Below the pieces are notes generated by a model, which was given only the letters and a program-made list of their open reading frames with translations, had not been told where the DNA came from and did not search any database. Below, piece by piece: positions 1 through 64,000 of a stretch of DNA of 64,000 bases; within the stretch, counting starts at the first letter, position 1; the number at the start of each line of letters is the position of its first letter. This DNA comes from Raja brachyura. Its lineage: Eukaryota. The position numbers and the translations under genes are program-made. Location: positions 19,778,001 through 19,842,000 of the forward strand of contig OY740807.1 in assembly GCA_963514005.1 (NCBI GenBank), given 5' to 3'.

Positions 1-1680
1 TACCCTGGTTTGACTTTCCAAATTGCAACACCTTGCATCTTGATTGCATCTCTTTGGCCCATTTATATATATATGGTCAAGATTCCTCTGTAATTCTTTA
101 TAGCCCTTTGCACTGTCTATGATCCCACCTATTTTAATGACTTCTGCAAACTTATTAACCATGCCTTGCACGTTCTCATAGTCGTTGATAAAGTTGATAA
201 CCATGGGCCTTGCACTGACCCAGGTCACACCACTAAACAGCCTCCAATACAAAAATCAACCTTCCTCCATCCCCTGCACTCCCTATCATGAAGCCATTAT
301 GTATACAACTAGCAAGTTCTCCCTGGATTAAATTAGCTAGCTCTATTTGGATCCAATTAGCTAGCTCTCCCTGGATCCCACATGATCTAACCCAAGAGAA
401 ACCTACCATGCTTAACCTTATCATAGGCCTAGCTGAAGTCCATACAGACTACTTCCACCACTCTGCTGTCATCAACTTTCTTGCTTACGTCTTTAAAAAA
501 ACCCTCAATCAAATTAATGAGTCACAGTCATCACACAGAAAATTGTGCTGACTATCCCAAATCAACCCCTTTCTTTCCAAATGCATATAGCTCTATTGTA
601 ATGCTGACTATGCACAAGACTTCCCATTCATGAATTTACCAGTTTTCAAGTCTTTCTCCCAGTAAAAACAGTAGAGAAGTATTCATTGAGGACCTCACCC
701 ATCATCTGCGGCTCCATACATAAATATCGACTGGTCTTTCGTGGTCCCTAGTTATTCGTTTTCCTTTAATATATCTATAAAGTCTCTTTGTATCCTCCTT
801 AATCTTCTATGTCAATGCTTTCAAGAGAGAGTTAGCTAGAGGTCTTAAAGATAGCAGAGTCAAAGGAAATGGGAGAAGCAGGAATGGAGTACTGATTGTG
901 GATGATTAGCCATGATCACAGTGAATGCCGGTGCTGGCTCGAAGGGCCGAATGGCCTACTCCTGCATCTATTGTCTATCTCATGCCCCGTTTTACTTAGG
1001 TATACCTCTACATCCCCAAAACTCCTCCAGCCATTCACTTAATCCCAGCTGCTTGTACCTGGCCCATGCCACCTTTTTTTTTTAATAACCCAAGTCCTAA
1101 TTGTCATCCAGAGTTCCCTATTTATGCCAATGTTAATTTCCTCCTTTCCATACTGCCTTCAATGCTAGCATATGGTTTAAAATAAAGAGCCAAAATTGTA
1201 TACAGTACCCCAGGCACGGCCTAGTTAACACACTGAATAATTGTGACAATGCTTCCCTCTTCCTAAACACTAACCTGCTAGCAATAAAGGCAATATGCAA
1301 TTTGTTTTCTTAAGTATATGCTGGAAATGCATGCAATCTTTTTTGTACTTCATGCACAAGAACATCTAGATCCCTCTGTATGCCAACCTTTTGCTGTCTC
1401 TCTACAGTCAGATAATAATTGCCTTTCAATTTGTCAAACTGAAGTGCATGACCTCAAAAAGTATAAAAAGGGCCTTTATTAAAATCTGACAAAACCTCCC
1501 CATTTTAAGTTTCATTTGCCAAGTTTTCGTTCGCTCAGCCAACTTATTTATATCCTGTCACAGACTCCAAATATCCTCATCACATGCCCTCCATCCTATT
1601 TTTAAATAATTGGAAAATTTGAGTACCTTATATTCTGTCACCTCCCCCAAGTCTTTAAGAAAGTCGGTAAATATTCAGCG
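1..1680 (-). mobile_element. Patchwork of old CR1 fragments (with a plus-strand CR1 3' end at about 815-975)
   Basis: Degenerate similarity to the reverse complement of the CR1 RT regions at 22143-23293. Confidence 0.55.
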
Positions 1681-1684
1681 CCTA

Positions 1685-1979
1685 TTAGTTTAGTTTGGAG
1701 ATGCAGCGTGAAAACAGGCCCTTTGGCCCACCGAGATGTGCCGTCGAATTTTCACCTGTACATTAGTTCTATCCTACACACTCGGGACAATTTTATAGTC
1801 AATTGACTTACAAACCTGCACGTCCTTGGAAATGTGGGAGGAAAACAGAGCACCTGGAGAAAACCCACGTGGTCACAGGGAAAATGTACCGACTCCATAC
1901 AGACTGCGCCCGGAGTGATGTTCGAACCTGGGTCACTGGCGCTGCAAGGTAGCAACTCTACCGCCGCGCCACTGTGCCG
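1685..1979 (-). mobile_element. tRNA-derived V-SINE (HE1-like)
   Basis: Minus-strand head with A box TGGCGCGGCGG and B box GGTTCGAAC, V-domain-like core, CR1-like 3' end and (CTAAA)n tail. Confidence 0.8.
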
Positions 1980-1990
1980 TTCTACAACTG

Positions 1991-3542
1991 CAGTGCCCGC
2001 AATAATGTTTGAGCCAAAGACCCATCATTTATTTATTTGCCTCTGTACTCCACAATTTAAGATTTGTAATAAACAAATCACGTGTGGTTAAAGTGCACAT
2101 TGTCAGATTTTAATAAAGGACTTTTTTAAACATTTTGGTTTCACCATGTAGAAATTACAGCAGTGGTTATACATATTCCCCCATTTCAGGACGCCATGTT
2201 TGGGACGCAGCAATGTCATGTAAATGAAAGTAGTCATGTTTAGTATTTTGTTGCATATGCTTTGCATGAAGTCTGCGATTCATGGACATCACCAGTTGCT
2301 GGGTGTCTTCTCTGGTGATCCTCTGCCAGGCCTGTATTGCAGTTATCTTTAGCTTATGCTTGTTTGGGGGGCTAGTCCCCTTCAGTTTTCTCTTCAGCAT
2401 ATAAATGTTATGCTTAATTGGGTTGAGATCGGGTGATTGACATGGCCACTCAAGAATTGACCATTTTTTAGTTTTGAAAAACTCCTTTGTTGCTTTAGCA
2501 GTATTTTTGGGATCATTGTCTTTCAATTCAATTCAACGTTAATGTCATTGCACAAATACAAGTATAGGTACAACAAAATGCAGTTTAGCTGCAGAATGAA
2601 CGGCCGGTCAATAGGTTTTGAGGCATTTGTTTTAAATTTGAGCAGATAGGATGTGTCTATACACTTCAGCTTTGGATCTTGGCAGTTCCTTCTCTCCTCC
2701 ATATTTTGCTCTTACCATCACTCTGATATAAGTTAATCTTTATCTCATCTGTCCACAAGACCTTTTTCCAGAACTGTGGTTGCTCTTTTAAGTACTGCTC
2801 GGCAAACAGTAACCTGGCCACCCTATTTTATATGCTAACCAGTGGTTTGCATCTTGCAGTGTAGCCTCTGTATTTCTGTTCATGAAGTCTTCTGCAGACA
2901 GTGGTCATTGATAAATCCACACCTGACTCCTGAAGAGTGTTTCTGATCTGTCAGACAGGTGCTTGGGGATTTTTCTTTATTCTAGAGAGAATCCTGTCAT
3001 CAGCTGTGGAGGTCTTCCTTGGCCTACCAGTCCCTTTGCGATTAGTAAGCTCACCAGTGCTCTCTTTCATCTTAATGATGTCCCAGACAGTTGATTTTTG
3101 TAAGCCTAATTTTTGGCTGATGTCTCCAACAGTTTTATTCTTGTTTCTCAGTCTCGCAATGGCTTATTTGACTTTCATTGGCACAACTTTGGTCCTCATG
3201 TTGATAAACAGCAATAAAAGTGTCCAAAGGTGATGGAAAGACTAGAGGAAAGACTAGGTACTAAGAGCTCTCTTGTACCTACATTAAGGAGGCAATTAAA
3301 GACACCTGAGCAATTACAAGACTGTGAAGCCATGTGTCCCAAACATTATGGTGCCCTGACATGTATAAACACAGCTGTAATTTCTACATGTGAAACCAAA
3401 ATGTATAAAAATGGCCTTCAATAAAATCTGACAATGTGCACTTTAACCACATGTGATTTTTTTCTATTACAAATCTCAAATTGTGTACAGCGGCAAATGA
3501 ATAAATTATAGGTCTTTGTCCCAAACATTATGGAGGGCACTG
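1991..3542 (-). mobile_element. Tc1-family DNA transposon, defective
   Basis: Long TIRs CAGTGCCC...GGGCACTG followed by TA. Minus-strand transposase remnant DNDPKNTAK...EWPCQSPDLNPI (DD34E region). Confidence 0.92.
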
Positions 3543-4204
3543 TAATTTTTAGAGGTTCTCCGTAGATGTTTTTTTCCAGCCTGAAAATGACCCATTTATT
3601 CCATCTCTTTTTCGTGTATGTCCTCTAAAACTTTAATCCATGTTAGGAATTCCCCCAATACTTTATAATGATCTATTGCACTTGGCACATTCTCAAATGC
3701 CTTTTGGAAATCCCAAATACGTGACATATGCAGGTTCCTCTCTACCCTTGAAGAACCAACAAATTTATGCAATTATTTCCCTTTCATAAAACCATGTTCA
3801 TATGGTTTGCCTGCAGTAAGCATTTCTGAAAGCTATTTCTACCTTGATTGGATTCCAGCATCTTCCCAACATGTTAAACTAAGTAACTTGTTTCCCACTT
3901 GGTACATGTTTTTTGATTTAATATTGCCTTGACCTCCTTTTTAATCACAGATAGTTCGTCTTTCTCATGTCCCTCTTTTTGATTGAGATAAATGTCTGCA
4001 GACTTTTATTAAATAATTTCTTGAATATCTGACAATACTTTTCTACATCTCCACGATCAATTCTTCCTTCATACCTTTATAAATGTCCTTATTTAGCTTG
4101 AGGATTCAAGTCTTATATCAGGACTGTTCACTGAAATTATGTCTGTAATGTTGTGATCACAACGCCCTGGAGTATCCTTATCTACAAGATCTCCTTCTCA
4201 TTCG

Positions 4205-5660
4205 GGGGCACAGTGGAACAATTGGTAAAACTGCTGCCTCAGAGCGGCAGAGTCCTAGGTACAACCCTACCCTCGAGTGCTGTCCGTGCGGAGTTTGCAC
4301 ATTCTCCCTGTGATCATGTGTTACCTCTGGGTGCTTCAGTTTCCTCCGACACCCAAAGATGTGCCCCTGTAAATTTCCCCTGGTGTGGAGTGGATGTGAA
4401 GGTAGACAAAATTGCTGGAGAAACTCAGCGGGTACGGCAGCATCTATGGAGCGAAGGAAACAGGCAACGTTTCGGGCCAAAACCCTTCTTCAGACTAATG
4501 CAGGGTGGGGAGGGCGGGAAGAAGAAAGGAAGAGGAAGAGTCAGAGGGCTTTGGGAGAGCTGAGAAGGGGAGGAGACAGCAAGGGCTACCAGAAATTGGA
4601 GAAGTCAATGTTCAGGCCACCGGGATGCAGACTGCCCAAGCGGAATATGAGGTGCTGCTCCTCCAGTTTCCGGTGGTGCTCACTCTGGCAATGGAGGAGG
4701 CCCAGGACAGAAAGGTCGGATTCGGAATGGGAGGGGGAGTTGAAGTGCTGAGCCACAGGGAGATCAGGTTGGTTAATGCGGACCGAGCGGAGATGTTCGG
4801 CAAAACGATCGCCAAGCCTATGCTTGGTCTCACTGATGTAGATCACTTGACATCTAGAGCAGCGGATGCAATAGATGAGGTTGGAGGAGGTGCAGGTAAA
4901 CCTCTGTCGCACCTGGAACGACTGCTTGGGTCCTTGAATGGAGTCGACGGGGGAGGTAAAGGACACGTGTAGCATCTCTTGCGGTTGCAAGGGAAAGTGC
5001 CCGGGGAGGGAGTGGTGCGGGTGGGAAGGGAAGAATTGACCAGGGAGTTACGGAGGGAGCGGTCTTTGCGGAAAGCAGACAGGAGGGGAGATGGGAAGAT
5101 GTGGCGAGTGATGGGGTCACGTTGGAGGTGGCGAAAATGACGGAGGACTATTTGTTGTATGTGACGGCTAGTGGGGTGGAAGGTGAGGACTAGGGGGACT
5201 CTGCCCTTGTTCCGAGTGGGGGGGATGGGGAGAGAGAGAGCAGTGTTGCGGGGTATTGAAGAGACCCTGGTGAGAGCCTCATCTGTGGTACGGGAGGGGA
5301 ATCCCCCCGGATTTAATCAGGGGGGATAGGATGGAGTCGAGGTACGTGGAAATAAGTTCGTTAGGGCACGAACAGGCAGAGACAATGGGTCTACCAGGAC
5401 AGTCAGGTTTGTGGATTTTGGGGAGAAGGTAAAATCGGGCCGTGCGGGGCTGGGGAACGATGAGTTTGGAGGCTTGTGGGGGCAGGGAGCCGGAGCTGAT
5501 GAAGTCAGTGATGGTGCTAGATAGTGGCCTGGTGCTCGTCAGTGGGGTCATGGAAAGTAAAAGTAGGGTAACATAGAACAAAGGAGAATGGGTGATCGGT
5601 GGACAATGTGGATTCAATGGCCAATTGCCCGTTTCCAAGCTGTATCTTTCAATCAAAATT
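4205..5660 (+). mobile_element. V-SINE split by a Penelope insertion (SINE parts about 4205-4397 and 5555-5660)
   Basis: Head GGGGCACAGTGG and core GGAGTTTGCACATTCTCCCTGTGA. The SINE 3' part resumes after the Penelope element. Confidence 0.7.
4398..5555 (-). mobile_element. Penelope-like retroelement, internally deleted
   Basis: GIY-YIG endonuclease NLIYCIRCSRCQVIYISETKHRLGDRFAEH...GLN (4586-4990), RT N-terminal motif FYLLPKIHKPDCPGRPIVS (about 5310-5520), terminal repeat with hammerhead-like core at 4463-4496. Confidence 0.9.
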
Positions 5661-7055
5661 TAAAACGGTCTGTTCGGGGAGGAAGTGGTCTGAAACCTAT
5701 CGCTCCAAAAAATAATCCCTGGCTCCCTGATGCACTGCACAGTCCCCTTGTTTGGTTAGTCCAATCAATGTGCAGGTTAAAATTCACTCAATAATTACCG
5801 TTTCCTTATTATATGCCTTCAATGTTTCCCATTTATGCTTTAATCTATCATTTGGCAATGCCTTGAGGGCCTGTGGACCCGTGTCTTCTTTTTTGCAATA
5901 ATGCATTCTTTCCAACTAAAACCAATTCTACACATGAACCACTGCGTCTACAATCACAACTCATCAGCATATTGATACTATGTCGTTGTTTAATGACACT
6001 ATCCACCACTTCCTGTCCATTAGAACATAGACCTGAGAACAGGATAGAACATAGAGCTGAGAACATTGGCCCCCAGTGTCTGTGCCAAACATGATGCCAG
6101 AATCAACTCTTACCTGCCTGCACATATTCCATACCCCTCCATCCCTGCACGTTCTTATGCCTATCCAAGTCTCTTAAATGCCACTATTGTATCTGCCTCC
6201 ATCACTGGCCCCAGCAATGTGTTCCAGTTACCGTTGTTTGGGAACGTCAAATAACCCAGGAGACCAAGTTCATCTTTCTAATCTCTTTGAAATGATAACT
6301 CTACAATAACTATTACATGAAATTAATTCAATTTTATTTGTGCCATTAACTCATCTATCTTCGTAAGAAATGCCTTATAATTTGATTTCATTCAATGTTT
6401 ACTATTCTGGTTAATTCGCTACCTTGTGCCACCACTCTTTCACTGCTCATTAAACATCCCATTTAAATCCAACACTCCTTAATTGTCCATAACCCTAATT
6501 ATGCAATTTCCCAGGTCTCTGGTACCAGCATAGTTCAAAGAAATCCAGCAGAACACCTGCTCTCTTTCCAAATTTCTTGGTGCCAGCATTCCATGAATGA
6601 GAAGCTATTTTTTCCGTGCCAATCTTCCACTAAGCACTTGCTTCTCCATTTCGATTTGCCCTCAACTGATTTGTATCTGGCTCAAGTAATAACCTGGATA
6701 TCATCACCTTTATGATTCTGCTTTTCAATTTTACTTTAACGTACTCATAATTTCACAGCAAAACCTCCTTCCTAGTTTTACTGTGTGCTATTGGTATCTA
6801 GGTCCACATCCTCCAACCGACCAATCGAGAAAAGATCTTTGTGCTCGCAGACAATGTCAGGGCTCTCGCTTAACTTTTTTTCCCTGTTGCCAGCCGGGCA
6901 ACCTTGACAGCTTTTTAGGTTGCCAAATGACAGTTTAGGTGGTCATTTAAGGCATGACACGTGCAAATCGAAGGCATGACACGTGCAATAATGTGCTCAG
7001 ACGAAGTGCGTAGTTACCAGTCAGAATTATACTCAATGAAGCATTCACATATTAT

Positions 7056-7272
7056 GTTCAAGAAGGAACTGCCGATGCTGGAAAATCGAAGGTAGACAAA
7101 AGTGCTGGAGAAACTCAGCGGGTGCAGCAGCATCTATGGAGCGAAGGAAATGGGCAACGTTTCAGGCCGAAACCCATCAGTCTGAAGAAGGGTTTCGGCC
7201 CGAAACGTTGCCTATTTCCTTCGCTCCATAGATGCTGCCGCATCCGCTGAGTTTCTCCAGCACTTTTGTCTA
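7056..7272. mobile_element. Penelope-derived hairpin mini-element with hammerhead core
   Basis: Inverted arms of about 85 bp, CTGAAGA-A-GGGTTTCGGCCC-GAAACGTT at 7182-7209, TSD CATTCACATATTAT (7042-7055 and 7273-7286). The empty site is seen at about 17083-17096. Confidence 0.85.
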
Positions 7273-8059
7273 CATTCACATATTATTTCTGCTTCAAATA
7301 ACTCACAAACTAAACATATTCACCAATCAAGACATGATATATACCACAATGACATGCAGCAAAATTATAATACAATATCTCAACTCTTTTTACATATTGC
7401 AATTAATGCAATTTCTATTAGTTCTTTCGACTTCCAAACAAAAATATGGTTGGATTATTCAGCAAATGATCAACCTGTGTCAATACATCCTGGACCATGC
7501 ACACTACAGATTGATGCAAGCATGTTTTCTGTGAAAGACTGAAAATTACCATGACATGCCCATAGCATGGGTTGTTATTGCTATTGGCACAGAAACACTC
7601 TGGCTTCCCACATAATTTATCCATAACAAAATATAGAGGTTGCAAGGAAATTTCTAAAGGCATTTTATGATAATAGCTGTTAAAACCGACTATAAACATC
7701 TGACAGGTTAAACATTACACTAACTGACAAGAGATGGCCAAAGGACATAACTGCAGCAAATGTTCTTTTGGTACTATGTTTAAAGGTGTCAAAACAAATA
7801 ATAACATTGGGAATTAAAACAGATTTGATTGCATTCCGTTATCATAGTCAATATTCGCTCTGAAGACCATGAATCACAATAGGGTTAGGGGGTGTGTGAA
7901 TCAGTGCGGGGTGGATAGATCGCGGGGGGGGGGGGGGGGAAGAGGGGGGTTAAGAAGGCAATCGGTGCGGAATGGATGGATTCAGGCAGGTGAATAAGTA
8001 TGCGTTGGTTGGAGTATGTAAAATTGTGAGGGGAGAGCACGGGGGATGTCAGTGGTGTT

Positions 8060-8760
8060 GAATGGGGGATCAGTACGGGATGGATGGAGGGGGGATCAGT
8101 ACAGGATGAATGGGTGGTTCAGTACAGGATGAATGGGGGTACACAAAAAATACCGAAGAAATTCAGCGGGTGAGGCAGCATCTATAGAGCTAAGGAAATA
8201 GCAATGTTTCGGGTCGAGACCCTTCTTCAGACTGTTCCCCCAAAACTTCTTGAATGGGGGGATCAGTACAGGATGGATGGGGGGGGGGTCAGCGCAGGAT
8301 GAATGGGGGGAATCAGTACAGGATGAATGGGGGTGGGGGGGTCAGGACAGTGTGGATCGGAGGGTCTGTGCAGGATGAATGGGGGATCACTACAGGATGA
8401 ATGAGGGGATCAGTATAGGATGAATGGGGGATCAGTACGGGATAAATGAGGGGATCAGTACAGGATGCATGAGGGGATCAGTAAAAGATGAATGGGGAGC
8501 TCACTACAGGATGGATAGGGGGGTTGGTGCAGGGTAAATGGAAGGTGGGTCAGTACTGGATGAATGGGAGGATCAGTGCATTATGAATGGGGGGGAGAAG
8601 TGCAGGATGGATGGGAAGGGACGTCAGTACAGGGTGAATTGGGGGACCAGTGTAGGATGGGGGGGGGGGGGGGGAGGGTGGTAGATGGGGAAGGGAGCAC
8701 AGGGGATGTCAGTGAGGACTGAATAGAGGTGGGAATGGGGATCAGTGCTGGATGGAGAGG
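8060..8760 (+). repeat. G-rich degenerate minisatellite (about 22-24 bp, GGGGGATCAGTACAGGATGAAT)
   Basis: Many imperfect tandem units inside the hAT-like element, also present at about 17890-18150. Confidence 0.85.
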
Positions 8761-9052
8761 AGGGGGTCCCAGGATAAGAGGGGTGGAGGGGGCGTACAAG
8801 AGAGAGAGAGAAGGGGAGGGGAAGGGGCAGAGGAGGTGGGGAGGAAGGAAGGTCAGCGCTCCTCGGACAACATCACCCCGTTTCCTTGGCTGTCCCTGTC
8901 CAACGCCAAAGTGCCGCCGCCAAAGGGGGAGGTGGTTGGGAACTCATCGCCACCGCCTCCCCTCCTCCTCCAGCCGACAGGTAGGTGCGGGGCCGAGCGG
9001 TGCAGCTCAAATATCCTATAGCTATAGGATCTTGGGTGCAGCTGCTTCAGTC

Positions 9053-9321
9053 GGCGGAAGGAGGCCTCCCCCTCCTCCCCTCCCTCTCCCTCTCTCCCTT
9101 CCTCCCTCCCTCCTCCCGGCCTCGGCGTGAGAGAGGGGTTGTATTGAAAGCGCTGTTAACGGGTTTGCAGGCATCGGCCGTTATCACGGCGATAGCGGCC
9201 GCTGCCTGCAAATCAAAAGATACTGCTGCAAATCCACCAACTGCGCTTTCAAAACAACCCCTCTCACACGCCGAGGCCGGGAGAAGGGAGGGAGGGAGGG
9301 AGAGGGAGGCCTCCTTCTGCC
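9053..9321. repeat. Long imperfect inverted repeat (about 270 bp)
   Basis: GGCGGAAGGAGGCCTCCC...GGGAGGCCTCCTTCTGCC arms with centre GGCCGTTATC-ACGGC-GATAGCGGCC near 9188. Confidence 0.8.
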
Positions 9322-9678
9322 AGGCGGGGTGTGGGAGGAGGAGGTGATGTCGTGGCCGCTGTTGCCGCTGTTCGAGACCCGTCATTCGCTCCGACCCTTC
9401 GTCACCCCGCTCCTAGTATCTTTGCCCCACAATCAAAGATACTAGAGGAATACAACCACCGTCGACACGAAACGTCACGCTCCTATTCTCCAGAGATGCC
9501 TGACCCGCGGAGCTACTCCAGTTTTTTGTGTCTATCGGTATAAACCAGTATTTGCTTGCCAAGCCGGGCAAAATGAGTCGGCGTTTAGGTTGCCCGGCGG
9601 TACTTTGGATGGTCATTGGCACCCGGGCAACCGCTAATTTAGAGCCCAGAATGTTGCAGAAAAATGCTGGAAAATTAC

Positions 9679-9748
9679 CTCCAGTCGACTGACTGTTTCT
9701 TCATTCCCGACAACTTCATTCAGTTTCAAAGGTCTGTACTTCTCAACC
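9679..9748 (-). CDS. RFC2: RFC2 coding exon 2 (70 nt); downstream exons not found in the window
   Basis: Acceptor ttttgctaaacag|G, then [23 protein letters not shown], donor GAG|GTAATT. Human RFC2 reads [23 protein letters not shown]. Phase matches exon 1. Confidence 0.95.
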
Positions 9749-11015
9749 CTGTTTAGCAAAATAAATCATTGTACTTTACAATCCAAGTTTTGACATCCTG
9801 ATAAGTTTGTATTTCATCAACTTGCTTTAAAATGTTTAAATGAAAAGATTTGTAGAGCAAGGGAGAAATACATGTTGATTAAACAAAAGGACTTGACAAT
9901 GTTTGAAATGTTATTATCGGAATGTTAATATAAAGCAAAATGCAGCACGTGCCAAATGCTTAAAATAGTGTAACATAGAAAAGGTTGCGACTGGGGAAGT
10001 TTTATGTTATAATTTAACCTCTAGTTTTTAAAGTATTAATTTAACTGTTTTAGATAAGTCTTTAATGTCACATTCTACTAAGCTTGGATTCGCCAGCAGC
10101 ATCTCCTTCATCTGAACACCAGTAAAACTTTGTCTCTCACCAACTCTGCTGGCACTGCAACGTGCAAAGCTGCCATGAATTAGGAGCATGGTGAGACCAT
10201 TTGGGCCTCTTCAGTCTGCTGTGCCATTCAGTAAGACTATTTCCACCCATCTGTCAATCATAGCCCCTCATCTGTATCCTCCTAACAACTGCCCGGGTTT
10301 GACCCATTCCATCTTTTTTCCAGCTTTCTCTGCCCATACTCCATCAGTCTGAAGAAGGATCCCAAACGGAACCCACAGATGCCTGACTTGCCCAGTACCT
10401 CCAGCATTGTATTTTGCTCAAGATTTCAGCATCTGCAGTCTCTTGTATCTCCATCCCATTTTCTACCAACAATAAACATGCCATTCAAAACTCTACTTCA
10501 TTAGAGATTGTACTAAGTCTCTTGTGTTCAGAACCTTAGGTGTAGTGCATCTGGTCCAGGAGGCCTGATTTGTGGCAGAGCCTGCAGACCTCACACTTGC
10601 CTGATCACCTGACATACAGCAGTTAATCTCGTGAGGATGTCCAACTACAACATTTGGGGGGAAAAAAACACAAAGTGCTGAAGTAACAGTGGATCTGGCA
10701 GCATCTCTGGAAAGCATGGATAAATGACGTTTGGATCAGGACTCTTCTTGAGACATAGAAAATGTTTTAGATGGATATGGGTCAGACGCATATCCATGAT
10801 CCAAGTGGGCAAGTGATACTAGCTGAACATCTTGGTCGACATGGACAAGTTGTGCCGAAGAGCCTGTTTCCCTGCTGTATAAACCCACGACAATAATAAT
10901 CTGCTCCTTCTCATGCTGCTACCATGTGGGATCTTGCTGTTCAAATACAATGGCGGCGGCTGCTCGACTCCTGTTACAACGGTAGCCCACGATCCTGAGG
11001 GACGCCGCCGCTCAC

Positions 11016-11122
11016 CAGGGTAGCTCGTACGTGGGCGCAGATGATGCGCTCGGTCCCGCGGCACCGCCGCTCGGCCCCTCGGACTCTGCTGGCTCCGGGT
11101 CCGCGCCGCCCGCCGTCTCCAT
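11016..11122 (-). CDS. RFC2: Replication factor C subunit 2, coding exon 1
   Basis: Minus strand reads METAGGADPEPAESEGPSGGAAGPSASSAPTYELP+TG, with Kozak gtcgacATGG and donor TG|GTGAGC. It joins exon 2 to give the RFC2 motif YELPWVEKYRP. Missed by the ORF track. Confidence 0.95.
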
Positions 11123-11559
11123 GTCGACAGTTCCCGCGCAACGCGCCTTACGTCAGCACGTTGGGCGCCGTCCCCACGTCACCGGCAGAACCAACAGATT
11201 GCGAGGGAGGGAGGGAGGGAGGGGAGAGGGGGACGCGTAACACGATTGCATTGAACTGAAGTTAAACTATTCAAAACATATCAACCAAATGTACGATCAA
11301 CCGGAAATGCCGTGCCGCGTGTTCTCACCTAACGTCGGATTGCGTCGGATCACCGGATTAGGGGGCGCGGTTTGCGCCGATGTTTTTTTTTCCCAACGAT
11401 ACAGCAACACTGCGCCAAGAGCATCCTCGCGTTCACTGTGCTAGGGGTGGTCCTCCAGCGCCAGGGGAGGGCAGGGAGCCGAGCCCGACGCGCGCGCGCA
11501 CCGCGTTGATCGTCGCGCGCTCGCTCGTGCTCGGGGGCGGGGCGGGGCGTGCGGTGTCG

Positions 11560-11799
11560 GTTGGAAGCCGAGGCGGAAGGTTGAGCGGGTCACTGGGTGC
11601 GGGCTCGTCACTTTCCCCTCCTCCCCACCCCATTGTTTTGGTGCTGCTTATGTTCTGTGTGTTCTCTTCGCCATCCGCCAGCCCACCCCTCCCCCTTCTC
11701 TTCCCATTTACAACCAGCGCATGTCCAAAGTAGTACGGAGCTGCTGATGAAACGAAGTAAGGAAAAGTTTTGGAAAAGGAACACGGGCGAGTCGCATTG
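11560..11799 (+). other. RFFL: Probable non-coding exon 1 of RFFL (5' boundary approximate)
   Basis: Lies downstream of the GC boxes in the CpG island and ends at donor TTG|GTAAGG (GT 11800-11801). RFFL's first coding exon begins at an acceptor, so an upstream exon is required. Confidence 0.55.
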
Positions 11800-12273
11800 G
11801 TAAGGAAGTTGCTGACACCGGTGTGTGTATGGTGGGAATGGTGTACGTTACCACACAAGGAAGCTAAACTGCGCTGGGTCTGCCTCAAACATACCTCTCT
11901 ATGGTTTGCCAAATGCCAACCATACTTTTAAACACACATTTCAACTTAATCCATCGATGCCTTCTCCTTACTATAACTTGAATTATTTGTTAACCTGTTG
12001 TGCGTTTTGTTTAAGTAAACATATCTGATTGGTGTTAACATTTTCGTTATTCTTCCGGTACAGAATAATGGTGTTCAGTGATATCTGCTTTCTTGTATAT
12101 CTAGTGAACCTTAGCTAAAAGGAAGTAGGAAAATATGATTGTTACAAAAATGCTGAAGGATAGTTGTTGCCAGTATAGTTAAAGGTGTACAGCTGAAGGA
12201 CAAAACCCTTAAGGATTTTTGGAACAATCATATTCTCCTGTATTGTTCCAGCTATGGTTGGCAGTAAATACTA

Positions 12274-13309
12274 TAGCAATGTTACAAAATTTTGAGATTT
12301 TAAAAATCAAGTCTGCAATTTATCCCATCAGGTAAAGCATAACAAGAAGTTTAATTTGACACCTAATTTACTTTCATATCTTCAGTATTAAGAAAGTTAT
12401 GGCCATTTTCATGCTCGGAAATGAGTATCTTGCTTCCCATTGCCTTTCAATTGACTTAACTCAAAAGCTGTGATCTGGAAAAATTAAAAGCCCATAACTT
12501 TATTAAAAATTAAGAGAACTCAATGAAATTTTCAGTCATTATAGATTGAAGCATTCTGAAACAAATATTAAACAATCTTACTTGGATTACCTGAAATTAA
12601 AGTATATAATTAGTTAGTTATCTAATTGTAGCTAATTACAAAATTCAATGAGTAGATCTAAACATCTATCAATTTCTTAAGAAAAGATAAACTTTTTTTT
12701 AATTGCCTAAGTGTCCAAATAACATTCACACAATAATCCACAATATAACATAATTTTTAAATCTCATTTTCATGAATTTCTGGGCCAAATGGAAGGAATT
12801 TAGTGTTTAATGCCTGTAAATAAATGGCCATTTAAATCAACTAGCGAGTGGGTTTTAGCGGAATGCGGTGGATTGGAACGTTGCGGTTAGCGGTGAAGTC
12901 GGGCGGGAAAATACTGGGGGTTCATACATTTTTTGGGGAACCCATTTCGCAACATTAAAATAGTATTTATGCCTCCCAAAAAACCAACTTTTAATAAAAA
13001 AATAAAGTATTTACCTTTTTTTCTCCCCTACGGAAAATGCTTCCGGTGGTCTGCGGTCACGGCTTTTGAAGGTGATTTTTAAATTACTCTAGTTAACAAA
13101 TAACTTAGAGTAATTTAAAAAATACCTTAATGGATGAAATGTCGGAGCGATTTTTCTTCCGCAATTAAATCGCCCGACATTCATCGATTATCCTGGTCTG
13201 GTGAAAATCGGCACTTTAAGCCCGCCCCCCTCTGACAGGCGCTAAAGTCGCGCACACGGGGAGCGGCAGAAGTGCAGCGCCGCTAAAGGTAAGTTTTGTA
13301 ACATACCTA
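12274..13309. mobile_element. Non-autonomous DNA transposon, TAG...CTA termini, 7-bp TSD
   Basis: TIR TAGcaATGTTACAAAA / TTTTGTAACATacCTA and AATACTA duplicated (12267-12273, 13310-13316). Confidence 0.75.
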
Positions 13310-16300
13310 AATACTAATTGACCATGGGTGTTTTACAAAACTATAAATGTGAAAGTTTTCATTTTGTCTGGTTTAGTTACACTGTGAAGCCTGAGGAAAG
13401 TAGTCTATTTTGCAAGCTGTCAGAATATATTGAATGCTAATGGATTTTAGCAAGTTTTACTTTCTGTATGTGTGTGTGTGTTGCGTTTTAAAATTTGTAA
13501 CATCAAGTAGGCTTAGTGAAAATATTGTATAATTTTTCTGATGCAAGAGTTCTTGTTTATTGATTTGACCAGTTTTCATTTTGAAGTTGTTTTGGATGTT
13601 TTGCCACATTTATTTCAACCAACAGTTGTTACAATGGGTGGTTTATTTTTGCAGTTCAATGTCTATAAATACAATAGCATCACCAGGGGAATGTAACAAT
13701 GAGATGGCCTGTTAGATAAACAGGATTTTGTGGATCTGGTATTTGCCTTCATCAATGTTCAGTATATGGGTAGATAAATTGATTTACTCCAAGATAACGC
13801 CAAGAAACAAATTAAATTGCTTCTAAAAATCTTAGATTTATTTCATTTTCCTTAAAAAAAACATTGCACCAATCATTCTAACTGGTCACATCAAAATGCA
13901 CCTGTCTCTTGTGTTCCCTTTTAAGCTGATACCCAAGTAAGGTTGGTTTCTTCCTCTTTGCCTTGCCTGGCATCCTGTCTTGGAATTGATTGGAATGACT
14001 GTTTCATATTTCCTGTGCTTTTTGTTCATAACAAATAGCAAGGTAGTCTCTGGTTTTTGCCTGTGAATAAGGGACTATGTATGGAATTGCCTGCTTCATA
14101 TCTGCTTTGAAATACATTAATGGCAAATAGTTCAATACTCTAGATCTGAATCTTTTTTTCCAAAATACCCTTGTTAATTTCAGGTACATGGATAGGGCCG
14201 GTTTGGAGGGATATGGGCCAAACGCAAGCAGATGGGACTAGTGTAGCTGGGACATGTTGGCTGGTGTGTGCAAGCGGGCCGAAGGGCCTATTTCCATGCT
14301 GTATGATTCTCTAATTTTGTGTTTGTTAATGTTTCCTTTTCAGCTGGTGAAGGTCAACATATTTTCTTTGGATCTTGCTATCTTTGCTTTAATCTTTGAA
14401 GTAGTATGGTACACGGTTGAATCTTGATTACTGATTTTGACAGTGGCAGAAATATTGTAATTGGTTTCCAGTAGAAGTTTTCATTTATTGGTTTATTTTT
14501 TTTAAGTGCCACTTACTATTTTGGCTGGTGACCAGGCGATTTTTCTTGATTTTTTTTTGGACACGTGTGGATATTATGATGTTCCTGACCTTTAAATTAA
14601 TGCATGTAAACTTGCATGTCGGGTGGCATGTACATTAGGAAAGATATAAATGTTCGGGAGATCGTGGAAGATAGAAAATTGGTGAATTGAGTCTTGAGAC
14701 TCAATTGAAAATGGGATGGGTAGCATCCCATTGCTTCTAATGAAGCATTGCCCAAAAACAAAGAACACTGTGAACAAGGAGGAAGTTTGTAGGTAAGCCA
14801 AGTTTGCAAGAATAACAATTGTATTCATATACAGTGTAATCCATTTTTTAAACAAAATGCTATGACAGTCGGTGCAATTTTATAGACACACAAGTTGTGA
14901 ATTACTTTATAACAGTGTTTATGGTAAACACCTATGATTTCGAAGGATTCATTCAGTTGCAATAAATCTGAAGTTTCTGTCAGGTTTTGATATTTCTAAA
15001 AATCTCTATTATTCATCTACTAGTCTCTAACCATTTCCATGTGAATATGAACCCAAAATCTTCCGCTCCTCTGACTGTTAATGGACTTCCGCCTCTTTCC
15101 GTATCATTTTCAGCAGTGTATCTGCTATAGTACTCCATGTTAACTCTTTATTTCTCATTGTCAATATATAACCATCTGTCTTTCCATTTCTATGAATACA
15201 TTGTGCCTTAACAATGAACTAATAGCACCTATGTGAATACAATTGCTATTCTTGCAAACTTTGTCCTCCCTACAAACTTCCTCCTTGCTCGCAGTGTTCT
15301 TTATTTTTAGCCAATGCATTTTCATTAACATTTAAACTGCCAACAGAGGGTCCTGATACAAAATCTCGCCACCCCATGTTCTCCAGAGATGCTGCCTGAC
15401 CCAATAGGTTACACCAGCATTTTTAAAAAATAATTTTCAAGAAGAATCTCCATTGCAATTTGCTAAAATAATTCACTAATGATACCATGTGGTTGCTGAT
15501 CGTAAAGAAAAAATAATCATGAACTATTTTGTTTTAAATTGAAGAAAATTTGTATCAGTAAGTGGGTACTTTTAAATTTCAAGACTATTTCTAACATTCA
15601 GATATTTCAGAAAATTTGAATATTAACGTGTGAATTGGTTGATTAATTTTGCTTTCTATGTGCCAGCTAGGAAATTGAGCATTCTGTTCTTAACATTTCT
15701 GAGCATTTTAAGGTTAAGCCAAAATTTAAAAGCTTTGAACTAAATATAAAAAACACAAACTGGCTCAAAAGAAATACTGATTTGACCAGGGAACGACAGG
15801 TTTAAATATGGCCAAAGAACTTGATGGATTGAAAACAATATGTGACAATTTGTGAGTTTTTTTAAGGCGTCCCCATTCTTGAATTTTTGTTGGACGACGT
15901 TCACAGATTTCAGCAACTTTACCTTTATTTCAAATGGCAGTGCTTACAATGATTATGACGCATACATTTTAAAATGAAATTTCGATAATTTGCTTGCAAA
16001 TATACTTTGATTTTTATGTAGTTTCCATCTGTTTTAGTTGAGTAGCCAGGGTTGTAAGACTGTAAGTATCTAGATAAATTGAAATGGATAGTAATAGCAT
16101 TTTTTTTTATTAAGTAGTGTTATTGTGGTGTGTAATTACAGATCACTATCCCAAAGGTGAGGTGAAGACTGCTGCCAATTCAGGTGAGTGTGTGCTGCCT
16201 GCCCTGGTCCTCATCAAAATAGATTAATTGTTGAAGCAGGTAAATGTGTCCAATGCAGCCTTCACCTTCTGAGATTACACAAGAGATGTTCACAGAATTA

Positions 16301-16912
16301 TCTGTATAATCTGTAGCCAGAGCAAAAGACTAATACTGCTTCAATTTCAGAAATCTTGAGAATTTTATGAAGGCAGTCAACATGTAGCTACCGTAAGTTC
16401 CTGAGGGTAATATAATTCTAGGTTAGGGTTTCAAATTAGGATGGCTGAATGAATGCACAACACAACATTGTTTGGTTCTACCATATGGTATGGATCTCTT
16501 TTATGCATTACATGTAAAAGTCTTGTTAAAGCCAGTATGAAAAATGATATGCACTGAATGCCCATGTGTTGAAATACTTCATTATTATATTTGAATAATC
16601 AACTGATCATTCTACAAGTTATTTTATAAACTTGGTCATTCTTAAACTTGAGTTAATGTTTATTTAATCTTGTACTTGCCACTAATAAAATGGCTTGCTT
16701 TGTGCAAACTAGGCTTGAATCTGGGCAAACCCAGAAATTAGTGGTAAGAAAATTACTTACAATTTTCTATTACGTTGAGCTGTTTTGTTGGTTAATTTCA
16801 AAATGTGTTAATGCAACATTTGGAAAAATAAACACTTTATTTGTATCTCAAAGTGCTTACTTTGTAAGTGATCACTTGTGTAGTCCAATGTAGAATCTGA
16901 TTTGCACATGTA

Positions 16913-18150
16913 CAGGGCTCTCGCTTAACTTTTTTTTCCCTGTTGCCAGCTGGGCAACCTTGGCAGCTTTTTAGGTTGCCAATTGACAGGTTAGGTGGTC
17001 ATTTAAGATGGCTTGCATGATGCATGCGATAATGTGCTCGGACGAAGTGTGTAGTTACCAGTCGGAATAATACTCAATGAAGCACTCACATATTATTTCT
17101 GCTTAGAGTCGCAAACTAAACACCAATCAAGACATGAAATATACCACAATGACATGCAGCTAAATTATAAGACAGTATCTCAACTCTTTTTACACATTGC
17201 AATGAATGCAATTTCTATTAGTTCTTTCCACTTCCAAACAAAAATGTGGTTAGATTATTCAGTGTATGATCAACCTGTGTCAATAAATCCTGGACCATGG
17301 TAACATATATGCGTACGTATAGTTGTGAATGTTGCTCATTAAATAACTACAGTACTGATACTCCATATTAAGAGCATTGATTTGCCGTTAAAATGAATTC
17401 TGTAATAACGTGTCAACGGCAGCAGTGACAATCGAACACTGCAGTTTTAATGTTTCACGTGTTCACAATTTAATTAATCCGTCTTTATGGATTAAAACAA
17501 ATAATAACATTGGGAATTAAAATGCATTTGATTGCATTCCGTTATCAAACATAGTTAATGTTCGCTTTGAAGATATTTCCAGCACAGTCGGGGGGGGGGG
17601 GGGTGAATCAGTGTGGGGTGGATAGATGGCCGGGTGGGGTTAGAAGGCAGGCAGTGCAGAATGGATGGATTGAGGCAGGTGAATTAGTACGTGTTGGTTG
17701 GAGTAGGTAAAATTGTGAGGGCAGAGCACCGGGGATGTCAGTGGTGTTGAATGCGGGGGTTCATTACGCGATGGATGAGGGTAGACTAAGGTGCTGGAGA
17801 AACTCAGTGGGTGAGGCAGCATCTATGGAGTGAAGGAAATAGGCAACGTTTCGGGTCGAGACCCTTCTTCAGACTGTTCCCCACATTCTTCTTGAATGGG
17901 AGGATCAGTCCAGGATGGATGGTGGGGGGGGGGGGGGGGGGGAAGATCAGCGCAGGAAGAATGGGAGGGGGTGGTCAGTACAGTGTGGAACGGAGGGTCT
18001 GTGCAGGATGAATGGAGAATCACTACAGGATGAATGAGAGGGAGGTGCAGGGTATATGGAGGGTGGGTCATTACGGGATAAATGCAGGATGGATGGAGTA
18101 GAAGTGCAGGATGAATGGGAAAGGGGGAAGTACAGGGTGAATTGGGGAAC
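16913..18150. mobile_element. Truncated second copy of the hAT-like element
   Basis: Colinear with 6858-8650, including the G-rich repeats. No right TIR visible. Confidence 0.8.
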
Positions 18151-18434
18151 CCACAACCTTCTAACTCTTTCAGTAAGAGCGCTACCTCCTGCCCTGACTT
18201 TATGCTTAATTATGGAAGATTTGTGCAATGCCTTTCAGTCATATGACATTGTCCTGAAGTGAAAATATCACCATCCAGTCATGCTTCTTGGTAAACGGCA
18301 TTTTCACTTCAGGACATTGGCCTGACACATGCCAATGGCTCATTTCCCAAGCTGCGTTGCCTACAGGATTTATCCATAGCTAAAATTCCATTTAACAGAA
18401 TGGGAGGCCCATGTCAGAAAGAGGCCAAACGCGA

Positions 18435-18600
18435 CCTATGAGGATCTGAATCCCATTCCCATGCCGACCTTTCTGTCCTGGGCCACCGCCATTGCCAGAG
18501 TGAGGCCACGCACAAATCGGAGGAACGGTATTTGTAATTCCAACAGTATGAATATTGAATTCTCCAATTTTAGGTAACTAACACCTGGCCCCTTTATTTT
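18435..18600 (+). mobile_element. Penelope GIY-YIG C-terminal fragment
   Basis: Reverse complement of 4590-4740-like sequence (ctttctgtcctgggcc...attgccagagtgag...aatattgaattctccaatttt). Confidence 0.7.
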
Positions 18601-18703
18601 CACTGCCCCTTCTCTCCCCTCTGCCTCACTTGGACACGCACCTCCAGCTCTCTGTTTTTTGTAAGCTGTCATTTGCAGTTCCCTGTTTCTATATTTCTTA
18701 AAG

Positions 18704-19289
18704 GTTGGGAGACTCTAGTGCATGGAGGGACTGGGCTCTGTGGGGTGACTCCCGGCCGGGCTCCTCCTGCATCTCACCAGGTTCAAGGCCTGTGCGCTGC
18801 ACCTCTTTCTCCTTCTCCGAGCATTTCATTCTCGCCTGATGGATGTTTAGGCCACAATGGTTCATTAGGCCTTTCCGTAGCTTTGTTGGGTGTCTTTCTC
18901 ACGAAATACACAGACTGGGGTGCTAACCCAGCCTTTCCCGGTGCCGTCTTTCCGTGCCGTCAACTGTCTCTCCAGTAGTCACCAAACTATTCTTGGTTGT
19001 CACCCAGTCTATTCCTAGGTGCCACTGGCTGAGCCAGACTTCAATGTGAAAAATATACATCTTCTAGATGCGCTGGGACGCACCCTCAGTGATGTGACCT
19101 GGGGTCATCGGGTGTTTTGGGTCTCGCAACATCAGACGCCCTCGCCCAGGCGACCCAGCCGGGGTTGATTAGGCCCCGACTTGCGTCCCAGCAGCAACCA
19201 CCCACGGATAAGCCATCTTAATAACTACTCTGCAGGAGTTGGGAGATTCTAGTGCATGGAGGGACTGGGCTCTGTGGGGTGACTCCCGG
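18704..19289 (-). mobile_element. Rearranged fragment of an R2-group (Hero-like) non-LTR retrotransposon
   Basis: Minus-strand peptides GLNIHQARMKC...EVQRTG...ESPHRAQSLH (N-terminal zinc-finger region) and PWVVAAGTQVGA* plus 3' UTR-like sequence. 52-bp direct repeats at 18704-18755 and 19238-19289. Family assigned from recalled fish Hero sequences. Confidence 0.6.
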
Positions 19290-20261
19290 TAGGGAGTTCC
19301 AGGATTGAGATCCAGAGGGGAAATTGGTGATGTTCTAGAGTACCTGCTACACTCATTGTCCATGGTTGAAGTAGCTTAAGAAAGTAACTGCAGTGCATTT
19401 GTATATCGTACACACTGCAGTCAAAGTGTGACCTTGATGGAGATAATAAATGCTCAGAGTGTTAGCTAGACTGCAAGGAAAGCAGATTGTTTTGTACCTG
19501 ATGAGTAAGACGTAAGCTGACTTGTAGGACATGAAAGACTTTGAGGCATCAAGCACTGCAGGATACCCACTTTCGGACCTCTTGTATTCATGGTATTTGT
19601 CTGGCAGGTTCATTTAAGTTTCTGATCATTGACACCATAGTAGGGTTAATACTGCCTCAAAATCTGGGTTAGTCACCCTCACCTCCCTCCTTTCTGGAAT
19701 TCAGTTTCTTGGTCCATGTTTAAACCAAGGCTGTGATGAAATATTGAAGTGCGTGGTCTTGGCCAATCCTAACTAAAGATTAGTGAATAAGTACCTTTTA
19801 ACAGTACCATCAATTACACTTTTAATAATATTGCTAATGACTGAGACCAGACTGAGTTGGAATTAGTCAGATTAGTTTTGTTCTGCTTTAAATAACACCC
19901 ATCGGGAAAATGTCTTACGTAATTGGACGCATGTCACTTGCAACCGTTCGAGAGTAACTTTATGGGATAAGTTCTCCAGCAGAAGTCTTTAACACTACAG
20001 CTGGGTTGATATCCAGTCTCATAAAATTTGCTAACTCTTGTACTCATATTTATACTGATATTAAGTGAACTAAATCAAATTGTTTGAAGACTGATTGTGG
20101 ACATATCAGAAAGAAGCCAAGATGAATCATCCACCCATACCTCTGTCCAACTGGCTGAACATGGCTGCAAGTGGAAGCATTTGTTGAGAATAGAAGTGTT
20201 TTTGGAACTGTTAACTCCATTAGGCAGTTTAGGTGTCCATCACCATGGAAACACACCAAGA

Positions 20262-20510
20262 GTAGACACACATGCTGGAGTAACTCAGCGGGTGAGGCGG
20301 CATCTCTGGAGAGAGGGAATAGGTGACGTTTCGGGTCGAGACCCTTCTTCAGACTGATGTCAGGGGAGGGGGTAGGACAAAGAAAGAAAACTACCCAAGC
20401 AAAATATGAGGTGCTCTTTGTCCAATTTGTGCTGGGCCTCACTCTGACAATGGAGGAGGCCCAGTACAGAGAGGTCAGATTGGGAATGGGAGGGGAGTTG
20501 AAGTGCTGGG
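20262..20510 (-). mobile_element. Penelope 3' fragment with intact hammerhead core
   Basis: Minus strand AGT-CTGAAGA-A-GGGTCTCGACCC-GAAA-CGTC-ACC (20322-20355) next to GIY-YIG C-terminal sequence. Confidence 0.8.
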
Positions 20511-20842
20511 CCAATACTATACATAAATACAATCAAATCAAACTCAAGTACAATAAATAGAGCAGATGGGATGGTACAGAGTGCAGAATATAGTTCTCAC
20601 CAATGCAGAGCATCAGTTCAGTAGACAAAGACCAATGTCCACAATGTGGTAGAGGAGGACCAGGAAATTCCAGTGCCCCAGCTTCTGATCCGAGTGGACA
20701 GCGTGCAAAACAAAACCTTTCACTGGATCTCGTCACAGTAATAATTTTGACCCCAAACTGATTTATTTGTCTCTGCTGCGTTAACTTCTGTTGATTTAAT
20801 TTTTCTCAGTTGTCCACTTTAAAATTCCAATTCAGTGGGAAA

Positions 20843-21342
20843 TTGCAGTTGTATAGAGCTCTGGTGAGACCACATCTGGAGTATTGTGTCCAGTTTTGGT
20901 CTCCTAATTTGAGGAAGGACATCCTTGTGATTGAGGCAGTGCAGTGTAGGTTCACGAGATTGATCCCTGGGATGGCGGGACTGTCATATGAGGAAAGATT
21001 GAAAAGCCTAGGCTTGTATTCACTGGAGTTTAGAAGGATGAGGAGAATTCTTATAGAAACATATTAAATGTTGGGCGAGTCCAGAACCAAGGGCCACTGT
21101 GTTAGAATAAAGGGGAAGCCATTTAAGACTGAGGTGAGAAAAAACGTTTTCACCCAGAGTTGTGAATTTGTGGAATTCCCTGCCACAGAGGGCAGTGGAG
21201 GCCAAGTCACTGGATGGATTTAAGAGAGAGTTAGATAGAGCTCTAGGGGCTAGTGAAATCAAGGGATATGGGGAGAAGACAGGCACGGGTTATTGATTGG
21301 GGACGATCGGCCTCCTCCTGCACCTATTTTCTATGTTTCTAT
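20843..21342 (+). mobile_element. CR1 (HER1-like) LINE 3' fragment
   Basis: [19 protein letters not shown]...YEERL peptide and (TTTCTATG) tail. Confidence 0.9.
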
Positions 21343-22030
21343 GAAAACATAATGTGGCAGGATGGAACAGTTTGGATAGCAACAAGGAGTATAGCAAGTT
21401 CAGAGTAGAAGTGAAAAATGAAATTACATTAAAAGCATGTGTCAAAATCGATTGGTAACTTGTTGGATTCACTTTAATGTTATCTTCAGGCTTACAAACA
21501 TTAAATGGGTAATAAGAAGAGGGATGAGGTCAATTAGGAATTAAAAAGATCCATCTGTAGAAATTAAGAGCATCGCTTTGTAAAGAAGGCTTTCCAAAGT
21601 TTACTTTTAAAGAAAGGGTAGCTGGGGCACGGGATGGACTGAAAATCAAAGAAATGTAAGTTTAGGAAAGGCTAGCCATAAAATAAACATCACCATTTCC
21701 TAGGTTGCAGTGGTAGGAAATTATGAGGGGAAATACCATAATTTTCCAATCTGCTTTAGACAAGTGGTTTGCTGCAAGAAACTTAAATCCAGGCAAAACT
21801 CGGTTGATCAAGAATGCGATAATACAAGAAAGCCACCATGGGTTTGTTTAAAAACAAATCGTGTTGAATTTTTATTGTGATAACAGTGATTATGACAACA
21901 CTGCAACTGTTATGTGTGTATCGAGTTCAGAACACATTTGTACAAACAAGCAGCAGTAAAGTTAATAGGAAACTGGGAATATGCATTATAGGATGGTGAT
22001 GGCTGTTGCTCTTTGGACTTCAAGGACATA

Positions 22031-22142
22031 AACTGCCCTCCATAATGTTTGGGACAAAGACCCGTCATTTGTTTATTTGCCTCTGTACTCTACAATTTAA
22101 GATTTGTAATAGAACAAAATCACATGTGGTTAAAGTGCACAT
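22031..22142. mobile_element. Tc1 left-TIR fragment fused to a CR1
   Basis: TA|AACTGCCCTCCATAATGTTTGGGACAAAGACC... matches the TIRs at 1991 and 34344. Confidence 0.85.
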
Positions 22143-23293
22143 GAAGGGGAAATCCTGTTTGACTAATCTTCTGGAATTTTTTGAGGATGTGACCTGCAAA
22201 ATGGATGAAGGAGAGCCAGTGGATGTAGTATATCTGGACTTTCAGAAAGCCTTTGATAAGGTCCCGCACAGGAAATTAGTGGACAAAATTAGAGCACATG
22301 GTATTTGGGGTAGGATATCGACATGGATAGAGAATTGGTTGGCAGAGTAGGAATAAACGGGTCCCTGTCAGAATGGCAGGCAGTGGCGAGTGGAGTGCCA
22401 CAAGGCTCAGTGCTGGGGCAGCAACTATTTACAATATAAATGATTTGGATGATGAAATTAGAAGTAACGCTAGCCAGATTTGCAGATGACACAAAGCTGG
22501 GTGGCAGTGTGAACTGCGAAGCGGATGCTAGGAGGTTGCAGGGTGAGCTGAACAGGTTAAGTGAGTGGGCAGATGCAGTATAATGTAGATAAATGTGAGG
22601 TTATACACTTTCATGGCAAGATCAAGGAGGAAGATTATTATCTCAATGGTGTCAGATTAGGAAAAGGGGAATTACAACGAGACCTGACTGTCCTTGTACA
22701 CCAGTCACTGAAAGTAAACATGCAGGTACAGCAGGCAGTGAAGAAACCTCATGGCATGATGGCCTTCATAACGAGAGGATTTGAGTATAGGAGTAAAGTG
22801 GTCCTTCTGCAGTTGTACAGGGACTGGTGAGACCATATCTGGAGTATTATGTGCAGTTTTGGTCTCCTGATTTGAGGAAGGACATCCTTGCTATTGAGGC
22901 AGTGCAGTGTAGGTTCACAAGGTTAATCCCCGGGATGGCAAGACTGTCATATCAGAAAAGATTGGAAAGACTGGGCTTGTGTTCACTAGAATTTAGAAGT
23001 ATGAGAAGTACTTATAGTAACGTATAAAATTATAAAAGGACTGGACAAGCTAGATGCAGGAAAAATGTTCCCAATGTTGGGGGAGTCCAGAACCAGGGGC
23101 CACAGTCTAAGAATAAAGGCCATTTGTAGGCCATTTAAAACTGAGATGAAAAAAACTTTTTCATCCAGAGAGTTGTGAATTTGTGGAATTATCTGCCATT
23201 GAAGGCAGTAGAGGATGAATTTAAAAGAGAGTTAGATAGAGCTCTTGGGGCTAGCGGGAATTGAGGGATATGGGGAGAAGGCAGGCACTGGTT
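22143..23293 (+). mobile_element. CR1 (HER1-like) LINE, 5'-truncated
   Basis: KGKSCLTNLLEFFE...VYLDFQKAFDKVPH, FADDTKLG and RPYLEYYVQFWSP in broken frames. Confidence 0.92.
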
Positions 23294-23394
23294 ACTTCAC
23301 ATTTTCCTACAGTAAATTCTGTTTGCCAACTTTTCGCCCACCTTTTTGCCCAACTTTTCGCCCACCCGCTCAACCACGACGCTTGTGCCAGATT

Positions 23395-23725
23395 CGAGTT
23401 CTTGAATTTTAAACAGCCTTCTCCTCAATCAGCCTGTGCTGTGTTGGTGCACTGAAGATGATGGTGCATCTCATCATCCATCTTCCTACCATCTTCCATA
23501 TTTTCCATCATCTAGCCTTGTGCTTTCAACGAAGGAGGGGTCGTGTTGGAACATGCTGATAGAGGACTTCTCTCGTTGAAGGTATGATGGTAAGGCCCAT
23601 CCTCTTGAATGCTTCAGTGAAAGAGGCAATGACGACTTGGAGCTCGAAGCTCTGTGAAAATACCTGCATATCTGCGAACAGAACAACAGAGGAGGATGAC
23701 TGAATGTTGGTGATTTCCCTCACAG
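23395..23725 (-). mobile_element. RTE-clade LINE fragment
   Basis: LFADMQVFSQSFELQVVIASFTEAFKRMGLTII resembles the RTE/BovB RT region after YADD. Confidence 0.55.
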
Positions 23726-24452
23726 TGGGAAACTTTGATTCCGCTGTGTGGGGATGTTTGTGTTAAAGACTATCGTGTTCTGTGTTTTTTTAATTCAAAT
23801 GGTGACCGCAAATTTCACTGTACCAATTGGCGCATGTGACAATAAATGTCTCTTGTCGCTTGGCTTGTCTTCTTACAGCTGGTCAACTCCGGTGTGTGGT
23901 TGGCCTTGCTTCTGGAGCAGCTTGTGATGAAAAAGATTGAGGGAAAAAACATCGAGGTCATATTGAGCTTTACTTAACAGCAGTCTCCCTTTCAGGGTTT
24001 GTAGATAAATTGGCCTCTGTTAATTGCCCCTCGTGTGTAGGGAGTGGATGAAAAAATGGGATGACATCGAACTAGTGTGAACAAGTGATCAGTGACTCGG
24101 TGGGCTGAAGGACCTGTTTCCATGCTGCAGCTTTAAAGGAAAGGATTTCTGGACTGATTTACTTTGTAGACCTCATCATTCAGATCATCAACCCCATGCC
24201 TGCTCTTTATGGAGCTATCTCTTCCATTCCAATCATTTGATCTTTCCTCGGAGCCCTGCAAATGATTTTCCTTCTGTGTCTGCCCAATTCTCTTTTGAAA
24301 GCCCTGACTGATTCTGTTTCCATCACATTTGAAGACACAAAGTTCCAGATTACAGACACAATGGTTGTATCCTGCGGACACTTGCATAACTCAAATGTTA
24401 TGCAAGTCGGAAACTGAGGTGCTATTGTGCACTTATAAATTTACTATTCAAC

Positions 24453-24815
24453 GTGGAGACCACGTGGGAGTTAGTGAGCTTGTGTCAGGGAGTGCCTGTA
24501 TACCCTTACTCTATTTAAAATATGTTTCTTTACATCCCTCCATTACTTCAGGTCAGGTCGGGGGGGGGGTTGAGTTTCCCCCCCCCCCCCCCCCCCCGCC
24601 ACAGGTACCATGTAATCCCCTACTACCTGCTCCATGGTTGGATAGTTGGTGACTAAACCGTCTCCCCCACCTGGAGTGGGCTGTGAAAGACCTGTCAAAG
24701 GGCGGATGAGCTCCTAGCGAGCCAACAGCCATCCACACTTCAGTAGAAGTTGCGATCACTGTTGTACATATCATTGTAAGGCACGGTGCCTATTGATGTT
24801 TTCGATGATGATGAT
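24453..24815 (+). mobile_element. Short retroposon with (GAT)n tail, probably RTE-mobilised
   Basis: Ends GATGATGATGAT, with an imperfect TSD CTATTCAAC / CTATTAAC. Confidence 0.45.
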
Positions 24816-27164
24816 CTATTAACATCTTTTGATGTTATGTATAGAACATAATTTCAATATTTGCACAGGATTGAAAACTTGAAGTGTGGTAGATACTGAG
24901 GGAGACAGTAATGAACTGTAAAAGAACAATCTGTAAAGATTAACACCGAGAAGTGTAAAATAATTTTGGTTGGATGAACAAAGAGGCAATATCATCTAAA
25001 TTGGTCCAGGCACAAAGAACGAGGGTGTGGATTGACTGGAGAAACTGAGGTTATTCTCCCTTAAATAGAGAAAATTGATGAGTAATTTAATTGAAATGCT
25101 CAAATCTAAAGGGTTTAAACACAGTAAACGAAGATAGATAGTTTGCATTAGTAGTGGTGGGGTTTTTACTATTTTGCAGTTGTGAAAAGTCAATATGGAC
25201 ATCAGCCAAATAGTTGTCTGTGCCTCTTCTATAGTTCTAAAAGTTGGGCTTGAGAGCAAATTCAACATCAATTAAATTTAAAAATAAATAATTGGTAGCT
25301 TCGAATCTTTTAATAAAATGGAGCTTTATGCATGGTAATAACCCAAGCAATCCAAGGCATAGTAATTCACAGGAATGAAAATTAGTATAGAAAATAGTCT
25401 GTTGGTGATGCACAAGAAGTTATGTGCTTCACGTTATCCATATTGCAACTGTTGCTAATTTTATTTTCGGTATTAAGGTCTTTTCCCCTGCTGTGTGAGC
25501 ATCCTGCAATTTAACAGTAGAATTTCAAATAGGCTGCATTTGACTAAATGCTATCATGTTTCCACTCTTGACTTCAGATTACTCTTGAATTGTTTCCAGT
25601 CCTAGAAGGTATAACTCGCTGTGAAAATGCTCTTATTAATACAAGGTTTGTATTAATAAGAGATTGAAACTGATCCCCCCCCCCCCAGATATTTAACCTC
25701 CTCGACTCCAGTGAGAAATGTTTTCCTTTAAGACTTTCTAGATATTTTATATTTAATCGCAATCATAATGAATTTGGGCCAGTCATTTTCAAGACTCTAT
25801 CCTATTTGAAAATTTGCAAATAGTTAATTATTATTAGTCCCTTCATTTTTTTTCAGCTGCTCTCAGTTGTATTCTCACCTTGGCCCTCCATTCAAAACCG
25901 GGTATAATAGTCTCTAATACCATATAATTCTCAATCTATTTTATATGCATGCTCCTCCTTCATAATATCACTTGTTTTTAAACTGCCACTGTGCAGTATG
26001 ATTGTATATTAGATCTTAAATTGTTGCCTGCTATTGGCAGACTAAAATCTCAATTTGTTTCACCATTTAATATTCAACTAATATAACTTGTTTTCACCCT
26101 AAATTGTGTTCAATTGTATGTATGTTATGGAAGACTGTGTCTTGCCCTTTAATTACATTTTTGGGTAGCTACCTATTGTAGCGCCTTCAGCATTGAGAAT
26201 GGATTTCTGGAATCCCCATTCTCCACAATCATTCTCTATTTTGGCTATTGTTGCTGTTTAAATCGAACATTGTTTAAATCTTTTTAATATATCAACAAAC
26301 AGAAGGTCTAAATGATTGATTATAATAAATAAACACCTTTTTTTACTTCTGTAATATACAATCATATGGGATTGGGATACTCTTTTGAGCTTCAGAAATT
26401 TGATGAGTCCGCTGTTAAAATGTACTTTAATGTGAAAGATCTTTTGGATAATGAAGTGGTGGAATCTGGGTAAGAAATGCTAAGTACTTATTAAGGTTAA
26501 TTTTAATGCAGCTTTGATCGAATCACCTCCTCAATCTAACCTACATCTCTTGCATGGTATTTAATACGCTTAACATGGATAGCCCATATTTATTATGTCT
26601 AAAATACTGCATGTTGAAGATTCAGAGCCAGGTAGAATTCTGTAAATAGGCAAATGATCAAGAAATGAAAAAAAATTCACTATCCAAATATTGTATCATT
26701 ATTTGGATATTCATTCCTGTTATCACATCCAGGTCTATTGTTGAAGAATATCTGGGCATTGTAATTGTATTAAAATGTGTAACATGCTTTAGAACTTCTA
26801 AATTCGTTTGAAGATTTACCCTTTTAGTTTTCAATTTGTTTGATACATGCTGTCAACATGATGCATTGTTCTTTGATGTATGGTCACTAGAGTGATGCAT
26901 TTATGAACATGTTCACAAGTTGATGCTACAGTAGATGTCTAAGCCCCACATAAATAGAACCCAGGTCGCTGGTGCTGAGAGACAACAGTTCTACGAGCTC
27001 TGCCACCAGAAAAATAACTACCAACTGCCATAGTTCAATTATGACTCAGTAAACCTACAGCTCTTGAAGTAAACTTTCAAGTACTTTTTGAACTTGAGGC
27101 AGCTTTCTGTGTCTGCAGCTTGTTAGTTGTTAGGAAATGAGTTACACAAATATTGGATGCTGTG

Positions 27165-27505
27165 CGCAACGGAGATGTCCGGAAAGGACCCGGCAGCGAT
27201 AGTGGAGAGGTCGGTGCGGCGGTCGATGATGGTGCCTACTGACAGACGTAGACGGCCAACTTGGAGTGAGGAAGCCGCTGCCTAGGGAAGGAACGACGGA
27301 GGACCCGGCGTGTGGGGACTGCCGTGAGGGAGGGGGAGCACAATGGACTGGAGGACCCGGCGTGGGGGGGACTGCCGAGAATGGGGAAGCCGGAGAACAA
27401 TGGCGAACCTGGCGCGGATACTGTATACTTTGTAACTTTGTCAGCACCCTTGTACCTTGGGTATACAAGCAAGGAATTTCACTGACTTGTCACATGTGAC
27501 AAAGT
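27165..27505 (+). mobile_element. GC-rich short element with LINE-like 3' tail
   Basis: Internal duplicate GGAGGACCCGGCGTG.GGGGACTGCCG. The 3' end AATTTCACTG...CACATGTGACAA is shared with other tails (about 23810-23850, 53715-53760). Confidence 0.5.
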
Positions 27506-27939
27506 GTTCTTCAGCTACAATCCTGATCTCAAGCGAGTGATCAGTATGAAAATAAACCATGGGATTGACGTGAAAACATGATAAGCAAGTTTTTGGAGAG
27601 TGGTTTTATAGAAGTATGCGAGGTAGCAATTGATTTGAAAAGAGCTAATCTGAAATGTTATTAACTAAAATTAAACAGTTAAATGGAGATAAGTGCACAA
27701 CTGCAAAACAATTAACAGATGTTGGGATTGACACCAGGTGCTTTTTTTTTGCAGTTGGTTCAGATGTCAAAAATGGTATGCAATTACTTGATGTATTACC
27801 AAAGGAAATGCCAGTTTGCTTGCAACGGTGTGATGTACTGGCTTAAATCTGACACATTGTTCTTATAAAGATTAAATGATAGCAATTAGGTAGACAATTT
27901 TTTCTGATTCTGTAATCATAAAGTCAACTTCGCCGTGTA

Positions 27940-28690
27940 AATATCACTAGTAATTTGCATTAGTTGATGCTATGGCTATGAAAGCATACCACTTCTACTT
28001 CCCAAGAAAGCTAAGGAAATTTTGCATTTCTCCAGTGATTCAACAATTTTTACAGATGCACCCTACAAAGCATCCTATCCTTGATGCTGCCTGTCCCGCT
28101 GAGTTGCTCCAGCATGTTGTGGCCATCTTTGGTTTAAACCAGCATCTTCAGTTCCTTCCTACATGAAGCATCCTATCTGACTGTTTTTACAGCTTGGTAT
28201 GGCAACTGTTCTGCTCATGGCTGCAAGAAATTGCAGGGATTTATAAATGTAAGATCATCACGCTAACCAGCCTCCACCACCATTTGGACCCCCCCCCCCC
28301 AAAAAAAATCAACTCCATGCTGCCATGATAAAACAGCCAATATAATCAATGACCGTTCACTCTTTGGGTGTTTTCACGTCTACCCTCTCCTGTCGGGCAG
28401 AAGATATAAAAGCTTGAAACCATGCACCACCAGATTCAAGAACAGCTTCTTCCCCACTGTTATCCTACTTGGACAGACTGCATATGCTGAGGATGAATTC
28501 CGATCTTCCAATCTGCCTATTGCACCCCTTGCACTTGTTTTTATCTGCACTTCCTCTGCAGCTGTAACACTATTCTAAATTCTGTTTATCTTTTTCACAA
28601 TACCTGATATGCCTGTCATAGTTTGCCTGGACAGCAAGTAAAACAAAACTACGCTGTATCTCAGTATATGTAACAATAATAAATAAATAT
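27940..28690 (+). mobile_element. Degenerate Rex/Babar-type LINE 3' fragment with Penelope-derived insert
   Basis: Similar to the reverse complement of 43823-44390 (cacttctacttcc...accaccagattcaagaacagcttcttcccc). Confidence 0.6.
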
Positions 28691-31600
28691 AATGTATCTA
28701 ATCAGTTCACAAAATTATCATACTTTACTGGATTTAAAAAATATATCTTTGCTTTGTTACTCCGACAAGCATACCTCTTAAATAGGGTCTCTGTAGTTGA
28801 TTGAAAGTCATTTTGGGAATTCCTTCTCAACATATTGTACCATAAAGGGTTACCTTCCAATGGTTTATTAAAAAAATAATAACAGATTATTTACAAATTA
28901 AAGCACAGATAACTTGTGTCAGTTTTATTCCTCAGGAGCTTTGTCTTTCTTATTTTGTCTATATATCTTATTTGTATCTCTGTCATGTAATTAATGCCTG
29001 CTTAAGTTCTACTTGCTCTGTTTCCTTCAGCTTCATCTATTAATAAATTCTTCTACTCTGTGTGATTATTTTTCTTGGCCTGGTAAAGTAAGCCAGGTGT
29101 TGTTTGATATCAGAAAGATGATATCAAAAAGGTGATATCATTTGGCTTATTAGATAACATTCAAACAGTAAAATGGAAATTAGATTTAGTTTATTCTGTT
29201 TTGAACTAAATTTTGTATCCAGAAGGATCTATCAACTCTTTTGATATTTTGATCTTCTAAAATAACATGGACCATCCGGATCTTTCAACAGACTATTCTG
29301 AAATATCTGTCCAAAGACTTAAATTTATCTGTTGAACCAAATTTACATTGGAAAACAACACTGTATGTACTGCTAATTTACCTTGACTATACGATAGCAT
29401 TAAAGATATTGAAATGCAGTTTGTAGGGTGTTTCACCTCAGCAAGGTGATGCTGATATCAATGAGTTGATAGCTGCCTTCTGGTTGAGACTATTCCTTGC
29501 ATAATGGAAGATGACTGTAATCATTATTGAAGGTATTCAGCTCAGTCCAAGGATGATCATCTAATCTGAAGCATCTTCAACTTCTTCGTAAAAACCTTTC
29601 ACCACAAGGTCACAAGATGAAGCAGTACCTGCCTGCTTTTAACAGGACCTGGACAACACTCGTGCATTAGTTCATAAAAGTTACCATCCAAGTGTCAGCT
29701 GTGGTGAGAGGCTTCAACAACTTCCTTCAATAGTCAGCAACATTGCCGTTGCATGGCTTCCATCCATAGTTTGAGGGCCTTATTAATCGGAAAGTGAACT
29801 ACTTTATGGATATTGGATGTGTATATGTGTGAGATTAGAAGCTGGTTATCTTGCAGCTAGTGACTCCTCTTCAGTCTGCCTCCAATCTTTCCACCACCTG
29901 CAAGGTACAAGTCAGAAATAGTTTTGTTTTTTTATTGTCACCAAGGTACAGTGAAAAGCTTTTTGTTGCATGCTCTCCTGTCAAGGAAAAAATTATCGTT
30001 GATTACAACCAAGCCATCCACAGTGTACAGATAAAGTATAAAGGGTATATGCATTTAGTGTAAGATGAAGACTGATTGAAAATAGTTCAAACGTTTCCAA
30101 TGAGGTGGATGTGGGGAGATCAGGACTGCATTCTAGCTGGTAAAGAGGACGATTTAGATGCCTGATAACAGCAGCAGCGTAATTGAATATTGTTCACTTG
30201 CCTAGATAAGTGTAATCCCAATCGGTTTCAAAACTTGATATCACCCTGAAGCAATTAGACCATTCGCTTCCTTAAATATTCACTCCCTTTCCCACTGGTT
30301 GTCTGTGGCTAAAGTGTGAGGATCATCTTCAACATCAATTGCAGCAGTTTATCATAGCTTCTTCAAAAGCAGCACCCAAAATCACCTTCTTGTTGACAAA
30401 TATGGATGTATGATACTTTGCCAATAACAATATTCGCAATATATTCAATTTTCCATAGCTGAATATAAAAAGACTTGAGATTACCAGGCTGTTAAATATG
30501 CCATGTAGTCTAAAATAAAAAATCGGCTTGTTATTTCTGCTGAAAATGGAAAATAAATTGCACTTGGTATTAATGGAAACCTTGCATGATTCTTTTGTTT
30601 ACAAGTCATTTATGGCCTAGTTGGTGCATCTAGAGCTCTTATTATGTTCTAGCATTGGAACAAATTATGAATTGTTCCAGGTTTACATCTGAAGAAGTAG
30701 AATTGCAGAGTAAATAGACTTCTATGAAAATGGAGGCATAACATCTTAATGTTGTCTAGATATTCACACGCATTCTCCTGAATTCAGTCATACGAAATGT
30801 AATGCCTCTTGGGTACATTTTTATGGCTGTTTTAGTCTTCCTTCTGTGTTTACTAATCAGTACTCGTTTTCCCCCTAGAATTATTACCTGATGTTTATCT
30901 TTGTTACTTGTTTTGAATACATTATGTCACGGTTGGATTTTCTTTGCATAATAGAAATGTAAGCAGTAATAATCTTGTAAAATAATTTAAAAACTAGAAA
31001 ATCAAACATGACATTTCATGTAGTGATTTATGAAGTTTAAACCCATCTGATTCTAGTTCTTGTGACAAGTACACTATCAAAATAGTTGAATGTATAAAGT
31101 GCAGCTTTTTTTTACATTTAGTACATTACAATTCTACTTGTATGACTGACTTGGCAAATGAAATTCCTTGTATGTTGCGAAACATACTTGGCTAATAAAG
31201 TATTATTGTGATTATGGTGGACAATATTAATAATCCTAAAGTGACCTCCAATCTCATTTTGATACTGAATTTATTTAATTATGCCTAAAATTAAAATACT
31301 GTTGTAACAGAGTTATCTGATTATCATGACGCAACTGTTTCACTGACTCCTTGTAGGGAAGAAAATTGCTGCCCTTTTGTGATACCTTCTCGGTGTGGGT
31401 TAAACATGGAAAAATAAATCTGCTGATTGTCCTCTCTATTGATCAATCAAGAGAGATGCATGGAACTTTAGGTACTGGTTTACAAAGAACAAGACCAAAG
31501 TGCTATAGTAACTCGGCAGGTCTGGCAGAATCTCTGGGTTATGAATAGTGACATCGGGTCAGGGTCCTCCTTTAGACTGACACTGATGAAACATTTGTCT

Positions 31601-31880
31601 TCCTTGATGAGCGTTGCTCAGAATGAGCATTTGATAATATGAATACAGAATGTGCTCTTTGACTTCAGTATATATAACAAAAAAGGACAGGTACCACCAC
31701 TATTACCAACCTGGCTATGTCCCAAACAGTAAAGTTGTTAGAATGAATTTGTATCTGAAGATATGTACAACATGAAGGGAAAATAAACTACTTCCCTTCA
31801 CCAATCAACTTACTACAGATCAGCTCTCTGGTCACTGACCATTGGACAATGCAGGTGGAGAAGAATGCTAATTCCATAAT

Positions 31881-32063
31881 GTGTAGCAAGGAACTGCAGA
31901 TGCTGGTTTAAACCGAAGATAGACACAAAATGCCTACGGGACAGGCAGCATCTCTGGATAGAAGGAATGGGTGACGTTTCGGGTTGTGACCAGTCTGAAG
32001 AAGGGTCTCGACCCGAAAAAGCACCCATTCCTTCTATCCAGAGATGCTACCTGTCCTGCTGGG
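31881..32063. mobile_element. Penelope-derived hairpin mini-element
   Basis: Inverted arms, CTGAAGAAGGGTCTCGACCCGAAA core, and CCATAAT duplicated (31874-31880, 32064-32070). Confidence 0.75.
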
Positions 32064-34014
32064 CCATAATATTTGCAGCAACCATCTCCATGCAAATTAG
32101 GATAGATTGAAAACTGATTAAACAACATGAAGCTGGGAATCAATGAAAGGCCATGGCTATAAGCAGCAGGATTATATTACAGTTTGCAACATGAAGGAAT
32201 ATAGTATAATTTTCTCTTGTGTTTACGATTCAACAAAGAATAAAAGAATGAATCCCGAACAATACCAGGTGTAAGTAATGTGCCAACCTGGTGAGGCTAC
32301 ATCAAAGGGCAAATCTATGCTAAACTGGAGAAAAAGCACACTCCAGCAGTGCTGAGTGATCCCACATCCACTGGATTGGATCAAAGCTCAGCAGTGCTAC
32401 CATGCTCAGTGAATAAACATGTCACCCTCAGATTGAGGAACTTGCGATATGAGTGCAAAAGAAAGGACTGAACCATATACTACCGTTTTCAGCCAGAAAT
32501 ACTAACTGTTTAATTTACACCAGCATCCTTCTGCAGATCAAATATTTGGTACTTTGGCTGAAAATGATACTAGATGGTTCAGTTAATTTAATCACTGTGC
32601 TGTCAAGAAATTACTGGGTGCAGTAGATGGAGCAAATAAGTCAGACAAAAGCCTGGCTAAAGACTTGTATCCCAGAACAATGCTTCTGGCTAAGGCTGTT
32701 CCATTTCAGCAACAACACTTGCAAACCTAACAAATCTGGGAATCATCCAGATATGCCTTTCGACAAAAAGCAGTACACTCCAATCCATCCAATTACCTAC
32801 CCATCATGAGCAGTGAAGGGAACTTGTATCAAACATGTTTCAAACAGCACCTGATGACCAGCTCCTCGGGCTCCAGTTTGGTTTGGCTTGGCCGGTACAA
32901 ATATTGTCTAATTTACAATCTTGATCCAAACATAGAAATTGGCATTAACCTAATGCCTGTCACTTATTTTCAGGACATCCTTAAGTACTTTGTATCAAGT
33001 GAAATTATTTTGAAAAAAAAAGATGCTAAGTGCTGGAGTTGGTGGGTCGGGCAGTATCTCTGGAGAACATTTGGGTTCAGGACCCTTCTTCAGACTGAAT
33101 AGTTCTTCAGAATAGTTTTGAAATGTAGTTACTGTTGCAATAACAAGGCAGGCAAATTTTACCCAGCAAGATCCCACAAAAATTTGTTAATGACTGATAG
33201 TATCCCTAAAAGCCGTTTTTAATTTGTGCATAGGATATTCTACACTCACTTTAGAGAAAGCAAGTCTGACTTTTTATCTGATGACCAAATGTGGGTCAAA
33301 TATTTGAATTCCAAATATCACTTAAAGGCTACTTTGATATCAAGCACCGCTAGTAGAATTGAAGTCAAAGGTAAATATTTACAGTGCTCCCTGGCAGGAA
33401 AGGTGTTGATTGTCAGAGGTCAGTCATGCAGCTCTCGCTTAAGGCTGCAAGAATTTCCTACGGCCCACTATTGTAGGCATCTATATTCATGACCTTCCCT
33501 TCATCGTAGGATCAGAGAGAGAATGTTAGCATTACTGTGTTGAAGGATTCGGAGCTCATTATGTAATTAAGCAATCAGTTGGGTCCAAACTCAGAGCCCA
33601 AAATAGTCTTTATAAACCCTCCACTTCCCAATACCATCCAAGCACCTGCCAAGCCCTCAGCCGTTATTACCTAGAAGGACAAGACAGCAGACAGATGGGA
33701 AATCCTGCCCCAAGTTCCCTCCAAGTCATGCATCACTTTGACTTGGAACCAGATTGATTATTCTGTCAAAATGTTGGAACTGGATCAAAATGTTGGAACT
33801 GCCTATACTCAGTTCATCAGCTCTATCTTCACCGTAAGGTTTGAAGAAACTCAAAGGCAGCTCAATTTTATCTTGAGGACAAAGTTGATGGGCAATAAAT
33901 GCTAACCTTGGTGAAGATACTCAATAATAACATGAATAATTTTTGAATGTGTGGTTGAATGTATGATGTATATGGAGTAAACGCTCTTCTGTCATTAATG
34001 CAGACGGCACTGCA

Positions 34015-34185
34015 ATGTGGGCCTCCTGCTGCAACTGGTTCTGCGTGGACAACCAGACGATGGATGAACCTGAATACACCCCTAGAAGGCAGGCGTACAC
34101 TAACGCGGGCTACAATTCTCAGTCACCTCCATTGGAAAACACATGTAGAGCGTGCGGTTCTCAGTTTGAAAATGCCTCACGGAAG
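34015..34185 (+). CDS. RFFL: RFFL E3 ubiquitin ligase, first coding exon (exon starts 34004)
   Basis: Acceptor atgcag|acggcactgcaATG, then MWASCCNWFCVDNQ...CRACGSQFENASRK, donor AAG|GTAAGT. Human RFFL begins MWATCCNWFC. Confidence 0.97.
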
Positions 34186-34343
34186 GTAAGTACATATTGT
34201 AAGATGGAGATTAAAATTACATTGAACAGTACCACACAAGAATTGGCCCGCCAGCCCAAAATGTCCACACCTAACATGATGCCAAGTTAAACCAATCTCC
34301 TCTGTCTATATGGATCCATATCCCTCCTTTCCCTGCAGATCTA

Positions 34344-35932
34344 CTGTGCCCTCCATAATGTTTGGGACAAAGACCCATTATTTATTTATTTGCCTCTGTA
34401 TTCCACAATTTGAGATTTGTAATAGAAAAAAAAACATTTTGTTAAAGTGCACATTGTCAAATTTTAATAAAAGCCTTTTTATACATTTTGGTTTCACCAT
34501 GTAGAAATTACAGCAGTGTTTATACATAGTCCCCCCATTTCAGGGCACCATAATGTTTGGGACACGGCAATGTCATGTAAATGAAAGTAGTCGTGTTTAG
34601 TATTTTGTTGCATATCCCCCTTAGTATTTTGTTGTATATGACTGCTTGAAGTCTGTGATTCATGGACATCACCAGTTGCTGGGTGTCTTCTCTGGTGATG
34701 CTCTGCCAGGCCTGTATTGCAGTCATCTTTAGCTTATGCTTGTTTTGGGAGCTAGTCCCCTTCAGTTTCTCTTCAGCATATAAAAGGCTGCTCAATTGGG
34801 TTCAGATAGGGTGATTGACTTGGCCACTCAAGAAGTGACCATTTTTTAACTTTGAAAAACTTGTTGCTTTAGCAGTATGTTTCGGATCATTGTCTTGCTG
34901 TAGAATGAACCATCTATACACATTGGGTCATTATCCTACAACCATCAGTAGTTGTATCATTAATGAAAATGTTAGCTAGTACCTTCAGCAGCCATACATG
35001 CCCAGGCCATAACACCCCCACCACCGTGTTTCACAGATGAGGTAGTATGCTTTGGATCTTGGGCAGTTCCTTCTCTCCTCCATACTTTGCTCTTGCCATC
35101 ACTCTGATATATAAGTTAATTTTCGTCTCATCTGTCCACAAGACCTTTTTTCCGGAACTGTGGTTGCTCTTTTAAGTATTTTGTGGCAAACTGTAACCCG
35201 GCCATCCTATTTTTGCGGCTAACCAATGGTTTGCACCTTGCAGTGTATCCTCTGTATTTCTGTTCATGAAGTCTTCTGCTGACAGTGGTCATTGACAAAT
35301 CCAAACTTAAAGAGTGTTTCTGATCTGTCGGACAGGTGTTTATGGGATTTTTCTTGATTATAGTGCGAATTCTGTAATCAGGTGTGGAGGTCTTCCTTGG
35401 CCTGCCAGTCTCTTTGCGATTTGTAAACTCACCAGTGCTCTCTTTCTGAATGATGTTCCAAACAGTTGATTTTGTTAAGCTTCAGGTTTGGCTGAGATCT
35501 CTAACAGTTTTATTCTTGTTTCTCAGTCTCATAATGGCTTCTTTGACTTTCATTGGCACAACTTTGGTCCTCATGTCGATAAACAGCAATAAAAGTTTCC
35601 AACGGTGATGGAAACACTGGAGGAAAGACTATGTACTGAGAGCTCTCTTATACCTGTATTAAGGAGGCATTTAAACACACCTGAGCAATTACAAACACCT
35701 GTGAAGCCACGTGTCCCAAACATTATGGTGCCCTGAAACGGGGGGACTATGTATAAACACTGCTGTAATGTCTACACGGTGAAACCAAAATGTATAAATA
35801 TACCCTTTAATAAAATCTGACAATGTGCACTTTAACCACATGATTTTTTTCTATTACAAATCTCAAATTGTGGCGTACAGGGCCAAATAAATAAATGATG
35901 GATCTTTGTCCCAAACATTATGCAGGGCACTG
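34344..35932 (-). mobile_element. Tc1-family DNA transposon, second copy, defective
   Basis: TA|CTGTGCCC...GGGCACTG|TA. Same family as 1991-3542, with a frameshifted transposase, nested inside an older SINE/CR1 tail. Confidence 0.92.
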
Positions 35933-38900
35933 TATGTGCATATGCAAAAGCCTCTTAATGCCACTAGCATCTTGCCATTTTCACCATGGGGGGAAATAGG
36001 TTCTGGCTGTGTACCCTATCTTTTCCTCTCATTATTTAATATACTTCTATCAGGTTTCCCCTCAAACTCTGACATCCCAGAGCAAACAATCCAAGTTTGT
36101 CAAACCTCTCCTTAAAGTTGATCCAGAACTGCACACGATACTCAAAATGCGTCCTCACCAAAGTCCTGTGCAGCAGATATGCGACTTCCTTGACAGATGG
36201 AGGGACTTCAATACTCCTAAATTGATTGCATTGTCCTACTAGGAAATTGTGGTTGAGGCAACAAAGGTGAAAATTAGCAAATTTTCTCTTCTTTTGCATA
36301 TCTTATCAAGATTGTATTGCTGTAGAGTATACTGCTGACACAGGCTTGGTTGCCCTGCAGTTTAGTGTTTTCTGTCATGTGGTCTTTCTGAAGCCGACTG
36401 AATGGTGACCTGCGAAAAGTATACAAGATTGAGAGGAATTGAAAAGATACTCATTATATTTCTTCTGAGGATATCATAAACAAGGGTATATTTTTATGGT
36501 AAGACATGAAAGATTTAATAGGGAACTTTTGGGTGTTTTCTCTTCGCAAAGGCTGCCATGATGCTTTCATTTACTAAACTAATGGGATGATGCTGAGCTT
36601 TTTTACTTTGGAGTGCTAACTAAAATATCAATAACCATTTTTCATAATTTAAACAGGAACTTGATTCTTTTTAGGAAATACTTTAGCTCGTGTAAAAAAA
36701 ATTGTCAATCTTTGATTAAAATTATACTGTCTATTCATATATCCATTAATTTACTTCTGACCCTTTTCATCTGCTTGATCAATTAGTTGTCAAAAAAGAT
36801 TAGTTCTTCCCAAACTCCTCATGTAGCTGTACTTAGAAGTAACATGAGGCATTCCATTCTTCTAAATCTTGAGTGAAAACTAGTTACTGGTATCTATTAA
36901 TATGCTGAATGTAACCATTGAAAACATTTAAGATTAATATCAAAGCTATTGACCTTCAAGAAGACATTTATTCTTCGTGAAATATTTTCAAACACACCTG
37001 TGAATCGTGTCTTTCAGTAAAACGTGTCTTATGATCAAACCTGATATTCCAGTCTACAGTATAGAGATCAGTTTTAAAAATTCCATTTTAAATTACTTGC
37101 GTCATGCTTTTTGTAAGTTCTATTTATAAAATGGTGTCAGTTTCCTTGGGATCATTTATGAGCTATATTGTATGCAGTGTTTAAAAATGTGAGAATATGA
37201 CATAACCAAAGTTAATGAATCCATTGTGAATCTATATTGTAGACAAAGACTGAAAGACGTTTACCTTAAAAGGCTGAGGCTGAACAGAAAATTCCCAGAT
37301 TGACGTGTCCACCAATATCTTGCTTTGATCAAAATCTAGGCTGAAATCTAGTGAAGTACTGAGGAACTGTTGCATTTCTGAAGGTGCCTTATTTCAGTTG
37401 CAACATTAAGTCAAGCGCTGCTGAGGTGGACATGAGAGAACTAATTGTACTGTTCAGAGAAGAATAGAGGAGTTCTCCCCGGTTTCCTGACATATTTATT
37501 ACTCATACAATCCACTAGAGAAAAACATCACTTTGCTGTTGTGGGATCCTTTTGTGTATGTTGGTTGCCACATTTCATTATTGCAGGAACTCATTAATTA
37601 GCTTTAACGTGCATTGGAATGTGTTGAATTTATGAAAGGTGTGATTATAAATACAAGTCTGAACACTTTTTCACTACAATGATTTATCTTTCTCTCCTTT
37701 TCATTTTCTTCACTTTTCATGTTGACATCATCTATGGCACATACTATATAATAATGATGGGCTTCCATTCAAATAACCAAGCTCAATATTTTCAGTACCT
37801 CAGGACAGGAAAGGGATCTCTAAAACTAAAGCATTTACACCGGATATTCATGCAAGGAAGCATTTCTCTGTTCTTATTAGATTGGTGGCTACCTGATACA
37901 GAGTTTTAATGTTAACTGGCTAATTCTAAATGTTTACAATGGAGTAGTTGTGGGTGGGTATGTTAGAATTATGCATCCAGTACATATATTTAAAACACTA
38001 TCTCTTGTCAATATATCTAAATAAAGGCACCATAATCAAGAGTGCCATGTAATGATCATTAGGTACATTCTTTTCAACATCACTAGGAAAGATCAAAAAG
38101 ACTGAAATCATGCTAAGGACCTATAAGATCAAAGTCATTCTGTATGAAGTTCCCTTTGGGGACCAAAGAGGAAAACTGTGAATTAAGGTAGGAGATGTGG
38201 GGTCCTAAATGATTATTTTCCATCTGTATTTACCAAGGAGAAAGATATGTAGTTTATTGAGTGCAGGGCCACATTGATAGGCCAGAGCATGTCAGTATTA
38301 AGAAGGTGAGGTGTTAGATGTCTTGAAACAAAATATTGGATAAATCCCCAGGACCAGATGAGATCTATCCAAGAATGGTATAGGGAAAACAATGGAAGAG
38401 GCTGGAAACTTGACACAGATTTTTGCATCTTTATTTGCCACTAAAGACTAAAGAATAACTAACAATATTTTATTTCAGAGAGTAGTCTTGGATAAATAAG
38501 CAAGTTAACTATAGGCTAGTATGCCTTTTGCTGGTAAGGAAATTAATGGAGACAATTCAGAAAGGTAGTAATGTACATTTGGGAAGGTGGGAAACTGATA
38601 GGGGAGAGTCAACATAGCTTTGTGCTGGTGAAAAGGTTAAATGCTTTTAAATATATAAAAGATATATAATGGAATTCTGGACTAGGTTATAGCTTCTATT
38701 TCGTCTCAAGCAGGCCTTTTCCAGTGGATTGATAAGAGAGAGAGAGAGAGAGACAAGCCTGGGCTTGCCTCGAGTTGCTGTGTATAGAGCTAATGACCGA
38801 TGTCTTTGAAATGTATCTACCAATTGAAGAGAGAGAGAGAGAAGCCCAGACTTGCCTCAGTGATGTATATGAAGACAATGCCCGATGCCTTTGAGATGTC

Positions 38901-39041
38901 TTGTCTTGAAAGTACCAACTGATAAGATGCTTTTGAAATGTGTCTACTAATTGACGAGACACAAGCTCAGATGCATCCTGTGGTAATGTGTATTGACTAT
39001 CTCTGACTGTGACTAACATCTTTGGAATGTGACTAAGTGAC

Positions 39042-39176
39042 TTCTTCTTTCGTGTGGCGTGCACAGCCTAAAGTTGTTGGACAACTTGTTCTATTTGATC
39101 TTCCGTTTGTGCACGTCGAGTTGATTGCATTAGTCGAAACAGGGTGGACCACGTGAAGGTTGCAATCTTCCACCCC
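39042..39176 (-). mobile_element. 135-bp ribozyme-headed short retroposon with GAA-repeat tail
   Basis: Flanked by a perfect 12-bp TSD TGACTAAGTGAC (39030-39041 and 39177-39188). The 5' end is the ribozyme G1 and the 3' end is GAAAGAAGAA. Confidence 0.85.
39123..39176 (-). ncRNA. HDV/CPEB3-like self-cleaving ribozyme motif (54 nt)
   Basis: Minus strand: GGGGUGG aa GAUUGCA ACC UUCACGU GGU CCACCCU GUUUCGA CUAA UGCAAUC. P1 has 7 bp with a G-U first pair, P2 7 bp, P3 3 bp, L3 is UUCACGU and J4/2 is CUAA. All helices pair fully. Confidence 0.85.
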
Positions 39177-40066
39177 TGACTAAGTGACAAACACACAGTA
39201 TAAAACATCATGCAATTCTTTGTTCATTGAAGTGATGGCACGGGGAAAGTCATGTGCCTGTGTTGCTTACTTGACTGGTGCATCCCCGTCACTTCCGCCG
39301 GCAGATGATCAGTAAAGCTTGAGTAGGTCTAACTAACCTTTTTGTGAGTTGTCTGTTTTTTAAGAAGTGAACCTTATCACTGGGGAAATCCTGTCTCATT
39401 AAAGTGAGTTTTTTAGGTGGTAACAATGGAGATTGATGAAGGCAAGATGATAGTTGTTGCGTAAATGGACTTCATCAAGACATCTGACAAGGTCCTACAA
39501 AGTCATTTGGATCCGGAGGTTAAGATACATGGATCAGAGGTGAACTGGCATTTTGGATTCAAAATTGGCTTGATTGAGGCAATTGATCCAATCGAGGCAA
39601 AGAGTGGTGGTGAAAGGATGCTTTTCTGGTTCGATATCTGTGGCCACTGATGTACAGCAATCTTTGCTCCATGATATATATACGAATGAATTAGGCATGA
39701 ATGTAGCAGGTGTGATTAACAAGTTTGAAGATGAGACAAATCGATTATGTTCTGAATAATGGGAAAGATTACCTAAGACGGCAGTGTGATAATGATCAGA
39801 TGGAAATTGGGCAGAGCATTAGCAAATAGAATTTAATTCAAATGAGAGTGCATTTTTAGAAGTCTAATAGGGGCAGAACATATACATTAAATGGTAGCAC
39901 ACTAAATAATGTTAATGAACAGAAAGACCCTGGTATGGAAATTCATGGTTCTCAAACAATAGCAACACAGATCGAAGGGGTGATGAAGAATGCAAATAGC
40001 ACGCCTGCTTTCATTGTTCAAGGTACAGAATATTAGATTTTGTGCATCACACTAAAGGAAGGATGT

Positions 40067-40183
40067 ATGTAGGAAGGAACTGGTATGAATAAGGGTCTCG
40101 ACCCAAAACGTCACCTATTCCTTTTCTCCAGAGTTGCTGTCTGACCTGCTAAGTTACTCCAGCTTTTTGTTTCTAACTTCATG
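40067..40183 (+). mobile_element. Penelope-derived mini-element
   Basis: Degenerate hammerhead core, with TSD CTAAAGGAAGGATGT (40052-40066, 40184-40198) inside a CR1. Confidence 0.7.
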
Positions 40184-40928
40184 CTAAAGGAAGGATGTGG
40201 ATGTGTCTGAAAGCATGCAGCGGAGACTCATTGGGATATTATCTGGATTGAAGGGCTTCTATTATAGGGAGAGAGGCTGGGCAGGATTTCCCTGTTGCAA
40301 AGCAGGCTCAGAGGTGACTTGATAGAAGTATATGCGATTATCAGAGACCGAGAAATGGTAGATAGAGTCGTAAAGCTGTGGAGCACTAAATAAGTATCCA
40401 GGCCGACTGAGGTGCCTCACAGAATTGGTTCCATTCCGTGCCTGGCCCAGATCCCTCAAAGCCTTTCCCATACATGTCCCTGTCCAAGTGCCTTTTAAAT
40501 TTTGTAATTGTACTTCCCTCTACCACTACCTCTGCAGCTTGATCCATATGCACAGCACCCTCTGTAGAAAAGGTTGCCCTTGATTTATTTAATCTTTCAC
40601 CTCTTGCTATAAATCTGTGCCCTCTAAATTTCACTCCCCTACCTTTGTTACTGTAAACGGATACAGAATACTGTAAAAGGAAGCAAAATAATTTCTTGCA
40701 AACTGCATGTCAAACACAATTATCCATGTAAAATGTCACAATGTTATCTAATTTACTGCGAACAATTACGTGAGGTCAATTGTTACATTTGTGATGGAAA
40801 TAAAATGTGTTTTTAAAATAAATACTTTTTATAGGAAAACAAAAATAATCACAAAAAGGAACTCTGCATTAATTCAATTACTGTGTTAAATGAGGCCGAC
40901 TGCCATTAATGTTTCCTCTTTTTTTCAG

Positions 40929-41339
40929 CATGTCTGTGTTGATTGTAAGAAGAGCTTTTGCACATCTTGTTCAATCCAATCTGAAAATAGCCCTAAAATA
41001 TGCCACACTTGCCAGAGATTTCGCACCACCGACTTCCACCGGGGAGAACTGATGAAACTGAAAGTGAAAGAATTGCGTGACTACCTACATCTACATGAAA
41101 TTTCAATGGAAATGTGCCGAGAGAAATCTGATCTGGTAGATTTGGTAATGGGACAGCAACCTCAGTCCATACCATCTAGTCAGATGCACATTCCTCTTTA
41201 TAGAATGAATATATCTGAACAGCAGACCTTTACGTCAAATGCACCCACAGGGACAACAGCATCTACCTCTCATGATGCTCCCCCACCGTATGGAGCGACC
41301 AACCCAAATAGCTCAAGAATTTCTCAGGAACCAAACCTG
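40929..41339 (+). CDS. RFFL: RFFL coding exon 2 (FYVE-type zinc finger, SAP-like region)
   Basis: Acceptor ttttttcag|CAT, then HVCVDCKKSFCTSC...CHTCQRFR...MCREKSDLVDLVMGQQ...QEPNL, donor CTG|GTATGT. 411 nt, phase 0. Confidence 0.97.
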
Positions 41340-42333
41340 GTATGTTTTTCCATGAATCTCTGAAAAGTGCCTATGAAACATCAAGTTGATGTTATTAAAA
41401 TGTATTTGGATGTCTTCAATTTTGAGCTTTGGTTTTATATTGATCCAAGAGATAGGAATTTCTGAATAATTTTGGGAAGTTAAAATTTTTTGATGAAAAA
41501 AAGCTGGATTCTTAAAGGTGAGGCTGAGAAGATGTTTCTCTTAGTGGGAGAATCTCTAACTGGGGCAAGTTTCAGAAACTCCTGGAGAGCTGTTTAGGCT
41601 GAATATCATTCATTACATTCAGGGCTATGATCAATAGGCTTTTTTTTGTGGGCAAGTCCAAGAGTATGGGGAACAGGCAGGAATGTGGAGTTGATGCTAA
41701 TGATCAGATTAGCCACGATCTTACTGAATGATGGAGCTGTTTGAAGGAAGCGCATGGCTTAATCCTGCTCCTATTTAAATTCCGATGCTGTTGGTCACAT
41801 GTCCACAGTAAAAAGATTCCTCATTAATTCCTCTGTAATAAACCTATTAGTGATGTTTGGTTGTTTTTGATGCATTCATAAGCGCAGCAATATTGAGATG
41901 CTAACGATCATCACGTTACTTGCCTATTAAATGCAACACTTTGCTGAGCAACGAAAATGCACGCTCAAACCAAAGTCAGTTTTAATTGCAAAGAGGAAAT
42001 ACATTTTCATAATTTGAGTTTTGTCTCTGATGGAGAAAGTCAGAACTTAATGTTTATATGATGTTTACAATAGAGATCTTATGAAGGAGTTGACACAACG
42101 GGACATGGTTAATTTAGTTTTTAATTATTAATGGCTTGTGCCACTAGCTGCAGAGAAATTCAAATTCACTAGTTAGTAGTGAACTCAAATTATAAATTAT
42201 GCAGTCTTTTGGTATTCTTCTTAAAATGATACATCCTTTCAGCTTTATTCAAAAAATGTATTATTTGCTGGGTTTTGGAATATGAATGTGAAGTATTAAA
42301 TTACTGAGACAATTTTCTGGTCTGCATTTGCAG

Positions 42334-42399
42334 GCAAACACAGAAGTGAGTGGAGGAAATCAGAATGAGACTTCAGTACAAAATGATGATGAGACTGAG
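42334..42399 (+). CDS. RFFL: RFFL coding exon 3 (66 nt linker)
   Basis: Acceptor atttgcag|GCA, then ANTEVSGGNQNETSVQNDDETE, donor GAG|GTGAGT. Corresponds to human ANGHVS...AEDETQ. Phase 0. Confidence 0.88.
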
Positions 42400-42966
42400 G
42401 TGAGTTGAATATTTACCCCTAGTTCCATAGTGTAGTTTTCTTTCATTTCGAGCATTCTACAAACGACGCCTTGTTTTCCACTGTGATCAGTAATATTAAC
42501 TGTTCACTGAATAAATGTTCAGACAAAATTAGTCTCTTTTAATTTAGGTTTAGTTAATTTAACTCCATTCCATAGAGCATAATAAAGGAGTATTAAACGG
42601 CTTTCATAATACTTGTGCAAGTCCAGAAAGTATCAATTCCCATGAACTAATATAATGTTGTTAAAATTATAGGAGGCAGAGAGTAGTGGCGAAAAGCTAT
42701 TTTGTACCAAGTTCTATGAGTTCTCTTTTACCTTTCACATAATGTTTTATTTTCTAACAGAATATGTGTTTTTTTTAATCTGTCCAATTGCACTTTGGGA
42801 TATAAATCTGTGGTGAATAACATTAATTGAAACTAATTTTCAGCTGCTAGATTGGCACACTGAAATTTGACTGTTTAACTGAACGGATTTTATTTTGTAA
42901 TGCAATTTTTCAATATTAAAGAGCATATTGCTGCCATGGATGAAATTATCTCTAAAGGTGATGATA

Positions 42967-43030
42967 CAGTAAACCCTCATTTATTGGACCCCTATATAAT
43001 GGATTTTGGTTATAACGGATGGACCCGTCA
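42967..43030. mobile_element. Possible Tigger/pogo-type TIR remnant
   Basis: TA|CAGTAAACCCTCATTTATTGGAC...TATAACGGA. No partner TIR found. Confidence 0.35.
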
Positions 43031-43822
43031 GCCCATCTTCACTAACCACACAGTCTGGTGAGACGGCTGTTGCGGTTCAGGTTGTAGCCCCTGGGGTCTA
43101 TCTTTCTCTTTATCTCGGCTCTATCAGCCGCCATCACCTACAGGATGCACCTTGTCAACGTGGGGTTTCCTCCACTCTTTCCAGCTGCCGCTTCTTCCTT
43201 TGCTTTGTCTGTTCCACTGCTTTTCCTCCTCCCGTCCCTCTGTCCACTTGACCTATCCAACCCCTCCACCGCCGCTGCCTCCTCCTTCTCCCCTGGAGGC
43301 GCCGACTTGGAAGTGGCAGCAGATGAGAAGTGAGAGAGCCCCACAGTGACCGAGTGTGTGTTGTCAGTGGCAGCATCGTGAACTAAGAACTGCCAGCAGG
43401 GGTTACAACTGATGAAGGGCTCGGTGGTGCAGAACAGGTGTATCGGCTCCTAGTTTTACGGTGAAACGACACAAAGTGCTAAAGTAATTCAGCAGACTGA
43501 ATCAGTCTGAAGAAGGGTCTCTACGTCATCTATCCATGTTCTCCAGCTAAGCTGCCTAACCCCCGCCGCTGAATTATTCCAACACTTTGCATTCTTTTGT
43601 CTATTAACCATCTGCAGTTTTTTTTGTTTCAACTACATGCAATGATAATACCTTACTCAGTTAGGATGGACAATTGGCAATAAGCAACAGAATTCCCCTG
43701 TTTATCCATGTGCTCTAGGCCAGTACCACAAAATTAATGGTCATAATTAAGTATGGAGTCAAAAAATCTTGTTTTTTTAAAAATCAGCTACCTGCAGAAA
43801 TTCATCTCCATCTTACATTTGC

Positions 43823-45840
43823 TTCAAGATTCAAGAGAGTTTATTGTCATGTGTCCCAGCTAGAACAATGAAATTCTTGCTTTACTTCAGCACAACAGAA
43901 CATAGAAGGCATGAATACAGAACAGATCAGTGTGCCCATATACCATTGTATAAATATATACACACATGAATAAATAAAACAAATAAAGTGCAAATAAACA
44001 GATAATGGGCTATTAATGTTAATAGCCTGAAGACTGTGGGGAAGCAGCTGTTTCTGAACCTGGACATTGCAGTCTTCAGGCTGCTGTACCTTCTACCCGA
44101 TGGTAGTGGTGAGATCTGTGTGGGTCCTTGATGATGCTGCCAGCCTTATTGAGGCAGTGACTGCGATAGATCCTCTCGACGGTAGGGAGGTCAGAGCGGA
44201 TGATGGACTTGGCAGTGTTAACTACTGTTTGTAGTCTTTTTCGCTCCTGGGCACTCAAGTTGCCGAACCAAGCCACGATGCAACTGGTCAGCATGCTCTC
44301 TACTGTGCACCTGTAGAAGTTAGAGAGAGTCCTCCTTGACATACTCACCGTAATCTTCTCAGGAAGTAGAGGCTCTGATGTGCTTTCTTAAAACTGATTC
44401 CTGGGATGTCAGGACTGTCTTATGAAGAAAGACTGGATAGACTTGGTTTATACTCTCATGAATTTAGGAGATTGAGAGGGGATCTTATAGAAACTTACAA
44501 AATACTTAAGGGGTTGGACAGGCTAGATGCAGGAAGACTGTTCCCGATGTTGGGGAAGTCCAGGACAAGGGGTTAAGAATAAGCGGGAAATCGTTTAAGA
44601 CTGAGATGAGAAAGACTTTTTTTCACACAGAGAGTGGTGAGTCTCTGGAACTCTCTGCCACAGTTGAGGCCAGTTCATTGGCTATATTTAAGAGGGAGTT
44701 AGATGTGGCCCTTGTGGCTAAAGGGATCAGAGGGTATGGAGAGAAGGCAGGTACGGGATACTGAGTTGGATGATCAGCCATGATCATATTGAATGGCGGT
44801 GCAGGCTCGAAGGGCTGAATGGCCTACTCCTGCACCTAATTTCGATGTTTCTATGTTTCTTTATAATTGCATCAGTGTTCTCGGAAGGAGAGATCTTCAG
44901 GGATGTGCACGCCCAGGAATTTGAAGCTCTTGACTCTTTCCACCATCGACCCGTTGATAAAAACGGGACTGTGGGTCCCCATCCTACCCCTTCCCAAAGT
45001 CCACAATCAGTTCCTTGGTTTTGCTGGTGTTGAGGGCCAGGTTATTGTGCTGGCACCATTTGGTCGATCTCACTTCTATACTCTGATTTGTCCCCATCAG
45101 TGATACGTCCCACAACAGTGGTGTCGTCAGCGAACTTGATGATGGAGTTTGCACTATGACTGGCTACGCAGTCATGAGTATAGAGTGAGAAAAGCAGGGG
45201 GCTGAGCACGCAGCCTTGAGGTGCTCCCGTGCTGATTGTTATCAAGTCTGACACATTTCCACCAATTCGAACAGTCTGTCGCCTGTGAATGAAGAAGTCG
45301 AGGATCCGATTGCAGAGGGATGCGCAGAGACCCAGTTCTGAGAGTTTAATAACTAGCTTGGAGGGTATGATTGTATTAAATGCCGAGCTGTAATCAATGA
45401 ATAACAGCCTGACATTTAAGTTTTTGTTGTCCAAGTGGTCCAGAGCGGAGTGAAGAGCCAGCGAGATCGCATCCACCATTGATCTGTTGTGGCAGTAAGC
45501 GAACTGCAGTGGGTCCAGGTTTTTGTCGAGGTACTGCCACAGGTCGATAGTCGTTGAGGCACGTCACCTTGCTCTTCTTGGACACGGGTATTATTGATGC
45601 CCTTTTATAGCAGGTGGGAACCTCGGACCTCAGAAGTGTGAGGTTAGAAATGTCCATAAAAACTCCAGCCAGTTGGTCCGCACAGGTTTATACTACGACC
45701 GGGTATACCATCAGGTCCAGGCGCTTTTCGAGGGTTCATGCCTATGAAGGATTTTCTGACGCCGACCTCTGACTGTGACTGAAATACCATCACAGCGAAT
45801 GGGGGCTCGAGAAGGCACATCAGTGTTCTCCCTATCAAAG
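43823..45840 (-). mobile_element. Rex1/Babar-clade LINE, 5'-truncated, interrupted by a CR1
   Basis: [58 protein letters not shown] peptides and a (TTCAAGA) tail at 43823. Confidence 0.9.
44390..44860 (+). mobile_element. CR1 3' fragment nested in the Rex/Babar LINE
   Basis: Homologous to 20960-21340, with a (TTTCTATG) tail merging into host TTTCTTTATAATTGC. Confidence 0.88.
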
Positions 45841-45871
45841 TGATGGATTCATAAAGGAGAGAATACCAGAA

Positions 45872-46110
45872 CAGTTAGTTTAGAGATGCACAGCATAACG
45901 CAGGCCCTTCGGCATATTGAGTTCATGCCAACCATAGATCACCATTCACACTATACTGCCAGGGACAATTTACACAGCTCAATTAACCTGCAAACCCGCA
46001 GGTCTTTGGGATGTGGGTGAAATCCTGAGCACCCGGAGTAAACCCATGCGGTCACAGGGAGATTGCAGACTCCACACAGACGTCACCTGAGGCAACAGCT
46101 CTACCAATTG
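45872..46110 (-). mobile_element. V-SINE (HE1-like)
   Basis: Colinear with 1685-1979. Confidence 0.75.
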
Positions 46111-46527
46111 TACCATTTGCTCCCCAGTTGTTTACAATCCACTGTACAAAATTGTGCAAAAGGTATCCTTTGGATTAAAAAAATGCGGTGTTTCATGAGA
46201 ATGTGGTTGTTTAAATGAACGTTTGAGACCAAAATCATTAGATTAATGGAAATCATGGTTACAATCGATTCTGTTCTCCTCTGTAATGAAGGACGAATAG
46301 CTTGGGGAAAAATACATTTATTACTAATGTCATTACCCAAAATGAGAGATGTGTAAAATGTGTTTGGGGAATGTGCTGTAAAAATTGTAGTGTGTCATTG
46401 CACAAAATTCTACGCACACACTACATTTTTATAACTAGTGTGTGGAATCATTGATTAAATGTTTCTAGAGGTATTGATTCTACAAGTCCATCTATCTTTA
46501 ATCTCTCTTGGTTTGGCTTTGTTCTAG

Positions 46528-46741
46528 TCTGTCAATTCAGAGGAGATAATTGTCCCAGGCCGGCATAGAGCATCTTTATCAGACTTGACTTGTGTGGAAG
46601 ATATTGAAGGTCTATCAGTACGCCAGCTAAAAGAAATACTAGCTCGGAACTTTGTAAATTACAAAGGGTGCTGTGAAAAATGGGAGTTAATGGAGCGAGT
46701 AACAAGATTATACAATGAACAAAGAGATCTTCAGAATCATG
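46528..46741 (+). CDS. RFFL: RFFL coding exon 4
   Basis: Acceptor tttgttctag|TCT, then [62 protein letters not shown]...NH+G, donor G|GTAGGA. Confidence 0.97.
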
Positions 46742-46829
46742 GTAGGAAAGGTTTATACAGAGGTCGATAATTAAAATTGGCATTTAATACCAATGTTTGA
46801 TATAACTTTGTTCTAATTTATTTTTGCAG

Positions 46830-46853
46830 CTGCTGAACTTAAAACTCAAGATG
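46830..46853 (+). CDS. RFFL: RFFL 24-nt micro-exon
   Basis: Acceptor tttttgcag|CT GCT GAA CTT AAA ACT CAA GAT G|GTAAGA. Phase 1-1, follows an 88-nt intron, and corresponds in position to human VSGAEDQN. Confidence 0.85.
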
Positions 46854-47663
46854 GTAAGATTCTTTATATTATCACTCTGCAGCTTTTTAAAATATATACA
46901 TTATATTGCATATTTAGAACACAGAAAATTGTCAGAGTACCCTTCATCCCCTTTAATATAACCCAAAGCGTCCAAATAGATCTCAGAATTGTGGAGGAGG
47001 TAAAAGTAGCATTTTGAAAACTTTCTTCTAGTTGATGCTCAAATTTTACCGAGGAGCACAACCTTCAGCCAGATGAGGACTTTGGTGCTGATTATTTTCA
47101 GTATTCTTACCCAAGTTTATTTTAAAACATTTCTCAATTTAACTAAAATAACCTCCCAATCTGCCTAGCGTGTCCATAGGCCGACTTTTGTAAATAGTAC
47201 TGCTGTCCCCGCAGTTTTGCATCTCTAAGCACTTTGGCATTTGAGTGATGGCACATATGGAATACCAATTGATGTTAAATTACTGAACTATTGCACCGCG
47301 GCCAACAGTTCTGAAGCAAAATTCAAATTGTAAACATGTGCTGCAGAGTTAGTGGGCCTCAGAAAGCAGCAGATGTAACACGTCACTTATTCCACCATCT
47401 CTGAATAATATTCCCTTCTTGACCTTTCTCCCTCTGTATTCAGACATGCGATTCCACTTAAGGATCAGGAGACTGTAGGGATGAATTGGATTTTTATCCC
47501 ATTAAGTTGGCCAATTTCAAACCCAAAACTTAGGGGTCTGAACTCATGGGGTCCAAAATTTGACTTTACCCTTAGCTTGAGTTACGTTTACATTTGTGGA
47601 GTGTGATCAGTTCCCTTTTTTTTGCTTGTTCTGCGTTTGCTAATATTGCGAACTATATAGTAA

Positions 47664-47879
47664 AGGGCCTGTCCCACTTTCACGACCTAATTCACGACCT
47701 TTTTTATTTGTGGACATTTTTCATCATACTCCAAAAAACGCCCCGACCTACTTGATGCCACGAATACCCACGACTAGCATCACGACCTCCCACAACCTAC
47801 CTACGACCTTGTGACGACCTTGCTGCGAGTATAAGTCAAGGACAAACTCGGCAGAGGTCGTGAAAGTGGGACAGGCCCT
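47664..47879. mobile_element. PIF/Harbinger-type MITE in the last RFFL intron
   Basis: Perfect TIRs of about 24 bp (AGGGCCTGTCCCACTTTCACGACC / GGTCGTGAAAGTGGGACAGGCCCT), flanks TAA / TCA, internal CACGACC repeats. Confidence 0.8.
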
Positions 47880-48475
47880 TCAAATGATAAGAATTTAATT
47901 CCCTCACACTAATATTCCGAATTTAACCACAAAACTGTAATGTTTTATTCTGGACAATAACCAGTTTATTGTTGAACGTTAGAAATTTTGGAACGGGAAT
48001 AGGTCACTTGGCCCTCAAGCCTGACATGCTATTCAGTGATCTGCCGCAGACCTCTACTCATCCATGCCAATTGCACAAATCCTCTAATCTTTCAAAAAAT
48101 GACTACCTCTTCCTTGAGTACTTGCATTGATTCAGCCATCACAATTCACTGGGTCAGAAAATTGCAGAGATTCACCAGCTCTGCAAGAATAAATTCTCAT
48201 GTAACTCCGTTTTAAATGCCCTGCTATCTCACAAGGAATCTGCTCCTATCTCCCAGTTACCCTTGTTTAAGATCCCTTCCACTCATGGAAACATTTCAAC
48301 ATTACCTGTTATGCCCTTTAGCAATTACTATATTTCAATGTTTCCCCCTCATCCTTTGCACTCTGATCAATATCAATATGTTTTTATTTGTCCCCACAAG
48401 CTATGTTTGTTTTAATCTTACTTCCCAGTATTCTCTCTGGTGCATAATTATTGATTGCTCTTTTATTTTGTGTAG

Positions 48476-48654
48476 GTGGGACAGGAACTTCGGTCGATGA
48501 GAATCTCTGTAAAATATGCATGGACTCTCCAATTGACTGTGTGCTACTTGAGTGTGGCCATATGGTCACGTGTACTAAGTGTGGAAAGCGCATGAGTGAA
48601 TGCCCAATTTGTAGACAGTTTGTCATAAGGGCCGTGCATGTCTTCAGATCTTAA
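48476..48654 (+). CDS. RFFL: RFFL last coding exon, C-terminal RING-HC finger
   Basis: Acceptor ttttgtgtag|GT, then [59 protein letters not shown]. Total CDS 1065 nt = 354 aa. Confidence 0.97.
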
Positions 48655-51600
48655 GTAACTACAGCTACTATGAAACCATATCAAATTGAATGGAAAAGTG
48701 CATTTTCACAACCCAGATCCCATCCTACTGATCAACATCTTTCAGTTCACTTTTCCTACCAGTAAGACAGTTAATACATTTCCACTTCACTCACTGAAAA
48801 CAACATTTAGTTGATCAGAAAGTTTTACATATCATTTTGCCTTGACTTTGCTAAAAGGGTAACTTACTAAGCCTCAACATCTTGCATTATTAAACAAAAA
48901 AAAGTAGGGTATAAATGAATGAAGGAAATGGGATTGGAAGGAAAAGTATAAGCCCAAAGTAAAGCAAGGTTATTAAAAGTCATGAGGCTTGTGCTGCCCC
49001 ATGGAATGACATTCTGTTTGAGCTCTCTCAGGATGTCACTAATCCTGAAAATGACAGTTCCCTGGCTAATCATTGTTTTATGTGCCTTTTGATGAAAGAA
49101 TTGTGAGTTGACGGATCATGAGTGCAGGTTGCTGAAGGCAGGACAAAAAACAGGGATTCTTAAAATTAAACCAGGTTCTTTTTGAGGGAATTAGTATTTT
49201 TGAAGGATGTTGTGCATGTGGACTAAGCACTCAAAGTTTAACATAAGACTGAAGACACTTTATAAATTGTGGGTTTAGGTTTTGCCAATGGTTAGTAAGA
49301 GTGGGTGGTGGTAGAAGGGGGCAGTGCAGCTCCAAATAATGGAAGCCTATGCTCGAGAAAATAATAAAGCAAAGCCGTAATTGCTTTAAAATGAATAAGA
49401 ACTGATAGATGATTGAAAGTTCACATCATCATGTTATTTTATAATGAAAGTGTATGGATAGATTTGTTGCTTTAAGCTGAATAAGCTTTGCCTTGCCTAC
49501 CTGATTTCATAGACTAAATCCAAGGCCACTTGCGTAACAAGCAAATATTCTTATTACAACCTACACACACCTAAATGCAAGGCAAAATCAGTCTTTGCTT
49601 ACATTACACATACATTTATAAGTCATACTGGGTTGATAAGATGCACCATCTTAATTGTATTATACCTCAAACTATAAAACAAAACCACGCAAAAATGCAT
49701 GGTTCCATTATCATTTATACAGTTCTGTGCAATCAGAATCTTTCTATTTTGTAGCACCTAGTATGCCTAAAGATCAGTAGAAATGCATAAATTAAAAAGT
49801 AAACACAATTAGTCATTTTAAATCCACTCTGTTGATCTTTAAATTTGCATTTATCTCCTGTGCAATATTGCAGGTTAACGTTTACAAGCTAACTTTACTA
49901 AGAAGCCTAAAGGTCAAAAAACAGAAATTGTGCTTTGTTAAATCAGTTGTGATTGACCAATGCCAGCACTCATATCTCATATTCATATTCAGAACTCATA
50001 TTCATATTTTGCATTCATACTCATTCTAGCTTGTTGTTCAGATGCTGTTTTCCTTCAGTTATACCACAATCATCATCTGAATTTAAATTAAGCCACCTTC
50101 CTTTTAAAATCTTCAATAACACAAAGAACACGTCTACAATCATATGTGATGTTTGTGCTTTGTATTGAAGAACGGTGTGCCTTGAAGTAGTCTTATCCAT
50201 ACACTTTTTTTTCGCTGGTCAGGGTTTTAATATGCAAATAATGTAAGGTATTAATAGTTGGAATATAATCAATCTGTTTAAATATTTAGACCATTAATTG
50301 CACTACCTGGTGCTCTCCAGTGATGTAGCATTGCAATTTTTGTTTATCTAAATAGATATGTCTACTGTTTCCTTTCTCAGGAAAAAGCTGTGTTTTTGAC
50401 CGATTTCCTTTAAATTTATCCCATCTTTTAAACCTTTTCTCTAATTCAACCCTTTTTTTGACTGCAGAAGTTGACTATTCGTGTTTTGAGATGGTATTAC
50501 TTGCATCTTGAACACAATAACTGGAGGAGGGCATGACTGTTAGTTCTGGTTATCAAGTTTACATTTATACAAACCTTTTGAAGGGTCATAGGGCTTACAT
50601 GTATCAACATTTGACTATACCACCTGCACCTTCCACCTGTACCAAAAACGGATGTATATTAGTCTCATTAAGAATATTCTACATGAGGCTTTCCACTTGG
50701 GTAACAAAATATCTCCCATTATTCGAAAATGGTGAAAACTGATATTCTGCCATGTCCTATTTATATTATATACTCTATGATAAACGGGAAGAAGTGCAAC
50801 ATAATTTCCTCTGCTATAAGTGCTATTTTGAACTAGCCTATAATTCTGTGATTAATCTGATTAATTATATTATCTATCTTCAGACTTTCCACTTTACATT
50901 TTATTTCATCCCTAACCTCTTTGTCTAGCAATCCCCCACACTCTGTTCCTCTGCCTGTCCCACCTATCAAGTGAATACTGTAATACATGGATTTTTGATG
51001 GACCTTGTACATTGGGGTGGAGAGTTTGCTGCTCTGAGCATCATTCTCTAAATATAGTCTCTCAAACACAAAATAATCAAATTCCTTTTATGGTGTTGAA
51101 ATCTCCATGATGCTGCTGAGAGAATGGACCAAAGTGAATGCAGTATAATATCTGGAGTGAAGGCTTCAAAATATAATTTGAATATCAAATAAGCATGGGG
51201 TATAGACAGACTACTGAAGATGTACCTTCAGTTTAGCCTTCTCCACAAATATGGCTTTTGAATCATACCAATCTCCAAATGAAAATTAAAGATAAAAATT
51301 ATATCCTTTTTGTTGATCAGGTCATTTTCCCCTTCCTTTTCTACGACTAATGTTCTTCAGTCTAGTTAACTCTGATTTGTGTTTTTCAAATTGGCACATC
51401 TTTGAAAAAATATTATGTGTCAAGATTTTTTTCCCAGCTCCTGCCTTTTTGTAAATAAATTGTGTCTTTGAAGTGACAAGGATTCTGCTGCTTTGCTTTC
51501 AAAAGCAGACCCTTAGGGAAAGTGGACAGGACATTTTTGAAGGAGAGAAGAAATTTTCATTTCTCCCTTTTCATTCTCAACATTTCCTAAACTTCTGAAT

Positions 51601-52700
51601 ATTTCATATTGCCTGAAGTGCCTTGGATGTTGCTTTCAAGTGCTCGCTAATAGTGGGGAAGCAGAAGAATAGTTCTATTTTTATAGAGAATTAAAGTAAA
51701 ACAGATCCCGTTGATTCCACAGGCCAAGATACTATAGGGGGTCATCCCTTTAAAGGGGAAGGTACATTGCATTTGTATAATTCTGCAGCCCCTATCCATT
51801 TTATAGAAGAATATAATATGAGCTGATTTATGTGATTTATCTGGCCATGCCTGTGGTTTCACTAGTTCGATGGCTTTAGAAAAACAACAGGGACTTTATC
51901 TTTGAATCATGCTGCGCGTCATTCTGTTAGGCTGAGGAGCTGGTATCCCAGTCCACAGAGCTTTGTTTTTTTCCTGGAATCCAGGTATTCTGCTGTAACA
52001 GCGTTCAACACAAATATGTTACCATTCTGTTTCAGCAGTCTAAGGAAATATTTGCCTCTTGTGGTCTTAAAATTGACAGGTTACCTGCAGTGATTTTATA
52101 CTTGTGGCATTATTTATTGAATTGCCATTTGTATTTTGACTAATGTATTCAGGAAAAATAGACAATGATTAAATACTGTTCATTGCATAGATCTCCTTCC
52201 CTGTTTATATCTCATGCTAGCATTTTATTCCAATTCATTTTTTAAAAGAATTAATAAATCGTATTGTAAATGCTCTAATTAAACTAATTGCAGAAACATG
52301 AAAGACTACCTGTCGATTTTCTTTTAAACGTTTTCAGGATCCGCTGTAATCTGTCTTTTTAAACTTCAAAGTTATATTGGGAAAATGCAAGCTGAAGAGA
52401 CTTAACCTTATATGGATCAGTTTTCTCTCTAGATTAAGAATGCAAAACTTTAACTGGGTGCTTGTGTTCACTTTTACTCAACTTCATTTTGCAATAAAGC
52501 AGTTTTATTACAAAAGTGTAATTGCTGATGTGATTTTCAAAAAATCAATTAGAAAATGTAGCTTATTCCTTAAACTGGTGATCAAGGTATATTTACATGT
52601 GAAATGCATATCTCATTGAATGTATAATTTCAAAATGTTTAAAGCAAATGTTTTTTCTTTTTATTAAATATTATTTTCAATAATAGGTGTTGAATGTAAT
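48655..52700 (+). other. RFFL: Probable long RFFL 3' UTR
   Basis: About 4 kb with no recognisable transposon, unlike the introns. Candidate polyA signals AATAAA 52253 and 52493 and ATTAAA 52663. End position inferred. Confidence 0.5.
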
Positions 52701-53859
52701 AACATTGGATGCATTGTTTATTTCATAAAATAACTGGGAGTCAGGAGCATAATTTAAAAAAATAAGACAAATAAACTTCACTTTATCAAAAGTACAATGT
52801 AATCAAATGTATCTTCATTTTGAGAATTTAATGTTTTTCCATGGCGGGAGAGAAATTAAGGTTAGTTCTGCTGAGTACTGAGTAGACAAGATTCACATGA
52901 TTTAATGGATTTTAGTAATCTGTTATTTTCTACACTGGACAATATAATTTATTCTTATTAACTAGAAATGTATGTGGATAATACCTTAAGTCTGTGGGGA
53001 AAAAAAAATCCAGGATTTAGATTTTCTTTAAAACAATAAAGACATATACATTTGGGATTTTTATTTATTGAGCTTCCAAAGAACAGGCAAAATTATTTTG
53101 AAAATGACGAACACAGAACGTTTAATTGGGATTAGAAATCTGTGTTAGAAATCCTTCGGCTTTGTACTGTAGGGAATGATATCGTTCAAATGAACTTCCT
53201 TCACTCACTCTCCACAGTAAGATAGCATTGTACAGCAGCTTAAATTTTCAAGTAGTGTTGCATTTTTTATGTTTGTATCTGCACCCCCCACAATTGAGTT
53301 TAGATTGGAATTGGACCCTTTGGAATTGTTGCTGACCCTTGGAGAGCATCAAGGGCCATAAGATTGAATAAATGAAAGACAATTCCATTGGGCAATTCAC
53401 AGGGTGATTTATTAAGCAGTACTGGACTCTACCCCAAGCTTTCTTGTGTATCAACATGTGACATTTTAGATTCATGTGATGAATTTTGTTGGGCTTGATG
53501 TCAGCAGTTCACATCGGGCTCTCCCTAGTTTCCAGCAGCTGGGATTTCCCAGCATTTTGCTGACGTATCTAATTTCTGATCCGAAACTGACAGACCAGAG
53601 AGATTTTAACGTCAATTCCAGGCATGTAAAATGAGGCAAAGCGAGTGATTTTAAAAATTATCTTGCTTTAATTTAATGTTCGTCATTTCAGTGCTTTTGT
53701 ATGCTACGCAAAACAGAATTTCACTGTGACATGTCACGTGGTAATAAAGAATCAATCAATTCAATGTTATTAATTTTTTTAAGTTTTAGAGGCATAGCTT
53801 AAATTCTTGCCACCCAACTAGGGGTTGTGGAGGGCCAGGGAGATCAGATCCCACATTAG

Positions 53860-54630
53860 TCAAGAGAGTCAATAGTGTTTTATTGCAACATGTCCCAGAT
53901 AGAGCAGTGGAATTCTTACTTGCAGCTGCACAACAGAATATGTAAAATTAGTACATTGTAAACAATATAAAATAAATGAGAAAAAAAGTNNNNNNNNNNN
54001 NNNNNNNNNNNNNNNNNNNNNNNNNNNNNNNNNNNNNNNNNNNNNNNNNNNNNNNNNNNNNNNNNNNNNNNNNNNNNNNNNNNNNNNNNNNNNNNNNNNN
54101 NNNNNNNNNNNNNNNNNNNNNNCTCAGAGATTATTTGAGGTGTAGTGTTTAATAGCCAAATGGCTGGAGGGAAGACGCTGTTCCTGAGCCTGGACATTGC
54201 AGTTTTCAGGCTCCTGTACCTTCTTCCCGATGGCAGGGGTGAAATGAGTTGTGGTAGCTAATCCAGTAAATCCTTTCGAGGTGGGGACATCAGAGCCGGT
54301 GATGGACTAGGTGATTCACAATTTTTTGCAGTCTTCTTCGCTCCTGGGCATTCAATATGCTCTCTACTGTACACCTGTAGAATTTCAAGAGAATTCTCTG
54401 TTGACATACCATTCTCTGTAATCTTCTCGGGAAGTAAAGGCATTGATGTGCTTTCTTTATAAGTGCATCAGTGTGCTGGGTCCGGTAAAGATTCTTGGAA
54501 AATATGCTAGCCAGGAATTTGCTGTTTTTGACACTCTCCACCATTGTGGATATAAACAGCCCTTGTTGATATAAATGGGATTGTGGGTCCTCATCCTTCC
54601 TCTTCCAAACTCCACAATCAGTTCATTGGT
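53860..54630 (-). mobile_element. Rex/Babar-type LINE 3' fragment spanning an assembly gap
   Basis: KKAHQCLYFPRRL and KFYRCTVESIL peptides, same family as 43823-45840. Confidence 0.8.
53990..54122. other. Assembly gap (133 N)
   Basis: Run of N. Confidence 1.
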
Positions 54631-56499
54631 CTTATATTAGCGCCAGATGAGTGCAAACTAGCAGGAATGTGAAGCACTATAAATTATCTGATTTTTATAT
54701 GTTTAATTCTCACAGTTTATAAACTGCTTAACAAAACAGTAAAGGCCAGCAAGAGATTAGAAATATCACTAATGACAAAGTACAAAAGATAGTGTGGATT
54801 GTAGTAACTGAAATAGATCTACCATAAAATTCTACATATTTTGATCGTGAGTTGAATGTTTGCAAGTTGGGTTTAGCCTGTCTTTACTACAATTTGGTCT
54901 GCAGAGCAGCATTGATTTGCAAGCCAAATGGTGGCAGACTTTACAAAGAATTACTTCTCAGGTCGGAGCATATGTAAAATTTACATTTTATTCTATTAAA
55001 AGTATTAATGTAATAATCATGGGAAGGAACTCGCTAAAATTAATCCAAGCAAAAAAATAGTTGACTGAAGCTGACCAGGTTCCTGGACCTGATAGCATTT
55101 ACCAGAGACATTTAAGTTGGGTTTGTAAATTGGAGATTCATTAGTTATAATCTGTCATAGCAATCAATGTAGCCTCAAAGTGTTAAATTACATTGAAATG
55201 TGGCCATTGTGAATTTAATATTTAAGGGAAAGGAGCAAACGTTTTGTTTAGTACAGCAACTATTTTGGAGAAGTTATTGAAATATATGAGGGGAGAAAAT
55301 TATATGATCACATTGAAATGCCATAATTGAAATGCCAGAATTGGTTTATAAAACTTTGGTCATATTTGATTGAATGTTCTGAGATAATAATGTATTAGGC
55401 TAGGGAATCTATAGTCTCTGACAAGGTTTGCATTGAGGTACCACATAAGAGGTTATAAAATTGATTAGAAAGCAAATTATTGACCTGCTTGTGATAAATC
55501 CTAGGCATGCTGTTTAAAATTTATATATACAATAATTGGAAAGCTGACAAAATGGTAGGTGTCCCATTCGAATGTATGCTATGACCTGGACGAGCCACTA
55601 AACTGTCTTGAGTAAGATTATCGCCTAAAATTTACTTTGCAGCGAAGAAAGGGCAACCAAAGGTCCAGACTCTGAGCTTCAGTGGAGATTCTGACTCTGA
55701 GTTTCAGTGGGGATTTTCACTAATCCAGTTTACTTTGCAGTGCCGAGACCTCTACAGGTGATAAGTGGTATCTGCAGGCAAACAGGAAGCAAGGCTTCTC
55801 GGCCAAACAGATCGAGGCACTAACACAGCATTGCGTGGCTCAAACCAGAAAGTATAAAGCAGCGTGAAATAATGATTGGGAAGTATTCAACTTTATATCT
55901 AGAGAACTTGGCAACAGGAAGGTAGAGGTTGTGCGAGAGCTATTAATGCTGTATACCCGTATTAATACCTGTATAGTTCTGGGCATCACACCATGGGAAG
56001 TAATGGAAAATACGCAGCAAATTTATTGGAACAATATCTGGATTAACAATACTAAATTGCTTCCTGAGCTTCATGGTAAACGTTTCATAAATTTGAATAG
56101 TTCAAACAAGTAATAAGTCCATACCGAGCATAAATAAAAATATCAAAAGGGGAAGGAGATTTATTAGACCACTGGGGATTGAGAACTCTTGTTGGTAATC
56201 CTGTGCCATGTGTGTGTCAGAGGACACTTCACTTGTGACCTGAGGACTTTGTTCTTGCGGTCTCTGCTTCAAACTAAAGCCAGAACACAGTGGGATAACT
56301 ATCGGACAAGGCAAAGGGGGACCATTCACATGTGCATTGTGGGTGGAAATGGAAGTGGATTTTACAGCACGCAAAAGCCATTTATTGGCTGCCATTTGGG
56401 TGATATTCTATGTTTAATATCCAATGGCATCTGGAACTGATCACATGCCCATACTGCTACTAATAAACGAGTGATTACTACATAAAGTTCCCTCATCTA

Positions 56500-57235
56500 T
56501 TCCTCATAGCATCTCTTCACAGTTCACACTGCCACCCGGCTTTGTGTTATCTGCAGATTTGCTAATGTTACTTTTAATTCCTTCATCTAAATCATTGATG
56601 TATATTGTAAATAGCTGCGGTCCCAGCACTGAGACTTCCGGCACCCCACCAGTCACTGCCTGCCAGTCTGAAAGGGACCTGTTAATCCCTACTTTGTTTC
56701 CTGTCTACCAACCAATTTTCTATCCATATCAATACCCTCCACCCAATACCATGTGCTCTAATTTTGCCCACTGATCTCCTGTGTGGGACCTTATCAAAGG
56801 CTTTCAGAAAGTCCAGGTACACTACATCCACTGGCTCTCCTTTGTTCATTTTACTTGTTACATCCTCAAAATATTCCAGAAGATTTGTTAAGCATGATTT
56901 TCCCTTCGTAACTCCATGCTGACTTGAACCGATCCTGTTACTGCTATCCAAATGAGACGCTATTACATCTTCGATAATCGACTCCAGCATCTTCCCCACC
57001 ACCAATGCCAGACTAACTGGTCTATAATTCCCTGCTTTGTCTCTCCCACCTTGAAAAGTGGGATAACATTATCTACCCTCCAATCCACAGGAACTGATCC
57101 AGAATTTATAGGACATTGAAAAATGATCACCAATGCGTCCACAAATTCTAGAGCCACCTCCTTGAGTATCCTGGGATGCAGACCATCAGGTCCTGGGGAT
57201 TTATCCACCTTCAGTCCCATCACTATACCCAGCTC
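56500..57235 (-). mobile_element. CR1 (HER1-like) LINE RT fragment
   Basis: KSPGPDGLHPRILKE, QHGVTKGKSCLTNLLEYFE, VYLDFLKAFDKVPH peptides. Confidence 0.92.
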
Positions 57236-57239
57236 CATT

Positions 57240-57380
57240 TCCTGACTGAAGAAGGTTTTCTTCTTCCCGCCCCCACCCCCACATCAGTCTGAAGAAGGGT
57301 CTCGACCCGAAATGTCACCTATTCCTTCGCTCCATAGATGCTGCCTCACCCGCTGAGTTTCTCCAGCATTCTTGTCCAAT
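57240..57380 (+). mobile_element. Penelope terminal-repeat fragment with hammerhead-like core
   Basis: CAGT-CTGAAGA-A-GGGTCTCGACCC-GAAA-TGTC-ACC at about 57286-57319. Confidence 0.7.
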
Positions 57381-57814
57381 TCCATCAATGTAAGTACAGT
57401 TGACCTCCTCCTGCAGGTTTCTAGGTTGACACCTGCCAATAAACATTCCTTTCCATCTGTGGAGGGAAATGGACATACAATATTTTGGCTTTGGACCTAT
57501 CTTCAGACCCTCAATATCGAGTACCGTGTGATTTACACATTGCGATAGGAAAGATTGAGAGGGCTGATGTGTATTTAATAAGATTATTTATTTCTCTTTA
57601 TTGAATCTCTATCTTTTGACTATCCAAATAATCTGACAGGCTGGATTCCAGAAAGTCTGGATTAATTCCCCAAATCATCACTAAAGCTAATGATCAAATC
57701 ATTGCTGATATGAAACAGATATTAAACAGCTCTCAAAAATGCAGACAAACTCAGGGACATTTCAATCAAAACACCACAATGCATCTAAAATCAGTGTATT
57801 TACAGAATGGTATT

Positions 57815-58140
57815 GTGGCTGACGAAGTGGGACAGATGGAAGAGCCGCTGCCTCACAGCTTCAGGAACCCAGGTTCAATTCCGACATCTGATTCTGTTTG
57901 TGTGGAGTTTGCACTTCACAAAGGTGATCAGGTGAGTTTTCTCCTGCATCCCAAGGACTAATGCATCAATAGGATAATTGGCCAATATAGTTGCCCCTTG
58001 CGTTTAGGTAAGTGTTAGAATCTGAGGGGAGTTGAAGGGAATAAAGAAGAATACAATAGGAGCAGTGTAGGATTAATGGGAGCTTGATGGTAGGCATGGA
58101 CTTGCTGGGCCAAAGTGCCTGTTTCTGTGCTCCATGTTTC
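57815..58140 (+). mobile_element. Degenerate V-SINE
   Basis: B box GGTTCAATTCC, core GTGGAGTTTGCAC and a CR1-like tail. Confidence 0.6.
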
Positions 58141-59132
58141 TATAGTATAACAACTTTGTAACTGTTGTGTAGTTTACTCTGGCTTTTACCACAAACAAAT
58201 TAAATAAAGATGGAGCAGTCAGAAGAGATAGCTGAGGAATGTTGCATTGTCAGGCACAAAATGTAACTGAGAAGAGAACTGAGACTCAATTTTCCCATTT
58301 GAAATCATGGTTACGTGATGTATTAAAATGAATCAAAGGTGTTGCTGGTTCATGTAGTTTGACTTGAATTCCTGCTTGCTTAGGCCAAATGTTAAACTCA
58401 ACAAAAGTGCAAAGAGGCAGCTGCATTAACAGCTGGCACAGCTTTACTGAAAAAAAAATCTCTTAGCCACCAGGGTCGTGAGTCAGAAAAGACAACAGTG
58501 ACTAGATCTTGTAGTCAGGAAGGGTGACCCAGACAGCAAACAGATGCTTTAGTTGGGAAGGACAAGCTGGATAGTGACCAGGGTCCCGTGTCGAGAAGTG
58601 CAACATGGACAATGGCCGGGTATTGTGCTTCAACAGGTAGTTGGCAGGTTGACCTCCAAGTTGCTTTTATTTTCTACTAGGAATCAGAGGCTGGTAAACT
58701 TTAATATAAGTGTTCCAATATCAGAGAAAGACTCGTAGCAAGCAGTGTGTGTCCCAGTTTGGGTGTGATACCCCACACCTGCTGAAATACCTCACCAAAA
58801 TACTTATGGATGTATGAATGTCAAGGAGATTATATATTGAATAGACCTTGCTCACTGCAGTTTTACGTAACATGTTGACATTGAATAAGATATGCCTTTT
58901 GTTAACCACTCTTTTAAACTGTAAAATCTGCAGTAAATATGTAAATTCAAATAACAATAAACTGTGGTCATAAGTGACAATACACTTAGAAATTATGAAG
59001 GGAATTTAAATTACAGCTGCATTATAAATTGTATAACATTGGAGGTACTTTTCGAGCTATTATCATTGACTCATTTGGGAAAAAAAGCAGAAATGTTTCC
59101 AAGTCGTGTTTTGACGATAATAGTCTACTATT

Positions 59133-59264
59133 TCAGTAATAAGGATCAGAGACATCGGTGATCTTTTCCTTTAGGATAAATTCCTCCCATGCAGAAAGTT
59201 GATGTACAAAATTACGATGTGGCCGGATGGTTGCTTTACACGCCTCTACGTGTACCCATATATC
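59133..59264 (-). CDS. STYXL1: STYXL1 last coding exon
   Basis: Acceptor ccttttctttag|GAT, then DIWVHVEACKATIRPHRNFVHQLSAWEEFILKEKITDVSDPYY*. Human reads [43 protein letters not shown]. Candidate minus-strand AATAAA at 58666-58671. Confidence 0.9.
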   Translation of the reverse strand, partial: DIWVHVEACKATIRPHRNFVHQLSAWEEFILKEKITDVSDPYY

Positions 59265-60362
59265 CTAAAGAAAAGGAATATTGAGGCATATTTTAACACG
59301 TGCAAATGCCGGTTTCAAAAGAGAGCAGTAAAACAAAATACATTGCCCATTTCTCATAAAACTATTACGAAAGCCGTGGTGGCTTCATTATGCAGCCATT
59401 GTGTGGTTCATATGTGATGGTGGGTGGGGAGAGGAGAGAATGGAGAGTGCTGTAAATTGTGCACCTGCCCCCCTTCTAGAACCTTTCCCACAGATAATTA
59501 TTTTTTAGTAATATTTCATTGAATTGTAAACTTTCTTTGGCCATCTGTCCAAACAGCTAATTCCTCTAATTGGATTAGCCATTTGGTTCTGTGAGATTCC
59601 ACGATTTTATACTGGTCTCAACCCATTCTGTCAATGATTGACCTGGTAAGACCTCAAATGCTGACCCAGATTTATGGGAATTGAACTCGAAGTGAGGTTG
59701 ATACAGTTTCAGGTAATCACTGCAGACAAGCTAAGGTCAAGCTAAATTGTAGGAATTGACTAGGATTCACTGATTACCAAGGATTCACTGATTACTCCTT
59801 ATTACCAAGTCCTTTAGTTCCATCTTGAAAAACAAAGAGGATTTGACATAATAAATATATATATATTTTTAAAAAATATCTTTATTAGAGGTACCGTAAA
59901 TTACATCAGTGTACATCCCATATATGGTATTACAATCATTGTCCCCATTAATTTTTTAAGGCTTTAGAAAAGAAAGAAAAGAGAAAGAAATATCAACAGA
60001 GAAAGTAGAGTGAAAAAGAGTTGTGAAAGTGAAAAAGCGTGGCAGAGGGAAAGGGAACCCTTGGGCGAAGAGTTAGAGAAAGGAGATTAAAATATAGACC
60101 CTGAAGAGGAGAAAAAAAAGGAAAGAAAGAGAAGGAAAAAAGAAAAGCCAGTTACTTTATTATAAACATCTCGCAAAAGGAGTCTACCAACTCGACAGTT
60201 TTTCTTCCCCCTTTACCAAGACCCGACACCGGTACTTTTTTGACATTATAAATATTTTAAAAAGGAAAATGGAAATTCAATCTCAAAATGGAGAAATAAG
60301 AAGAAATGTTTACTCCCTCGATGGATTACTGGATTAAAAAAAAGGTTCCAATTAAAAAGCAT

Positions 60363-60623
60363 TTAACCTGGTGAACTAATTACCATAAAATAATTTCTTA
60401 TGAAAGTAGATAGCGCTTCATTGGAGAAAAGATTATGATTTTGTTTTCCTATTCCACCATGCTTTTGCTGTACTAATTCAGCCATTCTACTGCTGGTCCG
60501 AAATGCTGGGTTCAGAAGGGATTTTATGTACATAATGGCCAATTCCATTAAAAGGGAAATAGTTCTGGGGCTATGGTCTGACGGAGCAGCATTGTTAGTG
60601 ATGGAAAGTAAACAAAATGCCAA
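60363..60623 (-). mobile_element. Possible L1-like endonuclease remnant
   Basis: PSDHSP motif followed by a NEALSTFIR segment resembling L1 ORF2 WEALKAYIR. Weak similarity. Confidence 0.3.
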
Positions 60624-60903
60624 TTCCAGAAATATGAAATAAAAATGAAAATGCTGAAAACACTCGGTAGTCAGAGTCTGAAGAGAGGGAAACTCAATAT
60701 TTCTTCACCAGATTTTTTGGCTTATTTCCATTGTTATTTTGACCTGATAATCAGCAAATATTGCCTGCCCCACCTTCATCTGGATAGCAACAATAATATT
60801 ATTCAGACAGTTCAACAGTGGTTCTGTCGTATAGCTCTCAGTTCAGGGTGGCTTCTGGTTCCAACATATCAATGATTTTTGTACAATTCTCTTATTTACT
60901 TAC

Positions 60904-61013
60904 CTTCAGTGGAAGTCTCTGAGAGTGAATGAGATAGGCCATCACTGCAGTACAACAGCGACTTATACCTTTTGTGGAGACTATGCACGCAACACCTTTA
61001 CTCAAATGGTCAT
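60904..61013 (-). CDS. STYXL1: STYXL1 penultimate exon with pseudophosphatase signature
   Basis: Acceptor tacacacag|AT, then DDHLSKGVACIVSTKGISRCCTAVMAYLIHSQRLPLK, donor AAG|GTAAGT. Human reads [22 protein letters not shown]. Confidence 0.9.
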
Positions 61014-62003
61014 CTGTGTGTAATAAGAAACATTGTGTCTCATTCCAGAACCTCTTGAAGTCAGGTATCAAATAGTTGCAATAATGACTTCATGCAAACT
61101 TACTTTATAACTTCAAAAGTATAGTTCAAAAATCATCAGCACACATTATGGACAGTAGTAGAATTATAGATCCTGATGTTACTTGTTTGTATCATTAAAC
61201 ATCAAGACACCCCACTAGGACCCAAAGATGCAATTTGTATAAAATGCTGAGCTGTAATTTGCACAACACTTCCCTCTGGGATGGTTGAAGTGGAGTAAGT
61301 GATACATTCTGCTTTCTTCATCTTAATGGGAGCCACAATATGCTCGGAGGCCAGTATGGAAAGTAACAGGCTAAGCTAATGCATGGTCCTCGGAGAACTC
61401 TGTGTTTTAAAATAGAAAGCAACCATCAAAGGCAGAGAGAGATGTGCTTTAGGCTTTTGGTGACTTTAATGAGAAGGCCCGGATTACATAGATTCTGCTT
61501 CTGCAAGAGCCTCCCCCTTTTGACAAAGACTGCAATGGAGTTCCATCCGTAATTATCTGGGTTTAGTGGTATAGTAGGGTGGGGTGAATTCCCATTTGAA
61601 AACAGTTTCCCTGACAACTTGTTTAAACATTTAGAATTTGGTATGCCATTGAAACAAATGATTATTAATGTGCTTGATTGTCTAAATATTGCTGCAACAT
61701 GTTTACACTGTGCAAAGTTTATACTTCCTCATAACAAAAGTATCAAATCTATATTTCTGAGTTGCCTGGTTTATGCTCGATTTACTTGTAGTCACTTGCC
61801 TCGGGGTCAGAAGAATGTGGGGACCTAGTTCAATAATCCAGATATGGTCCTGTACTGCAGCACTCTTTAATTACAGCATGGAAACAGGCTCTTCGGCCCA
61901 AATTGCCCATACTGACAAATATGCCTCCTGAAAACTAGTCTCACCTGCCTGCAGTTAACCCTTATCCCTCAAATTATTTCCTAGCCATGTACCTTTTTAA
62001 ATA

Positions 62004-62099
62004 GGGGGTTACACAAAAAGCTGGAGAAACTCAGCGGGTGCAGCAGCATCTAAGGAGCGAAGGAGATAGGCGAGGTTTCGGGTCGAAACCCTTCTTCAG
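62004..62099 (-). mobile_element. Penelope-derived mini-element in STYXL1 intron
   Basis: Single arm ending GTTTCGGGTCGAAACCCTTCTTCAG, with TSD ACCTTTTTAAATA (61991-62003, 62100-62112). Confidence 0.75.
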
Positions 62100-63805
62100 A
62101 CCTTTTTAAATATTTCTTGAACGTTCTGCCTCAACTACCTCCTCCGTCAGCTCATTCCATACACCTACCACCCTTTGTGTTAAAAGTTACTCCTCAGGTT
62201 CCTATTAAATCTTTCTCATCTTAAACCTATATCCCCTGGTTCTCAATCACCGTACTCTGGGTAAAAAGTGCATTTACCCAATCTATTTCTCTCATGATCT
62301 TGTTCACCTCTATAAATTGTCTTTTAAAGGGAATGTATTTTAGACGTGACTGCCAGGGAATATAGATTGTCAGACATGTTCTTTGTAAGGGGTGTTACAT
62401 TCTCAGATGAGTTGAAGAGTTATCATTGCATTTTGTTTTGAAGATGTTTTGGGGTTGATCATTGCAGCCAATATTTATTCATCGTCCAATATTACTTCAC
62501 TTTAAAAATATAGGCTATTTGGACAATACCACATTGATATTTACGGGTTCTTCTAGTTACTAGAATGTACTAGAATCTAGTACACAAATGGATTGCTTTG
62601 TACCAAACATCCAAACAATTAGACACTACTTCTCAAGACGTTTAGATGTATGGTACAAGGCTGTGAAGATCAGAAGATCCTGAGAAGCTACTAAAATATA
62701 TATATCATTCTTTTTGTGTAATGCCCTAGTTATTACTGAAATAATTTAAGTATTCACGGCAAATTTCATGGCCTCAATAGCAACAAAACTCCATGGGGCC
62801 CATAGAATCACTCAGTACATTATTGATGCAAAGGTAGATGTAGGAGCAATTTGCCAAAGTAGTGGCAAGCCTTCATCCTAGATATTGAGAAAGCAGCTCA
62901 CTCACTTTTAGCTGCTGCTTTGAAGACTTGCCCCACCGCCACAAGATTAGGAGCAGAAGTATTTGCAGATAAATCCATAAATGCGCCGAAGTTCACAACA
63001 CCCTGATAATGAATCAGCCTTTGCCACCAATGGCATGACCCTGTTATGCAACTACCACAAAATGGCCATCTCTTAGAAGAAAGATCAAAATGATCCAACC
63101 ACTCACCCATTTAATACAAACAATTTTACATTAACAGCCTTAGAATGAATATATCTGGTAAATGTTCAAACGCTAAATATTACTTCCCTAAAACATATTC
63201 TCCTGAAAACGTTCCTGTGAAAATATAAACTTGAATTCTTAAATTATGGGATTAAGTTCAGTAACATTGCTGGGATGATTTACAGTCATTTTTCAAGTTT
63301 CATGAGGTAGTTCTTGGTTTATGAAATGGTTAACATTCTATCCCCTGGCATTGATCTCGCTGAAGAGCACAAAAATATGTAACAAAAACCAGCTATGTAT
63401 AAATAGCTGCAATTAAGCTTTTTGGCTTGAAAAACATGTTTAACTTCCATAATCCAAAAGCAAATGCTGGAAATTTAAAATAAAATAGAAAATTCATAAA
63501 TATTCAGCACATTAAGGACATCTGTAAGGATGCAGAAAAATCCAGGCAATGAAAATGGTCATTGACATGAAATATTAACTGTTTTTCTCTCTGCAGATAC
63601 CTCCTGTCTAGCTGATCAATTTTTAGCAATTTCTGTTAACACATCTTCCCAAATTTACATTAATTTTAGGATATTTTGCAGGGCTCATCAATCAAAAGAA
63701 TAAAAATGTGTTTAAGTTCAAGGTTATAATATTCCTTGTATTAACATATATCCTTGGCTTGCTACAAAAGAAATTCAAAATTTGCAGAGCTATTAATTAA
63801 CTCAC

Positions 63806-63900
63806 CGAGAAAATTACAGATCAATGGAAAATGGGCAGAGAAATCAGTGGAATTTGAAGAAGTTATGTGTAAAACTGCAGTGGTTTCATCTTCTCCCAAG
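63806..63900 (-). CDS. STYXL1: STYXL1 (MK-STYX) internal exon, DSP domain
   Basis: Acceptor ttatcttttttag|C, then LGEDETTAVLHITSSNSTDFSAHFPLICNFL+G, donor G|GTGAGT. Aligns with human [32 protein letters not shown]. Confidence 0.8.
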
Positions 63901-64000
63901 CTAAAAAAGATAAACAGAGTGAAGCAATTGTTTCTTAATGTAGTGAATTGAGGTTGTACACACATTTGTATTTTAAGACAATTTGTTAGCATGTTAGTAC

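Follow-up and report, generated by a model that had tools for sequence, protein, structure and literature searches.

A hairpin of Penelope-like terminal repeats with a minimal hammerhead motif, nested in a hAT5-like repeat of the skate Raja brachyura

The closest described relatives of the locus analysed here are Penelope-like elements (PLEs), for which an insertion layout of inverted pLTR plus tail has been published (PMC3846280, PMC8557442). For an Anolis PLE, PMC11167929 draws the same pLTR arrangement as we find in the parent element of our insert, and reports two reverse transcriptase (RT) start sites with extension on both strands in vitro. The minimal hammerheads of PLEs cleave weakly even as dimers (PMC4209133), and in D. 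virilis an intron ends at helix I of the motif (PMC4209133; PMC2377424). For the surrounding repeat, the nearest match is hAT5, which is defined by a 5-bp target-site duplication (TSD; definition in Repbase Reports 2007 as cited in PMC12730594). Our literature search brought up neither a report of a Penelope hairpin multiplied within a hAT-like element nor one of such stubs in skates; both repeats may be present in Repbase or Dfam or in paper supplements, outside that search. The feature itself is ordinary: an insertion layout already known for Penelope, sitting within a repeat that resembles a DNA transposon. We consider it very probable that the insert consists of two head-to-head Penelope-like ends, likely from one event, and that its copies, which share one site in a carrier repeat, were likely spread by that carrier.

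The window, a stretch of 64,000 nucleotides (GCA_963514005.1, contig OY740807.1, positions 19,778,001 to 19,842,000 of the forward strand), holds the 217-bp insert at 7056-7272, between identical 14-mers CATTCACATATTAT that form the left (7042-7055) and right (7273-7286) copies of an unstranded TSD. The TSD is verified by an empty site at 17083-17096 in a paralogous host copy, where the 14-mer occurs once with 1 mismatch; when 16913-17300 was aligned with the insert locus, the flanks matched on both sides around a single 231-bp gap. The two arms (7088-7178 and 7187-7277) are 93% complementary, and the insert folds as one long hairpin of -169.2 kcal/mol (z -23.4), a value equalled by none of 200 shuffles. 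A sequence-only reading of the window had proposed two inverted Penelope terminal repeats, a TSD of 13-14 bp and a pre-insertion site at about 17083-17096, and on all three points our alignments and fold agree with it, the TSD being exactly 14 bp. The arms are unequal. On the minus strand, the left arm (7093-7175) is the 3′ part of a pLTR, 5′-truncated so that it opens with the first G of stem II and lacks the catalytic core, and its outer end is longer by 37 nt; this 'tail' (7056-7092, minus strand) occurs in the left arm only, and in the tandem copies L160 and L161 the pLTR/tail runs on into the ORF start of the next unit. The right arm (7176-7272, plus strand) is likewise a pLTR 3′ part, extending from 6 nt before the hammerhead core to a short, tail-less 3′ end, such that an inverted 5′-truncated pLTR adjoins a direct one with no ORF sequence between them. 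The arms differ at 5 of 86 letters, and as at least one of these differences was already present in the founder, the two arms need not derive from one RNA.

On sequence evidence, the arms are the pLTR of an endonuclease-bearing PLE. Their sequence is present in thousands of copies in the 2.7-Gb genome (2422 exact matches for a 43-mer, 4441 for another pattern), and in two loci this pLTR lies downstream of an ORF that matches RT and GIY-YIG domains, namely L150 (RVT_1, E 0.00025; GIY-YIG, E 0.0014; both weak) and L225, which has the order pLTR-ORF-pLTR (RT, E 0.0056; GIY-YIG, E 0.0098); all four matches lie below the Pfam cut-offs, and the frames are broken in both loci. This arrangement supports the earlier assignment of the arms to Penelope-type ends with a minimal hammerhead. 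A decayed copy of the parent type, recognised by eye from its likeness to L150 and L225, lies at 4394-5659 on the minus strand, where the remains of an ORF precede this pLTR with its hammerhead; its three ORF fragments had no Pfam match at E 0.1. Elsewhere in the window (31888-32061), a different pLTR subfamily has left a further fold-back insert, which is older and has a left-arm tail and a different junction.

The carrier is a non-coding, unstranded 2.8-kb repeat (6858-9649) with 8-9-bp TIRs CAGGGCTC and subterminal GGCAACC/GGTTGCC motifs, bounded by a 5-bp TSD, AATGT, at 6853-6857 on the left and 9650-9654 on the right (no strand). A second, partial copy (16913-18084, no strand) is without the hairpin and contains the empty site. 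Among the 18 copies with both ends, out of 41 examined, 12 had an exact 5-bp TSD, 3 had one mismatch, 2 had a 6-bp and none an 8-bp TSD, compared with 2 of 306 in a cross-pair control. These copies ranged from 1.6 to 3.8 kb, part of the variation being due to a minisatellite of about 24 bp of the GGATGAATGGG type, found in the carrier at 8046-8620 and 17890-18150, and the carrier 3′ end had 567 exact matches genome-wide. On TSD length and ends only, we classify the carrier as a putative hAT5-like non-autonomous DNA transposon; its short TIRs starting with CAGGG and its subterminal repeats are also hAT traits. We keep to the label 'hAT5-like' because no transposase with the carrier's ends was found: of 1667 PF05699 candidates 150 were scored, and no hAT transposase among the 30 best shared them, nor was one evident by eye among frames of at least 150 aa at 30 carrier 3′ ends. 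Several of the PF05699 matches were hAT transposase frames of about 780-790 aa that are nearly identical to one another, which suggests a young hAT family; their ends were unrelated to the carrier within the 1.5 kb examined. An older solo pLTR (8135-8234, minus strand) is shared with the empty carrier copy, at 17776-17876, and the carrier appears to have taken up Penelope ends more than once. Other observations in the window were a third, decayed pLTR-like piece near the carrier 3′ end (9460-9560, by eye), a 79-bp inverted repeat pair in the carrier 3′ part (9092-9304; 89% complementary) that drew spurious Rfam miRNA matches, and another dispersed repeat family with long inverted ends, probably a further DNA transposon, at 1988-3544, 22026-22441, 34341-35937 and 56598-56907.

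Copies of the insert were located by an exact 24-mer spanning the junction of the arms, which occurs 478 times genome-wide. We fetched 50 of these (the first 30 plus 20 from other contigs, two loci being one place) and found carrier flank on both sides in 40, on one side in 9 and on neither in 1; the flanks were as in the window for all of the first 30, and 49 of the 50 copies occupied a single position in the carrier and shared their TSD sequence. The sole copy in unrelated flanks, L261, indicates that formation or movement of this junction does not require the carrier, yet its right arm has been cut short and folded again, so that it is not the 217-bp unit. By exact patterns, at least 611 carrier sites are filled and at least 1155 empty. 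A derived indel allele just beyond the right TSD was present in 514 filled copies, whereas the common allele was found in 2, both with the same junction as the rest; among 100 listed empty sites (of 915), all had the common allele and none the derived one. A flank tree of 36 rows required 2 changes of the filled/empty label as opposed to 12.2 in shuffles, but one origin for all filled copies was recovered in 0 of 200 bootstrap trees, which were built from 210-nt flanks that later insertions have partly disrupted; since the tree was clustered but too weak for one clade, we relied on the allele counts instead. A private right-arm letter, T at 7243, occurred in 27 of 27 parsed right arms and was rare among related pLTR contigs (from four runs as contigs, which carry no information on ends, strand or level). 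The shared flanks, the shared junction and the linked alleles show that a single founder insertion lies behind the filled carrier copies. Recurrence of the junction among genomic copies had been put forward as the check for a family; it does recur, 478 times, but as proof of a family this is misleading, because 49 of the 50 fetched copies share one host flank and the 'host' is itself a mobile unit. For repeat curation this is a warning, as a recurrent junction is usually read as proof of a non-autonomous family and here results from hitch-hiking.

Insertions of the same pLTR away from the carrier were assessed in 88 tail-bearing copies out of 100 listed (all on contig C1, of 2422), among which 26 were in the carrier and 62 independent; about 30% of the sampled tail-bearing matches are thus one founder copied by the carrier. 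The independent copies comprised 24 hairpins, 28 solos and 10 with an ORF end attached. Junctions were unique in 19 of the 24 hairpins, while 5 shared a turn at the stem II palindrome and none equalled the junction in the window. TSD-like repeats of 10-19 nt, most near 13-17 with fuzzy edges, flanked 18 of the 24, and repeats of at least 10 nt occurred in 2 of 182 mismatched flank pairs. The inverted arm was without a tail in 23 of 24 and ended at +88 to +99 in 19 of 24; divergence between arms was 0.051 within a hairpin (n=19) versus 0.070 across loci, with 0 of 5000 permutations as low. Because 24 of the 62 independent copies are hairpins, with TSDs of their own, a one-sided tail and arms closer within a locus than across loci, hairpins are a routine product of this PLE, built at insertion. 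The independent stubs constitute a large natural data set on PLE insertion.

The founder can be pictured as follows. The Penelope RT/GIY-YIG enzyme, which to judge from the parent ORF probably made the original insertion, would have nicked both strands 14 nt apart. A short cDNA would have been primed at either nick, a tailed one from the far start site and a tail-less one from the near start site, as with the neighbouring pair of RT start sites of the Anolis element (PMC11167929). Both cDNAs would have stopped at the hammerhead and been joined with at most 1 nt of microhomology. The resulting insertion sits inside the 2.8-kb carrier, a repeat bounded by short inverted ends and 5-bp TSDs, whose lineage then multiplied, presumably through cut-and-paste mobilisation by a hAT5-type transposase.

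A side observation concerns the 5′ ends of the stubs. In 100 listed matches of the second pLTR pattern, sorted by eye, about 37 were carrier-borne and 63 were not; among the latter, 28 started 0-3 nt before the hammerhead core (15 at -2), compared with no more than 3 at the predicted cut. Long copies such as L225 have a GT...pyrimidine tract...CAG stretch of about 100 nt, with its splice-acceptor-like end exactly at this pile-up of stub 5′ ends. We offer only tentatively, as a doubtful but possible reading, that the stubs record a defined RNA 5′ end of the Penelope cycle, up to which both nicked strands would be extended simultaneously from the two RT start sites, giving the hairpins; if true, ribozyme cleavage does not set the end of the Penelope template. 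Hammerhead cleavage as the maker of these ends was rejected, with 5 of 76 short-arm 5′ ends at +27/28 as opposed to 21 at -4 to +2 (tail sample, BLAST edges, about 3 nt uncertainty), and of three candidate ends at the cut site, one belonged to a long copy interrupted there by a 16-nt insertion, another was a hairpin junction and the third was ambiguous. Many G-GTCTG starts had hinted at an additional, cap-derived G at the 5′ join; this idea was set aside as unproven since G or GT is often part of the target in copies with clear TSDs (L310, L311, L315, L318). As separate observations, the intron-like stretch in L225 and other long copies runs from the ORF stop codon to the base before hammerhead helix I, resembling in this the intron of D. 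virilis, and is retained in genomic copies; no spliced genomic copy was present among the loci examined, two loose matches being unspliced. A single long pLTR copy, L340 (C1:12564950-12565650), has a 16-nt T-rich insertion exactly at the predicted cut.

The same passenger history would hold if the second founder arm had arisen from one cDNA by fold-back self-priming or template jumping at the hammerhead palindromes, an origin that we regard as rather unlikely. Palindromic head-to-head junctions are taken as self-priming in PMC3846280, about 8 of the 24 independent hairpins turn on a self-complementary word, and arms are more alike within than across loci. The junction in the window, however, is not palindromic, its arms starting at +8 and -6 relative to the core, and the same is true of most others; the fixed end of the inverted arm, at +88 to +99 in 19 of 24, is better matched by a second RT start site (PMC11167929) than by a random stop; and palindromic junctions also arise later by deletion, as seen in the passenger copies L143 and L146. 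Taken as a whole, the data presented here fit dual priming and fold-back self-priming alike.

The sequence-only reading had gone further and taken the hairpin for a non-autonomous, retrozyme-like unit moved by the Penelope enzyme; in such a model the unit would be transcribed, cleave itself as a dimer and be reinserted by that enzyme. Its starting point is sound: the right arm carries a minimal type I hammerhead motif (7180-7211, plus strand; identified by sequence), in which CUGAAGA-A-[GGGU UUCG GCCC]-GAAA-CGUU occupies 7182-7209, comprising the core (7182-7189), stem II (7190-7201), GAAA (7202-7205) and a palindromic CG (7206-7207), with a predicted cut between 7209 and 7210. Helix I has 2 contiguous pairs, and all marks of the minimal type I listed in PMC4209133 are present (CUGAnGA, GAAA, G10.1-C11.1, an extra base after 9 and palindromic 15.2-16.2). 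Rfam gave no hammerhead family match in the insert at E up to 1, and its miRNA matches, below gathering score, were dismissed as hairpin artefacts. The left arm begins inside stem II, which deprives the minus strand of a CUGAnGA core and leaves the insert with a single hammerhead instead of two. In fold predictions, forcing the hammerhead cost 40.1 kcal/mol in the whole insert and 7.8 in the right arm alone, which points to a motif locked by pairing inside the hairpin. Among the 26 tail-picked passenger copies, 11 kept the full core, and core letters differed at 9 of 257 (3.5%) compared with 65 of 1668 (3.9%) at other non-CpG arm positions; at this modest power there is no sign of selection on the core, which decays like its neighbours. 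Since it pairs within the hairpin and is no better conserved than adjacent positions, the hammerhead is predicted to have no role in this history. A retrozyme-like unit could draw on the minimal hammerhead features, on the junction copy outside the carrier, on the palindromic junction shared by five independent hairpins and on the ability of pLTRs to act in trans (PMC3846280). Against it stand the carrier location and common TSD sequence of 49 of 50 junction copies, the 514:2 allele linkage, the single hammerhead in arms that are inverted and not tandem, the predicted sequestration by 40 kcal/mol of a core without excess conservation, and the altered structure of L261. We therefore judge this model largely refuted and very improbable: what survives of it is the Penelope enzyme as probable maker of the original insertion, given the pLTR behind an RT/GIY-YIG ORF, and what finds no support is the self-moving unit. 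Most probably, the hairpin is a fossil of an ordinary kind, as opposed to a ribozyme element that spreads by itself. We give practically no credence to repeated targeting of the carrier site by the Penelope enzyme, always with the same product, for although the AT-richness of the site matches the preference of the Anolis enzyme (PMC11167929) and the carrier holds other pLTR captures (8135-8234), the linked alleles refute it, with identical junction, ends and TSD, the private T7243 and the flank allele all indicating one founder, and independent insertions elsewhere differ in junction.

Compared with the metazoan PLE minimal type I hammerheads described in PMC4209133, the motif shares the extra nucleotide between 9 and 10.1, the G10.1-C11.1 pair, the palindromic 15.2-16.2 and the lack of a real helix III. 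Helix I has 2 bp, as in D. virilis, whereas helix II has 4 bp as opposed to 7-8 bp in Schistosoma; the predicted cut triplet of this skate pLTR subfamily, GUU, also counts as a difference, and unlike those hammerheads the motif appears locked in a 90-bp hairpin. With non-LTR retrozymes (PMC7229834; bioRxiv 10.64898/2026.07.22.740005), the insert has in common that it is non-coding and pLTR-derived, with a type I hammerhead and a long TSD. Retrozymes, as these sources describe them, are head-to-tail tandems with a hammerhead in each unit and a circular RNA, whereas the insert is one inverted pair with one core and gives no indication of independent movement, and 49 of 50 copies are at the carrier site and not at new sites with TSDs of their own; the insert falls outside the retrozyme definition. 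The carrier has 5-bp, rarely 6-bp, TSDs as in hAT5 (PMC12730594), with no transposase found for it in the matches and ends examined. The strongest likeness is to insertions of endonuclease-bearing PLEs, including Adineta Pen2a (PMC3846280) and the general scheme of PMC8557442: head-to-head pLTRs with a TSD around the whole unit, a one-sided tail (30-40 bp there, 37 nt in the window), a hammerhead in the pLTR, a parent ORF with RT followed by GIY-YIG, and a pLTR/tail that overlaps the next ORF start in tandems. From this published layout the insert in the window differs in its longer TSD (14 bp, compared with 8-10 bp in the rotifer cases of PMC3846280), in having no ORF between its arms, and in owing its copy number to the carrier.
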